From Auanema rhodensis (Eukaryota > Animalia > Nematoda): DNA of 64,000 bases. The stretch lies in NCBI GenBank assembly GCA_964057225.1, contig OZ059895.1, positions 11,904,001 to 11,968,000 on the forward strand, read 5' to 3'. The notes beneath the pieces were generated by a model. It did not search any database, was not told where the DNA came from, and saw only the letters and a program-made list of their open reading frames with translations. Positions 1 through 64,000 of the stretch are shown piece by piece. How positions within the stretch are numbered: position 1 is the stretch's first letter; the number at the start of each line of letters is the position of its first letter. The position numbers and the translations under genes were made by a program.

Positions 1-1978
1 GTTGAAAGTACGCCATGCAGCTGATTTTCAATTTTATGTCTTCCGTAACAAATGTTTTCAATTTTCCAGCAGTTTTACTTAGATAGCTCAACCCAAGGCA
101 TTAAAATATCTTCAATCTTATTTCTATATTACAGTTATAAACCAGTAGTTTATGAACCTTAATCTTAACTTTACTGTTTCTATCTATTTCCTATTAAAAC
201 AAACGTTGTTTAAACACTATACAACTGTGAAACCTTTTTTAATTTATTGTATTTGGAGCTCATAAGATTCAATATTATCGAGGGATTTAGATGTAACGTG
301 GAAAATTACATAACTAACATGAAATTGGAAAAAAAACAATAACGAGGATAAATATGTAAATCATTGAATATCAGATATTTCCGCTTACGACCATACCACG
401 TTGAAAGTACGCCATGCAGCTGATTTTCAATTTTATCTCTTCCGTAACAAAAGTTTTCAATTTTCCAGCAGTTTTACTTAGATAGCTCAACCCAAGGCAT
501 TAAAATATCTTCAATCTTATTTCTATATTACAGTTATAAACCAGTAGTTTATGAACCTTCATCTTAACTTTACTGTTTCTATCTATTTCCTATTGAAACA
601 AACATTGTTTAAACACTATACAACTGTGAAACCTTTTTTAATTTATTGTATTTGGATCTCATAAGATTTGATATCATCGAGGGATTTAGATGTTACGTAG
701 AAAATTACATAACTAACATGAAATTGGAAAAAAAACAATAACGAGGATAAGTATGTAGATCATTGAATATCAGATATTTTCGCTTACGACCATACCACGT
801 TGAAAGTACGCCATGCAGCTGATTTTCAATTTTATCTCTTCCGTAACAAATGTTTTCAATTTTCCAGCAGTTTTACTTAGATAGCTCAACCCAAGGCATT
901 AAAATATCTTCAATCTTATTTCTATATTACAGTTATAAACCAGTAGTTTATGAACCTTCATCTTAACTTTACTGTTTCTTTCTATTTCCTATTGAAACAA
1001 ACATTGTTTAAACACTATACAACTGTGAAACCTTTTTTAATTTATTGTATTTGGAGCTCATAAGATTCAATATCATCGAGGGATTTAGATGTAACGTGGA
1101 AAATTACATAACTAACATGAAATTGGAAAAAAAACAATAACGAGGATAAGTATGTAAATCATTGAATATCAGATATTTCCGCTTACGACCATACCACGTT
1201 GAAAGTACGCCATGCAGCTGATTTTCAATTTTATCTCTTCCGTAACAAAAGTTTTCAATTTTCCAGCAGTTTTACTTAGATAGCTCAACCCAAGGCATTA
1301 AAATATCTTCAATCTTATTTCTATATTACAGTTATAAACCAGTAGTTTATGAACCTTAATCTTAACTTTACTGTTTCTATCTATTTCCTGTTAAAACAAA
1401 CGTTGTTTAAACACTATACAACTGTGAAACCTTTTTTAATTTATTGTATTTGGAGCTCATAAGATTCAATATCATCGAGGGATTTAGATGTAACGTGGAA
1501 AATTACATAACTAACATGAAATTGGAAAAAAAACAATAACGAGGATAAGTATGTAAATTATTGAATATCAGATATTTCCGCTTACGACCATACCACGTTG
1601 AAAGTACGCCATGCAGCTGATTTTCAATTTTATCTCTTCCGTAACAAATGTTTTCAATTTTCCAGCAGTTTTACTTAGATAGCTCAACCCAAGGCATTAA
1701 AATATCTTCAATCTTATTTCTATATTACAGTTATAAACCAGTAGTTTATGAACCTTCATCTTAACTTTACTGTTTCTATCTATTTCCTATTGAAACAAAC
1801 TTTGTTTAAACACTATACAACTGTGAAACCTTTTTTAATTTATTGTATTTGGATCTCATAAGATTTGATATCATCGAGGGATTTAGATGTTACGTAGAAA
1901 ATTACATAACTAACATGAAATTGGAAAAAAAACAATAACGAGGATAAGTATGTAGATCATTGAATATCAGATATTTTC

Positions 1979-2097
1979 GCTTACGACCATACCACGTTAA
2001 AAGTACGCCATCCCGTCCGATCTGGCAAGTCAAACAACGTTGGGCCCGGTTAGTACTTGGATCGGAGACGGCTTCTGAATCCCGGGTGCCGTAAGCA
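1979..2097 (+). rRNA. 5S rRNA: 5S rRNA variant class (G56A, GG97-98CT, T119A), possible pseudogene
   Basis: Full length, with GTCAAACAAC and GGCTTCTGAATCC. Extra G21A. Confidence 0.8.
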
Positions 2098-4101
2098 GTT
2101 CAAATTTTTTTAACGATCATACCACGTTGAAAGTACGCCATGCAGCTGATTTTCAATTTTATCTCTTTCGTAACAAAAGTTTTCAAATTTCCAGCAGTTT
2201 TACTTAGATAGCTCAACCCAAGGCATTAAAATATCTTTAATCTTATTTCTATATTACAGTTATAAACCAGTAGTTTATGAACCTTCATCTTAACTTTACT
2301 GTTTCTTTCTATTTCCTATTGAAACAAACATTGTTTAAACACTATACAACTGTGAAACCTTTTTTAATTTATTGTATTTGGATCTCATAAGATTCAATAT
2401 TATCGAGGGATTTAGATGTAACGTGGAAAATTACATAACTAACATGAAATTGGAAACAACTATAACGAGGATAAGTATGTGAATCATTGAATATCAGATA
2501 TTTTCGCTCACGACCATACCACGTTGAAAGTACGCCATGCAGCTGATTTTCAATTTTATCTCTTCCGTAACAAAAGTTTTCAATTTTCCAGCAGTTTTAC
2601 TTAGATAGCTCAACCCAAGGCATTAAAATATCTTCAACCTTATTTCTATATTACAGTTATAAACCAGTAGTTTATGAACCTTCATCTTAACTTTACTGTT
2701 TCTTTCTATTTCCTATTGAAACAAACATTGTTTAAACACTATACAACTGTGAAACCTTTTTTAATTTATTGTATTTGGATCTCATAAGATTTGATATCAT
2801 CGACGGATTTAGATGTTACGTAGAAAATTACATAACTAACATGAAATTGGAAAAAAAACAATAACGAGGATAAGTATGTAGATCATTGAATATCAGATAT
2901 TTTCGCTTACGACCATACCACGTTGAAAGTACGCCATGCAGCTGATTTTCAATTTTATTTCTTCCGTAACAAAAGTTTTCAATTTTCCAGCAGTTTTACT
3001 TAGATAGCTCAACCCAATGCATTAAAATATCTTCAATCTTATTTCTATATTACAGTTATAAACCAGTAGTTTATGAACCTTCATCTTAACTTTACTGTTT
3101 CTATCTATTTCCTATTAAAACAAACGTTGTTTAAACACTATACAACTGTGAAACCTTTTTTAATTTATTGTATTTGGAGCTCATAAGATTCAATATCATT
3201 GAGGGATTTAGATGTAACGTGGAAAATTACATAACTAACATGAAATTGGAAAAAAAACAATAACGAGGATAAGTATGTAAATCATTGAATATCAGATATT
3301 TCCGCTTACGACCATACCACGTTGAAAGTACGCCATGCAGCTGATTTTCAATTTTATCTCTTCCGTAACAAATGTTTTCAATTTTCCAGCAGTTTTACTT
3401 AGATAGCTCAACCCAAGGCATTAAAATATCTTCAATCTTATTTCTATATTACAGTTATAAACCAGTAGTTTATGAACCTTAATCTTAACTTTACTGTTTC
3501 TATCTATTTCCTATTAAAACAAACGTTGTTTAAACACTATACAACTGTGAAACCTTTTTTAATTTATTGTATTTGGAGCTCATAAGATTCAATATTATCG
3601 AGGGATTTAGATGTAACGTGGAAAATTACATAACTAACATGAAATTGGAAAAAAAACAATAACGAGGATAAATATGTAAATCATTGAATATCAGATATTT
3701 CCGCTTACAACCATACCACGTTGAAAGTACGCCATGCAGCTGATTTTCAAATTTATCTCTTCCGTAACAAATGTTTTCAATTTTCCAGCAGTTTTACTTA
3801 GATAGCTCAACCCAAGGCATTAAAATATCTTTAATCTTATTTCTATATTACAGTTATAAACCAGTAGTTTATGAACCTTCATCTTAACTTTACTGTTTCT
3901 ATCTATTTCCTATTGAAACAAACATTGTTTAAACACTATACAACTGTGAAACCTTTTTTAATTTATTGTATTTGGATCTCATAAGATTTGATATCATCGA
4001 GGGATTTAGATGTTACGTAGAAAATTACATAACTAACATGAAATTGGAAAAAAAACAATAACGAGGATAAGTATGTAGATCATTGAATATCAGATATTTT
4101 C

Positions 4102-4220
4102 GCTTACGACCATACCACGTTGAAAGTACGCCATCCCGTCCGATCTGGCAAGTCAAACAACGTTGGGCCCGGTTAGTACTTGGATCGGAGACGGCTTCTG
4201 AATCCCGGGTGCCGTAACCA
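4102..4220 (+). rRNA. 5S rRNA: 5S rRNA variant class
   Basis: Variant-class substitutions plus G117C. Confidence 0.8.
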
Positions 4221-7200
4221 TTTCAAATTTTTTTAACGATCATATCACGTTGAAAGTACGCCATGCAGCTGATTTTCAATTTTATGTCTTCCGTAACAAA
4301 TGTTTTCAATTTTCCAGCAGTTTTACTTAGATAGCTCAACCCAAGGCATTAAAATATCTTCAATCTTATTTCTATATTACAGTTATAAACCAGTAGTTTA
4401 TGAACCTTAATCTTAACTTTACTGTTTCTATCTATTTCCTATTAAAACAAACGTTGTTTAAACACTATACAACTGTGAAACCTTTTTTAATTTATTGTAT
4501 TTGGAGCTCATAAGATTCAATATTATCGAGGGATTTAGATGTAACGTGGAAAATTACATAACTAACATGAAATTGGAAAAAAAACAATAACGAGGATAAA
4601 TATGTAAATCATTGAATATCAGATATTTCCGCTTACGACCATACCACGTTGAAAGTACGCCATGCAGCTGATTTTCAATTTTATCTCTTCCGTAACAAAA
4701 GTTTTCAATTTTCCAGCAGTTTTACTTAGATAGCTCAACCCAAGGCATTAAAATATCTTCAATCTTATTTCTATATTACAGTTATAAACCAGTAGTTTAT
4801 GAACCTTCATCTTAACTTTACTGTTTCTATCTATTTCCTATTGAAACAAACATTGTTTAAACACTATACAACTGTGAAACCTTTTTTAATTTATTGTATT
4901 TGGATCTCATAAGATTTGATATCATCGAGGGATTTAGATGTTACGTAGAAAATTACATAACTAACATGAAATTGGAAAAAAAACAATAACGAGGATAAGT
5001 ATGTAGATCATTGAATATCAGATATTTTCGCTTACGACCATACCACGTTGAAAGTACGCCATGCAGCTGATTTTCAATTTTATCTCTTCCGTAACAAATG
5101 TTTTCAATTTTCCAGCAGTTTTACTTAGATAGCTCAACCCAAGGCATTAAAATATCTTCAATCTTATTTCTATATTACAGTTATAAACCAGTAGTTTATG
5201 AACCTTCATCTTAACTTTACTGTTTCTTTCTATTTCCTATTGAAACAAACATTGTTTAAACACTATACAACTGTGAAACCTTTTTTAATTTATTGTATTT
5301 GGAGCTCATAAGATTCAATATCATCGAGGGATTTAGATGTAACGTGGAAAATTACATAACTAACATGAAATTGGAAAAAAAACAATAACGAGGATAAGTA
5401 TGTAAATCATTGAATATCAGATATTTCCGCTTACGACCATACCACGTTGAAAGTACGCCATGCAGCTGATTTTCAATTTTATCTCTTCCGTAACAAAAGT
5501 TTTCAATTTTCCAGCAGTTTTACTTAGATAGCTCAACCCAAGGCATTAAAATATCTTCAATCTTATTTCTATATTACAGTTATAAACCAGTAGTTTATGA
5601 ACCTCAATCTTAACTTTACTGTTTCTATCTATTTCCTATTAAAACAAACGTTGTTTAAACACTATACAACTGTGAAACCTTTTTTAATTTATTGTATTTG
5701 GAGCTCATAAGATTCAATATCATCGAGGGATTTAGATGTAACGTGGAAAATTACATAACTAACATGAAATTGGAAAAAAAACAATAACGAGGATAAATAT
5801 GTAAATCATTGAATATCAGATATTTCCGCTTACGACCATACCACGTTGAAAGTACGCCATGCAGCTGATTTTCAATTTTATCTCTTCCGTAACAAAAGTT
5901 TTCAATTTTCCAGCAGTTTTACTTAGATAGCTCAACCCAAGGCATTAAAATATCTTCAATCTTATTTCTATATTACAGTTATAAACCAGTAGTTTATGAA
6001 CCTTCATCTTAACTTTACTGTTTCTATCTATTTCCTATTGAAACAAACATTGTTTAAACACTATACAACTGTGAAACCTTTTTTAATTTATTGTATTTGG
6101 ATCTCATAAGATTTGATATCATCGAGGGATTTAGATGTTACGTAGAAAATTACATAACTAACATGAAATTGGAAAAAAAACAATAACGAGGATAAGTATG
6201 TAGATCATTGAATATCAGATATTTTCGCTTACGACCATACCACGTTGAAAGTACGCCATGCAGCTGATTTTCAATTTTATCTCTTCCGTAACAAATGTTT
6301 TCAATTTTCCAGCAGTTTTACTTAGATAGCTCAACCCAAGGCATTAAAATATCTTCAATCTTATTTCTATATTACAGTTATAAACCAGTAGTTTATGAAC
6401 CTTCATCTTAACTTTACTGTTTCTTTCTATTTCCTATTGAAACAAACATTGTTTAAACACTATACAACTGTGAAACCTTTTTTAATTTATTGTATTTGGA
6501 GCTCATAAGATTCAATATCATCGAGGGATTTAGATGTAACGTGGAAAATTACATAACTAACATGAAATTGGAAAAAAAACAATAACGAGGATAAGTATGT
6601 AAATCATTGAATATCAGATATTTCCGCTTACGACCATACCACGTTGAAAGTACGCCATGCAGCTGATTTTCAATTTTATCTCTTCCGTAACAAAAGTTTT
6701 CAATTTTCCAGCAGTTTTACTTAGATAGCTCAACCCAAGGCATTAAAATATCTTCAATCTTATTTCTATATTACAGTTATAAACCAGTAGTTTATGAACC
6801 TCAATCTTAACTTTACTGTTTCTATCTATTTCCTATTAAAACAAACGTTGTTTAAACACTATACAACTGTGAAACCTTTTTTAATTTATTGTATTTGGAG
6901 CTCATAAGATTCAATATCATCGAGGGATTTAGATGTAACGTGGAAAATTACATAACTAACATGAAATTGGAAAAAAAACAATAACGAGGATAAGTATGTA
7001 AATCATTGAATATCAGATATTTCCGCTTACGACCATACCACGTTGAAAGTACGCCATGCAGCTGATTTTCAATTTTATCTCTTCCGTAACAAATGTTTTC
7101 AATTTTCCAGCAGTTTTACTTAGATAGCTCAACCCAAGGCATTAAAATATCTTCAATCTTATTTCTATATTACAGTTATAAACCAGTAGTTTATGAACCT

Positions 7201-8674
7201 TCATCTTAACTTTACTGTTTCTATCTATTTCCTATTGAAACAAACGTTGTTTAAACACTATACAACTGTGAAACCTTTTTTAATTTATTGTATTTGGAGC
7301 TCATAAGATTCAATATCATTGAGGGATTTAGATGTAACGTGGAAAATTACATAACTAACATGAAATTGGAAAAAAAACAATAACGAGGATAAGTATGTAA
7401 ATCATTGAATATCAGATATTTCCGCTTACGACCATACCACGTTGAAAGTACGCCATGCAGCTGATTTTCAATTTTATCTCTTCCGTAACAAATGTTTTCA
7501 ATTTTCCAGCAGTTTTACTTAGATAGCTCAACCCAAGGCATTAAAATATCTTCAATCTTATTTCTATATTACAGTTATAAACCAGTAGTTTATGAACCTT
7601 AATCTTAACTTTACTGTTTCTATCTATTTCCTATTAAAACAAACGTTGTTTAAACACTATACAACTGTGAAACCTTTTTTAATTTATTGTATTTGGAGCT
7701 CATAAGATTCAATATCATCGAGGGATTTAGATGTAACGTGGAAAATTACATAACTAACATGAAATTGGAAAAAAAACAATAACGAGGATAAGTATGTAAA
7801 TCATTGAATATCAGATATTTCCGCTTACGACCATACCACGTTGAAAGTACGCCATGCAGCTGATTTTCAATTTTATCTCTTCCGTAACAAAAGTTTTCAA
7901 TTTTCCAGCAGTTTTACTTAGATAGCTCAACCCAAGGCATTAAAATATCTTCAATCTTATTTCTATATTACTTAGATAGCTCAACCCAAGGCATTAAAAT
8001 ATCTTCAATCTTATTTCTATATTACAGTTATAAACCAGTAGTTTATGAACCTCAATCTTAACTTTACTGTTTCTATCTATTTCCTATTAAAACAAACGTT
8101 GTTTAAACACTATACAACTGTGAAACCTTTTTTAATTTATTGTATTTGGAGCTCATAAGATTCAATATCATCGAGGGATTTAGATGTAACGTGGAAAATT
8201 ACATAACTAACATGAAATTGGAAAAAAAACAATAACGAGGATAAATATGTAAATCATTGAATATCAGATATTTCCGCTTACAACCATACCACGTTGAAAG
8301 TACGCCATGCAGCTGATTTTCAATTTTATCTCTTCCGTAATAAATGTTTTCAATTTTCCAGCAGTTTTACTTAGATAGCTCAACCCAAGGCATTAAAATA
8401 TCTTTAATCTTATTTCTATATTACAGTTATAAACCAGTAGTTTATGAACCTTCATCTTAACTTTACTGTTTCTATCTATTTCCTATTGAAACAAACATTG
8501 TTTAAACACTATACAACTGTGAAACCTTTTTTAATTTATTGTATTTGGATCTCATAAGATTTGATATCATCGAGGGATTTAGATGTTACGTAGAAAATTA
8601 CATAACTAACATGAAATTGGAAAAAAAACAATAACGAGGATAAGTATGTAGATCATTGAATATCAGATATTTTC

Positions 8675-8793
8675 GCTTACGACCATACCACGTTGAAAGT
8701 ACGCCATCCCGTCCGATCTGGCAAGTCAAACAACGTTGGGCCCGGTTAGTACTTGGATCGGAGACGGCTTCTGAATCCCGGGTGCCGTAACCA
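8675..8793 (+). rRNA. 5S rRNA: 5S rRNA variant class
   Basis: Same as the 4102 copy. Confidence 0.8.
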
Positions 8794-11700
8794 TTTCAAA
8801 TTTTTTTAACGATCATATCACGTTGAAAGTACGCCATGCAGCTGATTTTCAATTTTATGTCTTCCGTAACAAATGTTTTCAATTTTCCAGCAGTTTTACT
8901 TAGATAGCTCAACCCAAGGCATTAAAATATCTTCAATCTTATTTCTATATTACAGTTATAAACCAGTAGTTTATGAACCTTAATCTTAACTTTACTGTTT
9001 CTATCTATTTCCTATTAAAACAAACGTTGTTTAAACACTATACAACTGTGAAACCTTTTTTAATTTATTGTATTTGGAGCTCATAAGATTCAATATTATC
9101 GAGGGATTTAGATGTAACGTGGAAAATTACATAACTAACATGAAATTGGAAAAAAAACAATAACGAGGATAAATATGTAAATCATTGAATATCAGATATT
9201 TCCGCTTACGACCATACCACGTTGAAAGTACGCCATGCAGCTGATTTTCAATTTTATCTCTTCCGTAACAAAAGTTTTCAATTTTCCAGCAGTTTTACTT
9301 AGATAGCTCAACCCAAGGCATTAAAATATCTTCAATCTTATTTCTATATTACAGTTATAAACCAGTAGTTTATGAACCTTCATCTTAACTTTACTGTTTC
9401 TATCTATTTCCTATTGAAACAAACATTGTTTAAACACTATACAACTGTGAAACCTTTTTTAATTTATTGTATTTGGATCTCATAAGATTTGATATCATCG
9501 AGGGATTTAGATGTTACGTAGAAAATTACATAACTAACATGAAATTGGAAAAAAAACAATAACGAGGATAAGTATGTAGATCATTGAATATCAGATATTT
9601 TCGCTTACGACCATACCACGTTGAAAGTACGCCATGCAGCTGATTTTCAATTTTATCTCTTCCGTAACAAATGTTTTCAATTTTCCAGCAGTTTTACTTA
9701 GATAGCTCAACCCAAGGCATTAAAATATCTTCAATCTTATTTCTATATTACAGTTATAAACCAGTAGTTTATGAACCTTCATCTTAACTTTACTGTTTCT
9801 TTCTATTTCCTATTGAAACAAACATTGTTTAAACACTATACAACTGTGAAACCTTTTTTAATTTATTGTATTTGGAGCTCATAAGATTCAATATCATCGA
9901 GGGATTTAGATGTAACGTGGAAAATTACATAACTAACATGAAATTGGAAAAAAAACAATAACGAGGATAAGTATGTAAATCATTGAATATCAGATATTTC
10001 CGCTTACGACCATACCACGTTGAAAGTACGCCATGCAGCTGATTTTCAATTTTATCTCTTCCGTAACAAAAGTTTTCAATTTTCCAGCAGTTTTACTTAG
10101 ATAGCTCAACCCAAGGCATTAAAATATCTTCAATCTTATTTCTATATTACAGTTATAAACCAGTAGTTTATGAACCTCAATCTTAACTTTACTGTTTCTA
10201 TCTATTTCCTATTAAAACAAACGTTGTTTAAACACTATACAACTGTGAAACCTTTTTTAATTTATTGTATTTGGAGCTCATAAGATTCAATATCATCGAG
10301 GGATTTAGATGTAACGTGGAAAATTACATAACTAACATGAAATTGGAAAAAAAACAATAACGAGGATAAGTATGTAAATCATTGAATATCAGATATTTCC
10401 GCTTACGACCATACCACGTTGAAAGTACGCCATGCAGCTGATTTTCAATTTTATCTCTTCCGTAACAAATGTTTTCAATTTTCCAGCAGTTTTACTTAGA
10501 TAGCTCAACCCAAGGCATTAAAATATCTTCAATCTTATTTCTATATTACAGTTATAAACCAGTAGTTTATGAACCTTAATCTTAACTTTACTGTTTCTAT
10601 CTATTTCCTATTAAAACAAACGTTGTTTAAACACTATACAACTGTGAAACCTTTTTTAATTTATTGTATTTGGATCTCATAAGAATTGATATCATCGAGG
10701 GATTTAGATGTAACGTGGAAAATTACATAACTAACATGAAATTGGAAAAAAAACAATAACGAGGATAAGTATGTAAATCATTGAATATCAGATATTTCCG
10801 CTTACGACCATACCACGTTGAATGTACGCCATGCAGCTGATTTTCAATTTTATCTCTTCCGTAACAAATGTTTTCAATTTTCCAGCAGTTTTACTTAGAT
10901 AGCTCAACCCAAGGCATTAAAATATCTTCAATCTTATTTCTATATTACAGTTATAAACCAGTAGTTTATGAACCTTCATCTTAACTTTACTGTTTCTATC
11001 TATTTCCTATTGAAACAAACGTTGTTTAAACACTATACAACTGTGAAACCTTTTTTAATTTATTGTATTTGGAGCTCATAAGATTCAATATCATTGAGGG
11101 ATTTAGATGTAACGTGGAAAATTACATAACTAACATGAAATTGGAAAAAAAACAATAACGAGGATAAGTATGTAAATCATTGAATATCAGATATTTCCGC
11201 TTACGACCATACCACGTTGAAAGTACGCCATGCAGCTGATTTTCAATTTTATCTCTTCCGTAACAAATGTTTTCAATTTTCCAGCAGTTTTACTTAGATA
11301 GCTCAACCCAAGGCATTAAAATATCTTCAATCTTATTTCTATATTACAGTTATAAACCAGTAGTTTATGAACCTTAATCTTAACTTTACTGTTTCTATCT
11401 ATTTCCTATTAAAACAAACGTTGTTTAAACACTATACAACTGTGAAACCTTTTTTAATTTATTGTATTTGAAGCTCATAAGATTCAATATCATCGAGGGA
11501 TTTAGATGTAACGTGGAAAATTACATAACTAACATGAAATTGGAAAAAAAACAATAACGAGGATAAGTATGTAAATCATTGAATATCAGATATTTCCGCT
11601 TACGACCATACCACGTTGAAAGTACGCCATGCAGCTGATTTTCAATTTTATCTCTTCCGTAACAAAAGTTTTCAATTTTCCAGCAGTTTTACTTAGATAG

Positions 11701-12050
11701 CTCAACCCAAGGCATTAAAATATCTTCAATCTTATTTCTATATTACTTAGATAGCTCAACCCAAGGCATTAAAATATCTTCAATCTTATTTCTATATTAC
11801 AGTTATAAACCAGTAGTTTATGAACCTCAATCTTAACTTTACTGTTTCTATCTATTTCCTATTAAAACAAACGTTGTTTAAACACTATACAACTGTGAAA
11901 CCTTTTTTAATTTATTGTATTTGGAGCTCATAAGATTCAATATCATCGAGGGATTTAGATGTAACGTGGAAAATTACATAACTAACATGAAATTGGAAAA
12001 AAAACAATAACGAGGATAAGTATGTAGATCATTGAATATCAGATATTTTC

Positions 12051-12169
12051 GCTTACGACCATACCACGTTGAAAGTACGCCATCCCGTCCGATCTGGCAA
12101 GTCAAACAACGTTGGGCCCGGTTAGTACTTGGATCGGAGACGGCTTCTGAATCCCGGGTGCCGTAAGCA
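12051..12169 (+). rRNA. 5S rRNA: 5S rRNA variant class
   Basis: Full-length 5S with variant-class substitutions. Confidence 0.8.
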
Positions 12170-13776
12170 TTTCAAATTTTTTTAACGATCATACCACGTT
12201 GAAAGTACGCCATGCAGCTGATTTTCAATTTTATCTCTTCCGTAACAAAAGTTTTCAATTTTCCAGCAGTTTTACTTAGATAGCTCAACCCAAGGCATTA
12301 AAATATCTTCAACCTTATTTCTATATTACAGTTATAAACCAGTAGTTTATGAACCTTCATCTTAACTTTACTGTTTCTTTCTATTTCCTATTGAAACAAA
12401 CATTGTTTAAACACTATACAACTGTGAAACCTTTTTTAATTTATTGTATTTGGATCTCATAAGATTTGATATCATCGACGGATTTAGATGTTACGTAGAA
12501 AATTACATAACTAACATGAAATTGGAAAAAAAACAATAACGAGGATAAGTATGTAGATCATTGAATATCAGATATTTTCGCTTACGACCATACCACGTTG
12601 AAAGTACGCCATGCAGCTGATTTTCAATTTTATTTCTTCCGTAACAAAAGTTTTCAATTTTCCAGCAGTTTTACTTAGATAGCTCAACCCAATGCATCAA
12701 AATATCTTCAATCTTATTTCTATATTACAGTTATAAACCAGTAGTTTATGAACCTTCATCTTAACTTTACTGTTTCTATCTATTTCCTATTAAAACAAAC
12801 GTTGTTTAAACACTATACAACTGTGAAACCTTTTTTAATTTATTGTATTTGGAGCTCATAAGATTCAATATCATTGAGGGATTTAGATGTAACGTGGAAA
12901 ATTACATAACTAACATGAAATTGGAAAAAAAACAATAACGAGGATAAGTATGTAAATCATTGAATATCAGATATTTCCGCTTACGACCATACCACGTTGA
13001 AAGTACGCCATGCAGCTGATTTTCAATTTTATCTCTTCCGTAACAAATGTTTTCAATTTTCCAGCAGTTTTACTTAGATAGCTCAACCCAAGGCATTAAA
13101 ATATCTTCAATCTTATTTCTATATTACAGTTATAAACCAGTAGTTTATGAACCTTAATCTTAACTTTACTGTTTCTATCTATTTCCTATTAAAACAAACG
13201 TTGTTTAAACACTATACAACTGTGAAACCTTTTTTAATTTATTGTATTTGGAGCTCATAAGATTCAATATTATCGAGGGATTTAGATGTAACGTGGAAAA
13301 TTACATAACTAACATGAAATTGGAAAAAAAACAATAACGAGGATAAATATGTAAATCATTGAATATCAGATATTTCCGCTTACAACCATACCACGTTGAA
13401 AGTACGCCATGCAGCTGATTTTCAATTTTATCTCTTCCGTAACAAATGTTTTCAAATTTCCAGCAGTTTTACTTAGATAGCTCAACCCAAGGCATTAAAA
13501 TATCTTTAATCTTATTTCTATATTACAGTTATAAACCAGTAGTTTATGAACCTTCATCTTAACTTTACTGTTTCTATCTATTTCCTATTGAAACAAACAT
13601 TGTTTAAACACTATACAACTGTGAAACCTTTTTTAATTTATTGTATTTGGATCTCATAAGATTTGATATCATCGAGGGATTTAGATGTTACGTAGAAAAT
13701 TACATAACTAACATGAAATTGGAAAAAAAACAATAACGAGGATAAGTATGTAGATCATTGAATATCAGATATTTTC

Positions 13777-13895
13777 GCTTACGACCATACCACGTTGAAA
13801 GTACGCCATCCCGTCCGATCTGGCAAGTCAAACAACGTTGGGCCCGGTTAGTACTTGGATCGGAGACGGCTTCTGAATCCCGGGTGCCGTAAGCA
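13777..13895 (+). rRNA. 5S rRNA: 5S rRNA variant class
   Basis: Full-length 5S with variant-class substitutions. Confidence 0.8.
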
Positions 13896-14704
13896 TTTCA
13901 AATTTTTTTAACGATCATATCACGTTGAAAGTACGCCATGCAGCTGATTTTCAATTTTATGTCTTCCGTAACAAATGTTTTCAATTTTCCAGCAGTTTTA
14001 CTTAGATAGCTCAACCCAAGGCATTAAAATATCTTCAATCTTATTTCTATATTACAGTTATAAACCAGTAGTTTATGAACCTTAATCTTAACTTTACTGT
14101 TTCTATCTATTTCCTATTAAAACAAACGTTGTTTAAACACTATACAACTGTGAAACCTTTTTTAATTTATTGTATTTGGAGCTCATAAGATTCAATATTA
14201 TCGAGGGATTTAGATGTAACGTGGAAAATTACATAACTAACATGAAATTGGAAAAAAAACAATAACGAGGATAAATATGTAAATCATTGAATATCAGATA
14301 TTTCCGCTTACGACCATACCACGTTGAAAGTACGCCATGCAGCTGATTTTCAATTTTATCTCTTCCGTAACAAAAGTTTTCAATTTTCCAGCAGTTTTAC
14401 TTAGATAGCTCAACCCAAGGCATTAAAATATCTTCAATCTTATTTCTATATTACAGTTATAAACCAGTAGTTTATGAACCTTCATCTTAACTTTACTGTT
14501 TCTATCTATTTCCTATTGAAACAAACATTGTTTAAACACTATACAACTGTGAAACCTTTTTTAATTTATTGTATTTGGATCTCATAAGATTTGATATCAT
14601 CGAGGGATTTAGATGTTACGTAGAAAATTACATAACTAACATGAAATTGGAAAAAAAACAATAACGAGGATAAGTATGTAGATCATTGAATATCAGATAT
14701 TTTC

Positions 14705-14823
14705 GCTTACGACCATACCACGTTGAAAGTACGCCATCCCGTCCGATCTGGCAAGTCAAACAACGTTGGGCCCGGTTAGTACTTGGATCGGAGACGGCTT
14801 CTGAATCCCGGGTGCCGTAAGCA
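14705..14823 (+). rRNA. 5S rRNA: 5S rRNA variant class
   Basis: Full-length 5S with variant-class substitutions. Confidence 0.8.
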
Positions 14824-16829
14824 TTTCAAATTTTTTTAACGATCATACCACGTTGAAAGTACGCCATGCAGCTGATTTTCAATTTTATCTCTTCCGTAAC
14901 AAAAGTTTTCAATTTTCCAGCAGTTTTACTTAGATAGCTCAACCCAAGGCATTAAAATATCTTCAATCTTATTTCTATATTACAGTTATAAACCAGTAGT
15001 TTATGAACCTTCATCTTAACTTTACTGTTTCTTTCTATTTCCTATTGAAACAAACATTGTTTAAACACTATACAACTGTGAAACCTTTTTTAATTTATTG
15101 TATTTGGATCTCATAAGATTTGATATCATCGAGGGATTTAGATGTTACGTAGAAAATTACATAACTAACATGAAATTGGAAAAAAAACAATAACGAGGAT
15201 AAGTATGTAGATCATTGAATATCAGATATTTTTGCTTACGACCATACCACGTTGAAAGTACGCCATGCAGCTGATTTTCAATTTTATCTCTTCCGTAACA
15301 AAAGTTTTCAATTTTCCAGCAGTTTTACTTAGATAGCTCAACCCAAGGCATTAAAATATCTTCAATCTTATTTCTATATTACAGTTATAAACCAGTAGTT
15401 TATGAACCTCAATCTTAACTTTACTGTTTCTATCTATTTCCTATTAAAACAAACGTTGTTTAAACACTATACAACTGTGAAACCTTTTTTAATTTATTGT
15501 ATTTGGAGCTCATAAGATTCAATATCATCGAGGGATTTAGATGTAACGTGGAAAATTACATAACTAACATGAAATTGGAAAAAAAACAATAACGAGGATA
15601 AGTATGTAAATCATTGAATATCAGATATTTCCGCTTACGACCATACCACGTTGAAAGTACGCCATGCAGCTGATTTTCAATTTTATCTCTTCCGTAACAA
15701 AAGTTTTCAATTTTCCAGCAGTTTTACTTAGATAGCTCAACCCAAGGCATTAAAATATCTTCAATCTTATTTCTATATTACAGTTATAAACCAGTAGTTT
15801 ATGAACCTCAATCTTAACTTTACTGTTTCTATCTATTTCCTATTAAAACAAACGTTGTTTAAACACTATACAACTGTGAAACCTTTTTTAATTTATTGTA
15901 TTTGGAGCTCATAAGATTCAATATCATCGAGGGATTTAGATGTAACGTGGAAAATTACATAACTAACATGAAATTGGAAAAAAAACAATAACGAGGATAA
16001 GTATGTAAATCATTGAATATCAGATATTTCCGCTTACGACCATACCACGTTGAAAGTACGCCATGCAGCTGATTTTCAATTTTATCTCTTCCGTAACAAA
16101 TGTTTTCAATTTTCCAGCAGTTTTACTTAGATAGCTCAACCCAAGGCATTAAAATATCTTCAATCTTATTTCTATATTACAGTTATAAACCAGTAGTTTA
16201 TGAACCTTAATCTTAACTTTACTGTTTCTATCTATTTCCTATTAAAACAAACGTTGTTTATACACTATACAACTGTGAAACCTTTTTTAATTTATTGTAT
16301 TTGGATCTCATAAGAATTGATATCATCGAGGGATTTAGATGTAACGTGGAAAATTACATAACTAACATGAAATTGGAAAAAAAACAATAACGAGGATAAG
16401 TATGTAAATCATTGAATATCAGATATTTCCGCTTACGACCATACCACGTTGAAAGTACGCCATGCAGCTGATTTTCAATTTTATCTCTTCCGTAACAAAT
16501 GTTTTCAATTTTCCAGCAGTTTTACTTAGATAGCTCAACCCAAGGCATTAAAATATCTTCAATCTTATTTCTATATTACAGTTATAAACCAGTAGTTTAT
16601 GAACCTTCATCTTAACTTTACTGTTTCTATCTATTTCCTATTGAAACAAACATTGTTTAAACACTATACAACTGTGAAACCTTTTTTAATTTATTGTATT
16701 TGGATCTCATAAGATTTGATATCATCGAGGGATTTAGATGTTACGTAGAAAATTACATAACTAACATGAAATTGGAAAAAAAACAATAACGAGGATAAGT
16801 ATGTAGATCATTGAATATCAGATATTTTC

Positions 16830-16948
16830 GCTTACGACCATACCACGTTGAAAGTACGCCATCCCGTCCGATCTGGCAAGTCAAACAACGTTGGGCCCGG
16901 TTAGTACTTGGATCGGAGACGGCTTCTGAATCCCGGGTGCCGTAAGCA
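16830..16948 (+). rRNA. 5S rRNA: 5S rRNA variant class
   Basis: Full-length 5S with variant-class substitutions. Confidence 0.8.
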
Positions 16949-19900
16949 TTTCAAATTTTTTTAACGATCATACCACGTTGAAAGTACGCCATGCAGCTGA
17001 TTTTCAATTTTATCTCTTCCGTAACAAAAGTTTTCAATTTTCCAGCAGTTTTACTTAGATAGCTCAACCCAAGGCATTAAAATATCTTCAATCTTATTTC
17101 TATATTACAGTTATAAACCAGTAGTTTATGAACCTTCATCTTAACTTTACTGTTTCTTTCTATTTCCTATTGAAACAAACATTGTTTAAACACTATACAA
17201 CTGTGAAACCTTTTTTAATTTATTGTATTTGGATCTCATAAGATTTGATATCATCGAGGGATTTAGATGTTACGTAGAAAATTACATAACTAACATGAAA
17301 TTGGAAAAAAAACAATAACGAGGATAAGTATGTAGATCATTGAATATCAGATATTTTTGCTTACGACCATACCACGTTGAAAGTACGCCATGCAGCTGAT
17401 TTTCAATTTTATCTCTTCCGTAACAAAAGTTTTCAATTTTCCAGCAGTTTTACTTAGATAGCTCAACCCAAGGCATTAAAATATCTTCAATCTTATTTCT
17501 ATATTACAGTTATAAACCAGTAGTTTATGAACCTCAATCTTAACTTTACTGTTTCTATCTATTTCCTATTAAAACAAACGTTGTTTAAACACTATACAAC
17601 TGTGAAACCTTTTTTAATTTATTGTATTTGGAGCTCATAAGATTCAATATCATCGAGGGATTTAGATGTAACGTGGAAAATTACATAACTAACATGAAAT
17701 TGGAAAAAAAACAATAACGAGGATAAGTATGTAAATCATTGAATATCAGATATTTCCGCTTACGACCATACCACGTTGAAAGTACGCCATGCAGCTGATT
17801 TTCAATTTTATCTCTTCCGTAACAAAAGTTTTCAATTTTCCAGCAGTTTTACTTAGATAGCTCAACCCAAGGCATTAAAATATCTTCAATCTTATTTCTA
17901 TATTACAGTTATAAACCAGTAGTTTATGAACCTCAATCTTAACTTTACTGTTTCTATCTATTTCCTATTAAAACAAACGTTGTTTAAACACTATACAACT
18001 GTGAAACCTTTTTTAATTTATTGTATTTGGAGCTCATAAGATTCAATATCATCGAGGGATTTAGATGTAACGTGGAAAATTACATAACTAACATGAAATT
18101 GGAAAAAAAACAATAACGAGGATAAGTATGTAAATCATTGAATATCAGATATTTCCGCTTACGACCATACCACGTTGAAAGTACGCCATGCAGCTGATTT
18201 TCAATTTTATCTCTTCCGTAACAAATGTTTTCAATTTTCCAGCAGTTTTACTTAGATAGCTCAACCCAAGGCATTAAAATATCTTCAATCTTATTTCTAT
18301 ATTACAGTTATAAACCAGTAGTTTATGAACCTTAATCTTAACTTTACTGTTTCTATCTATTTCCTATTAAAACAAACGTTGTTTATACACTATACAACTG
18401 TGAAACCTTTTTTAATTTATTGTATTTGGATCTCATAAGAATTGATATCATCGAGGGATTTAGATGTAACGTGGAAAATTACATAACTAACATGAAATTG
18501 GAAAAAAAACAATAACGAGGATAAGTATGTAAATCATTGAATATCAGATATTTCCGCTTACGACCATACCACGTTGAAAGTACGCCATGCAGCTGATTTT
18601 CAATTTTATCTCTTCCGTAACAAATGTTTTCAATTTTCCAGCAGTTTTACTTAGATAGCTCAACCCAAGGCATTAAAATATCTTCAATCTTATTTCTATA
18701 TTACAGTTATAAACCAGTAGTTTATGAACCTTCATCTTAACTTTACTGTTTCTATCTATTTCCTATTAAAACAAACGTTGTTTAAACACTATACAACTGT
18801 GAAACCTTTTTTAATTTATTGTATTTGGAGCTCATAAGATTCAATATCATTGAGGGATTTAGATGTAACGTGGAAAATTACATAACTAACATGAAATTGG
18901 AAAAAAAACAATAACGAGGATAAGTATGTAAATCATTGAATATCAGATATTTCCGCTTACGACCATACCACGTTGAAAGTACGCCATGCAGCTGATTTTC
19001 AATTTTATCTCTTCCGTAACAAATGTTTTCAATTTTCCAGCAGTTTTACTTAGATAGCTCAACCCAAGGCATTAAAATATCTTCAATCTTATTTCTATAT
19101 TACAGTTATAAACCAGTAGTTTATTAACCTTAATCTTAACTTTACTGTTTCTATCTATTTCCTATTAAAACAAACGTTGTTTAAACACTATACAACTGTG
19201 AAACCTTTTTTAATTTATTGTATTTGGAGCTCATAAGATTCAATATCATCGAGGGATTTAGATGTAACGTGGAAAATTACATAACTAACATGAAATTGGA
19301 AAAAAAACAATAACGAGGATAAGTATGTAAATCATTGAATATCAGATATTTCCGCTTACGACCATACCACGTTGAAAGTACGCCATGCAGCTGATTTTCA
19401 ATTTTATCTCTTCCGTAACAAAAGTTTTCAATTTTCCAGCAGTTTTACTTAGATAGCTCAACCCAAGGCATTAAAATATCTTCAATCTTATTTCTATATT
19501 ACAGTTATAAACCAGTAGTTTATGAACCTCAATCTTAACTTTACTGTTTCTATCTATTTCCTATTAAAACAAACGTTGTTTAAACACTATACAACTGTGA
19601 AACCTTTTTTAATTTATTGTATTTGGAGCTCATAAGATTCAATATCATCGAGGGATTTAGATGTAACGTGGAAAATTACATAACTAACATGAAATTGGAA
19701 AAAAAACAATAACGAGGATAAGTATGTAAATCATTGAATATCAGATATTTCCGCTTACGACCATACCACGTTGAAAGTACGCCATGCAGCTGATTTTCAA
19801 TTTTATCTCTTCCGTAACAAATGTTTTCAATTTTCCAGCAGTTTTACTTAGATAGCTCAACCCAAGGCATTAAAATATCTTCAATCTTATTTCTATATTA

Positions 19901-20949
19901 CAGTTATAAACCAGTAGTTTATGAACCTTAATCTTAACTTTACTGTTTCTATCTATTTCCTATTAAAACAAACGTTGTTTAAACACTATACAACTGTGAA
20001 ACCTTTTTTAATTTATTGTATTTGGAGCTCATAAGATTCAATATCATCGAGGGATTTAGATGTAACGTGGAAAATTACATAACTAACATGAAATTGGAAA
20101 AAAAACAATAACGAGGATAAGTATGTAAATCATTGAATATCAGATATTTCCGCTTACGACCATACCACGTTGAAAGTACGCCATGCAGCTGATTTTCAAT
20201 TTTATCTCTTCCGTAACAAATGTTTTCAATTTTCCAGCAGTTTTACTTAGATAGCTCAACCCAAGGCATTAAAATATCTTCAATCTTATTTCTATATTAC
20301 AGTTATAAACCAGTAGTTTATGAACCTCAATCTTAACTTTACTGTTTCTATCTATTTCCTATTAAAACAAACGTTGTTTAAACACTATACAACTGTGAAA
20401 CCTTTTTTAATTTATTGTATTTGGAGCTCATAAGATTCAATATCATCGAGGGATTTAGATGTAACGTGGAAAATTACATAACTAACATGAAATTGGAAAA
20501 AAAACAATAACGAGGATAAGTATGTAAATCATTGAATATCAGATATTTCCGCTTACGACCATACCACGTTGAAAGTACGCCATGCAGCTGATTTTCAATT
20601 TTATCTCTTCCGTAACAAATGTTTTCAATTTTCCAGCAGTTTTACTTAGATAGCTCAACCCAAGGCATTAAAATATCTTCAATCTTATTTCTATATTACA
20701 GTTATAAACCAGTAGTTTATGAACCTTAATCTTAACTTTACTGTTTCTATCTATTTCCTATTAAAACAAACGTTGTTTAAACACTATACAACTGTGAAAC
20801 CTTTTTTAATTTATTGTATTTGGAGCTCATAAGATTCAATATTATCGAGGGATTTAGATGTAACGTGGAAAATTACATAACTAACATGAAATTGGAAAAA
20901 AAACAATAACGAGGATAAGTATGTAGATCATTGAATATCAGATATTTTC

Positions 20950-21068
20950 GCTTACGACCATACCACGTTGAAAGTACGCCATCCCGTCCGATCTGGCAAG
21001 TCAAACAACGTTGGGCCCGGTTAGTACTTGGATCGGAGACGGCTTCTGAATCCCGGGTGCCGTAAGCA
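20950..21068 (+). rRNA. 5S rRNA: 5S rRNA variant class
   Basis: Full-length 5S with variant-class substitutions. Confidence 0.8.
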
Positions 21069-21878
21069 TTTCAAATTTTTTTAACGATCATATCACGTTG
21101 AAAGTACGCCATGCAGCTGATTTTCAATTTTATCTCTTCCGTAACAAATGTTTTCAATTTTCCAGCAGTTTTACTTAGATAGCTCAACCCAAGGCATTAA
21201 AATATCTTCAATCTTATTTCTATATTACAGTTATAAACCAGTAGTTTATGAACCTTAATCTTAACTTTACTGTTTCTATCTATTTCCTATTAAAACAAAC
21301 GTTGTTTAAACACTATACAACTGTGAAACCTTTTTTAATTTATTGTATTTGGAGCTCATAAGATTCAATATTATCGAGGGATTTAGATGTAACGTGGAAA
21401 ATTACATAACTAACATGAAATTGGAAAAAAAAACAATAACGAGGATAAATATGTAAATCATTGAATATCAGATATTTCCGCTTACGACCATACCACGTTG
21501 AAAGTACGCCATGCAGCTGATTTTCAATTTTATCTCTTCCGTAACAAAAGTTTTCAATTTTCCAGCAGTTTTACTTAGATAGCTCAACCCAAGGCATTAA
21601 AATATCTTCAATCTTATTTCTATATTACAGTTATAAACCAGTAGTTTATGAACCTTCATCTTAACTTTACTGTTTCTATCTATTTCCTATTGAAACAAAC
21701 ATTGTTTAAACACTATACAACTGTGAAACCTTTTTTAATTTATTGTATTTGGATCTCATAAGATTTGATATCATCGAGGGATTTAGATGTTACGTAGAAA
21801 ATTACATAACTAACATGAAATTGGAAAAAAAACAATAACGAGGATAAGTATGTAGATCATTGAATATCAGATATTTTC

Positions 21879-21997
21879 GCTTACGACCATACCACGTTGA
21901 AAGTACGCCATCCCGTCCGATCTGGCAAGTCAAACAACGTTGGGCCCGGTTAGTACTTGGATCGGAGACGGCTTCTGAATCCCGGGTGCCGTAAGCA
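21879..21997 (+). rRNA. 5S rRNA: 5S rRNA variant class
   Basis: Full-length 5S with variant-class substitutions. Confidence 0.8.
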
Positions 21998-24402
21998 TTT
22001 CAAATTTTTTTAACGATCATACCACGTTGAAAGTACGCCATGCAGCTGATTTTCAATTTTATCTCTTCCGTAACAAAAGTTTTCAATTTTCCAGCAGTTT
22101 TACTTAGATAGCTCAACCCAAGGCATTAAAATATCTTCAATCTTATTTCTATATTACAGTTATAAACCAGTAGTTTATGAACCTTCATCTTAACTTTACT
22201 GTTTCTTTCTATTTCCTATTGAAACAAACATTGTTTAAACACTATACAACTGTGAAACCTTTTTTAATTTATTGTATTTGGATCTCATAAGATTTGATAT
22301 CATCGAGGGATTTAGATGTTACGTAGAAAATTACATAACTAACATGAAATTGGAAAAAAAACAATAACGAGGATAAGTATGTAAATCATTGAATATCAGA
22401 TATTTCCGCTTACGACCATACCACGTTGAAAGTACGCCGTGCAGCTGATTTTCAATTTTATCTCTTCCGTAACAAAAGTTTTCAATTTTCCAGCAGTTTT
22501 ACTTAGATAGCTCAACCCAAGGCATTAAAATATCTTCAATCTTATTTCTATATTACAGTTATAAACCAGTAGTTTATGAACCTCAATCTTAACTTTACTG
22601 TTTCTATCTATTTCCTATTAAAACAAACGTTGTTTAAACACTATACAACTGTGAAACCTTTTTTAATTTATTGTATTTGGAGCTCATAAGATTCAATATC
22701 ATCGAGGGATTTAGATGTAACGTGGAAAATTACATAACTAACATGAAATTGGAAAAAAAACAATAACGAGGATAAGTATGTAAATCATTGAATATCAGAT
22801 ATTTCCGCTTACGACCATACCACGTTGAAAGTACGCCATGCAGCTGATTTCCAATTTTATCTCTTCTGTAACAAATGTTTCCGATCGTCAAGTAGTTTTA
22901 CTTAGATAGCGCGACCCCCGGCAGAAAATTATCTTCAATCTTATTTCTATATTACAGTTATAAACCAGTAGTTTATGAACCTTCATCTTAACTTTACTGT
23001 TTCTTTCTATTTCCTATTGAAACAAACATTGTTTAAACACTATACAACTGTGAAACCTTTTTTAATTTATTGTATTTGGATCTCATAAGATTTGATATCA
23101 TCGAGGGATTTAGATGTTACGTAGAAAATTACATAACTAACATGAAATTGGAAAAAAAACAATAACGAGGATAAGTATGTAAATCATTGAATATCAGATA
23201 TTTCCGCTTACGACCATACCACGTTGAAAGTACGCCGTGCAGCTGATTTTCAATTTTATCTCTTCCGTAACAAAAGTTTTCAATTTTCCAGCAGTTTTAC
23301 TTAGATAGCTCAACCCAAGGCATTAAAATATCTTCAATCTTATTTCTATATTACAGTTATAAACCAGTAGTTTATGAACCTCAATCTTAACTTTACTGTT
23401 TCTATCTATTTCCTATTAAAACAAACGTTGTTTAAACACTATACAACTGTGAAACCTTTTTTAATTTATTGTATTTGGAGCTCATAAGATTCAATATCAT
23501 CGAGGGATTTAGATGTAACGTGGAAAATTACATAACTAACATGAAATTGGAAAAAAAACAATAACGAGGATAAGTATGTAAATCATTGAATATCAGATAT
23601 TTCCGCTTACGACCATACCACGTTGAAAGTACGCCATGCAGCTGATTTTCAATTTTATCTCTTCCGTAACAAATGTTTTCAATTTTCCAGCAGTTTTACT
23701 TAGATAGCTCAACCCAAGGCATTAAAATATCTTCAATCTTATTTCTATATTACAGTTATAAACCAGTAGTTTATGAACCTTAATCTTAACTTTACTGTTT
23801 CTATCTATTTCCTATTAAAACAAACGTTGGTTAAACACTATACAACTGTGAAACCTTTTTTAATTTATTGTATTTGGAGCTCATAAGATTCAATATTATC
23901 GAGGGATTTAGATGTAACGTGGAAAATTACATAACTAACATGAAATTGGAAAAAAAACAATAACGAGGATAAATATGTAAATCATTGAATATCAGATATT
24001 TCCGCTTACGACCATACCACGTTGAAAGTACGCCATGCAGCTGATTTTCAATTTTATCTCTTTCGTAACAAAAGTTTTCAATTTTCCAGCAGTTTTACTT
24101 AGATAGCTCAACCCAAGGCATTAAAATATCTTCAATCTTATTTCTATATTACAGTTATAAACCAGTAGTTTATGAACCTTCATCTTAACTTTACTGTTTC
24201 TATCTATTTCCTATTGAAACAAACATTGTTTAAACACTATACAACTGTGAAACCTTTTTTAATTTATTGTATTTGGATCTCATAAGATTTGATATCATCG
24301 AGGGATTTAGATGTTACGTAGAAAATTACATAACTAACATGAAATTGGAAAAAAAACAATAACGAGGATAAGTATGTAGATCATTGAATATCAGATATTT
24401 TC

Positions 24403-24521
24403 GCTTACGACCATACCACGTTGAAAGTACGCCATCCCGTCCGATCTGGCAAGTCAAACAACGTTGGGCCCGGTTAGTACTTGGATCGGAGACGGCTTCT
24501 GAATCCCGGGTGCCGTAAGCA
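24403..24521 (+). rRNA. 5S rRNA: 5S rRNA variant class
   Basis: Full-length 5S with variant-class substitutions. Confidence 0.8.
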
Positions 24522-25729
24522 TTTCAAATTTTTTTAACGATCATACCACGTTGAAAGTACGCCATGCAGCTGATTTTCAATTTTATCTCTTCCGTAACAA
24601 AAGTTTTCAATTTTCCAGCAGTTTTACTTAGATAGCTCAACCCAAGGCATTAAAATATCTTCAATCTTATTTCTATATTACAGTTATAAACCAGTAGTTT
24701 ATGAACCTTCATCTTAACTTTACTGTTTCTTTCTATTTCCTATTGAAACAAACATTGTTTAAACACTATACAACTGTGAAACCTTTTTTAATTTATTGTA
24801 TTTGGATCTCATAAGATTTGATATCATCGAGGGATTTAGATGTTACGTAGAAAATTACATAACTAACATGAAATTGGAAAAAAAACAATAACGAGGATAA
24901 GTATGTAGATCATTGAATATCAGATATTTTTGCTTACGACCATACCACGTTGAAAGTACGCCATGCAGCTGATTTTCAATTTTATCTCTTCCGTAACAAA
25001 AGTTTTCAATTTTCCAGCAGTTTTACTTAGATAGCTCAACCCAAGGCATTAAAATATCTTCAATCTTATTTCTATATTACAGTTATAAACCAGTAGTTTA
25101 TGAACCTCAATCTTAACTTTACTGTTTCTATCTACTTCCTATTAAAACAAACGTTGTTTAAACACTATACAACTGTGAAACCTTTTTTAATTTATTGTAT
25201 TTGGAGCTCATAAGATTCAATATCATCGAGGGATTTAGATGTAACGTGGAAAATTACATAACTAACATGAAATTGGAAAAAAAACAATAACGAGGATAAG
25301 TATGTAAATCATTGAATATCAGATATTTCCGCTTACGACCATACCACGTTGAAAGTACGCCATGCAGCTGATTTTCAATTTTATCTCTTCCGTAACAAAT
25401 GTTTTCAATTTTCCAGCAGTTTTACTTAGATAGCTCAACCCAAGGCATTAAAATATCTTCAATCTTATTTCTATATTACAGTTATAAACCAGTAGTTTAT
25501 GAACCTTCATCTTAACTTTACTGTTTCTATCTATTTCCTATTGAAACAAACATTGTTTAAACACTATACAACTGTGAAACCTTTTTTAATTTATTGTATT
25601 TGGATCTCATAAGATTTGATATCATCGAGGGATTTAGATGTTACGTAGAAAATTACATAACTAACATGAAATTGGAAAAAAAACAATAACGAGGATAAGT
25701 ATGTAGATCATTGAATATCAGATATTTTC

Positions 25730-25848
25730 GCTTACGACCATACCACGTTGAAAGTACGCCATCCCGTCCGATCTGGCAAGTCAAACAACGTTGGGCCCGG
25801 TTAGTACTTGGATCGGAGACGGCTTCTGAATCCCGGGTGCCGTAAGCA
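25730..25848 (+). rRNA. 5S rRNA: 5S rRNA variant class
   Basis: Full-length 5S with variant-class substitutions. Confidence 0.8.
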
Positions 25849-26656
25849 TTTCAAATTTTTTTAACGATCATACCACGTTGAAAGTACGCCATGCAGCTGA
25901 TTTTCAATTTTATCTCTTCCGTAACAAAAGTTTTCAATTTTCCAGCAGTTTTACTTAGATAGCTCAACCCAAGGCATTAAAATATCTTCAATCTTATTTC
26001 TATATTACAGTTATAAACCAGTAGTTTATGAACCTTCATCTTAACTTTACTGTTTCTATCTATTTCCTATTGAAACGAACATTGTTTAAACACTATACAA
26101 CTGTGAAACCTTTTTTAATTTATTGTATTTGGATCTCATAAGATTTGATATCATCGAGGGATTTAGATGTTACGTAGAAAATTACATAACTAACATGAAA
26201 TTGGAAAAAAAACAATAACGAGGATAAGTATGTAGATCATTGAATATCAGATATTTTCGCTTACGACCATACCACGTTGAAAGTACGCCATGCAGCTGAT
26301 TTTCAATTTTATCTCTTCCGTAACAAAAGTTTTCAATTTTCCAGCAGTTTTACTTAGATAGCTCAACCCAAGGCATTAAAATATCTTCAATCTTATTTCT
26401 ATATTACAGTTATAAACCAGTAGTTTATGAACCTTAATCTTAACTTTACTGTTTTATCTATTTCCTATTAAAACAAACGTTGTTTAAACACTATACAACT
26501 GTGAAACCTTTTTTAATTTATTGTATTTGGAGCTCATAAGATTCAATATCATCGAGGGATTTAGATGTAACGTGGAAAATTACATAACTAACATGAAATT
26601 GGAAAAAAAACAATAACGAGGATAAGTATGTAAATCATTGAATATCAGATATTTCC

Positions 26657-26775
26657 GCTTACGACCATACCACGTTGAAAGTACGCCATCCCGTCCGATC
26701 TGGCAAGTCAAACAACGTTGGGCCCGGTTGGTACTTGGATCGGAGACGGCTTCTGAATCCCGGGTGCCGTAAGCA
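26657..26775 (+). rRNA. 5S rRNA: 5S rRNA variant class
   Basis: Variant-class substitutions plus A74G. Confidence 0.8.
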
Positions 26776-29580
26776 TTTCAAATTTTTTTAACGATCATAC
26801 CACGTTGAAAGTACGCCATGCAGCTGATTTTCAATTTTATCTCTTCCGTAACAAAAGTTTTCAATTTTCCAGCAGTTTTACTTAGATAGCTCAACCCAAG
26901 GCATTAAAATATCTTCAATCTTATTCCTATATTACAGTTATAAACCAGTAGTTTATGAACCTTAATCTTAACTTTACTGTTTCTATCTATTTCCTATTAA
27001 AACAAACGTTGTTTAAACACTATACAACTGTGAAACCTTTTTTAATTTATTGTATTTGGAGCTCATAAGATTCAATATTATCGAGGGATTTAGATGTAAC
27101 GTGGAAAATTACATAACTAACATGAAATTGGAAAAAAAAATAATAACGAGGATAAATATGTAAATCATTGAATATCAGATATTTCCGCTTACGACCATAC
27201 CACGTTGAAAGTACGCCATGCAGCTGATTTTCAATTTTATCTCTTCCGTAACAAAAGTTTTCAATTTTCCAGCAGTTTTACTTAGATAGCTCAACCCAAG
27301 GCATTAAAATATCTTCAATCTTATTTCTATATTACAGTTATAAACCAGTAGTTTATGAACCTTCATCTTAACTTTACTGTTTCTATCTATTTCCTATTGA
27401 AACGAACATTGTTTAAACACTATACAACTGTGAAACCTTTTTTAATTTATTGTATTTGGATCTCATAAGATTTGATATCATCGAGGGATTTAGATGTTAC
27501 GTAGAAAATTACATAACTAACATGAAATTGGAAAAAAAACAATAACGAGGATAAGTATGTTGATCATTGAATATCAGATATTTTCGCTTACGACCATACC
27601 ACGTTGAAAGTACGCCATGCAGCTGATTTTCAATTTTATCTCTTCCGTAACAAAAGTTTTCAATTTTCCAGCAGTTTTACTAAGATAGCTCAACCCAAGG
27701 CATTAAAATATCTTCAATCTTATTTCTATATTACAGTTATAAACCAGTAGTTTATGAACCTTAATCTTAACTTTACTGTTTCTATCTATTTCCTATAAAA
27801 ACAAACGTTGTTTAAACACTATACAACTGTGAAACCTTTTTCAATTTATTGTATTTGGAGCTCATAAGATTCAATATCATCGAGGGATTTAGATGTAACG
27901 TGGAAAATTACATAACTAACATGAAATTGGAAAAAAAACAATAACGAGGATAAGTATGTAAATCATTGAATATCAGATATTTCCGCTTACGACCATACCA
28001 CGTTGAAAGTACGCCATGCAGCTGATTTTCAATTTTATCTCTTCCGTAACAAATGTTTTCAATTTTCCAGCAGTTTTACTTAGATAGCTCAACCCAAGGC
28101 ATCAAAATATCTTCAATCTTATTTCTTTATTACAGTTATAAACCAGTAGTTTATGAACCTTCATCTTAACTTTACTGTTTCTATCTATTTCCTATTGAAA
28201 CAAACATTGTTTAAACACTATACAACTGTGAAACCTTTTTTAATTTATTGTATTTGGATCTCATAAGATTTGATATCATCGAGGGATTTAGATGTAACGT
28301 GGAAAATTACATAACTAACATGAAATTGGAAAAAAAACAATAACGAGGATAAATATGTAAATCATTGAATATCAGATATTTCCGCTTACGACCATACCAC
28401 GTTGAAAGTACGCCATGCAGCTGATTTTCAATTTTATCTCTTCCGTAACAAAAGTTTTCAATTTTCCAGCAGTTTTACTTAGATAGCTCAACCCAAGGCA
28501 TTAAAATATCTTCAATCTTATTTCTATATTACAGTTATAAACCAGTAGTTTATGAACCTTCATCTTAACTTTACTGTTTCTATCTATTTCCTATTGAAAC
28601 GAACATTGTTTAAACACTATACAACTGTGAAACCTTTTTTAATTTATTGTATTTGGATCTCATAAGATTTGATATCATCGAGGGATTTAGATGTTACGTA
28701 GAAAATTACATAACTAACATGAAATTGGAAAAAAAACAATAACGAGGATAAGTATGTTGATCATTGAATATCAGATATTTTCGCTTACGACCATACCACG
28801 TTGAAAGTACGCCATGCAGCTGATTTTCAATTTTATCTCTTCCGTAACAAAAGTTTTCAATTTTCCAGCAGTTTTACTAAGATAGCTCAACCCAAGGCAT
28901 TAAAATATCTTCAATCTTATTTCTATATTACAGTTATAAACCAGTAGTTTATGAACCTTAATCTTAACTTTACTGTTTCTATCTATTTCCTATAAAAACA
29001 AACGTTGTTTAAACACTATACAACTGTGAAACCTTTTTCAATTTATTGTATTTGGAGCTCATAAGATTCAATATCATCGAGGGATTTAGATGTAACGTGG
29101 AAAATTACATAACTAACATGAAATTGGAAAAAAAACAATAACGAGGATAAGTATGTAAATCATTGAATATCAGATATTTCCGCTTACGACCATACCACGT
29201 TGAAAGTACGCCATGCAGCTGATTTTCAATTTTATCTCTTCCGTAACAAATGTTTTCAATTTTCCAGCAGTTTTACTTAGATAGCTCAACCCAAGGCATC
29301 AAAATATCTTCAATCTTATTTCTTTATTACAGTTATAAACCAGTAGTTTATGAACCTTCATCTTAACTTTACTGTTTCTATCTATTTCCTATTGAAACAA
29401 ACATTGTTTAAACACTATACAACTGTGAAACCTTTTTTAATTTATTGTATTTGGATCTCATAAGATTTGATATCATCGAGGGATTTAGATGTAACGTGGA
29501 AAATTACATAACTAACATGAAATTGGAAAAAAAACAATAACGAGGATAAATATGTAAATCATTGAAAATCAGATATTTTC

Positions 29581-29699
29581 GCTTACGACCATACCACGTT
29601 GAAAGAACGCCATCCCGTCCGATCTGGCAAGTCAAGCAACGTTGGGCCCGGTTAGTACTTAGATCGGAGACGGCTTGGGAATCCCGGGTGCCGTAAGCT
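29581..29699 (+). rRNA. 5S rRNA: 5S rRNA, canonical class (T26A, G81A)
   Basis: 119-nt nematode-type 5S with GTCAAGCAAC and GGCTTGGGAATCC, followed by T4 and T7 runs. Confidence 0.88.
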
Positions 29700-30907
29700 T
29701 TTCAAATTTTTTTAACGATCATACCACGTTGAAAGTACGCCATGCAGCTGATTTTCAATTTTATCTCTTCCGTAACAAATGTTTTCAATTTTCCAGCAGT
29801 TTTACTTAGATAGCTCAACCCAAGGCATTAAAATATCTTCAATCTTATTTCTATATTACAGTTATAAATTAGTAGTTTATGAACCTTCATCTTAACTTTA
29901 CTGTTTCTATCTATTTCCTATTGAAACAAACATTGTTTAAACACTATACAACTGTGAAACCTTTTTTAATTTATTGTATTTGGATCTCATAAGATTTGAT
30001 ATCATCGAGGGATTTAGATGTTACGTAGAAAATTACATAACTAACATGAAATTGGAAAAAAAACAATAACGAGGATAAGTATGTAGATCATTGAATATCA
30101 CATATTTTCGCTTACGACCATACCACGTTGAAAGTACGCCATGCAGCTGATTTTCAATTTTATCTCTTCCGTAACAAAAGTTTTCAATTTTCCAGCAGTT
30201 TTACTTAGATAGCTCAACCCAAGGCATTAAAATATCTTCAATCTTATTTCTATATTACAGTTATAAACCAGTAGTTTATGAACCTTAATCTTAACTTTAC
30301 TGTTTCTATCTATTTCCTATTAAAACAAACGTTGTTTAAACACTATACAACTGTGAAACCTTTTTTAATTTATTGTATTTGGAGCTCATAAGATTCAATA
30401 TCATCGAGGGATTTAGATGTAACGTGGAAAATTACATAACTAACATGAAATTGGTAAAAAAACAATAACGAGGATAAATATGTAAATCATTGAATATCAG
30501 ATATTTTCGCTTACGACCATACCACGTTGAAAGTACGCCATGCAGCTGATTTTCAATTTTATCTCTTCCGTAACAAATGTTTTCAATTTTCCAGCAGTTT
30601 TACTTAGATAGCTCAACCCAAGGCATCAAAATATCTTCAATCTTATTTCTTTATTACAGTTATAAACCAGTAGTTTATGAACCTTCATCTTAACTTTACT
30701 GTTTCTATCTATTTCCTATTAAAACAAACGTTGTTTAAACACTATACAACTGTGAAACCTTTTTTAATTTATTGTATTTGGAGCTCATAAGATTCAATAT
30801 CATCGAGGGATTTAGATGTAACGTGGAAAATTACATAACTAACATGAAATTGGAAAAAAAACAATAACGAGGATAAATATGTAAATCATTGAATATCAGA
30901 TATTTTC

Positions 30908-31026
30908 GCTTACGACCATACCACGTTGAAAGAACGCCATCCCGTCCGATCTGGCAAGTCAAGCAACGTTGGGCCCGGTTAGTACTTAGATCGGAGACGG
31001 CTTGGGAATCCCGGGTGCCGTAAGCT
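30908..31026 (+). rRNA. 5S rRNA: 5S rRNA, canonical class (T26A, G81A)
   Basis: Same as the 29581 copy. Confidence 0.88.
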
Positions 31027-31442
31027 TTTCAAATTTTTTTAACGATCATACCACGTTGAAAGTACGCCATGCAGCTGATTTTCAATTTTATCTCTTCCGT
31101 AACAAATGTTTTCAATTTTCCAGCAGTTTTACTTAGATAGCTCAACCCAAGGCATCAAAATATCTTCAATCTTATTTCTTTATTACAGTTATAAACCAGT
31201 AGTTTATGAACCTTCATCTTAACTTTACTGTTTCTATCTATTTCCTATTAAAACAAACGTTGTTTAAACACTATACAACTGTGAAACCTTTTTTAATTTA
31301 TTGTATTTGGAGCTCATAAGATTCAATATCATCGAGGGATTTAGATGTAACGTGGAAAATTACATAACTAACATGAAATTGGAAAAAAAACAATAACGAG
31401 GATAAATATGTAAATCATTGAATATCAGATATTTTCGCTTAC

Positions 31443-31451
31443 GACCATACC
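31443..31451 (+). repeat. Target site duplication, left copy (GACCATACC)
   Basis: Present once at this position in uninserted 5S genes and duplicated here on both sides of the element. A 10-bp reading (CGACCATACC) is possible, but 9 bp makes the TIRs equal in length. Confidence 0.92.
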
Positions 31452-31603
31452 GGCATTAATACATGTACGCATTTTTACATATACCTATTTAATACACACT
31501 ACATGGACACATTTTATTTCACATGTACGTAATATACGTGCGTATGTGTAGTATGTTTTTCACAAGTACCTATTTTTACATATTCAAACTTTCGACGGGT
31601 ACT
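31452..31603 (+). repeat. Left terminal inverted repeat (152 bp)
   Basis: GGCATTAATACATGTACGC...TTCGACGGGTACT is the reverse complement of 34796-34947, with 4 mismatches by eye (TIR positions 3, 4, 8 and one internal). Confidence 0.96.
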
Positions 31604-31625
31604 AAATTTTCTAATTTGTCATTTG

Positions 31626-31690
31626 AATTTCACATCACCACCCATGACGATAATTGCTTTTCTTATCGTTATGGGTGGTGATGTGAAATT
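31626..31690 (+). other. 65-nt hairpin (28-bp stem, 9-nt loop) between the left TIR and the transposase start
   Basis: AATTTCACATCACCACCCATGACGATAA-ttgcttttc-TTATCGTTATGGGTGGTGATGTGAAATT. The single mismatch is a G-U pair on the + strand. Confidence 0.9.
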
Positions 31691-31784
31691 TTTAGAGCAC
31701 TGTATGCGTGGTTTTCTCAAGGTAACTAGATATTATTTGTGGGTTTTAATTATTCTAATCTTAGATTTTGTGAGCTTGTTTTTA

Positions 31785-34724
31785 ATGAGACCCAACAGGA
31801 ACTTAACAGTGTTAGAAGCTCTTAATCTGTTGAAAAAATCAGAGTTAGTTCATTTTGAATTTTTAGTAAAGTACGTTGATACAGATCTGATGAACTGTCA
31901 GTAGTGGATTTTATGCCCGTGGTCGAGACAGTGGAGAAAGGATCATTCAATTATTTTCGTGATAAGAGCTCTGTTAATTTGGCTGATGTTTCAACAGATT
32001 GTTTCTCTCCTTGGTCAGGTTATGGTATAGAACGAAAAAGGTTTATCACGACAAACTTATTTATGTAGATAAGGATGGATGTCGTGTTACGGGTAATACG
32101 TATAAACGTTTTATTGAAGAAACAGAGGATGGTTACGTAGAATCTGCAGAAAATGTAGGATTAATTTTGAAAATAATGAGAAATCGACACCCTAATACTC
32201 AAGAATTTTATCGCGAGGTAGATTTTTCTTTTTTTATAAAAAATCTAAATGTTATAGATTTATTTCATTATGGATAATGGCACACTATGTTCGCACATAT
32301 TATATGCATATCGGGCTGGAGTAAGTGTGAATGATTTTTTTGTATAATTCGCTATTTAGTTCAATTTTGAACATTCATATTCACCTAAACCAATGCTTCC
32401 TTCTGAGGCTGCTGTGCTGAAAAATGCCCTTAATTATCGGTCTACAAAAGATGCTAAAACATTTCTGGCTGATCAAGGTATCCGAATCGACACCCAAAGA
32501 GTATTCAAGTTTTATATTTGCCTCTAGTAAAACTTTTATTTCAGTTAAGTAGCCTTAGTAGGTCCGTTCCATCTCATGTTAAAAGTCGTCAAGGCAGAAA
32601 AGCTCCACTCAATTTTCACAAACTAATGGATAGATTTATTGCAACGATTGATAATTCGGAGAAGTTGGAACAACCATTCATTGAAAAGCAGGGTAGCACA
32701 ATTTATCTATCTCGAATAAACATAATAACTTTCAGTTGATGGTGCGATTAATGTTCGGATTATGGTTTGTTATCCGATGGCGATTAAATGCTTCGCTACT
32801 AGCTTACCCACAATTGAAGATTTAAATGATCATAGAAGACATGTTGAGAATCTCTTGCACAAGCCAACTGATATTTTAAATGCTGAATTCAGTATTGAAA
32901 TGTAAGCTTAACAACTTTTATACAGTTTTATTTAGATAAATATCTGACTAGAGTGAATAGTAGTGGCAGTTTGCCACTAGTTGGGTCATGCCTGATGATA
33001 GATACAACATTTTCGTTAGCCAGTTCTGAATATGTCACTATTGTTTTAGGTGTTTCTGAAACGTTTTTGTACGTTATCAAAAATTAGACACACTTTAACA
33101 CTTATTTTAGAAGTTCTGTTTCTGGGAAGAATAGTAGCTTGCTTTTAGGGTTGATGATACATAGCAAGAAAAGTTTGGAGAATCATGAAGTCTTTTCTCA
33201 GTTTCTCAACAAGGTTTTTAATGAGTATTGCGCTGGGAAAACCATCGGTTTAATAGTACATGATGGGGAAGAGTCGTTTCGCGTTTATAATACTGTATAA
33301 ACTCATACATATTCGTTTTTGAGATATTGGTTTTAGGGGACGTTTTTCAAAAATGCCCTTCTTTTACGTTGCGATGTTCATCGCATTAACAATTTGAAAG
33401 AAGCGTGTGCTGGAGATCATAATGTTGACGAATTGAAAAAAATTATCTGGGGTGAAAAAATTAACGTATGTTTCTATTAGATTCTAAGTACTTTTTATAT
33501 TCATAATAGTTACTTGGCGCTACTGTCCTAAAAAAAGGAGTTGTACAAACTCTTCGAAGAAGTGAATATTCCGAAAAAATGATTCGATTAATATCTACTT
33601 TAGAAGAATGTAAATTGAAAAAATGGTGCTATTCAATAAAAAGATAAAAGTTTATTAATTTGTTTAGGCTAACTGATAACTTCGATGATCTTTTTGAGCA
33701 CAACAGCATGCTAACAAAATTGAAAGCGGGTTGGCCGGCCCAATACGTTAGCTCCAACATTATCGAAAGTAAAAACGCGCATATAAAGATGATTGTTAAC
33801 GCTCGGAAACCTGGTGGAAAACTAATGGATGATTTTTTGAATTTACACAAAAGTAGGTTTTTTTTTGCATTATTGTTTATAATATGTTTAACAGACGAAA
33901 TAAATGATTGTTTACGCTGTATATCCGGACAGACGTCTAGATATCAATCCAATCATTCTGTTTCTTTTGAAACATGGTCTACATTCTCAGCCGCTGAAAA
34001 GCGACACCATCTTTGGATATTTGGGCTAGAAGATTTGATGCCTGATGATGTTCTCGATTGTATTCCTAAGTGGCTAATTCCAGGTTTATAATTGAAAAAG
34101 TTCTATTTGTAATGAAACACTGCTTCAGATAAAAAAATTGATAGAGAAAACATACTCAGTGTACTTGCTAATCTGGATGTATTTCGTTTTCAAAATTTAA
34201 ATTTTGTGAAAAAAAAAGATGATCATAGGTTATATATATGTCAAACTGAATTACGATCTATAATACTATTGCTTTTTTAGTTGTTGTGTGGTTCATATCA
34301 AAGATGATAAACTATTTTGTGAGAATATAATGTGTAAGCGGAAAAAGAAATTTAAGCTGTGTGTTCATAAGTAAGTTAAAAATGTTTCAAAAATTATATA
34401 GTTGGTTTAGGATATCCGTAGTCGTGAAACTGTCTGAATTAGAGAGAGCATCAGTTATATCGGTTCTTGAGAAAAAAAAAGATGAAATAACATGTTCAAC
34501 ATTACTGAGAGAGCAAGCAAGGCCAGAACATGGCACAAAATATGTTCGAAGAAAAGGACATCAGTTCAGCAAGCACAACGGGACGAGAAATTACATGGGT
34601 CTCTTGGAGTACAGAAATATAAGCTTATCTTTCATGCAGTATATTTTTTATTTTCAGCACAACCACGTCCTCGCTAGACTTATCAGAAATAAGCACAGAA
34701 AGTTCGATTGAATTGAAATCTTGA
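31785..34724 (+). CDS. MULE/Mutator-family DDE transposase with SWIM-like zinc finger, ~746 aa, 17 exons (alternative in-frame start at 31704)
   Basis: Predicted GT-AG introns: 31844-31884, 32019-32068, 32218-32257, 32321-32359, 32501-32544, 32693-32735, 32892-32935, 33069-33110, 33295-33336, 33466-33509, 33626-33667, 33853-33894, 34084-34128, 34229-34280, 34371-34410, 34609-34657. Removing them leaves 2241 nt with no internal stop. Motifs: LMIDTTF (D at 33001), LIVHDGEE (D at 33262), LLRCDVH (CxxH, 33370-33381), SSNIIESKNAHIK (E at 33765), CENIMC-x8-CVH (34318-34368). The listed + strand ORFs at 31623, 31999, 32518, 33660 and 34361 overlap exons of this gene. Confidence 0.88.
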
Positions 34725-34795
34725 ATCTATATAAACTTGTTTCTAATTTTACTTCTTCATTTTGAAAGCAAACCACCAACAACGAAAATGAAATA

Positions 34796-34947
34796 AGTAC
34801 CCGTCGAAAGTTTGAATATGTAAAAATAGGTACTTGTGAAAAACATACTACACATACGCATGTATATTACGTACATGTGAAATAAAATGTGTCCATGTAG
34901 TGTGTATTAAATAGGTATATGTAAAAATGCGTACATGTAATAAGTCC
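34796..34947 (-). repeat. Right terminal inverted repeat (152 bp)
   Basis: AGTACCCGTCGAA...GCGTACATGTAATAAGTCC, the reverse complement of the left TIR. Confidence 0.96.
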
Positions 34948-34956
34948 GACCATACC
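34948..34956 (+). repeat. Target site duplication, right copy (GACCATACC)
   Basis: Identical to 31443-31451. Confidence 0.92.
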
Positions 34957-35471
34957 ACGTTGAAAGAACGCCATCCCGTCCGATCTGGCAAGTCAAGCAA
35001 CGTTGGGCCCGGTTAGTACTTGGATCGGAGACAGCTTGGGAATCCCGGGTGCCGTAAGCTTTTCAAATTTTTTTAACGATCATACCACGTTGAAAGTACG
35101 CCATGCAGCTGATTTTCAATTTTATCTCTTCCGTAACAAATGTTTTCAATTTTCCAGCAGTTTTACTTAGATAGCTCAACCCAAGCCATTGAAATATCTT
35201 CAATCTTATTTCTATATTACAGTTATAAACCAGTAGTTTATGAACCTTCATCTTAACTTTACTGTTTCTATCTATTTCCTATTGAAACAAACATTGTTTA
35301 AACACTATACAACTGTGAAACCTTTTTTAATTTATTGTATTTGGATCTCATAAGATTTGATATCATCGAGGGATTTAGATGTTACGTAGAAAAGTACATA
35401 ACTAACATGAAATTTGGAAAAAAAACAATAACGAGGATAAGTATGTAAATCATTGAATATCAGATATTTTC

Positions 35472-35590
35472 GCTTACGACCATACCACTTTGAAAGTACG
35501 CCATCCCGTCCGATCTGGCAAGTCAAGCAACGTTGGGCCCGGTTAGTACTTGGATCGGAGACGGCTTGGGAATCCCGGGTGCCGTAAGCT
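35472..35590 (+). rRNA. 5S rRNA: 5S rRNA, canonical class (G18T)
   Basis: Full-length 5S with oligo-T terminator. Confidence 0.88.
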
Positions 35591-36799
35591 TTTCAAATTT
35601 TTTTAACGATCATACCACGTTGAAAGTACGCCATGCAGCTGATTTTCAATTTTATCTCTTCCGTAACAAATGTTTTCAATTTTCCAGCAGTTTTACTTAG
35701 ATAGCTCAACCCAAGGCATTAAAATATCTTCAATCTTATTTCTATATTATAGTTATAAACCAGTAGTTTATGAACCTTAATCTTAACTTTACTGTTTCTA
35801 TCTATTTCCTATTAAAACAAACGTTGTTTAAACACTATACAACTGTGAAACCTTTTTTAATTTATTGTATTTGGATCTCATAAGATTTGATATCATCGAG
35901 GGATTTAGATGTTACGTAGAAAATTACATAACTAACATGAAATTGGAAAAAAAACAATAACGAGGATAAGTATGTAGATCATTGAATATCAGATATTTTC
36001 GCTTACGACCATACCACGTTGAAAGTACGCCATGCAGCTGATTTTCAATTTTATCTCTTCCGTAGCAAAAGTTTTCAATTTTCCAGCAGTTTAACTTAGA
36101 TAGCTCAACCCAAGGCATTAAAATATCTTCAATCTTATTTCTATATTACAGTTATAAACCAGTAGTTTATGAACCTTAATCTTAACGTTACTGTTTCTAT
36201 CTATTTCCTATTAAAACAAACGTTGTTTAAACACTATACAACTGTGAAACCTTTTTTAATTTATTGTATTTGGAGCTCATAAGATTCAATATCATCGAGG
36301 GATTTAGATGTAACGTGGAAAATTACATAACTAACATGAAATTGGAAAAAAAACAATAACGAGGATAAGTATGTAAATCATTAAATATCAGATATTTCCG
36401 CTTACGACCATACCACGTTGAAAGTACGCCATGCAGCTGATTTTCAATTTTATCTCTTCCGTAACAAATGTTTTCAATTTTCCAGCAGTTTTACTTAGAT
36501 AGCTCAACCCAAGGCATCAAAATATCTTCAATCTTATTTTTTTATTACAGTTATAAACCAGTAGTTTATGAACCTTCATCTTAACTTTACTGTTTCTATC
36601 TATTTCCTATTAAAACAAACGTTGTTTAAACACTATACAACTGTGAAACCTTTTTTAATTTATTGTATTTGGATTTCATAAGATTTGATATCATCGAGGG
36701 ATTTAGATGTTACGTAGAAAAGTACATAACTAACATGAAATTTGGAAAAAAAACAATAACGAGGATAAGTATGTAAATCATTAAATATCAGATATTTTC

Positions 36800-36918
36800 G
36801 CTTACGACCATACCACGTTGAAAGTACGCCATCCCGTCCGATCTGGCAAGTCAAGCAACGTTGGGCCCGGTTAGTACTTGGATCGGAGACGGCTTGGGAA
36901 TCCCGGGTGCCGTAAGCT
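36800..36918 (+). rRNA. 5S rRNA: 5S rRNA, canonical
   Basis: GCTTACGACC...CCGTAAGCT. The 5' and 3' ends pair (helix I) and an oligo-T terminator follows. Confidence 0.93.
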
Positions 36919-36932
36919 TTTCAAATTTTTTT
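36918..36932 (+). terminator. Pol III oligo-T terminator TTTT-CAAA-TTTTTTT (representative; the T7 run follows every full 5S)
   Basis: Runs of 4 or more T directly after the 5S 3' end are the standard Pol III terminator. Confidence 0.75.
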
Positions 36933-38127
36933 AACGATCATACCACGTTGAAAGTACGCCATGCAGCTGATTTTCAATTTTATCTCTTCCGTAACAAATG
37001 TTTTCAATTTTCCAGCAGTTTTACTTAGATAGCTCAACCCAAGGCATTAAAATATCTTCAATCTTATTTCTATATTATAGTTATAAACCAGTAGTTTATG
37101 AACCTTAATCTTAACTTTACTGTTTCTATCTATTTCCTATTAAAACAAACGTTGTTTAAACACTATACAACTGTGAAACCTTTTTTAATTTATTGTATTT
37201 GGATCTCATAAGATTTGATATCATCGAGGGATTTAGATGTTACGTAGAAAATTACATAACTAACATGAAATTGGAAAAAAAACAATAACGAGGATAAGTA
37301 TGTAGATCATTGAATATCAGATATTTTCGCTTACGACCATACCACGTTGAAAGTACGCCATGCAGCTGATTTTCAATTTTATCTCTTCCGTAGCAAAAGT
37401 TTTCAATTTTCCAGCAGTTTTACTTAGATAGCTCAACCCAAGGCATTGAAATATCTTCAATCTTATTTCTATATTACAGTTATAAACCAGTAGTTTATGA
37501 ACCTTAATCTTAACTTTACTGTTTCTATCTATTTCCTATTAAAACAAACGTTGTTTAAACACTATACAACTGTGAAACCTTTTTTAATTTATTGTATTTG
37601 GAGCTCATAAGATTCAATATCATCGAGGGATTTAGATGTAACGTGGAAAATTACATAACTAACATGAAATTGGAAAAAAAACAATAACGAGGATAAGTAT
37701 GTAAATCATTGAATATCAGATATTTCCGCTTACGACCATACCACGTTGAAAGTACGCCATGCAGCTGATTTTCAATTTTATCTCTTCCGTAACAAATGTT
37801 TTCAATTTTCCAGCAGTTTTACTTAGATAGCTCAACCCAAGGCATCAAAATATCTTCAATCTTATTTTTTTATTACAGTTATAAACCAGTAGTTTATGAA
37901 CCTTCATCTTAACTTTACTGTTTCTATCTATTTCCTATTAAAACAAACGTTGTTTAAACACTATACAACTGTGAAACCTTTTTTAATTTATTGTATTTGG
38001 ATCTCATAAGATTTGATATCATCGAGGGATTTAGATGTTACGTAGAAAAGTACATAACTAACATGAAATTTGGAAAAAAAACAATAACGAGGATAAGTAT
38101 GTAAATCATTGAATATCAGATATTTTC

Positions 38128-38246
38128 GCTTACGACCATACCACGTTGAAAGTACGCCATCCCGTCCGATCTGGCAAGTCAAGCAACGTTGGGCCCGGTT
38201 AGTACTTGGATCGGAGACGGCTTGGGAATCCCGGGTGCCGTAAGCT
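38128..38246 (+). rRNA. 5S rRNA: 5S rRNA, canonical
   Basis: Same as the 36800 copy. Confidence 0.93.
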
Positions 38247-39455
38247 TTTCAAATTTTTTTAACGATCATACCACGTTGAAAGTACGCCATGCAGCTGATT
38301 TTCAATTTTATCTCTTCCGTAACAAATGTTTTCAATTTTCCAGCAGTTTTACTTAGATAGCTCAACCCAAGGCATTAAAATATCTTCATTCTTATTTCTA
38401 TATTATAGTTATAAACCAGTAGTTTATGAACCTTAATCTTAACTTTACTGTTTCTATCTATTTCCTATTAAAACAAACGTTGTTTAAACACTAAACAACT
38501 GTGAAACCTTTTTTAATTTATTGTATTTGGATCTCATAAGATTTGATATCATCGAGGGATTTAGATGTTACGTAGAAAATTACATAACTAACATGAAATT
38601 GGAAAAAAAACAATAACGAGGATAAGTATGTAGATCATTGAATATCAGATATTTTCGCTTACGACCATACCACGTTGAAAGTACGCCATGCAGCTGATTT
38701 TCAATTTTATCTCTTCCGTAGCAAAAGTTTTCAATTTTCCAGCAGTTTTACTTAGATAGCTCAACCCAAGGCATTAAAATATCTTCAATCTTATTTCTAT
38801 ATTACAGTTATAAACCAGTAGTTTATGAACCTTAATCTTAACTTTACTGTTTCTATCTATTTCCTATTAAAACAAACGTTGTTTAAACACTATACAACTG
38901 TGAAACCTTTTTTAATTTATTGTATTTGGAGCTCATAAGATTCAATATCATCGAGGGATTTAGATGTAACGTGGAAAATTACATAACTAACATGAAATTG
39001 GAAAAAAAACAATAACGAGGATAAGTATGTAAATCATTGAATATCAGATATTTCCGCTTACGACCATACCACGTTGAAAGTACGCCATGCAGCTGATTTT
39101 CAATTTTATCTCTTCCGTAACAAATGTTTTCAATTTTCCAGCAGTTTTACTTAGATAGCTCAACCCAAGGCATCAAAATATCTTCAATCTTATTTTTTTA
39201 TTACAGTTATAAACCAGTAGTTTATGAACCTTCATCTTAACTTTACTGTTTCTATCTATTTCCTATTAAAACAAACGTTGTTTAAACACTATACAACTGT
39301 GAAACCTTTTTTAATTTATTGTATTTGGATCTCATAAGATTTGATATCATCGAGGGATTTAGATGTTACGTAGAAAAGTACATAACTAACATGAAATTTG
39401 GAAAAAAAACAATAACGAGGATAAGTATGTAAATCATTGAATATCAGATATTTTC

Positions 39456-39574
39456 GCTTACGACCATACCACGTTGAAAGTACGCCATCCCGTCCGATCT
39501 GGCAAGTCAAGCAACGTTGGGCCCGGTTAGTACTTGGATCGGAGACGGCTTGGGAATCCCGGGTGCCGTAAGCT
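39456..39574 (+). rRNA. 5S rRNA: 5S rRNA, canonical
   Basis: Same as the 36800 copy. Confidence 0.93.
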
Positions 39575-40782
39575 TTTCAAATTTTTTTAACGATCATACC
39601 ACGTTGAAAGTACGCCATGCAGCTGATTTTCAATTTTATCTCTTCCGTAACAAATGTTTTCAATTTTCCAGCAGTTTTACTTAGATAGCTCAACCCAAGG
39701 CATTAAAATATCTTCAATCTTATTTCTATATTATAGTTATAAACCAGTAGTTTATGAACCTTAATCTTAACTTTACTGTTTCTATCTATTTCCTATTAAA
39801 ACAAACGTTGTTTAAACACTATACAACTGTGAAACCTTTTTTAATTTATTGTATTTGGATCTCATAAGATTTGATATCATCGAGGGATTTAGATGTTACG
39901 TAGAAAATTACATAACTAACATGAAATTGGAAAAAAAACAATAACGAGGATAAGTATGTAGATCATTGAATATCAGATATTTTCGCTTACGACCATACCA
40001 CGTTGAAAGTACGCCATGCAGCTGATTTTCAATTTTATCTCTTCCGTAGCAAAAGTTTTCAATTTTCCAGCAGTTTTACTTAGATAGCTCAACCCAAGGC
40101 ATTAAAATATCTTCAATCTTATTTCTATATTACAGTTATAAACCAGTAGTTTATGAACCTTAATCTTAACTTTACTGTTTCTATCTATTTCCTATTAAAA
40201 CAAACGTTGTTTAAACACTATACAACTGTGAAACCTTTTTTAATTTATTGTATTTGGAGCTCATAAGATTCAATATCATCGAGGGATTTAGATGTAACGT
40301 GGAAAATTACATAACTAACATGAAATTGGAAAAAAAACAATAACGAGGATAAGTATGTAAATCATTGAATATCAGATATTTCCGCTTACGACCATACCAC
40401 GTTGAAAGTACGCCATGCAGCTGATTTTCAATTTTATCTCTTCCGTAACAAATGTTTTCAATTTTCCAGCAGTTTTACTTAGATAGCTCAACCCAAGGCA
40501 TCAAAATATCTTCAATCTTATTTTTTTATTACAGTTATAAACCAGTAGTTTATGAACCTTCATCTTAACTTTACTGTTTCTATCTATTTCCTATTAAAAC
40601 AAACGTTGTTTAAACACTATACAACTGTGAAACCTTTTTTAATTTATTGTATTTGGAGCTCATAAGATTCAATATCATCGAGGGATTTAGATGTAACGTG
40701 GAAAATTACATAACTAACATGAAATTGGAAAAAAAACAATAACGAGGATAAATATGTAAATCATTCAATATCAGATATTTTC

Positions 40783-40901
40783 GCTTACGACCATACCACG
40801 TTGAAAGAACGCCATCCCGTCCGATCTGGCAAGTCAAGCAACGTTGGGCCCGGTTAGTACTTGGATCGGAGACAGCTTGGGAATCCCGGGTGCCGTAAGC
40901 T
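40783..40901 (+). rRNA. 5S rRNA: 5S rRNA, canonical class (T26A, G92A); uninserted sister of the transposon-bearing copy
   Basis: Shares GAAAGAACG and GAGACAGCTT with the split gene. Confidence 0.9.
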
Positions 40902-41311
40902 TTTCAAATTTTTTTAACGATCATACCACGTTGAAAGTACGCCATGCAGCTGATTTTCAATTTTATCTCTTCCGTAACAAATGTTTTCAATTTTCCAGCA
41001 GTTTTACTTAGATAGCTCAACCAAAGCCATTAAAATATCTTCAATCTTATTTCTATATTACAGTTATAAACCAGTAGTTTATGAACCTTCATCTTAACTT
41101 TACTGTTTCTATCTATTTCCTATTGAAACAAACATTGTTTAAACACTATACAACTGTGAAACCTTTTTTAATTTATTGTATTTGGATCTCATAAGATTTG
41201 ATATCATCGAGGGATTTAGATGTTACGTAGAAAATTACATAACTAACATGAAATTGGAAAAAAAACAATAACGAGGATAAGTATGTAAATCATTAAATAT
41301 CAGATATTTTC

Positions 41312-41430
41312 GCTTACGACCATACCACGTTGAAAGTACGCCATCCCGTCCGATCTGGCAAGTCAAGCAACGTTGGGCCCGGTTAGTACTTGGATCGGAG
41401 ACGGCTTGGGAATCCCGGGTGCCGTAAGCT
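41312..41430 (+). rRNA. 5S rRNA: 5S rRNA, canonical
   Basis: Same as the 36800 copy. Confidence 0.93.
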
Positions 41431-41841
41431 TTTCAAATTTTTTTAACGATCATACCACGTTGAAAGTACGCCATGCAGCTGATTTTCAATTTTATCTCTT
41501 CCGTAACAAATGTTTTCAATTTTCCAGCAGTTTTACTTAGATAGCTCAACCCAAGGCATTAAAATATCTTCAATCTTATTTCTATATTACAGTTATAAAC
41601 CAGTAGTTTATGAACCTTCATCTTAACTTTACTGTTTCTATCTATTTCCTATTGAAACAAACATTGTTTAAACACTATACAACTGTGAAACCTTTTTTAA
41701 TTTATTGTATTTGGATCTCATAAGATTTGATATCATCGAGGGATTTAGATGTTACGTAGAAAATTACATAACTAACATGAAATTTGGAAAAAAAACAATA
41801 ACGAGGATAAGTATGTAAATCATTGAATATCAGATATTTTC

Positions 41842-41960
41842 GCTTACGACCATACCACGTTGAAAGTACGCCATCCCGTCCGATCTGGCAAGTCAAGCAA
41901 CGTTGGGCCCGGTTAGTACTTGGATCGGAGACGGCTTGGGAATCCCGGGTGCCGTAAGCT
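41842..41960 (+). rRNA. 5S rRNA: 5S rRNA, canonical
   Basis: Same as the 36800 copy. Confidence 0.93.
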
Positions 41961-42769
41961 TTTCAAATTTTTTTAACGATCATACCACGTTGAAAGTACG
42001 CCATGCAGCTGATTTTCAATTTTATCTCTTCCGTAACAAATGTTTTCAATTTTCCAGCAGTTTTACTTAGATAGCTCAACCAAAGCCATTAAAATATCTT
42101 CAATCTTATTTCTTTATTACAGTTATAAACCAGTAGTTTATGAACCTTCATCTTAACTTTACTGTTTCTATCTATTTCCTATTAAAACAAACGTTGTTTA
42201 AACACTATACAACTGTGAAACCTTTTTTAATTTATTGTATTTGGAGCTCATAAGATTCAATATTATCGAGGGATTTAGATGTAACGTGGAAAATTACATA
42301 ACTAACATGAAATTGGAAAAAAAACAATAACGAGGATAAATATGTAAATCATTGAATATCAGATATTTCCGCTTACAACCATACCACGTTGAAAGTACGC
42401 CATGCAGCTGATTTTCAATTTTATCTCTTCCGTAACAAATGTTTTCAATTTTCCAGCAGTTTTACTTAGATAGCTCAACCCAAGGCATTAAAATATCTTC
42501 AATCTTATTTCTATATTACAGTTATAAACCAGTAGTTTATGAACCTTCATCTTAACTTTACTGTTTCTATCTATTTCCTATTGAAACAAACATTGTTTAA
42601 ACACTATACAACTGTGAAACCTTTTTTAATTTATTGTATTTGGATCTCATAAGATTTGATATCATCGAGGGATTTAGATGTTACGTAAAAAATTACATAA
42701 CTAACATGAAATTGGAAAAAAAACAATAACGAGGATAAGTATGTAGATCATTGAATATCAGATATTTTC

Positions 42770-42888
42770 GCTTACGACCATACCACGTTGAAAGTACGCC
42801 ATCCCGTCCGATCTGGCAAGTCAAACAACGTTGGGCCCGGTTAGTACTTGGATCGGAGACGGCTTCTGAATCCCGGGTGCCGTAAGCA
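42770..42888 (+). rRNA. 5S rRNA: 5S rRNA variant class
   Basis: Full-length 5S with variant-class substitutions. Confidence 0.8.
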
Positions 42889-44490
42889 TTTCAAATTTTT
42901 TTAACGATCATACCACGTTGAAAGTACGCCATGCAGCTGATTTTCAATTTTATTTCTTCCGTAACAAAAGTTTTCAATTTTCCAGCAGTTTTACTTAGAT
43001 AGCTCAACCCAAGGCATTAAAATATCTTCAATCTTATTTCTATATTACAGTTATAAACCAGTAGTTTATGAACCTTCATCTTAACTTTACTGTTTCTATC
43101 TATTTCCTATTGAAACAAACATTGTTTAAACACTATACAACTGTGAAACCTTTTTTAATTTATTGTATTTGGATCTCATAAGATTTGATATCATCGAGGG
43201 ATTTAGATGTTACGTAGAAAATTACATAACTAACATGAAATTGGAAAAAAAACAATAACGAGGATAAGTATGTAGATCATTGAATATCAGATATTTTCGC
43301 TTACGACCATACCACGTTGAAAGTACGCCATGCAGCTGATTTTCAATTTTATCTCTTCCGTAACAAAAGTTTTCAATTTTCCAGCAGTTTTACTTAGATA
43401 GCTCAACCCAAGGCATTAAAATATCTTCAATCTTATTTCTATATTACAGTTATAAACCAGTAGTTTATGAACCTTAATCTTAACTTTACTGTTTCTATCT
43501 ATTTCCTATTAAAACAAACGTTGTTTAAACACTATACAACTGTGAAACCTTTTTTAATTTATTGTATTTGGAGCTCATAAGATTCAATATTATCGAGGGA
43601 TTTAGATGTAACGTGGAAAATTACATAACTAACATGAAATTGGAAAAAAAACAATAACGAGGAATAATATGTAAATCATTGAATATCAGATATTTCCGCT
43701 TACAACCATACCACGTTGAAAGTACGCCATGCAGCTGATTTTCAATTTTATCTCTTCCGTAACAAATGTTTTCAATTTTCCAGCAGTTTTACTTAGATAG
43801 CTCAACCCAAGGCATTAAAATATCTTTAATCTTATTTCTATATTACAGTTATAAACCAGTAGTTTATGAACCTTAATCTTAACTTTACTGTTTCTATCTA
43901 TTTTAAAACAAACGTTGTTTAAACACTATACAACTGTGAAACCTTTTTTAATTTATTGTATTTGGAGCTCATAAGATTCAATATTATCGAGGGATTTAGA
44001 TGTAACGTGGAAAATTACATAACTAACATGAAATTGGAAAAAAAACAATAACGAGGATAAATATGTAAATCATTGAATATCAGATATTTCCGCTTACGAC
44101 CATACCACGTTGAAAGTACGCCATGCAGCTGATTTTCAATTTTATCTCTTCCGTAACAAATGTTTTCAATTTTCCAGCAGTTTTACTTAGATAGCTCAAC
44201 CAAAGCCATTAAAATATCTTCAATCTTATTTCTATATTACAGTTATAAACCAGTAGTTTATGAACCTTCATCTTAACTTTACTGTTTCTATCTATTTCCT
44301 ATTGAAACAAACATTGTTTAAACACTATACAACTGTGAAACCTTTTTTAATTTATTGTATTTGGATCTCATAAGATTTGATATCATCGAGGGATTTAGAT
44401 GTTACGTAGAAAATTACATAACTAACATGAAATTGGAAAAAAAACAATAACGAGGATAAGTATGTAAATCATTAAATATCAGATATTTTC

Positions 44491-44609
44491 GCTTACGACC
44501 ATACCACGTTGAAAGTACGCCATCCCGTCCGATCTGGCAAGTCAAGCAACGTTGGGCCCGGTTAGTACTTGGATCGGAGACGGCTTGGGAATCCCGGGTG
44601 CCGTAAGCA
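44491..44609 (+). rRNA. 5S rRNA: 5S rRNA, canonical body with variant-class 3' end (GCATTT)
   Basis: Has AAGCAAC and TTGGGAA but ends GTAAGCATTT. Confidence 0.9.
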
Positions 44610-45020
44610 TTTCAAATTTTTTTAACGATCATACCACGTTGAAAGTACGCCATGCAGCTGATTTTCAATTTTATCTCTTCCGTAACAAATGTTTTCAATT
44701 TTCCAGCAGTTTTACTTAGATAGCTCAACCCAAGGCATTAAAATATCTTCAATCTTATTTCTATATTACAGTTATAAACCAGTAGTTTATGAACCTTCAT
44801 CTTAACTTTACTGTTTCTATCTATTTCCTATTGAAACAAACATTGTTTAAACACTATACAACTGTGAAACCTTTTTTAATTTATTGTATTTGGATCTCAT
44901 AAGATTTGATATCATCGAGGGATTTAGATGTTACGTAGAAAAGTACATAACTAACATGAAATTTGGAAAAAAAACAATAACGAGGATAAGTATGTAAATT
45001 ATTGAATATCAGATATTTTC

Positions 45021-45139
45021 GCTTACGACCATACCACGTTGAAAGTACGCCATCCCGTCCGATCTGGCAAGTCAAGCAACGTTGGGCCCGGTTAGTACTT
45101 GGATCGGAGACGGCTTGGGAATCCCGGGTGCCGTAAGCT
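45021..45139 (+). rRNA. 5S rRNA: 5S rRNA, canonical
   Basis: Same as the 36800 copy. Confidence 0.93.
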
Positions 45140-45550
45140 TTTCAAATTTTTTTAACGATCATACCACGTTGAAAGTACGCCATGCAGCTGATTTTCAATT
45201 TTATCTCTTCCGTAACAAATGTTTTCAATTTTCCAGCAGTTTTACTTAGATAGCTCAACCCAAGGCATTAAAATATCTTCAATCTTATTTCTATATTACA
45301 GTTATAAACCAGTAGTTTATGAACCTTCATCTTAACTTTACTGTTTCTATCTATTTCCTATTGAAACAAACATTGTTTAAACACTATACAACTGTGAAAC
45401 CTTTTTTAATTTATTGTATTTGGATCTCATAAGATTTGATATCATCGAGGGATTTAGATGTTACGTAGAAAATTACATAACTAACATGAAATTTGGAAAA
45501 AAAACAATAACGAGGATAAGTATGTAAATCATTGAATATCAGATATTTTC

Positions 45551-45669
45551 GCTTACGACCATACCACGTTGAAAGTACGCCATCCCGTCCGATCTGGCAA
45601 GTCAAGCAACGTTGGGCCCGGTTAGTACTTGGATCGGAGACGGCTTGGGAATCCCGGGTGCCGTAAGCT
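45551..45669 (+). rRNA. 5S rRNA: 5S rRNA, canonical
   Basis: Same as the 36800 copy. Confidence 0.93.
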
Positions 45670-46478
45670 TTTCAAATTTTTTTAACGATCATACCACGTT
45701 GAAAGTACGCCATGCAGCTGATTTTCAATTTTATCTCTTCCGTAACAAATGTTTTCAATTTTCCAGCAGTTTTACTTAGATAGCTCAACCAAAGCCATTA
45801 AAATATCTTCAATCTTATTTCTTTATTACAGTTATAAACCAGTAGTTTATGAACCTTCATCTTAACTTTACTGTTTCTATCTAATTCCTATTAAAACAAA
45901 CGTTGTTTAAACACTATACAACTGTGAAACCTTTTTTAATTTATTGTATTTGGAGCTCATAAGATTCAATATTATCGAGGGATTTAGATGTAACGTGGAA
46001 AATTACATAACTAACATGAAATTGGAAAAAAAACAATAACGAGGATAAATATGTAAATCATTGAATATCAGATATTTCCGCTTACAACCATACCACGTTG
46101 AAAGTACGCCATGCAGCTGATTTTCAATTTTATCTCTTCCGTAACAAATGTTTTCAATTTTCCAGCAGTTTTACTTAGATAGCTCAACCCAAGGCATTAA
46201 AATATCTTCAATCTTATTTCTATATTACAGTTATAAACCAGTAGTTTATGAACCTTCATCTTAACTTTACTGTTTCTATCTATTTCCTATTGAAACAAAC
46301 ATTGTTTAAACACTATACAACTGTGAAACCTTTTTTAATTTATTGTATTTGGATCTCATAAGATTTGATATCATCGAGGGATTTAGATGTTACGTAAAAA
46401 ATTACATAACTAACATGAAATTGGAAAAAAAACAATAACGAGGATAAGTATGTAGATCATTGAATATCAGATATTTTC

Positions 46479-46597
46479 GCTTACGACCATACCACGTTGA
46501 AAGTACGCCATCCCGTCCGATCTGGCAAGTCAAACAACGTTGGGCCCGGTTAGTACTTGGATCGGAGACGGCTTCTGAATCCCGGGTGCCGTAAGCA
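46479..46597 (+). rRNA. 5S rRNA: 5S rRNA variant class
   Basis: Full-length 5S with variant-class substitutions. Confidence 0.8.
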
Positions 46598-48199
46598 TTT
46601 CAAATTTTTTTAACGATCATACCACGTTGAAAGTACGCCATGCAGCTGATTTTCAATTTTATTTCTTCCGTAACAAAAGTTTTCAATTTTCCAGCAGTTT
46701 TACTTAGATAGCTCAACCCAAGGCATTAAAATATCTTCAATCTTATTTCTATATTACAGTTATAAACCAGTAGTTTATGAACCTTCATCTTAACTTTACT
46801 GTTTCTATCTATTTCCTATTGAAACAAACATTGTTTAAACACTATACAACTGTGAAACCTTTTTTAATTTATTGTATTTGGATCTCATAAGATTTGATAT
46901 CATCGAGGGATTTAGATGTTACGTAGAAAATTACATAACTAACATGAAATTGGAAAAAAAACAATAACGAGGATAAGTATGTAGATCATTGAATATCAGA
47001 TATTTTCGCTTACGACCATACCACGTTGAAAGTACGCCATGCAGCTGATTTTCAATTTTATCTCTTCCGTAACAAAAGTTTTCAATTTTCCAGCAGTTTT
47101 ACTTAGATAGCTCAACCCAAGGCATTAAAATATCTTCAATCTTATTTCTATATTACAGTTATAAACCAGTAGTTTATGAACCTTAATCTTAACTTTACTG
47201 TTTCTATCTATTTCCTATTAAAACAAACGTTGTTTAAACACTATACAACTGTGAAACCTTTTTTAATTTATTGTATTTGGAGCTCATAAGATTCAATATT
47301 ATCGAGGGATTTAGATGTAACGTGGAAAATTACATAACTAACATGAAATTGGAAAAAAAACAATAACGAGGAATAATATGTAAATCATTGAATATCAGAT
47401 ATTTCCGCTTACAACCATACCACGTTGAAAGTACGCCATGCAGCTGATTTTCAATTTTATCTCTTCCGTAACAAATGTTTTCAATTTTCCAGCAGTTTTA
47501 CTTAGATAGCTCAACCCAAGGCATTAAAATATCTTTAATCTTATTTCTATATTACAGTTATAAACCAGTAGTTTATGAACCTTAATCTTAACTTTACTGT
47601 TTCTATCTATTTTAAAACAAACGTTGTTTAAACACTATACAACTGTGAAACCTTTTTTAATTTATTGTATTTGGAGCTCATAAGATTCAATATTATCGAG
47701 GGATTTAGATGTAACGTGGAAAATTACATAACTAACATGAAATTGGAAAAAAAACAATAACGAGGATAAATATGTAAATCATTGAATATCAGATATTTCC
47801 GCTTACGACCATACCACGTTGAAAGTACGCCATGCAGCTGATTTTCAATTTTATCTCTTCCGTAACAAAAGTTTTCAATTTTCCAGCAGTTTTACTTAGA
47901 TAGCTCAACCCAAGGCATTAAAATATCTTCAATCTTATTTCTATATTACAGTTATAAACCAGTAGTTTATGAACCTTCATCTTAACTTTAATGTTTCTAT
48001 CTATTTCCTATTGAAACAAACATTGTTTAAACACTATACAACTGTGAAACCTTTTTTAATTTATTGTATTTGGATCTCATAAGATTTGATATCATCGAGG
48101 GATTTAGATGTTACGTAGAAAATTACATAACTAACATGAAATTGGAAAAAAAACAATAACGAGGATAAGTATGTAGATCATTGAATATCAGATATTTTC

Positions 48200-48318
48200 G
48201 CTTACGACCATACCACGTTGAAAGTACGCCATCCCGTCCGATCTGGCAAGTCAAACAACGTTGGGCCCGGTTAGTACTTGGATCGGAGACGGCTTCTGAA
48301 TCCCGGGTGCCGTAAGCA
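48200..48318 (+). rRNA. 5S rRNA: 5S rRNA variant class
   Basis: Full-length 5S with variant-class substitutions. Confidence 0.8.
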
Positions 48319-50324
48319 TTTCAAATTTTTTTAACGATCATACCACGTTGAAAGTACGCCATGCAGCTGATTTTCAATTTTATCTCTTCCGTAACAAAAG
48401 TTTTCAATTTTCCAGCAGTTTTACTTAGATAGCTCAACCCAAGGCATTAAAATATCTTCAATCTTATTTCTATATTACAGTTATAAACCAGTAGTTTATG
48501 AACCTTCATCTTAACTTTACTGTTTCTATCTATTTCCTATTGAAACGAACATTGTTTAAACACTATACAACTGTGAAACCTTTTTTAATTTATTGTATTT
48601 GGATCTCATAAGATTTGATATCATCGAGGGATTTAGATGTTACGTAGAAAATTACATAACTAACATGAAATTGGAAAAAAAACAATAACGAGGATAAGTA
48701 TGTAGATCATTGAATATCAGATATTTTCGCTTACGACCATACCACGTTGAAAGTACGCCATGCAGCTGATTTTCAATTTTATCTCTTCCGTAACAAAAGT
48801 TTTCAATTTTCCAGCAGTTTTACTTTGATAGCTCAACCCAAGGCATTAAAATATCTTCAATCTTATTTCTATATTACAGTTATAAACCAGTAGTTTATGA
48901 ACCTTAATCTTAACTTTACTGTTTCTATCTATTTCCTATTAAAACAAACGTTGTTTAAACACTATACAACTGTGAAACCTTTTTTAATTTATTGTATTTG
49001 GAGCTCATAAGATTCAATATTATCGAGGGATTTAGATGTAACGTGGAAAATTACATAACTAACATGAAATTGGAAAAAAAACAATAACGAGGATAAATAT
49101 GTAAATCATTGAAAATCAGATATTTCCGCTTACGACCATACCACGTTGAAAGTACGCCATGCAGCTGATTTTCAATTTTATCTCTTCCGTAACAAAAGTT
49201 TTCAATTTTCCAGCAGTTTTACTTAGATAGCTCAACCCAAGGCATTAAAATATCTTCAATCTTATTTCTATATTACAGTTATAAACCAGTAGTTTATGAA
49301 CCTTCATCTTAACTTTACTGTTTCTATCTATTTCCTATTGAAACGAACATTGTTTAAACACTATACAACTGTGAAACCTTTTTTAATTTATTGTATTTGG
49401 ATCTCATAAGATTTGATATCATCGAGGGATTTAGATGTTACGTAGAAAATTACATAACTAACATGAAATTGGAAAAAAAACAATAACGAGGATAAGTATG
49501 TAGATCATTGAATATCAGATATTTTCGCTTACGACCATACCACGTTGAAAGTACGCCATGCAGCTGATTTTCAATTTTATCTCTTCCGTAACAAAAGTTT
49601 TCAATTTTCCAGCAGTTTTACTTTGATAGCTCAACCCAAGGCATTAAAATATCTTCAATCTTATTTCTATATTACAGTTATAAACCAGTAGTTTATGAAC
49701 CTTAATCTTAACTTTACTGTTTCTATCTATTTCCTATTAAAACAAACGTTGTTTAAACACTATACAACTGTGAAACCTTTTTTAATTTATTGTATTTGGA
49801 GCTCATAAGATTCAATATTATCGAGGGATTTAGATGTAACGTGGAAAATTACATAACTAACATGAAATTGGAAAAAAAACAATAACGAGGATAAATATGT
49901 AAATCATTGAATATCAGATATTTCCGCTTACGACCATACCACGTTGAAAGTACGCCATGCAGCTGATTTTCAATTTTATCTCTTCCGTAACAAAAGTTTT
50001 CAATTTTCCAGCAGTTTTACTTAGATAGCTCAACCCAAGGCATTAAAATATCTTCAATCTTATTTTTTTATTACAGTTATAAACCAGTAGTTTATGAACC
50101 TTCATCTTAACTTTAATGTTTCTATCTATTTCCTATTTAAACAAACATTGTTTAAACACTATACAACTGTGAAACCTTTTTTAATTTATTGTATTTGGAT
50201 CTCATAAGATTTGATATCATCGAGGGATTTAGATGTTACGTAGAAAATTACATAACTAACATGAAATTGGAAAAAAAACAATAACGAGGATAAGTATGTA
50301 GATCATTGAATATCAGATATTTTC

Positions 50325-50443
50325 GCTTACGACCATACCACGTTGAAAGTACGCCATCCCGTCCGATCTGGCAAGTCAAACAACGTTGGGCCCGGTTAGT
50401 ACTTGGATCGGAGACGGCTTCTGAATCCCGGGTGCCGTAAGCA
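50325..50443 (+). rRNA. 5S rRNA: 5S rRNA variant class
   Basis: Full-length 5S with variant-class substitutions. Confidence 0.8.
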
Positions 50444-51252
50444 TTTCAAATTTTTTTAACGATCATACCACGTTGAAAGTACGCCATGCAGCTGATTTTC
50501 AATTTTATTTCTTCCGTAACAAAAGTTTTCAATTTTCCAGCAGTTTTACTTAGATAGCTCAACCCAAGGCATTAAAATATCTTCAATCTTATTTCTATAT
50601 TACAGTTATAAACCAGTAGTTTATGAACCTTCATCTTAACTTTACTGTTTCTTTCTATTTCCTATTGAAACAAACATTGTTTAAACACTATACAACTGTG
50701 AAACCTTTTTTAATTTATTGTATTTGGATCTCATAAGATTTGATATCATCGAGGGATTTAGATGTTACGTAGAAAATTACATAACTAACATGAAATTGGA
50801 AAAAAAACAATAACGAGGATAAGTATGTAGATCACAGAATATCAGATATTTTCGCTTACGACCATACCACGTAGAAAGTACGCCATGCAGCTGATTTTCA
50901 ATTTTATCTCTTCCGTAACAAAAGTTTTCAATTTTCCAGCAGTTTTACTTAGATAGCTCAACCCAAGGCATTAAAATATCTTCAATCTTATTTCTATATT
51001 ACAGTTATAAACCAGTAGTTTATGAACCTTCATCTTAACTTTACTGTTTCTATCTATTTCCTATTGAAACAAACATTGTTTAAACACTATACAAGTGTGA
51101 AACCTTTTTTAATTTATTGTATTTGGATGTCATAAGATTTGATATCATCGAGGGATTTAGATGTTACGTAGAAAATTACATAACTAACATGAAATTGGAA
51201 AAAAAACAATAACGAGGATAAGTATGTAGATCATTGAATATCAGATATTTTC

Positions 51253-51371
51253 GCTTACGACCATACCACGTTGAAAGTACGCCATCCCGTCCGATCTGGC
51301 AAGTCAAACAACGTTGGGCCCGGTTAGTACTTGGATCGGAGACGGCTTCTGAATCCCGGGTGCCGTAAGCA
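51253..51371 (+). rRNA. 5S rRNA: 5S rRNA variant class
   Basis: Full-length 5S with variant-class substitutions. Confidence 0.8.
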
Positions 51372-52181
51372 TTTCAAATTTTTTTAACGATCATACCACG
51401 TTGAAAGTACGCCATGCAGCTGATTTTCAATTTTATCTCTTCCGTAACAAAAGTTTTCAATTTTCCAGCAGTTTTACTTAGATAGCTCAACCCAAGGCAT
51501 TAAAATATCTTCAATCTTATTTCTATATTACAGTTATAAACCAGTAGTTTATGAACCTTCATCTTAACTTTACTGTTTCTATCTATTTCCTATTGAAACG
51601 AACATTGTTTAAACACTATACAACTGTGAAACCTTTTTTAATTTATTGTATTTGGATCTCATAAGATTTGATATCATCGAGGGATTTAGATGTTACGTAG
51701 AAAATTACATAACTAACATGAAATTGGAAAAAAAACAATAACGAGGATAAGTATGTAGATCATTGAATATCAGATATTTTCGCTTACGACCATACCACGT
51801 TGAAAGTACGCCATGCAGCTGATTTTCAATTTTATCTCTTCCGTAACAAAAGTTTTCAATTTTCCAGCAGTTTTACTTTGATAGCTCAACCCAAGGCATT
51901 AAAATATCTTCAATCTTATTTCTATATTACAGTTATAAACCAGTAGTTTATGAACCTTCATCTTAACTTTACTGTTTCTATCTATTTCCTATTGAAACAA
52001 ACATTGTTTAAACACTATACAACTGTGAAACCTTTTTTAATTTATTGTATTTGGATCTCATAAGATTTGATATCATCGAGGGATTTAGATGTTACGTAGA
52101 AAATTACATAACTAACATGAAATTTGGAAAAAAAACAATAACGAGGATAAGTATGTAAATCATTGAATATCAGATATTTTC

Positions 52182-52300
52182 GCTTACGACCATACCACGT
52201 TGAAAGTACGCCATCCCGTCCGATCTGGCAAGTCAAGCAACGTTGGGCCCGGTTAGTACTTGGATCGGAGACGGCTTGGGAATCCCGGGTGCCGTAAGCT
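52182..52300 (+). rRNA. 5S rRNA: 5S rRNA, canonical
   Basis: Same as the 36800 copy. Confidence 0.93.
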
Positions 52301-53109
52301 TTTCAAATTTTTTTAACGATCATACCACGTTGAAAGTACGCCATGCAGCTGATTTTCAATTTTATCTCTTCCGTAACAAATGTTTTCAATTTTCCAGCAG
52401 TTTTACTTACATAGCTCAACCAAAGCCATTAAAATATCTTCAATCTTATTTCTTTATTACAGTTATAAACCAGTAGTTTATGAACCTTCATCTTAACTTT
52501 ACTGTTTCTATCTAATTCCTATTAAAACAAACGTTGTTTAAACACTATACAACTGTGAAACCTTTTTTAATTTATTGTATTTGGAGCTCATAAGATTCAA
52601 TATTATCGAGGGATTTAGATGTAACGTGGAAAATTACATAACTAACATGAAATTGGAAAAAAAACAATAACGAGGATAAATATGTAAATCATTGAATATC
52701 AGATATTTCCGCTTACAACCATACCACGTTGAAAGTACGCCATGCAGCTGATTTTCAATTTTATCTCTTCCGTAACAAATGTTTTCAATTTTCCAGCAGT
52801 TTTACTTAGATAGCTCAACCCAAGGCATTAAAATATCTTCAATCTTATTTCTATATTACAGTTATAAACCAGTAGTTTATGAACCTTCATCTTAACTTTA
52901 CTGTTTCTATCTATTTCCTATTGAAACAAACATTGTTTAAACACTATACAACTGTGAAACCTTTTTTAATTTATTGTATTTGGATCTCATAAGATTTGAT
53001 ATCATCGAGGGATTTAGATGTTACGTAAAAAATTACATAACTAACATGAAATTGGAAAAAAAACAATAACGAGGATAAGTATGTAGATCATTGAATATCA
53101 GATATTTTC

Positions 53110-53228
53110 GCTTACGACCATACCACGTTGAAAGTACGCCATCCCGTCCGATCTGGCAAGTCAAACAACGTTGGGCCCGGTTAGTACTTGGATCGGAGAC
53201 GGCTTCTGAATCCCGGGTGCCGTAAGCA
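53110..53228 (+). rRNA. 5S rRNA: 5S rRNA variant class
   Basis: Full-length 5S with variant-class substitutions. Confidence 0.8.
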
Positions 53229-54830
53229 TTTCAAATTTTTTTAACGATCATACCACGTTGAAAGTACGCCATGCAGCTGATTTTCAATTTTATTTCTTCC
53301 GTAACAAAAGTTTTCAATTTTCCAGCAGTTTTACTTAGATAGCTCAACCCAAGGCATTAAAATATCTTCAATCTTATTTCTATATTACAGTTATAAACCA
53401 GTAGTTTATGAACCTTCATCTTAACTTTACTGTTTCTATCTATTTCCTATTGAAACAAACATTGTTTAAACACTATACAACTGTGAAACCTTTTTTAATT
53501 TATTGTATTTGGATCTCATAAGATTTGATATCATCGAGGGATTTAGATGTTACGTAGAAAATTACATAACTAACATGAAATTGGAAAAAAAACAATAACG
53601 AGGATAAGTATGTAGATCATTGAATATCAGATATTTTCGCTTACGACCATACCACGTTGAAAGTACGCCATGCAGCTGATTTTCAATTTTATCTCTTCCG
53701 TAACAAAAGTTTTCAATTTTCCAGCAGTTTTACTTAGATAGCTCAACCCAAGGCATTAAAATATCTTCAATCTTATTTCTATATTACAGTTATAAACCAG
53801 TAGTTTATGAACCTTAATCTTAACTTTACTGTTTCTATCTATTTCCTATTAAAACAAACGTTGTTTAAACACTATACAACTGTGAAACCTTTTTTAATTT
53901 ATTGTATTTGGAGCTCATAAGATTCAATATTATCGAGGGATTTAGATGTAACGTGGAAAATTACATAACTAACATGAAATTGGAAAAAAAACAATAACGA
54001 GGAATAATATGTAAATCATTGAATATCAGATATTTCCGCTTACAACCATACCACGTTGAAAGTACGCCATGCAGCTGATTTTCAATTTTATCTCTTCCGT
54101 AACAAATGTTTTCAATTTTCCAGCAGTTTTACTTAGATAGCTCAACCCAAGGCATTAAAATATCTTTAATCTTATTTCTATATTACAGTTATAAACCAGT
54201 AGTTTATGAACCTTAATCTTAACTTTACTGTTTCTATCTATTTTAAAACAAACGTTGTTTAAACACTATACAACTGTGAAACCTTTTTTAATTTATTGTA
54301 TTTGGAGCTCATAAGATTCAATATTATCGAGGGATTTAGATGTAACGTGGAAAATTACATAACTAACATGAAATTGGAAAAAAAACAATAACGAGGATAA
54401 ATATGTAAATCATTGAATATCAGATATTTCCGCTTACGACCATACCACGTTGAAAGTACGCCATGCAGCTGATTTTCAATTTTATCTCTTCCGTAACAAA
54501 AGTTTTCAATTTTCCAGCAGTTTTACTTAGATAGCTCAACCCAAGGCATTAAAATATCTTCAATCTTATTTCTATATTACAGTTATAAACCAGTAGTTTA
54601 TGAACCTTCATCTTAACTTTAATGTTTCTATCTATTTCCTATTGAAACAAACATTGTTTAAACACTATACAACTGTGAAACCTTTTTTAATTTATTGTAT
54701 TTGGATCTCATAAGATTTGATATCATCGAGGGATTTAGATGTTACGTAGAAAATTACATAACTAACATGAAATTGGAAAAAAAACAATAACGAGGATAAG
54801 TATGTAGATCATTGAATATCAGATATTTTC

Positions 54831-54949
54831 GCTTACGACCATACCACGTTGAAAGTACGCCATCCCGTCCGATCTGGCAAGTCAAACAACGTTGGGCCCG
54901 GTTAGTACTTGGATCGGAGACGGCTTCTGAATCCCGGGTGCCGTAAGCA
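54831..54949 (+). rRNA. 5S rRNA: 5S rRNA variant class
   Basis: Full-length 5S with variant-class substitutions. Confidence 0.8.
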
Positions 54950-56955
54950 TTTCAAATTTTTTTAACGATCATACCACGTTGAAAGTACGCCATGCAGCTG
55001 ATTTTCAATTTTATCTCTTCCGTAACAAAAGTTTTCAATTTTCCAGCAGTTTTACTTAGATAGCTCAACCCAAGGCATTAAAATATCTTCAATCTTATTT
55101 CTATATTACAGTTATAAACCAGTAGTTTATGAACCTTCATCTTAACTTTACTGTTTCTATCTATTTCCTATTGAAACGAACATTGTTTAAACACTATACA
55201 ACTGTGAAACCTTTTTTAATTTATTGTATTTGGATCTCATAAGATTTGATATCATCGAGGGATTTAGATGTTACGTAGAAAATTACATAACTAACATGAA
55301 ATTGGAAAAAAAACAATAACGAGGATAAGTATGTAGATCATTGAATATCAGATATTTTCGCTTACGACCATACCACGTTGAAAGTACGCCATGCAGCTGA
55401 TTTTCAATTTTATCTCTTCCGTAACAAAAGTTTTCAATTTTCCAGCAGTTTTACTTTGATAGCTCAACCCAAGGCATTAAAATATCTTCAATCTTATTTC
55501 TATATTACAGTTATAAACCAGTAGTTTATGAACCTTAATCTTAACTTTACTGTTTCTATCTATTTCCTATTAAAACAAACGTTGTTTAAACACTATACAA
55601 CTGTGAAACCTTTTTTAATTTATTGTATTTGGAGCTCATAAGATTCAATATTATCGAGGGATTTAGATGTAACGTGGAAAATTACATAACTAACATGAAA
55701 TTGGAAAAAAAACAATAACGAGGATAAATATGTAAATCATTGAAAATCAGATATTTCCGCTTACGACCATACCACGTTGAAAGTACGCCATGCAGCTGAT
55801 TTTCAATTTTATCTCTTCCGTAACAAAAGTTTTCAATTTTCCAGCAGTTTTACTTAGATAGCTCAACCCAAGGCATTAAAATATCTTCAATCTTATTTCT
55901 ATATTACAGTTATAAACCAGTAGTTTATGAACCTTCATCTTAACTTTACTGTTTCTATCTATTTCCTATTGAAACGAACATTGTTTAAACACTATACAAC
56001 TGTGAAACCTTTTTTAATTTATTGTATTTGGATCTCATAAGATTTGATATCATCGAGGGATTTAGATGTTACGTAGAAAATTACATAACTAACATGAAAT
56101 TGGAAAAAAAACAATAACGAGGATAAGTATGTAGATCATTGAATATCAGATATTTTCGCTTACGACCATACCACGTTGAAAGTACGCCATGCAGCTGATT
56201 TTCAATTTTATCTCTTCCGTAACAAAAGTTTTCAATTTTCCAGCAGTTTTACTTTGATAGCTCAACCCAAGGCATTAAAATATCTTCAATCTTATTTCTA
56301 TATTACAGTTATAAACCAGTAGTTTATGAACCTTAATCTTAACTTTACTGTTTCTATCTATTTCCTATTAAAACAAACGTTGTTTAAACACTATACAACT
56401 GTGAAACCTTTTTTAATTTATTGTATTTGGAGCTCATAAGATTCAATATTATCGAGGGATTTAGATGTAACGTGGAAAATTACATAACTAACATGAAATT
56501 GGAAAAAAAACAATAACGAGGATAAATATGTAAATCATTGAATATCAGATATTTCCGCTTACGACCATACCACGTTGAAAGTACGCCATGCAGCTGATTT
56601 TCAATTTTATCTCTTCCGTAACAAAAGTTTTCAATTTTCCAGCAGTTTTACTTAGATAGCTCAACCCAAGGCATTAAAATATCTTCAATCTTATTTTTTT
56701 ATTACAGTTATAAACCAGTAGTTTATGAACCTTCATCTTAACTTTAATGTTTCTATCTATTTCCTATTTAAACAAACATTGTTTAAACACTATACAACTG
56801 TGAAACCTTTTTTAATTTATTGTATTTGGATCTCATAAGATTTGATATCATCGAGGGATTTAGATGTTACGTAGAAAATTACATAACTAACATGAAATTG
56901 GAAAAAAAACAATAACGAGGATAAGTATGTAGATCATTGAATATCAGATATTTTC

Positions 56956-57074
56956 GCTTACGACCATACCACGTTGAAAGTACGCCATCCCGTCCGATCT
57001 GGCAAGTCAAACAACGTTGGGCCCGGTTAGTACTTGGATCGGAGACGGCTTCTGAATCCCGGGTGCCGTAAGCA
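56956..57074 (+). rRNA. 5S rRNA: 5S rRNA variant class
   Basis: Full-length 5S with variant-class substitutions. Confidence 0.8.
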
Positions 57075-57883
57075 TTTCAAATTTTTTTAACGATCATACC
57101 ACGTTGAAAGTACGCCATGCAGCTGATTTTCAATTTTATTTCTTCCGTAACAAAAGTTTTCAATTTTCCAGCAGTTTTACTTAGATAGCTCAACCCAAGG
57201 CATTAAAATATCTTCAATCTTATTTCTATATTACAGTTATAAACCAGTAGTTTATGAACCTTCATCTTAACTTTACTGTTTCTTTCTATTTCCTATTGAA
57301 ACAAACATTGTTTAAACACTATACAACTGTGAAACCTTTTTTAATTTATTGTATTTGGATCTCATAAGATTTGATATCATCGAGGGATTTAGATGTTACG
57401 TAGAAAATTACATAACTAACATGAAATTGGAAAAAAAACAATAACGAGGATAAGTATGTAGATCACAGAATATCAGATATTTTCGCTTACGACCATACCA
57501 CGTAGAAAGTACGCCATGCAGCTGATTTTCAATTTTATCTCTTCCGTAACAAAAGTTTTCAATTTTCCAGCAGTTTTACTTAGATAGCTCAACCCAAGGC
57601 ATTAAAATATCTTCAATCTTATTTCTATATTACAGTTATAAACCAGTAGTTTATGAACCTTCATCTTAACTTTACTGTTTCTATCTATTTCCTATTGAAA
57701 CAAACATTGTTTAAACACTATACAAGTGTGAAACCTTTTTTAATTTATTGTATTTGGATGTCATAAGATTTGATATCATCGAGGGATTTAGATGTTACGT
57801 AGAAAATTACATAACTAACATGAAATTGGAAAAAAAACAATAACGAGGATAAGTATGTAGATCATTGAATATCAGATATTTTC

Positions 57884-58002
57884 GCTTACGACCATACCAC
57901 GTTGAAAGTACGCCATCCCGTCCGATCTGGCAAGTCAAACAACGTTGGGCCCGGTTAGTACTTGGATCGGAGACGGCTTCTGAATCCCGGGTGCCGTAAG
58001 CA
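57884..58002 (+). rRNA. 5S rRNA: 5S rRNA variant class
   Basis: Full-length 5S with variant-class substitutions. Confidence 0.8.
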
Positions 58003-59210
58003 TTTCAAATTTTTTTAACGATCATACCACGTTGAAAGTACGCCATGCAGCTGATTTTCAATTTTATCTCTTCCGTAACAAAAGTTTTCAATTTTCCAGC
58101 AGTTTTACTTAGATAGCTCAACCCAAGGCATTAAAATATCTTCAATCTTATTTCTATATTACAGTTATAAACCAGTAGTTTATGAACCTTCATCTTAACT
58201 TTACTGTTTCTATCTATTTCCTATTGAAACGAACATTGTTTAAACACTATACAACTGTGAAACCTTTTTTAATTTATTGTATTTGGATCTCATAAGATTT
58301 GATATCATCGAGGGATTTAGATGTTACGTAGAAAATTACATAACTAACATGAAATTGGAAAAAAAACAATAACGAGGATAAGTATGTAGATCATTGAATA
58401 TCAGATATTTTCGCTTACGACCATACCACGTTGAAAGTACGCCATGCAGCTGATTTTCAATTTTATCTCTTCCGTAACAAAAGTTTTCAATTTTCCAGCA
58501 GTTTTACTTTGATAGCTCAACCCAAGGCATTAAAATATCTTCAATCTTATTTCTATATTACAGTTATAAACCAGTAGTTTATGAACCTTAATCTTAACTT
58601 TACTGTTTCTATCTATTTCCTATTAAAACAAACGTTGTTTAAACACTATACAACTGTGAAACCTTTTTTAATTTATTGTATTTGGAGCTCATAAGATTCA
58701 ATATTATCGAGGGATTTAGATGTAACGTGGAAAATTACATAACTAACATGAAATTGGAAAAAAAACAATAACGAGGATAAATATGTAAATCATTGAATAT
58801 CAGATATTTCCGCTTACGACCATACCACGTTGAAAGTACGCCATGCAGCTGATTTTCAATTTTATCTCTTCCGTAACAAAAGTTTTCAATTTTCCAGCAG
58901 TTTTACTTAGATAGCTCAACCCAAGGCATTAAAATATCTTCAATCTTATTTCTATATTACAGTTATAAACCAGTAGTTTATGAACCTTCATCTTAACTTT
59001 AATGTTTCTATCTATTTCCTATTGAAACAAACATTGTTTAAACACTATACAACTGTGAAACCTTTTTTAATTTATTGTATTTGGATCTCATAAGATTTGA
59101 TATCATCGAGGGATTTAGATGTTACGTAGAAAATTACATAACTAACATGAAATTGGAAAAAAAACAATAACGAGGATAAGTATGTAGATCATTGAATATC
59201 AGATATTTTC

Positions 59211-59329
59211 GCTTACGACCATACCACGTTGAAAGTACGCCATCCCGTCCGATCTGGCAAGTCAAACAACGTTGGGCCCGGTTAGTACTTGGATCGGAGA
59301 CGGCTTCTGAATCCCGGGTGCCGTAAGCA
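59211..59329 (+). rRNA. 5S rRNA: 5S rRNA variant class
   Basis: Full-length 5S with variant-class substitutions. Confidence 0.8.
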
Positions 59330-60936
59330 TTTCAAATTTTTTTAACGATCATACCACGTTGAAAGTACGCCATGCAGCTGATTTTCAATTTTATTTCTTC
59401 CGTAACAAAAGTTTTCAATTTTCCAGCAGTTTTACTTAGATAGCTCAACCCAAGGCATTAAAATATCTTCAATCTTATTTCTATATTACAGTTATAAACC
59501 AGTAGTTTATGAACCTTCATCTTAACTTTACTGTTTCTTTCTATTTCCTATTGAAACAAACATTGTTTAAACACTATACAACTGTGAAACCTTTTTTAAT
59601 TTATTGTATTTGGATCTCATAAGATTTGATATCATCGAGGGATTTAGATGTTACGTAGAAAATTACATAACTAACATGAAATTGGAAAAAAAACAATAAC
59701 GAGGATAAGTATGTAGATCACTGAATATCAGATATTTTCGCTTACGACCATACCACGTTGAAAGTACGCCATGCAGCTGATTTTCAATTTTATCTCTTCC
59801 GTAACAAAAGTTTTCAATTTTCCAGCAGTTTTACTTAGATAGCTCAACCCAAGGCATTAAAATATCTTCAATCTTATTTCTATATTACAGTTATAAACCA
59901 GTAGTTTATGAACCTTCATCTTAACTTTACTGTTTCTATCTATTTCCTATTGAAACGAACATTGTTTAAACACTATACAACTGTGAAACCTTTTTTAATT
60001 TATTGTATTTGGATCTCATAAGATTTGATATCATCGAGGGATTTAGATGTTACGTAGAAAATTACATAACTAACATGAAATTGGAAAAAAAACAATAACG
60101 AGGATAAGTATGTAGATCATTGAATATCAGATATTTTCGCTTACGACCATACCACGTTGAAAGTACGCCATGCAGCTGATTTTCAATTTTATCTCTTCCG
60201 TAACAAAAGTTTTCAATTTTCCAGCAGTTTTACTTTGATAGCTCAACCCAAGGCATTAAAATATCTTCAATCTTATTTCTATATTACAGTTATAAACCAG
60301 TAGTTTATGAACCTTAATCTTAACTTTACTGTTTCTATCTATTTCCTATTAAAACAAACGTTGTTTAAACACTATACAACTGTGAAACCTTTTTTAATTT
60401 ATTGTATTTGGAGCTCATAAGATTCAATATTATCGAGGGATTTAGATGTAACGTGGAAAATTACATAACTAACATGAAATTGGAAAAAAAACAATAACGA
60501 GGATAAATATGTAAATCATTGAATATCAGATATTTCCGCTTACGACCATACCACGTTGAAAGTACGCCATGCAGCTGATTTTCAATTTTATCTCTTCCGT
60601 AACAAAAGTTTTCAATTTTCCAGCAGTTTTACTTAGATAGCTCAACCCAAGGCATTAAAATATCTTCAATCTTATTTCTATATTACAGTTATAAACCAGT
60701 AGTTTATGAACCTTCATCTTAACTTTAATGTTTCTATCTATTTCCTATTGAAACAAACATTGTTTAAACACTATACAACTGTGAAACCTTTTTTAATTTA
60801 TTGTATTTGGATCTCATAAGATTTGATATCATCGAGGGATTTAGATGTTACGTAGAAAATTACATAACTAACATGAAATTGGAAAAAAAACAATAACGAG
60901 GATAAGTATGTAGATCATTGAATATCAGATATTTTC

Positions 60937-61055
60937 GCTTACGACCATACCACGTTGAAAGTACGCCATCCCGTCCGATCTGGCAAGTCAAACAACGTTG
61001 GGCCCGGTTAGTACTTGGATCGGAGACGGCTTCTGAATCCCGGGTGCCGTAAGCA
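60937..61055 (+). rRNA. 5S rRNA: 5S rRNA variant class
   Basis: Full-length 5S with variant-class substitutions. Confidence 0.8.
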
Positions 61056-62263
61056 TTTCAAATTTTTTTAACGATCATACCACGTTGAAAGTACGCCATG
61101 CAGCTGATTTTCAATTTTATTTCTTCCGTAACAAAAGTTTTCAATTTTCCAGCAGTTTTACTTAGATAGCTCAACCCAAGGCATTAAAATATCTTCAATC
61201 TTATTTCTATATTACAGTTATAAACCAGTAGTTTATGAACCTTCATCTTAACTTTACTGTTTCTTTCTATTTCCTATTGAAACAAACATTGTTTAAACAC
61301 TATACAACTGTGAAACCTTTTTTAATTTATTGTATTTGGATCTCATAAGATTTGATATCATCGAGGGATTTAGATGTTACGTAGAAAATTACATAACTAA
61401 CATGAAATTGGAAAAAAAACAATAACGAGGATAAGTATGTAGATCACTGAATATCAGATATTTTCGCTTACGACCATACCACGTTGAAAGTACGCCATGC
61501 AGCTGATTTTCAATTTTATCTCTTCCGTAACAAAAGTTTTCAATTTTCCAGCAGTTTTACTTAGATAGCTCAACCCAAGGCATTAAAATATCTTCAATCT
61601 TATTTCTATATTACAGTTATAAACCAGTAGTTTATGAACCTTCATCTTAACTTTACTGTTCCTATCTATTTCCTATTGAAACGAACATTGTTTAAACACT
61701 ATACAACTGTGAAACCTTTTTTAATTTATTGTATTTGGATCTCATAAGATTTGATATCATCGAGGGATTTAGATGTTACGTAGAAAATTACATAACTAAC
61801 ATGAAATTGGAAAAAAAACAATAACGAGGATAAGTATGTAGATCATTGAATATCAGATATTTTCGCTTACGACCATACCACGTTGAAAGTACGCCATGCA
61901 GCTGATTTTCAATTTTATCTCTTCCGTAACAAATGTTTTCATTTTTCCAGCAGTTTTACTTAGATAGCTCAACCCAAGGCATTAAAATATCTTCAATCTT
62001 ATTTCTATATTACAGTTATAAACCAGTAGTTTATGAACCTTCATCTTAACTTTACTGTTTCTATCTATTTCCTATTGAAACGAACATTGTTTAAACACTA
62101 TACAACTGTGAAACCTTTTTTAATTTATTGTATTTGGATCTCATAAGATTTGATATCATCGAGGGATTTAGATGTTACGTAGAAAATTACATAACTAACA
62201 TGAAATTGGAAAAAAAACAATAACGAGGATAAGTATGTAAATCATTGAATATCAGATATTTCC

Positions 62264-62382
62264 GCTTACGACCATACCACGTTGAAAGTACGCCATCCCG
62301 TCCGATCTGGCAAGTCAAACAACGTTGGGCCCGGTTAGTACTTGAATCGGAGACGGCTTCTGAATCCCGGGTGCCGTAAGCA
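62264..62382 (+). rRNA. 5S rRNA: 5S rRNA variant class
   Basis: Variant-class substitutions plus G82A. Confidence 0.8.
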
Positions 62383-63191
62383 TTTCAAATTTTTTTAACG
62401 ATCATACCACGTTGAAAGTACGCCATGCAGCTGATTTTCAATTTTATCTCTTCCGTAACAAATGTTTTCAATTTTCCAGCAGTTTTACTTAGATAGCTCA
62501 ACCCAAGGCATTAAAATATCTTCAATCTTATTTCTATATTACAGTTATAAACCAGTAGTTTATGAACTTTCATCTTAACTTTACTGTTTCTATCTATTTC
62601 CTATTGAAACGAAGATTGTTTAAACACTATACAACTGTGAAACCTTTTTTAATTTATTGTATTTGGATCTCATAAGATTTGATATCATCGAGGGATTTAG
62701 ATGTTACGTAGAAAATTACATAACTAACATGAAATTGGAAAAAAAACAATAACGAGGATAAGTATGTAGATCATTGAATATCAGATATTTTCGCTTACGA
62801 CCATACCACGTTGAAAGTACGCCATGCAGCTGATTTTCAATTTTATCTCTTCCGTAACAAAAGTTTTCAATTTTCCAGCAGTTTTACTTTGATAGCTCAA
62901 CCCAAGGCATTAAAATATCTTCAATCTTATTTCTATATTACAGTTATAAACCAGTAGTTTATGAACCTTAATCTTAACTTTACTGTTTCTATCTATTTCC
63001 TATTAAAACAAACGTTGTTTAAACACTATACAACTGTGAAACCTTTTTTAATTTATTGTATTTGGAGCTCATAAGATTCAATATCATCGAGGGATTTAGA
63101 TGTAACGTGGAAAATTACATAACTAACATGAAATTGGAAAAAAAACAATAACGAGGATAAGTATGTAAATCATTGAATATCAGATATTTCC

Positions 63192-63310
63192 GCTTACGAC
63201 CATACCACGTTGAAAGTACGCCATCCCGTCCGATCTGGCAAGTCAAACAACGTTGGGCCCGGTTAGTACTTGGATCGGAGACGGCTTCTGAATCCCGGGT
63301 GCCGTAAGCA
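63192..63310 (+). rRNA. 5S rRNA: 5S rRNA variant class
   Basis: Full-length 5S with variant-class substitutions. Confidence 0.8.
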
Positions 63311-64000
63311 TTTCAAATTTTTTTAACGATCATACCACGTTGAAAGTACGCCATGCAGCTGATTTTCAATTTTATCTCTTCCGTAACAAAAGTTTTCAAT
63401 TTTCCAGCAGTTTTACTTAGATAGCTCAACCCAAGGCATTAAAATATCTTCAATCTTATTTCTATATTACAGTTATAAACCAGTAGTTTATGAACCTTCA
63501 TCTTAACTTTACTGTTTCTATCTATTTCCTATTGAAACGAACATTGTTTAAACACTATACAACTGTGAAACCTTTTTTAATTTATTGTATTTGGATCTCA
63601 TAAGATTTGATATCATCGAGGGATTTAGATGTTACGTAGAAAATTACATAACTAACATGAAATTGGAAAAAAAACAATAACGAGGATAAGTATGTAGATC
63701 ATTGAATATCAGATATTTTCGCTTACGACCATACCACGTTGAAAGTACGCCATGCAGCTGATTTTCAATTTTATCTCTTCCGTAACAAAAGTTTTCAATT
63801 TTCCAGCAGTTTTACTTAGATAGCTCAACCCAAGGCATTAAAATATCTTCAATCTTATTTCTATATTACAGTTATAAACCAGTAGTTTATGAACCTTAAT
63901 CTTAACTTTACTGTTTCTATCTATTTCCTATTAAAACAAACGTTGTTTAAACACTATACAACTGTGAAACCTTTTTTAATTTATTGTATTTGGAGCTCAT

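What the first reader, a model, noticed from the sequence alone, without database searches (positions are those of the whole stretch)
31437..35060. Intact Mutator-like transposon inserted at nt 7-15 of a canonical 5S rRNA gene: candidate 5S / Pol III gene-targeting DNA transposon
Seen: the only non-array DNA in 64 kb is a TIR element whose 9-bp TSD is 5S nt 7-15, with the transposase in the same orientation as 5S. It hit one of only 14 canonical-class genes, although about 100 truncated heads and 25 variant genes carry the same 9-mer and the spacers offer far more DNA. Known: RNA-gene targeting is described for R2 and Pokey (28S), Dada (U1/U6/tRNA) and the Mutsu non-LTR element (5S). MULEs are generally not regarded as rDNA-specific, and I do not know of a 5S-targeting MULE. 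Inference: the element may be directed to transcribed or TFIIIA-bound 5S genes or to their open chromatin. This is a single insertion, so chance cannot be excluded.
Basis: partly seen in the sequence, partly recalled or inferred. Interest (0 to 1): 0.85.

Follow-up and report, generated by a model that had tools for sequence, protein, structure and literature searches.

The report
Mutator-like transposons targeting Pol III genes
The element that interrupts this 5S rRNA gene is an apparently intact cut-and-paste transposon from a nematode group of very divergent Mutator-like elements, and every member of that group I could map lies inside or at the start of a 5S or tRNA gene, a habit published for DNA transposons only in the unrelated Dada group.

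Summary
A 3,496-bp element (31452-34947) has 157-nt inverted ends and a perfect 9-bp duplication, GACCATACC, which is 5S nt 7-15. It is the only non-array DNA in the window.

The targeting idea also holds, and it is not limited to 5S. The family's only other end in the 181-Mb genome abuts nt 1 of a tRNA-His gene. Twelve related families or subfamilies gave 25 more junctions, 27 in all. All 27 lie inside, or at most 9 bp upstream of, a 5S or tRNA gene (His, Gln, Ile, Asp, Gly, Arg, Trp, Leu). Six complete copies have perfect 9-bp duplications, all different.

Sites cluster at the gene start (-9 to +20) and mid-gene. One family can hit unrelated genes with no shared sequence. Four of four informative 5S insertions are in full-length genes, not in the commoner truncated heads that share the same local sequence. 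I infer that the element recognises the assembled Pol III gene, much as Ty3 does, not a DNA word as Dada does.

The ends, the duplication length, the catalytic motifs and Atlas similarity all point to Mutator. Pfam's MULE model does not reach threshold.

Other notes of this scan report the same habit on other DNA of this genome. I found no published report.

The parts
31437..31451 (+). 5' stub of the interrupted 5S gene (nt 1-15), preceded by the normal array spacer
   Evidence: Sequence. Aligned to an intact 5S copy as -12..+15.
31443..31451 (.). Left copy of the 9-bp target site duplication GACCATACC (5S nt 7-15)
   Evidence: identical to 34948-34956.
31452..31608 (+). Left terminal inverted repeat, 157 nt, with tip GGCATTAATACATGTACGC
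   Evidence: Its first 141 nt are 100% identical to the solo TIR at G000:C5:10172278-10172418.
31626..31690 (.). Sub-terminal hairpin just inside the left TIR, with 28-nt arms (96%) and a 9-nt loop. Its role is unknown.
   Evidence: inverted repeat I2.
31785..34711 (+). Multi-exon transposase gene. The start is not fixed (ATG at 31785 or 31913) and the stop is at 34709-34711. Every exon that matches the Auanema homologue is open.
   Evidence: Open-frame pieces. A local tblastn of P0001 against the element covers aa 51-626 in order (E 1e-85).
32899..33084 (+). Open frame piece holding the first catalytic Asp (..SCLMIDTTFSLASSEYVTIVLG)
   Evidence: The residue is invariant in alignment A2 (D303 of P0001).
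33088..33297 (+). Open frame piece holding the second catalytic Asp (..GLIVHDGEESF)
   Evidence: D376/G377/E378 of P0001 are invariant.
33337..33477 (+). Open frame piece holding the CxxH motif (LLRCDVHRINN)
   Evidence: R397, C398, H401 and N405 of P0001 are invariant.
33648..34088 (+). Open frame piece holding the catalytic Glu signature (SSNIIESKNAHIK). I used it as the query for the related families.
   Evidence: N, E, N and K are invariant in both A1 and A2.
34791..34947 (-). Right terminal inverted repeat, with tip (reverse complement) GGACTTATTACATGTACGC
   Evidence: The TIRs are about 97% identical, and most differences lie in the first 9 nt.
34948..34956 (.). Right copy of the TSD GACCATACC
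34948..35060 (+). Remainder of the interrupted 5S gene (nt 7-119). Rfam calls 34942-35060 a full 5S at 84 bits because it aligns the element's last 6 nt (AAGTCC) in place of nt 1-6.

Best explanation
The insert is an apparently autonomous, recently mobile member of a nematode clade of very divergent Mutator-superfamily (MULE-like) transposons. They move by cut and paste, make 9-bp duplications, carry 100-470-nt inverted ends that begin GGC/GGT, and encode a multi-exon DDE transposase with a CxxH motif. [quoted passage not shown] Shown here: every resolvable junction lies within a 5S or tRNA gene or at most 9 bp upstream of it. Most cluster at the gene's 5' boundary, and a second group lies mid-gene. 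Inferred: the cue is the assembled Pol III gene, most likely through a protein tether to TFIIIC, TFIIIB or Pol III, and not a DNA word. I infer this because one family can hit unrelated genes whose target sequences share nothing, and because full-length 5S genes are hit but sequence-identical truncated heads are not. The large tandem 5S and tRNA arrays of this genome then act as safe landing sites. Many insertions near position +1 leave a complete gene copy downstream, because the duplication restores its first bases.
For: Anatomy of the window element. Second family-A junction, a solo TIR 100% identical over 141 nt that abuts nt 1 of the first tRNA-His of an array of at least 27 copies on another contig. 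The exon holding the catalytic Glu finds 51 related matches in the genome. Rfam and ARAGORN put most of their loci beside 5S or tRNA genes. Six complete copies have perfect but different 9-bp TSDs: 5S 7-15, tRNA-Gln 3-11, tRNA-His -4..+5, tRNA-Ile -5..+4, tRNA-Gly-GCC 2-10 and 5S -1..+8. One-sided junctions: tRNA-His at -9, -6, -2 and +1; Arg +4; Asp +5; Trp +7; 5S at +2, +4, +9, +20, +67, +72 and +79; Arg +30 (two loci) and +42; Gly-TCC +39; Leu +52; Gln near +38/39 (two, approximate). Targets differ within a family: A hits 5S and His; B hits Gln and 5S; C hits His, Ile and Asp; D hits Gly and 5S; H hits 5S and His twice; G hits 5S, Arg, Gln, Gly and Leu. Their TSDs share no motif. Heads and genes share -40..+33, yet the four informative 5'-end 5S insertions (A1, D2, E1, K) are all in full-length genes; (39/129)^4 = 0.008 at this window's ratio. 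Genes make up only 7.7% of this array (39 x 119 bp of about 60.5 kb). Superfamily: the Auanema homologue P0001 (E 1e-33) has MULE/SWIM clusters as nearest ESM Atlas neighbours by features (0.95, 179 shared) and by structure. A distant Caenorhabditis briggsae relative (P0014) also has GGC tips and a 9-bp TSD, AAAATTTTT, but lies in ordinary AT-rich DNA. That suggests targeting arose within the lineage.
Against: There is no experimental or de novo insertion data. All sites are fixed copies in one assembly, so selection and array dynamics have filtered them. The catalogue therefore covers only the loci already fetched, and several loci did not reach an element end. Insertion positions range from -9 to +79, which is looser than Ty3's narrow window. 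No targeting domain or host partner has been identified. Pfam's MULE model does not detect the protein and my AlphaFold model was unusable, so the superfamily call is indirect. Weak family-specific sequence preferences cannot be excluded with 2-8 sites per family. The gene-versus-head test rests on four events and assumes a similar head-to-gene ratio in the other arrays.
Confidence: 0.65

Rival explanations
1. Sequence-specific targeting as in Dada. Each family's transposase reads a particular DNA word that happens to lie in multicopy RNA genes.
For: Dada families also concentrate near the A box or acceptor boundary and near the anticodon, and some hit several tRNA types (PMC8869645). Within family C the His and Ile sites both lie at -4/-5 and share ATAT..G..CCA loosely. 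Family G hit tRNA-Arg nt 30-38 twice.
Against: The TSDs and flanks of one family share no motif. Examples are GACCATACC in 5S against GCCCAAGTA in His for family A; tRNA-Gln nt 3-11 against 5S nt 79 onward for B; and six unrelated sites for G. The 90 truncated 5S heads carry the same -40..+33 sequence as the genes, yet all four informative insertions are in full-length genes.
Confidence: 0.12
2. No protein tether. The transposase simply prefers accessible, nucleosome-free or melted DNA, and active Pol III genes are the most extreme such DNA in this genome.
For: The spread of positions from -9 to +79 across gene bodies is broader than expected for a rigid tether. From my own knowledge, plant Mu elements favour open chromatin at the 5' ends of genes.
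Against: No copy was seen at Pol II promoters or other open regions among 27 junctions. Spacers next to the genes were not hit. Sites form two clusters and are not spread evenly over the gene.
Confidence: 0.15
3. Chance or survivorship. Insertion is random and only copies in harmless multicopy arrays persist, or the 5S-linked copies all descend from one insertion spread by array duplication.
For: The window holds a single insertion. Some copies were clearly amplified along with their arrays: three 4,005-bp units with tRNA-Arg and repeated copies in the tRNA-Leu array.
Against: After counting amplified copies once, 27 junctions remain, with different TSDs, genes and contigs. Array spacers are 2-10 times larger than the genes and equally harmless, yet none of the junctions lies in a spacer more than 9 bp from a gene. 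Even if genes made up 35% of array DNA, 25 of 25 would have a probability of about 4e-12.
Confidence: 0.03
4. The element is not a Mutator relative. It is a Dada member or a separate, unnamed DDE superfamily.
For: Pfam PF10551 and PF00872 give no hit even on full-length homologues. Only 15 relatives were found among 1.84 billion representatives. Dada is itself distantly related to MuDR and shares the target class (PMC3706591).
Against: The 9-bp TSD, long TIRs and CxxH motif contrast with Dada's 6-7-bp TSD, absence of TIRs and DxxH motif. Atlas neighbours by features and by structure are overwhelmingly MULE/SWIM clusters.
Confidence: 0.1

Closest known systems
Dada superfamily (Kojima & Jurka 2013, PMC3706591; Kojima 2022, PMC8869645)
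   Same: Both are DDE cut-and-paste transposons with intron-bearing genes. Both are found almost only inside multicopy small-RNA genes, including tRNA and 5S, in genomes with very many such genes. Both show hot regions near the tRNA 5' part or A box and near the anticodon. In both, the flanks sometimes do not come from one gene.
   Different: Dada makes 6-7-bp TSDs, has no TIRs (only short sub-terminal repeats), carries a DxxH motif and is 4.7-11 kb long (one transposase is given as 1,402 aa). It inserts at one fixed, sequence-defined site per lineage; fish Dada-5S targets ATTCCCAGGCGGTC. Neither Dada paper names a nematode host. The element here has a 9-bp TSD, 95-470-nt TIRs, a CxxH motif and a length of about 3.4-3.8 kb. 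One family can have several genes and positions as targets.
Mutator / MULE superfamily (MuDR; Hop and Mutyl as described in PMC5014426)
   Same: It shares the 9-bp TSD, the long TIRs, the DDE transposase with CxxH and the TN..ES.N...K signature, and a Cys/His cluster towards the C terminus. Its nearest Atlas clusters carry PF10551 and SWIM domains.
   Different: I found no report of a MULE aimed at Pol III genes. The protein is so divergent that Pfam's MULE model misses it.
Ty3 LTR retrotransposon of budding yeast (PMC5911963, PMC6673722, bioRxiv 10.1101/2021.07.27.453949)
   Same: It works in a similar way. Integration occurs at the start of Pol III genes of any type (tRNA, 5S), independent of sequence. 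Ty3's integration there is tied to the Pol III machinery: the titles and abstracts I saw place it at the Pol III transcription start site, and from my own knowledge the partner is TFIIIB. That is the model I infer here.
   Different: Ty3 is a retroelement with an integrase and uses a very narrow window at the start site. Here the element is a DNA transposon, the window is wider, and a second cluster lies mid-gene. No host partner has been shown.
Dictyostelium TRE5-A, TRE3, DGLT-A and yeast Ty1 (PMC5911963, PMC6101501)
   Same: All use Pol III genes as safe havens through host-factor recognition.
   Different: Those are retroelements that land tens of bp upstream or downstream of the gene, not inside it.
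Pokey (piggyBac, 28S rDNA; PMC4912750) and Mutsu (non-LTR, 5S; cited in PMC3706591)
   Same: Both are transposons that live in rRNA gene arrays.
   Different: Pokey and Mutsu belong to other element classes. [quoted passage not shown] Mutsu is a 5S-specific non-LTR retrotransposon.

Membership tests
Mutator/MULE superfamily | Target site duplication of 9 bp, sometimes up to 11 bp | tested here: met
   Six complete copies from five families each have a perfect 9-bp TSD. The C. briggsae relative also has one.
Mutator/MULE superfamily | Long terminal inverted repeats, typically about 100 bp or more | tested here: met
   The window element has a 157-nt TIR. Related families have TIRs of 95-470 nt, and the Auanema contig has 146 nt.
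Mutator/MULE superfamily | MURA-type DDE transposase with a C/DxxH motif after the second Asp and the (T/S)N..E..N...K signature around the Glu | tested here: met
   The motifs LMIDTTF, IVHDGEES, RCDVH..N and SSNIIESKNAHIK are present. They are invariant across A1 and A2. That these motifs define the signature is from my own knowledge.
Mutator/MULE superfamily | Significant match to Pfam PF10551 (MULE) or PF00872 (Transposase_mut) | tested here: not met
   There was no hit at E <= 10 on the exon pieces and none at E <= 0.1 on the full-length homologues P0001, P0008, P0013 and P0014. The only match was a weak DUF7747 hit.
Mutator/MULE superfamily | Overall similarity of the transposase to recognised MULE proteins | tested here: inconclusive
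   The ESM Atlas gives a best feature hit of 0.95 with 179 shared features, and 9 of the 10 best hits that carry a family are in the MULE clan. The best structure row has TM 0.83 by that row, over 269 residues. These results carry no alignment or E-value. My own AlphaFold model was too poor to use (pLDDT 36), and the PDB sequence search was blank.
Mutator/MULE superfamily | C-terminal SWIM-type zinc finger (CxCxnCxH) | tested here: inconclusive
   A Cys/His cluster is present (CCVVH..C..C..CVH in 34264-34371; C..C..C.H in P0008). Pfam SWIM does not detect it.
Dada superfamily | 6-7-bp TSD | tested here: not met
   All six complete copies have 9-bp TSDs. The Dada value is from PMC3706591.
Dada superfamily | No terminal inverted repeats, only short sub-terminal ones | tested here: not met
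   The TIRs here are 95-470 nt.
Dada superfamily | DxxH motif after the second Asp, plus N-terminal CCCC and C-terminal CCHC zinc fingers | tested here: not met
   The motif here is CxxH (RCDVH; C398..H401 invariant). I did not assess the zinc fingers. I did not run a direct alignment to Dada proteins because no Dada sequence was available by reference.
Dada superfamily | Insertion at one fixed, sequence-defined site of a multicopy small-RNA gene | tested here: not met
   The target class matches (5S, tRNA). However, families A, B, C, D, G and H each use different genes or positions with no shared sequence.
Pol III start-site integrators of the Ty3 type (mode of action only, not ancestry) | Integration at the 5' boundary of Pol III genes of different types, independent of sequence | tested here: met
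   17 of 27 junctions have TSDs that start between -9 and +20 of 5S or of seven tRNA species.
Pol III start-site integrators of the Ty3 type (mode of action only, not ancestry) | Dependence on a Pol III transcription factor (TFIIIB for Ty3) | not testable with these tools
   The only indirect evidence is that full-length 5S genes are hit and promoter-less heads with the same local sequence are not.

The most novel reading that the evidence does not exclude
A lineage of Mutator-superfamily DNA transposases has evolved to read the assembled RNA polymerase III transcription complex and not DNA sequence. As a result it pastes itself into the first bases, or in one subclade the middle, of any 5S or tRNA gene. 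This would be the first DNA-transposon counterpart of Ty3-style Pol III tethering, arising independently of Dada, and a compact (~3.5 kb) natural system for factor-guided safe-site integration in an animal.
Probability: 0.5. Interest if true: 0.9.

Novelty: new variant of a known kind. Interest (0 to 1): 0.8.

Why it matters
Integration guided to Pol III genes is a classic case of how mobile DNA avoids harming its host. It has been worked out mechanistically only for retroelements of yeasts and slime moulds. Among DNA transposons only Dada is described, and Dada is thought to read DNA sequence. A Mutator-type clade in an animal that lands in 5S and tRNA genes of many kinds would add a third, independent origin of this strategy. 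It would extend the strategy to the best-studied plant transposon superfamily. It would also offer a small, intact element with its own outgroup, the non-targeting Caenorhabditis relatives, for finding the targeting domain and its host partner. Such a system bears on targeted gene delivery and on how very large tRNA and 5S arrays and their parasites evolve together.

Tried and rejected
- **Pfam on ten exon-sized pieces** and on full-length homologues: no transposase family, only weak DUF7747.
- **PDB sequence search with profile A2**: nothing relevant.
- **AlphaFold2 of P0001 with a 4-sequence alignment**: mean pLDDT 36. The model was unusable, so I ran no fold search.
- **The search for homologous proteins with P0001 and with profile A2**: only P0001 itself came back, from Auanema sp. 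JU1783.
- **A TIR search for family C**: I gave the wrong coordinates by mistake. It hit the tRNA-His array spacer instead and returned no loci. It only shows that the His array spans C5:10.19-10.23, 10.46-10.48 and 10.70 Mb.
I therefore have no read-level evidence on polymorphism, excision or expression. Afterwards I sent no DNA of those places to any search tool. Local scripts only compared junction flanks with a 5S copy already held.
- **Contigs from other samples or species that carry relatives**: these contigs either end at the element tips or show no recognisable ends or RNA genes, so they give no target information.
- **C. nigoni and one C. briggsae relative** (L081, L087): no TIRs found and no tRNA gene nearby (no Rfam match either in L081). 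These may be domesticated or decayed copies.
- **The idea that all copies sit strictly at the start site:** rejected. Families G, B-like, I and J have sites from +20 to +79.
- **The idea that TFIIIA is the cue:** rejected, because tRNA genes do not use TFIIIA.
- **Joined spliced protein model:** Exons were searched apart, by reference.


Full report
**What is in the window.** The window (G000:C3:11904001-11968000; genome 181 Mb in 112 contigs) is a one-strand tandem array of nematode-type 5S rRNA genes. Rfam finds 39 genes. By sequence, 14 are of one class and 25 of a variant class. Between them lie 90 truncated heads, which are 5S nt 1-33 joined to spacer. The heads share the 40 bp upstream with the full genes. 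A k-mer scan shows a single stretch of non-array DNA, 31398-34986.

That stretch is a 3,496-bp element, 31452-34947. It has 157-nt terminal inverted repeats about 97% identical. It is flanked by a perfect 9-bp duplication, GACCATACC, at 31443-31451 and 34948-34956. Alignment to an intact copy places the duplication at 5S nt 7-15.

**The gene.** The + strand carries a multi-exon gene, from about 31785 or 31913 to 34711. The open-frame pieces hold LMIDTTF, IVHDGEES, RCDVH and SSNIIESKNAHIK, which form a D, D, CxxH, E arrangement. A profile of the Glu-bearing exon, built from eight copies in this genome (A1), found only 15 relatives among 1.84 billion representative proteins. The best is P0001, a 629-aa unnamed protein of Auanema sp. 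JU1783. A local tblastn of P0001 against the element aligns aa 51-626 in order, exon by exon, with no break inside matching exons (E 1e-85). The gene therefore looks intact.

The Auanema contig is the element alone, with 146-nt TIRs and GGT/GGC tips.

**Which superfamily.** Pfam does not recognise the protein. It found no family on the exon pieces or on the full-length homologues, apart from a weak DUF7747 match. A PDB sequence search was blank and my AlphaFold model was too poor to use (pLDDT 36). The ESM Atlas, which holds P0001, gives mostly MULE/SWIM clusters as nearest neighbours. By features the best score is 0.95 with 179 shared features. By structure the best row has TM 0.83 by that row, over 269 residues.

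Taken with the 9-bp TSD, the long TIRs and the CxxH motif, this supports a very divergent Mutator-superfamily element. Dada is excluded on structure. It makes 6-7-bp TSDs, has no TIRs and carries DxxH (PMC3706591).

- *Family A.* The TIR of the window element occurs at only one other place in the genome, C5:10172278-10172418, and is 100% identical over 141 nt. Its tip abuts nt 1 of a tRNA-His gene, the first of an array of at least 27 copies. Older fragments at 89-94% identity lie at C3:10.14 Mb, among 5S-array remnants.
- *Related families.* The Glu exon finds 51 related matches at 25-59% identity, and an N-terminal exon finds 44. I merged the loci and annotated them with ARAGORN, a local 5S comparison and inverted-repeat searches.

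**Junction catalogue.** Six complete copies have perfect but different 9-bp TSDs:

| Copy | Target | TSD position |
|---|---|---|
| A1 | 5S | 7-15 |
| B1 | tRNA-Gln-CTG | 3-11 |
| C1 | tRNA-His | -4..+5 |
| C2 | tRNA-Ile-TAT | -5..+4 |
| D1 | tRNA-Gly-GCC | 2-10 |
| E1 | 5S | -1..+8 |

One-sided junctions were placed by alignment to intact genes:

| Region | Target | Junction position (family) |
|---|---|---|
| Gene start | tRNA-His | -9 (H), -6 (L), -2 (H), +1 (A) |
| Gene start | tRNA-Arg-ACG | +4 (F) |
| Gene start | tRNA-Asp | +5 (C) |
| Gene start | tRNA-Trp | +7 (I) |
| Gene start | 5S | +2 (K), +4 (D), +9 (H), +20 (J) |
| Mid-gene | 5S | +67 (G), +72 (G), +79 (B-like) |
| Mid-gene | tRNA-Arg | +30 at two loci (G), +42 (G) |
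| Mid-gene | tRNA-Gly-TCC | +39 (G) |
| Mid-gene | tRNA-Leu | +52 (G) |
| Mid-gene | tRNA-Gln | near +38/39 (G and I, approximate) |

Copies that were amplified together with their arrays were counted once. These are three 4,005-bp units with tRNA-Arg, a 20-kb duplicate, and repeated copies in the tRNA-Leu array. That leaves 27 junctions from 13 families or subfamilies. All lie inside, or at most 9 bp upstream of, a Pol III gene. Array spacers are several times larger than the genes; in this window the genes are 7.7% of the array. Chance, survivorship and spread from a single insertion are therefore excluded. The tips share a consensus: GGC (or GGT/GGA), then N-TT, then ..AC.

**How it probably works.** Two patterns argue against a DNA word as the cue.

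- One family can use unrelated genes and positions: A uses 5S and His; B uses Gln and 5S; C uses His, Ile and Asp; D uses Gly and 5S; H uses 5S and His; G uses 5S, Arg, Gln, Gly and Leu. Their TSDs share nothing.
- The four 5'-end 5S insertions for which the gene body can be seen (A1, D2, E1, K) are all in full-length genes. Truncated heads with identical sequence from -40 to +33 outnumber genes 90 to 39 in this window, so (39/129)^4 = 0.008. The heads lack the internal promoter.

I therefore infer that the transposase recognises the assembled Pol III gene. Because tRNA genes are hit, the common cue cannot be TFIIIA. TFIIIC, TFIIIB or Pol III itself are the candidates. This is the logic of Ty3 at Pol III start sites (PMC5911963, PMC6673722). 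It differs from Dada, which is thought to read primary sequence (PMC8869645). It is an inference. The spread of positions (-9 to +79) is wider than Ty3's window, and a preference for accessible or melted DNA without any tether remains possible.

Orientation relative to the target is uniform within families C (opposite, three cases) and H (same, three cases) but mixed in A. Many insertions near +1 leave a complete gene downstream, because the duplication restores its first bases.

**Evolution.** Distant relatives in Caenorhabditis, at about 25% identity, include a C. briggsae element that encodes CBG00011. It has 319-nt TIRs, GGC tips and a 9-bp TSD, AAAATTTTT, and lies in ordinary AT-rich DNA with no tRNA gene within 6 kb. 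Two others lack recognisable ends. This suggests that Pol III targeting arose inside the lineage.

**Literature and earlier notes.** Full-text searches found Dada as the only DNA-transposon group described as aimed at small-RNA genes. They found no report of a Mutator-type element with this habit. Other notes of this same scan already describe the phenomenon on other DNA of this genome (s1-401422, s1-409933, s1-387507, s1-409977). My copy D2 is the palindromic 5S case of s1-409977. I treated these notes as leads only.

**Limits.**
I sent no DNA of those places to any search tool afterwards. I have no read-level evidence on expression, polymorphism or excision.
- Eight DNA runs in two studies (two organism labels) hold about half or more of the element's words, and a ninth run of a third organism label and study holds 0.21. 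No RNA holder is on record.

Noticed in passing
window 31626-31690: A near-perfect hairpin (28-nt arms, 9-nt loop) lies just inside the left TIR, upstream of the transposase gene. Its role is unknown; it could be a regulatory site or a small nested palindrome.
   Followed up: no
window 34942-35060: Rfam scores the interrupted gene as a full-length 5S (84 bits), aligning the element's last six bases (AAGTCC) in place of 5S nt 1-6. The internal promoter is intact, so a 5S-like RNA with a foreign 5' end might still be made.
   Followed up: partly
window, whole array: The array is built mostly of 399-bp units carrying only a truncated 5S head (nt 1-33), 90 in all. They are interspersed with 529-bp units carrying full genes (39, in two sequence classes). 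The heads keep the upstream region but lack the internal promoter.
   Followed up: partly
G000:C3:12610765-12615170 (L054/L009/L030): A family-D copy has both ends of the left type (tip GGCC). Each end is joined to 5S nt 4 with the 5S genes facing outward, forming an inverted repeat of at least 651 bp at 99.4%. This is a palindromic arrangement, not a simple insertion. A similar mirror arrangement flanks a family-G copy with tRNA-Arg halves at C7:9582998-9587557.
   Followed up: partly
G000:C7:10175377-10187951 (L061, L025, L065, L026, L066, L027): A family-F element and the tRNA-Arg-ACG it abuts have been amplified together as at least three tandem 4,005-bp units. No left TIR is detectable.
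   Followed up: partly
G000:C7:15.99-16.08 Mb (L040, L042-L046): Truncated family-G copies of about 1.6 kb sit repeatedly inside a dense tRNA-Leu (AAG/TAG) array with a 177-bp period. They were apparently amplified and inverted together with the array.
   Followed up: no
G000:C5:10.19-10.23, 10.46-10.48 and 10.70 Mb: There are very large tandem arrays of tRNA-His-GTG genes with periods of about 207 and 332 bp. They came up in a mis-aimed search. This genome carries tRNA genes in zebrafish-like array numbers.
   Followed up: no
L088:4583-9839 (Caenorhabditis briggsae FR847114.2): The gene CBG00011 lies in a roughly 5.3-kb element with 319-nt TIRs made of GGGGGTACAA sub-repeats, GGC tips and a 9-bp TSD, AAAATTTTT. 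This is a non-targeting relative that could serve as an outgroup.
   Followed up: partly
L015:4780-5480 and G000:C3:10136953-10149481: An orphan, degenerate 5S unit and rearranged fragments of the window's element (89-94% identity, partly as an inverted duplication) lie about 1.8 Mb upstream of the window, among 5S-head remnants. This looks like an old, decayed piece of array with an old copy.
   Followed up: partly
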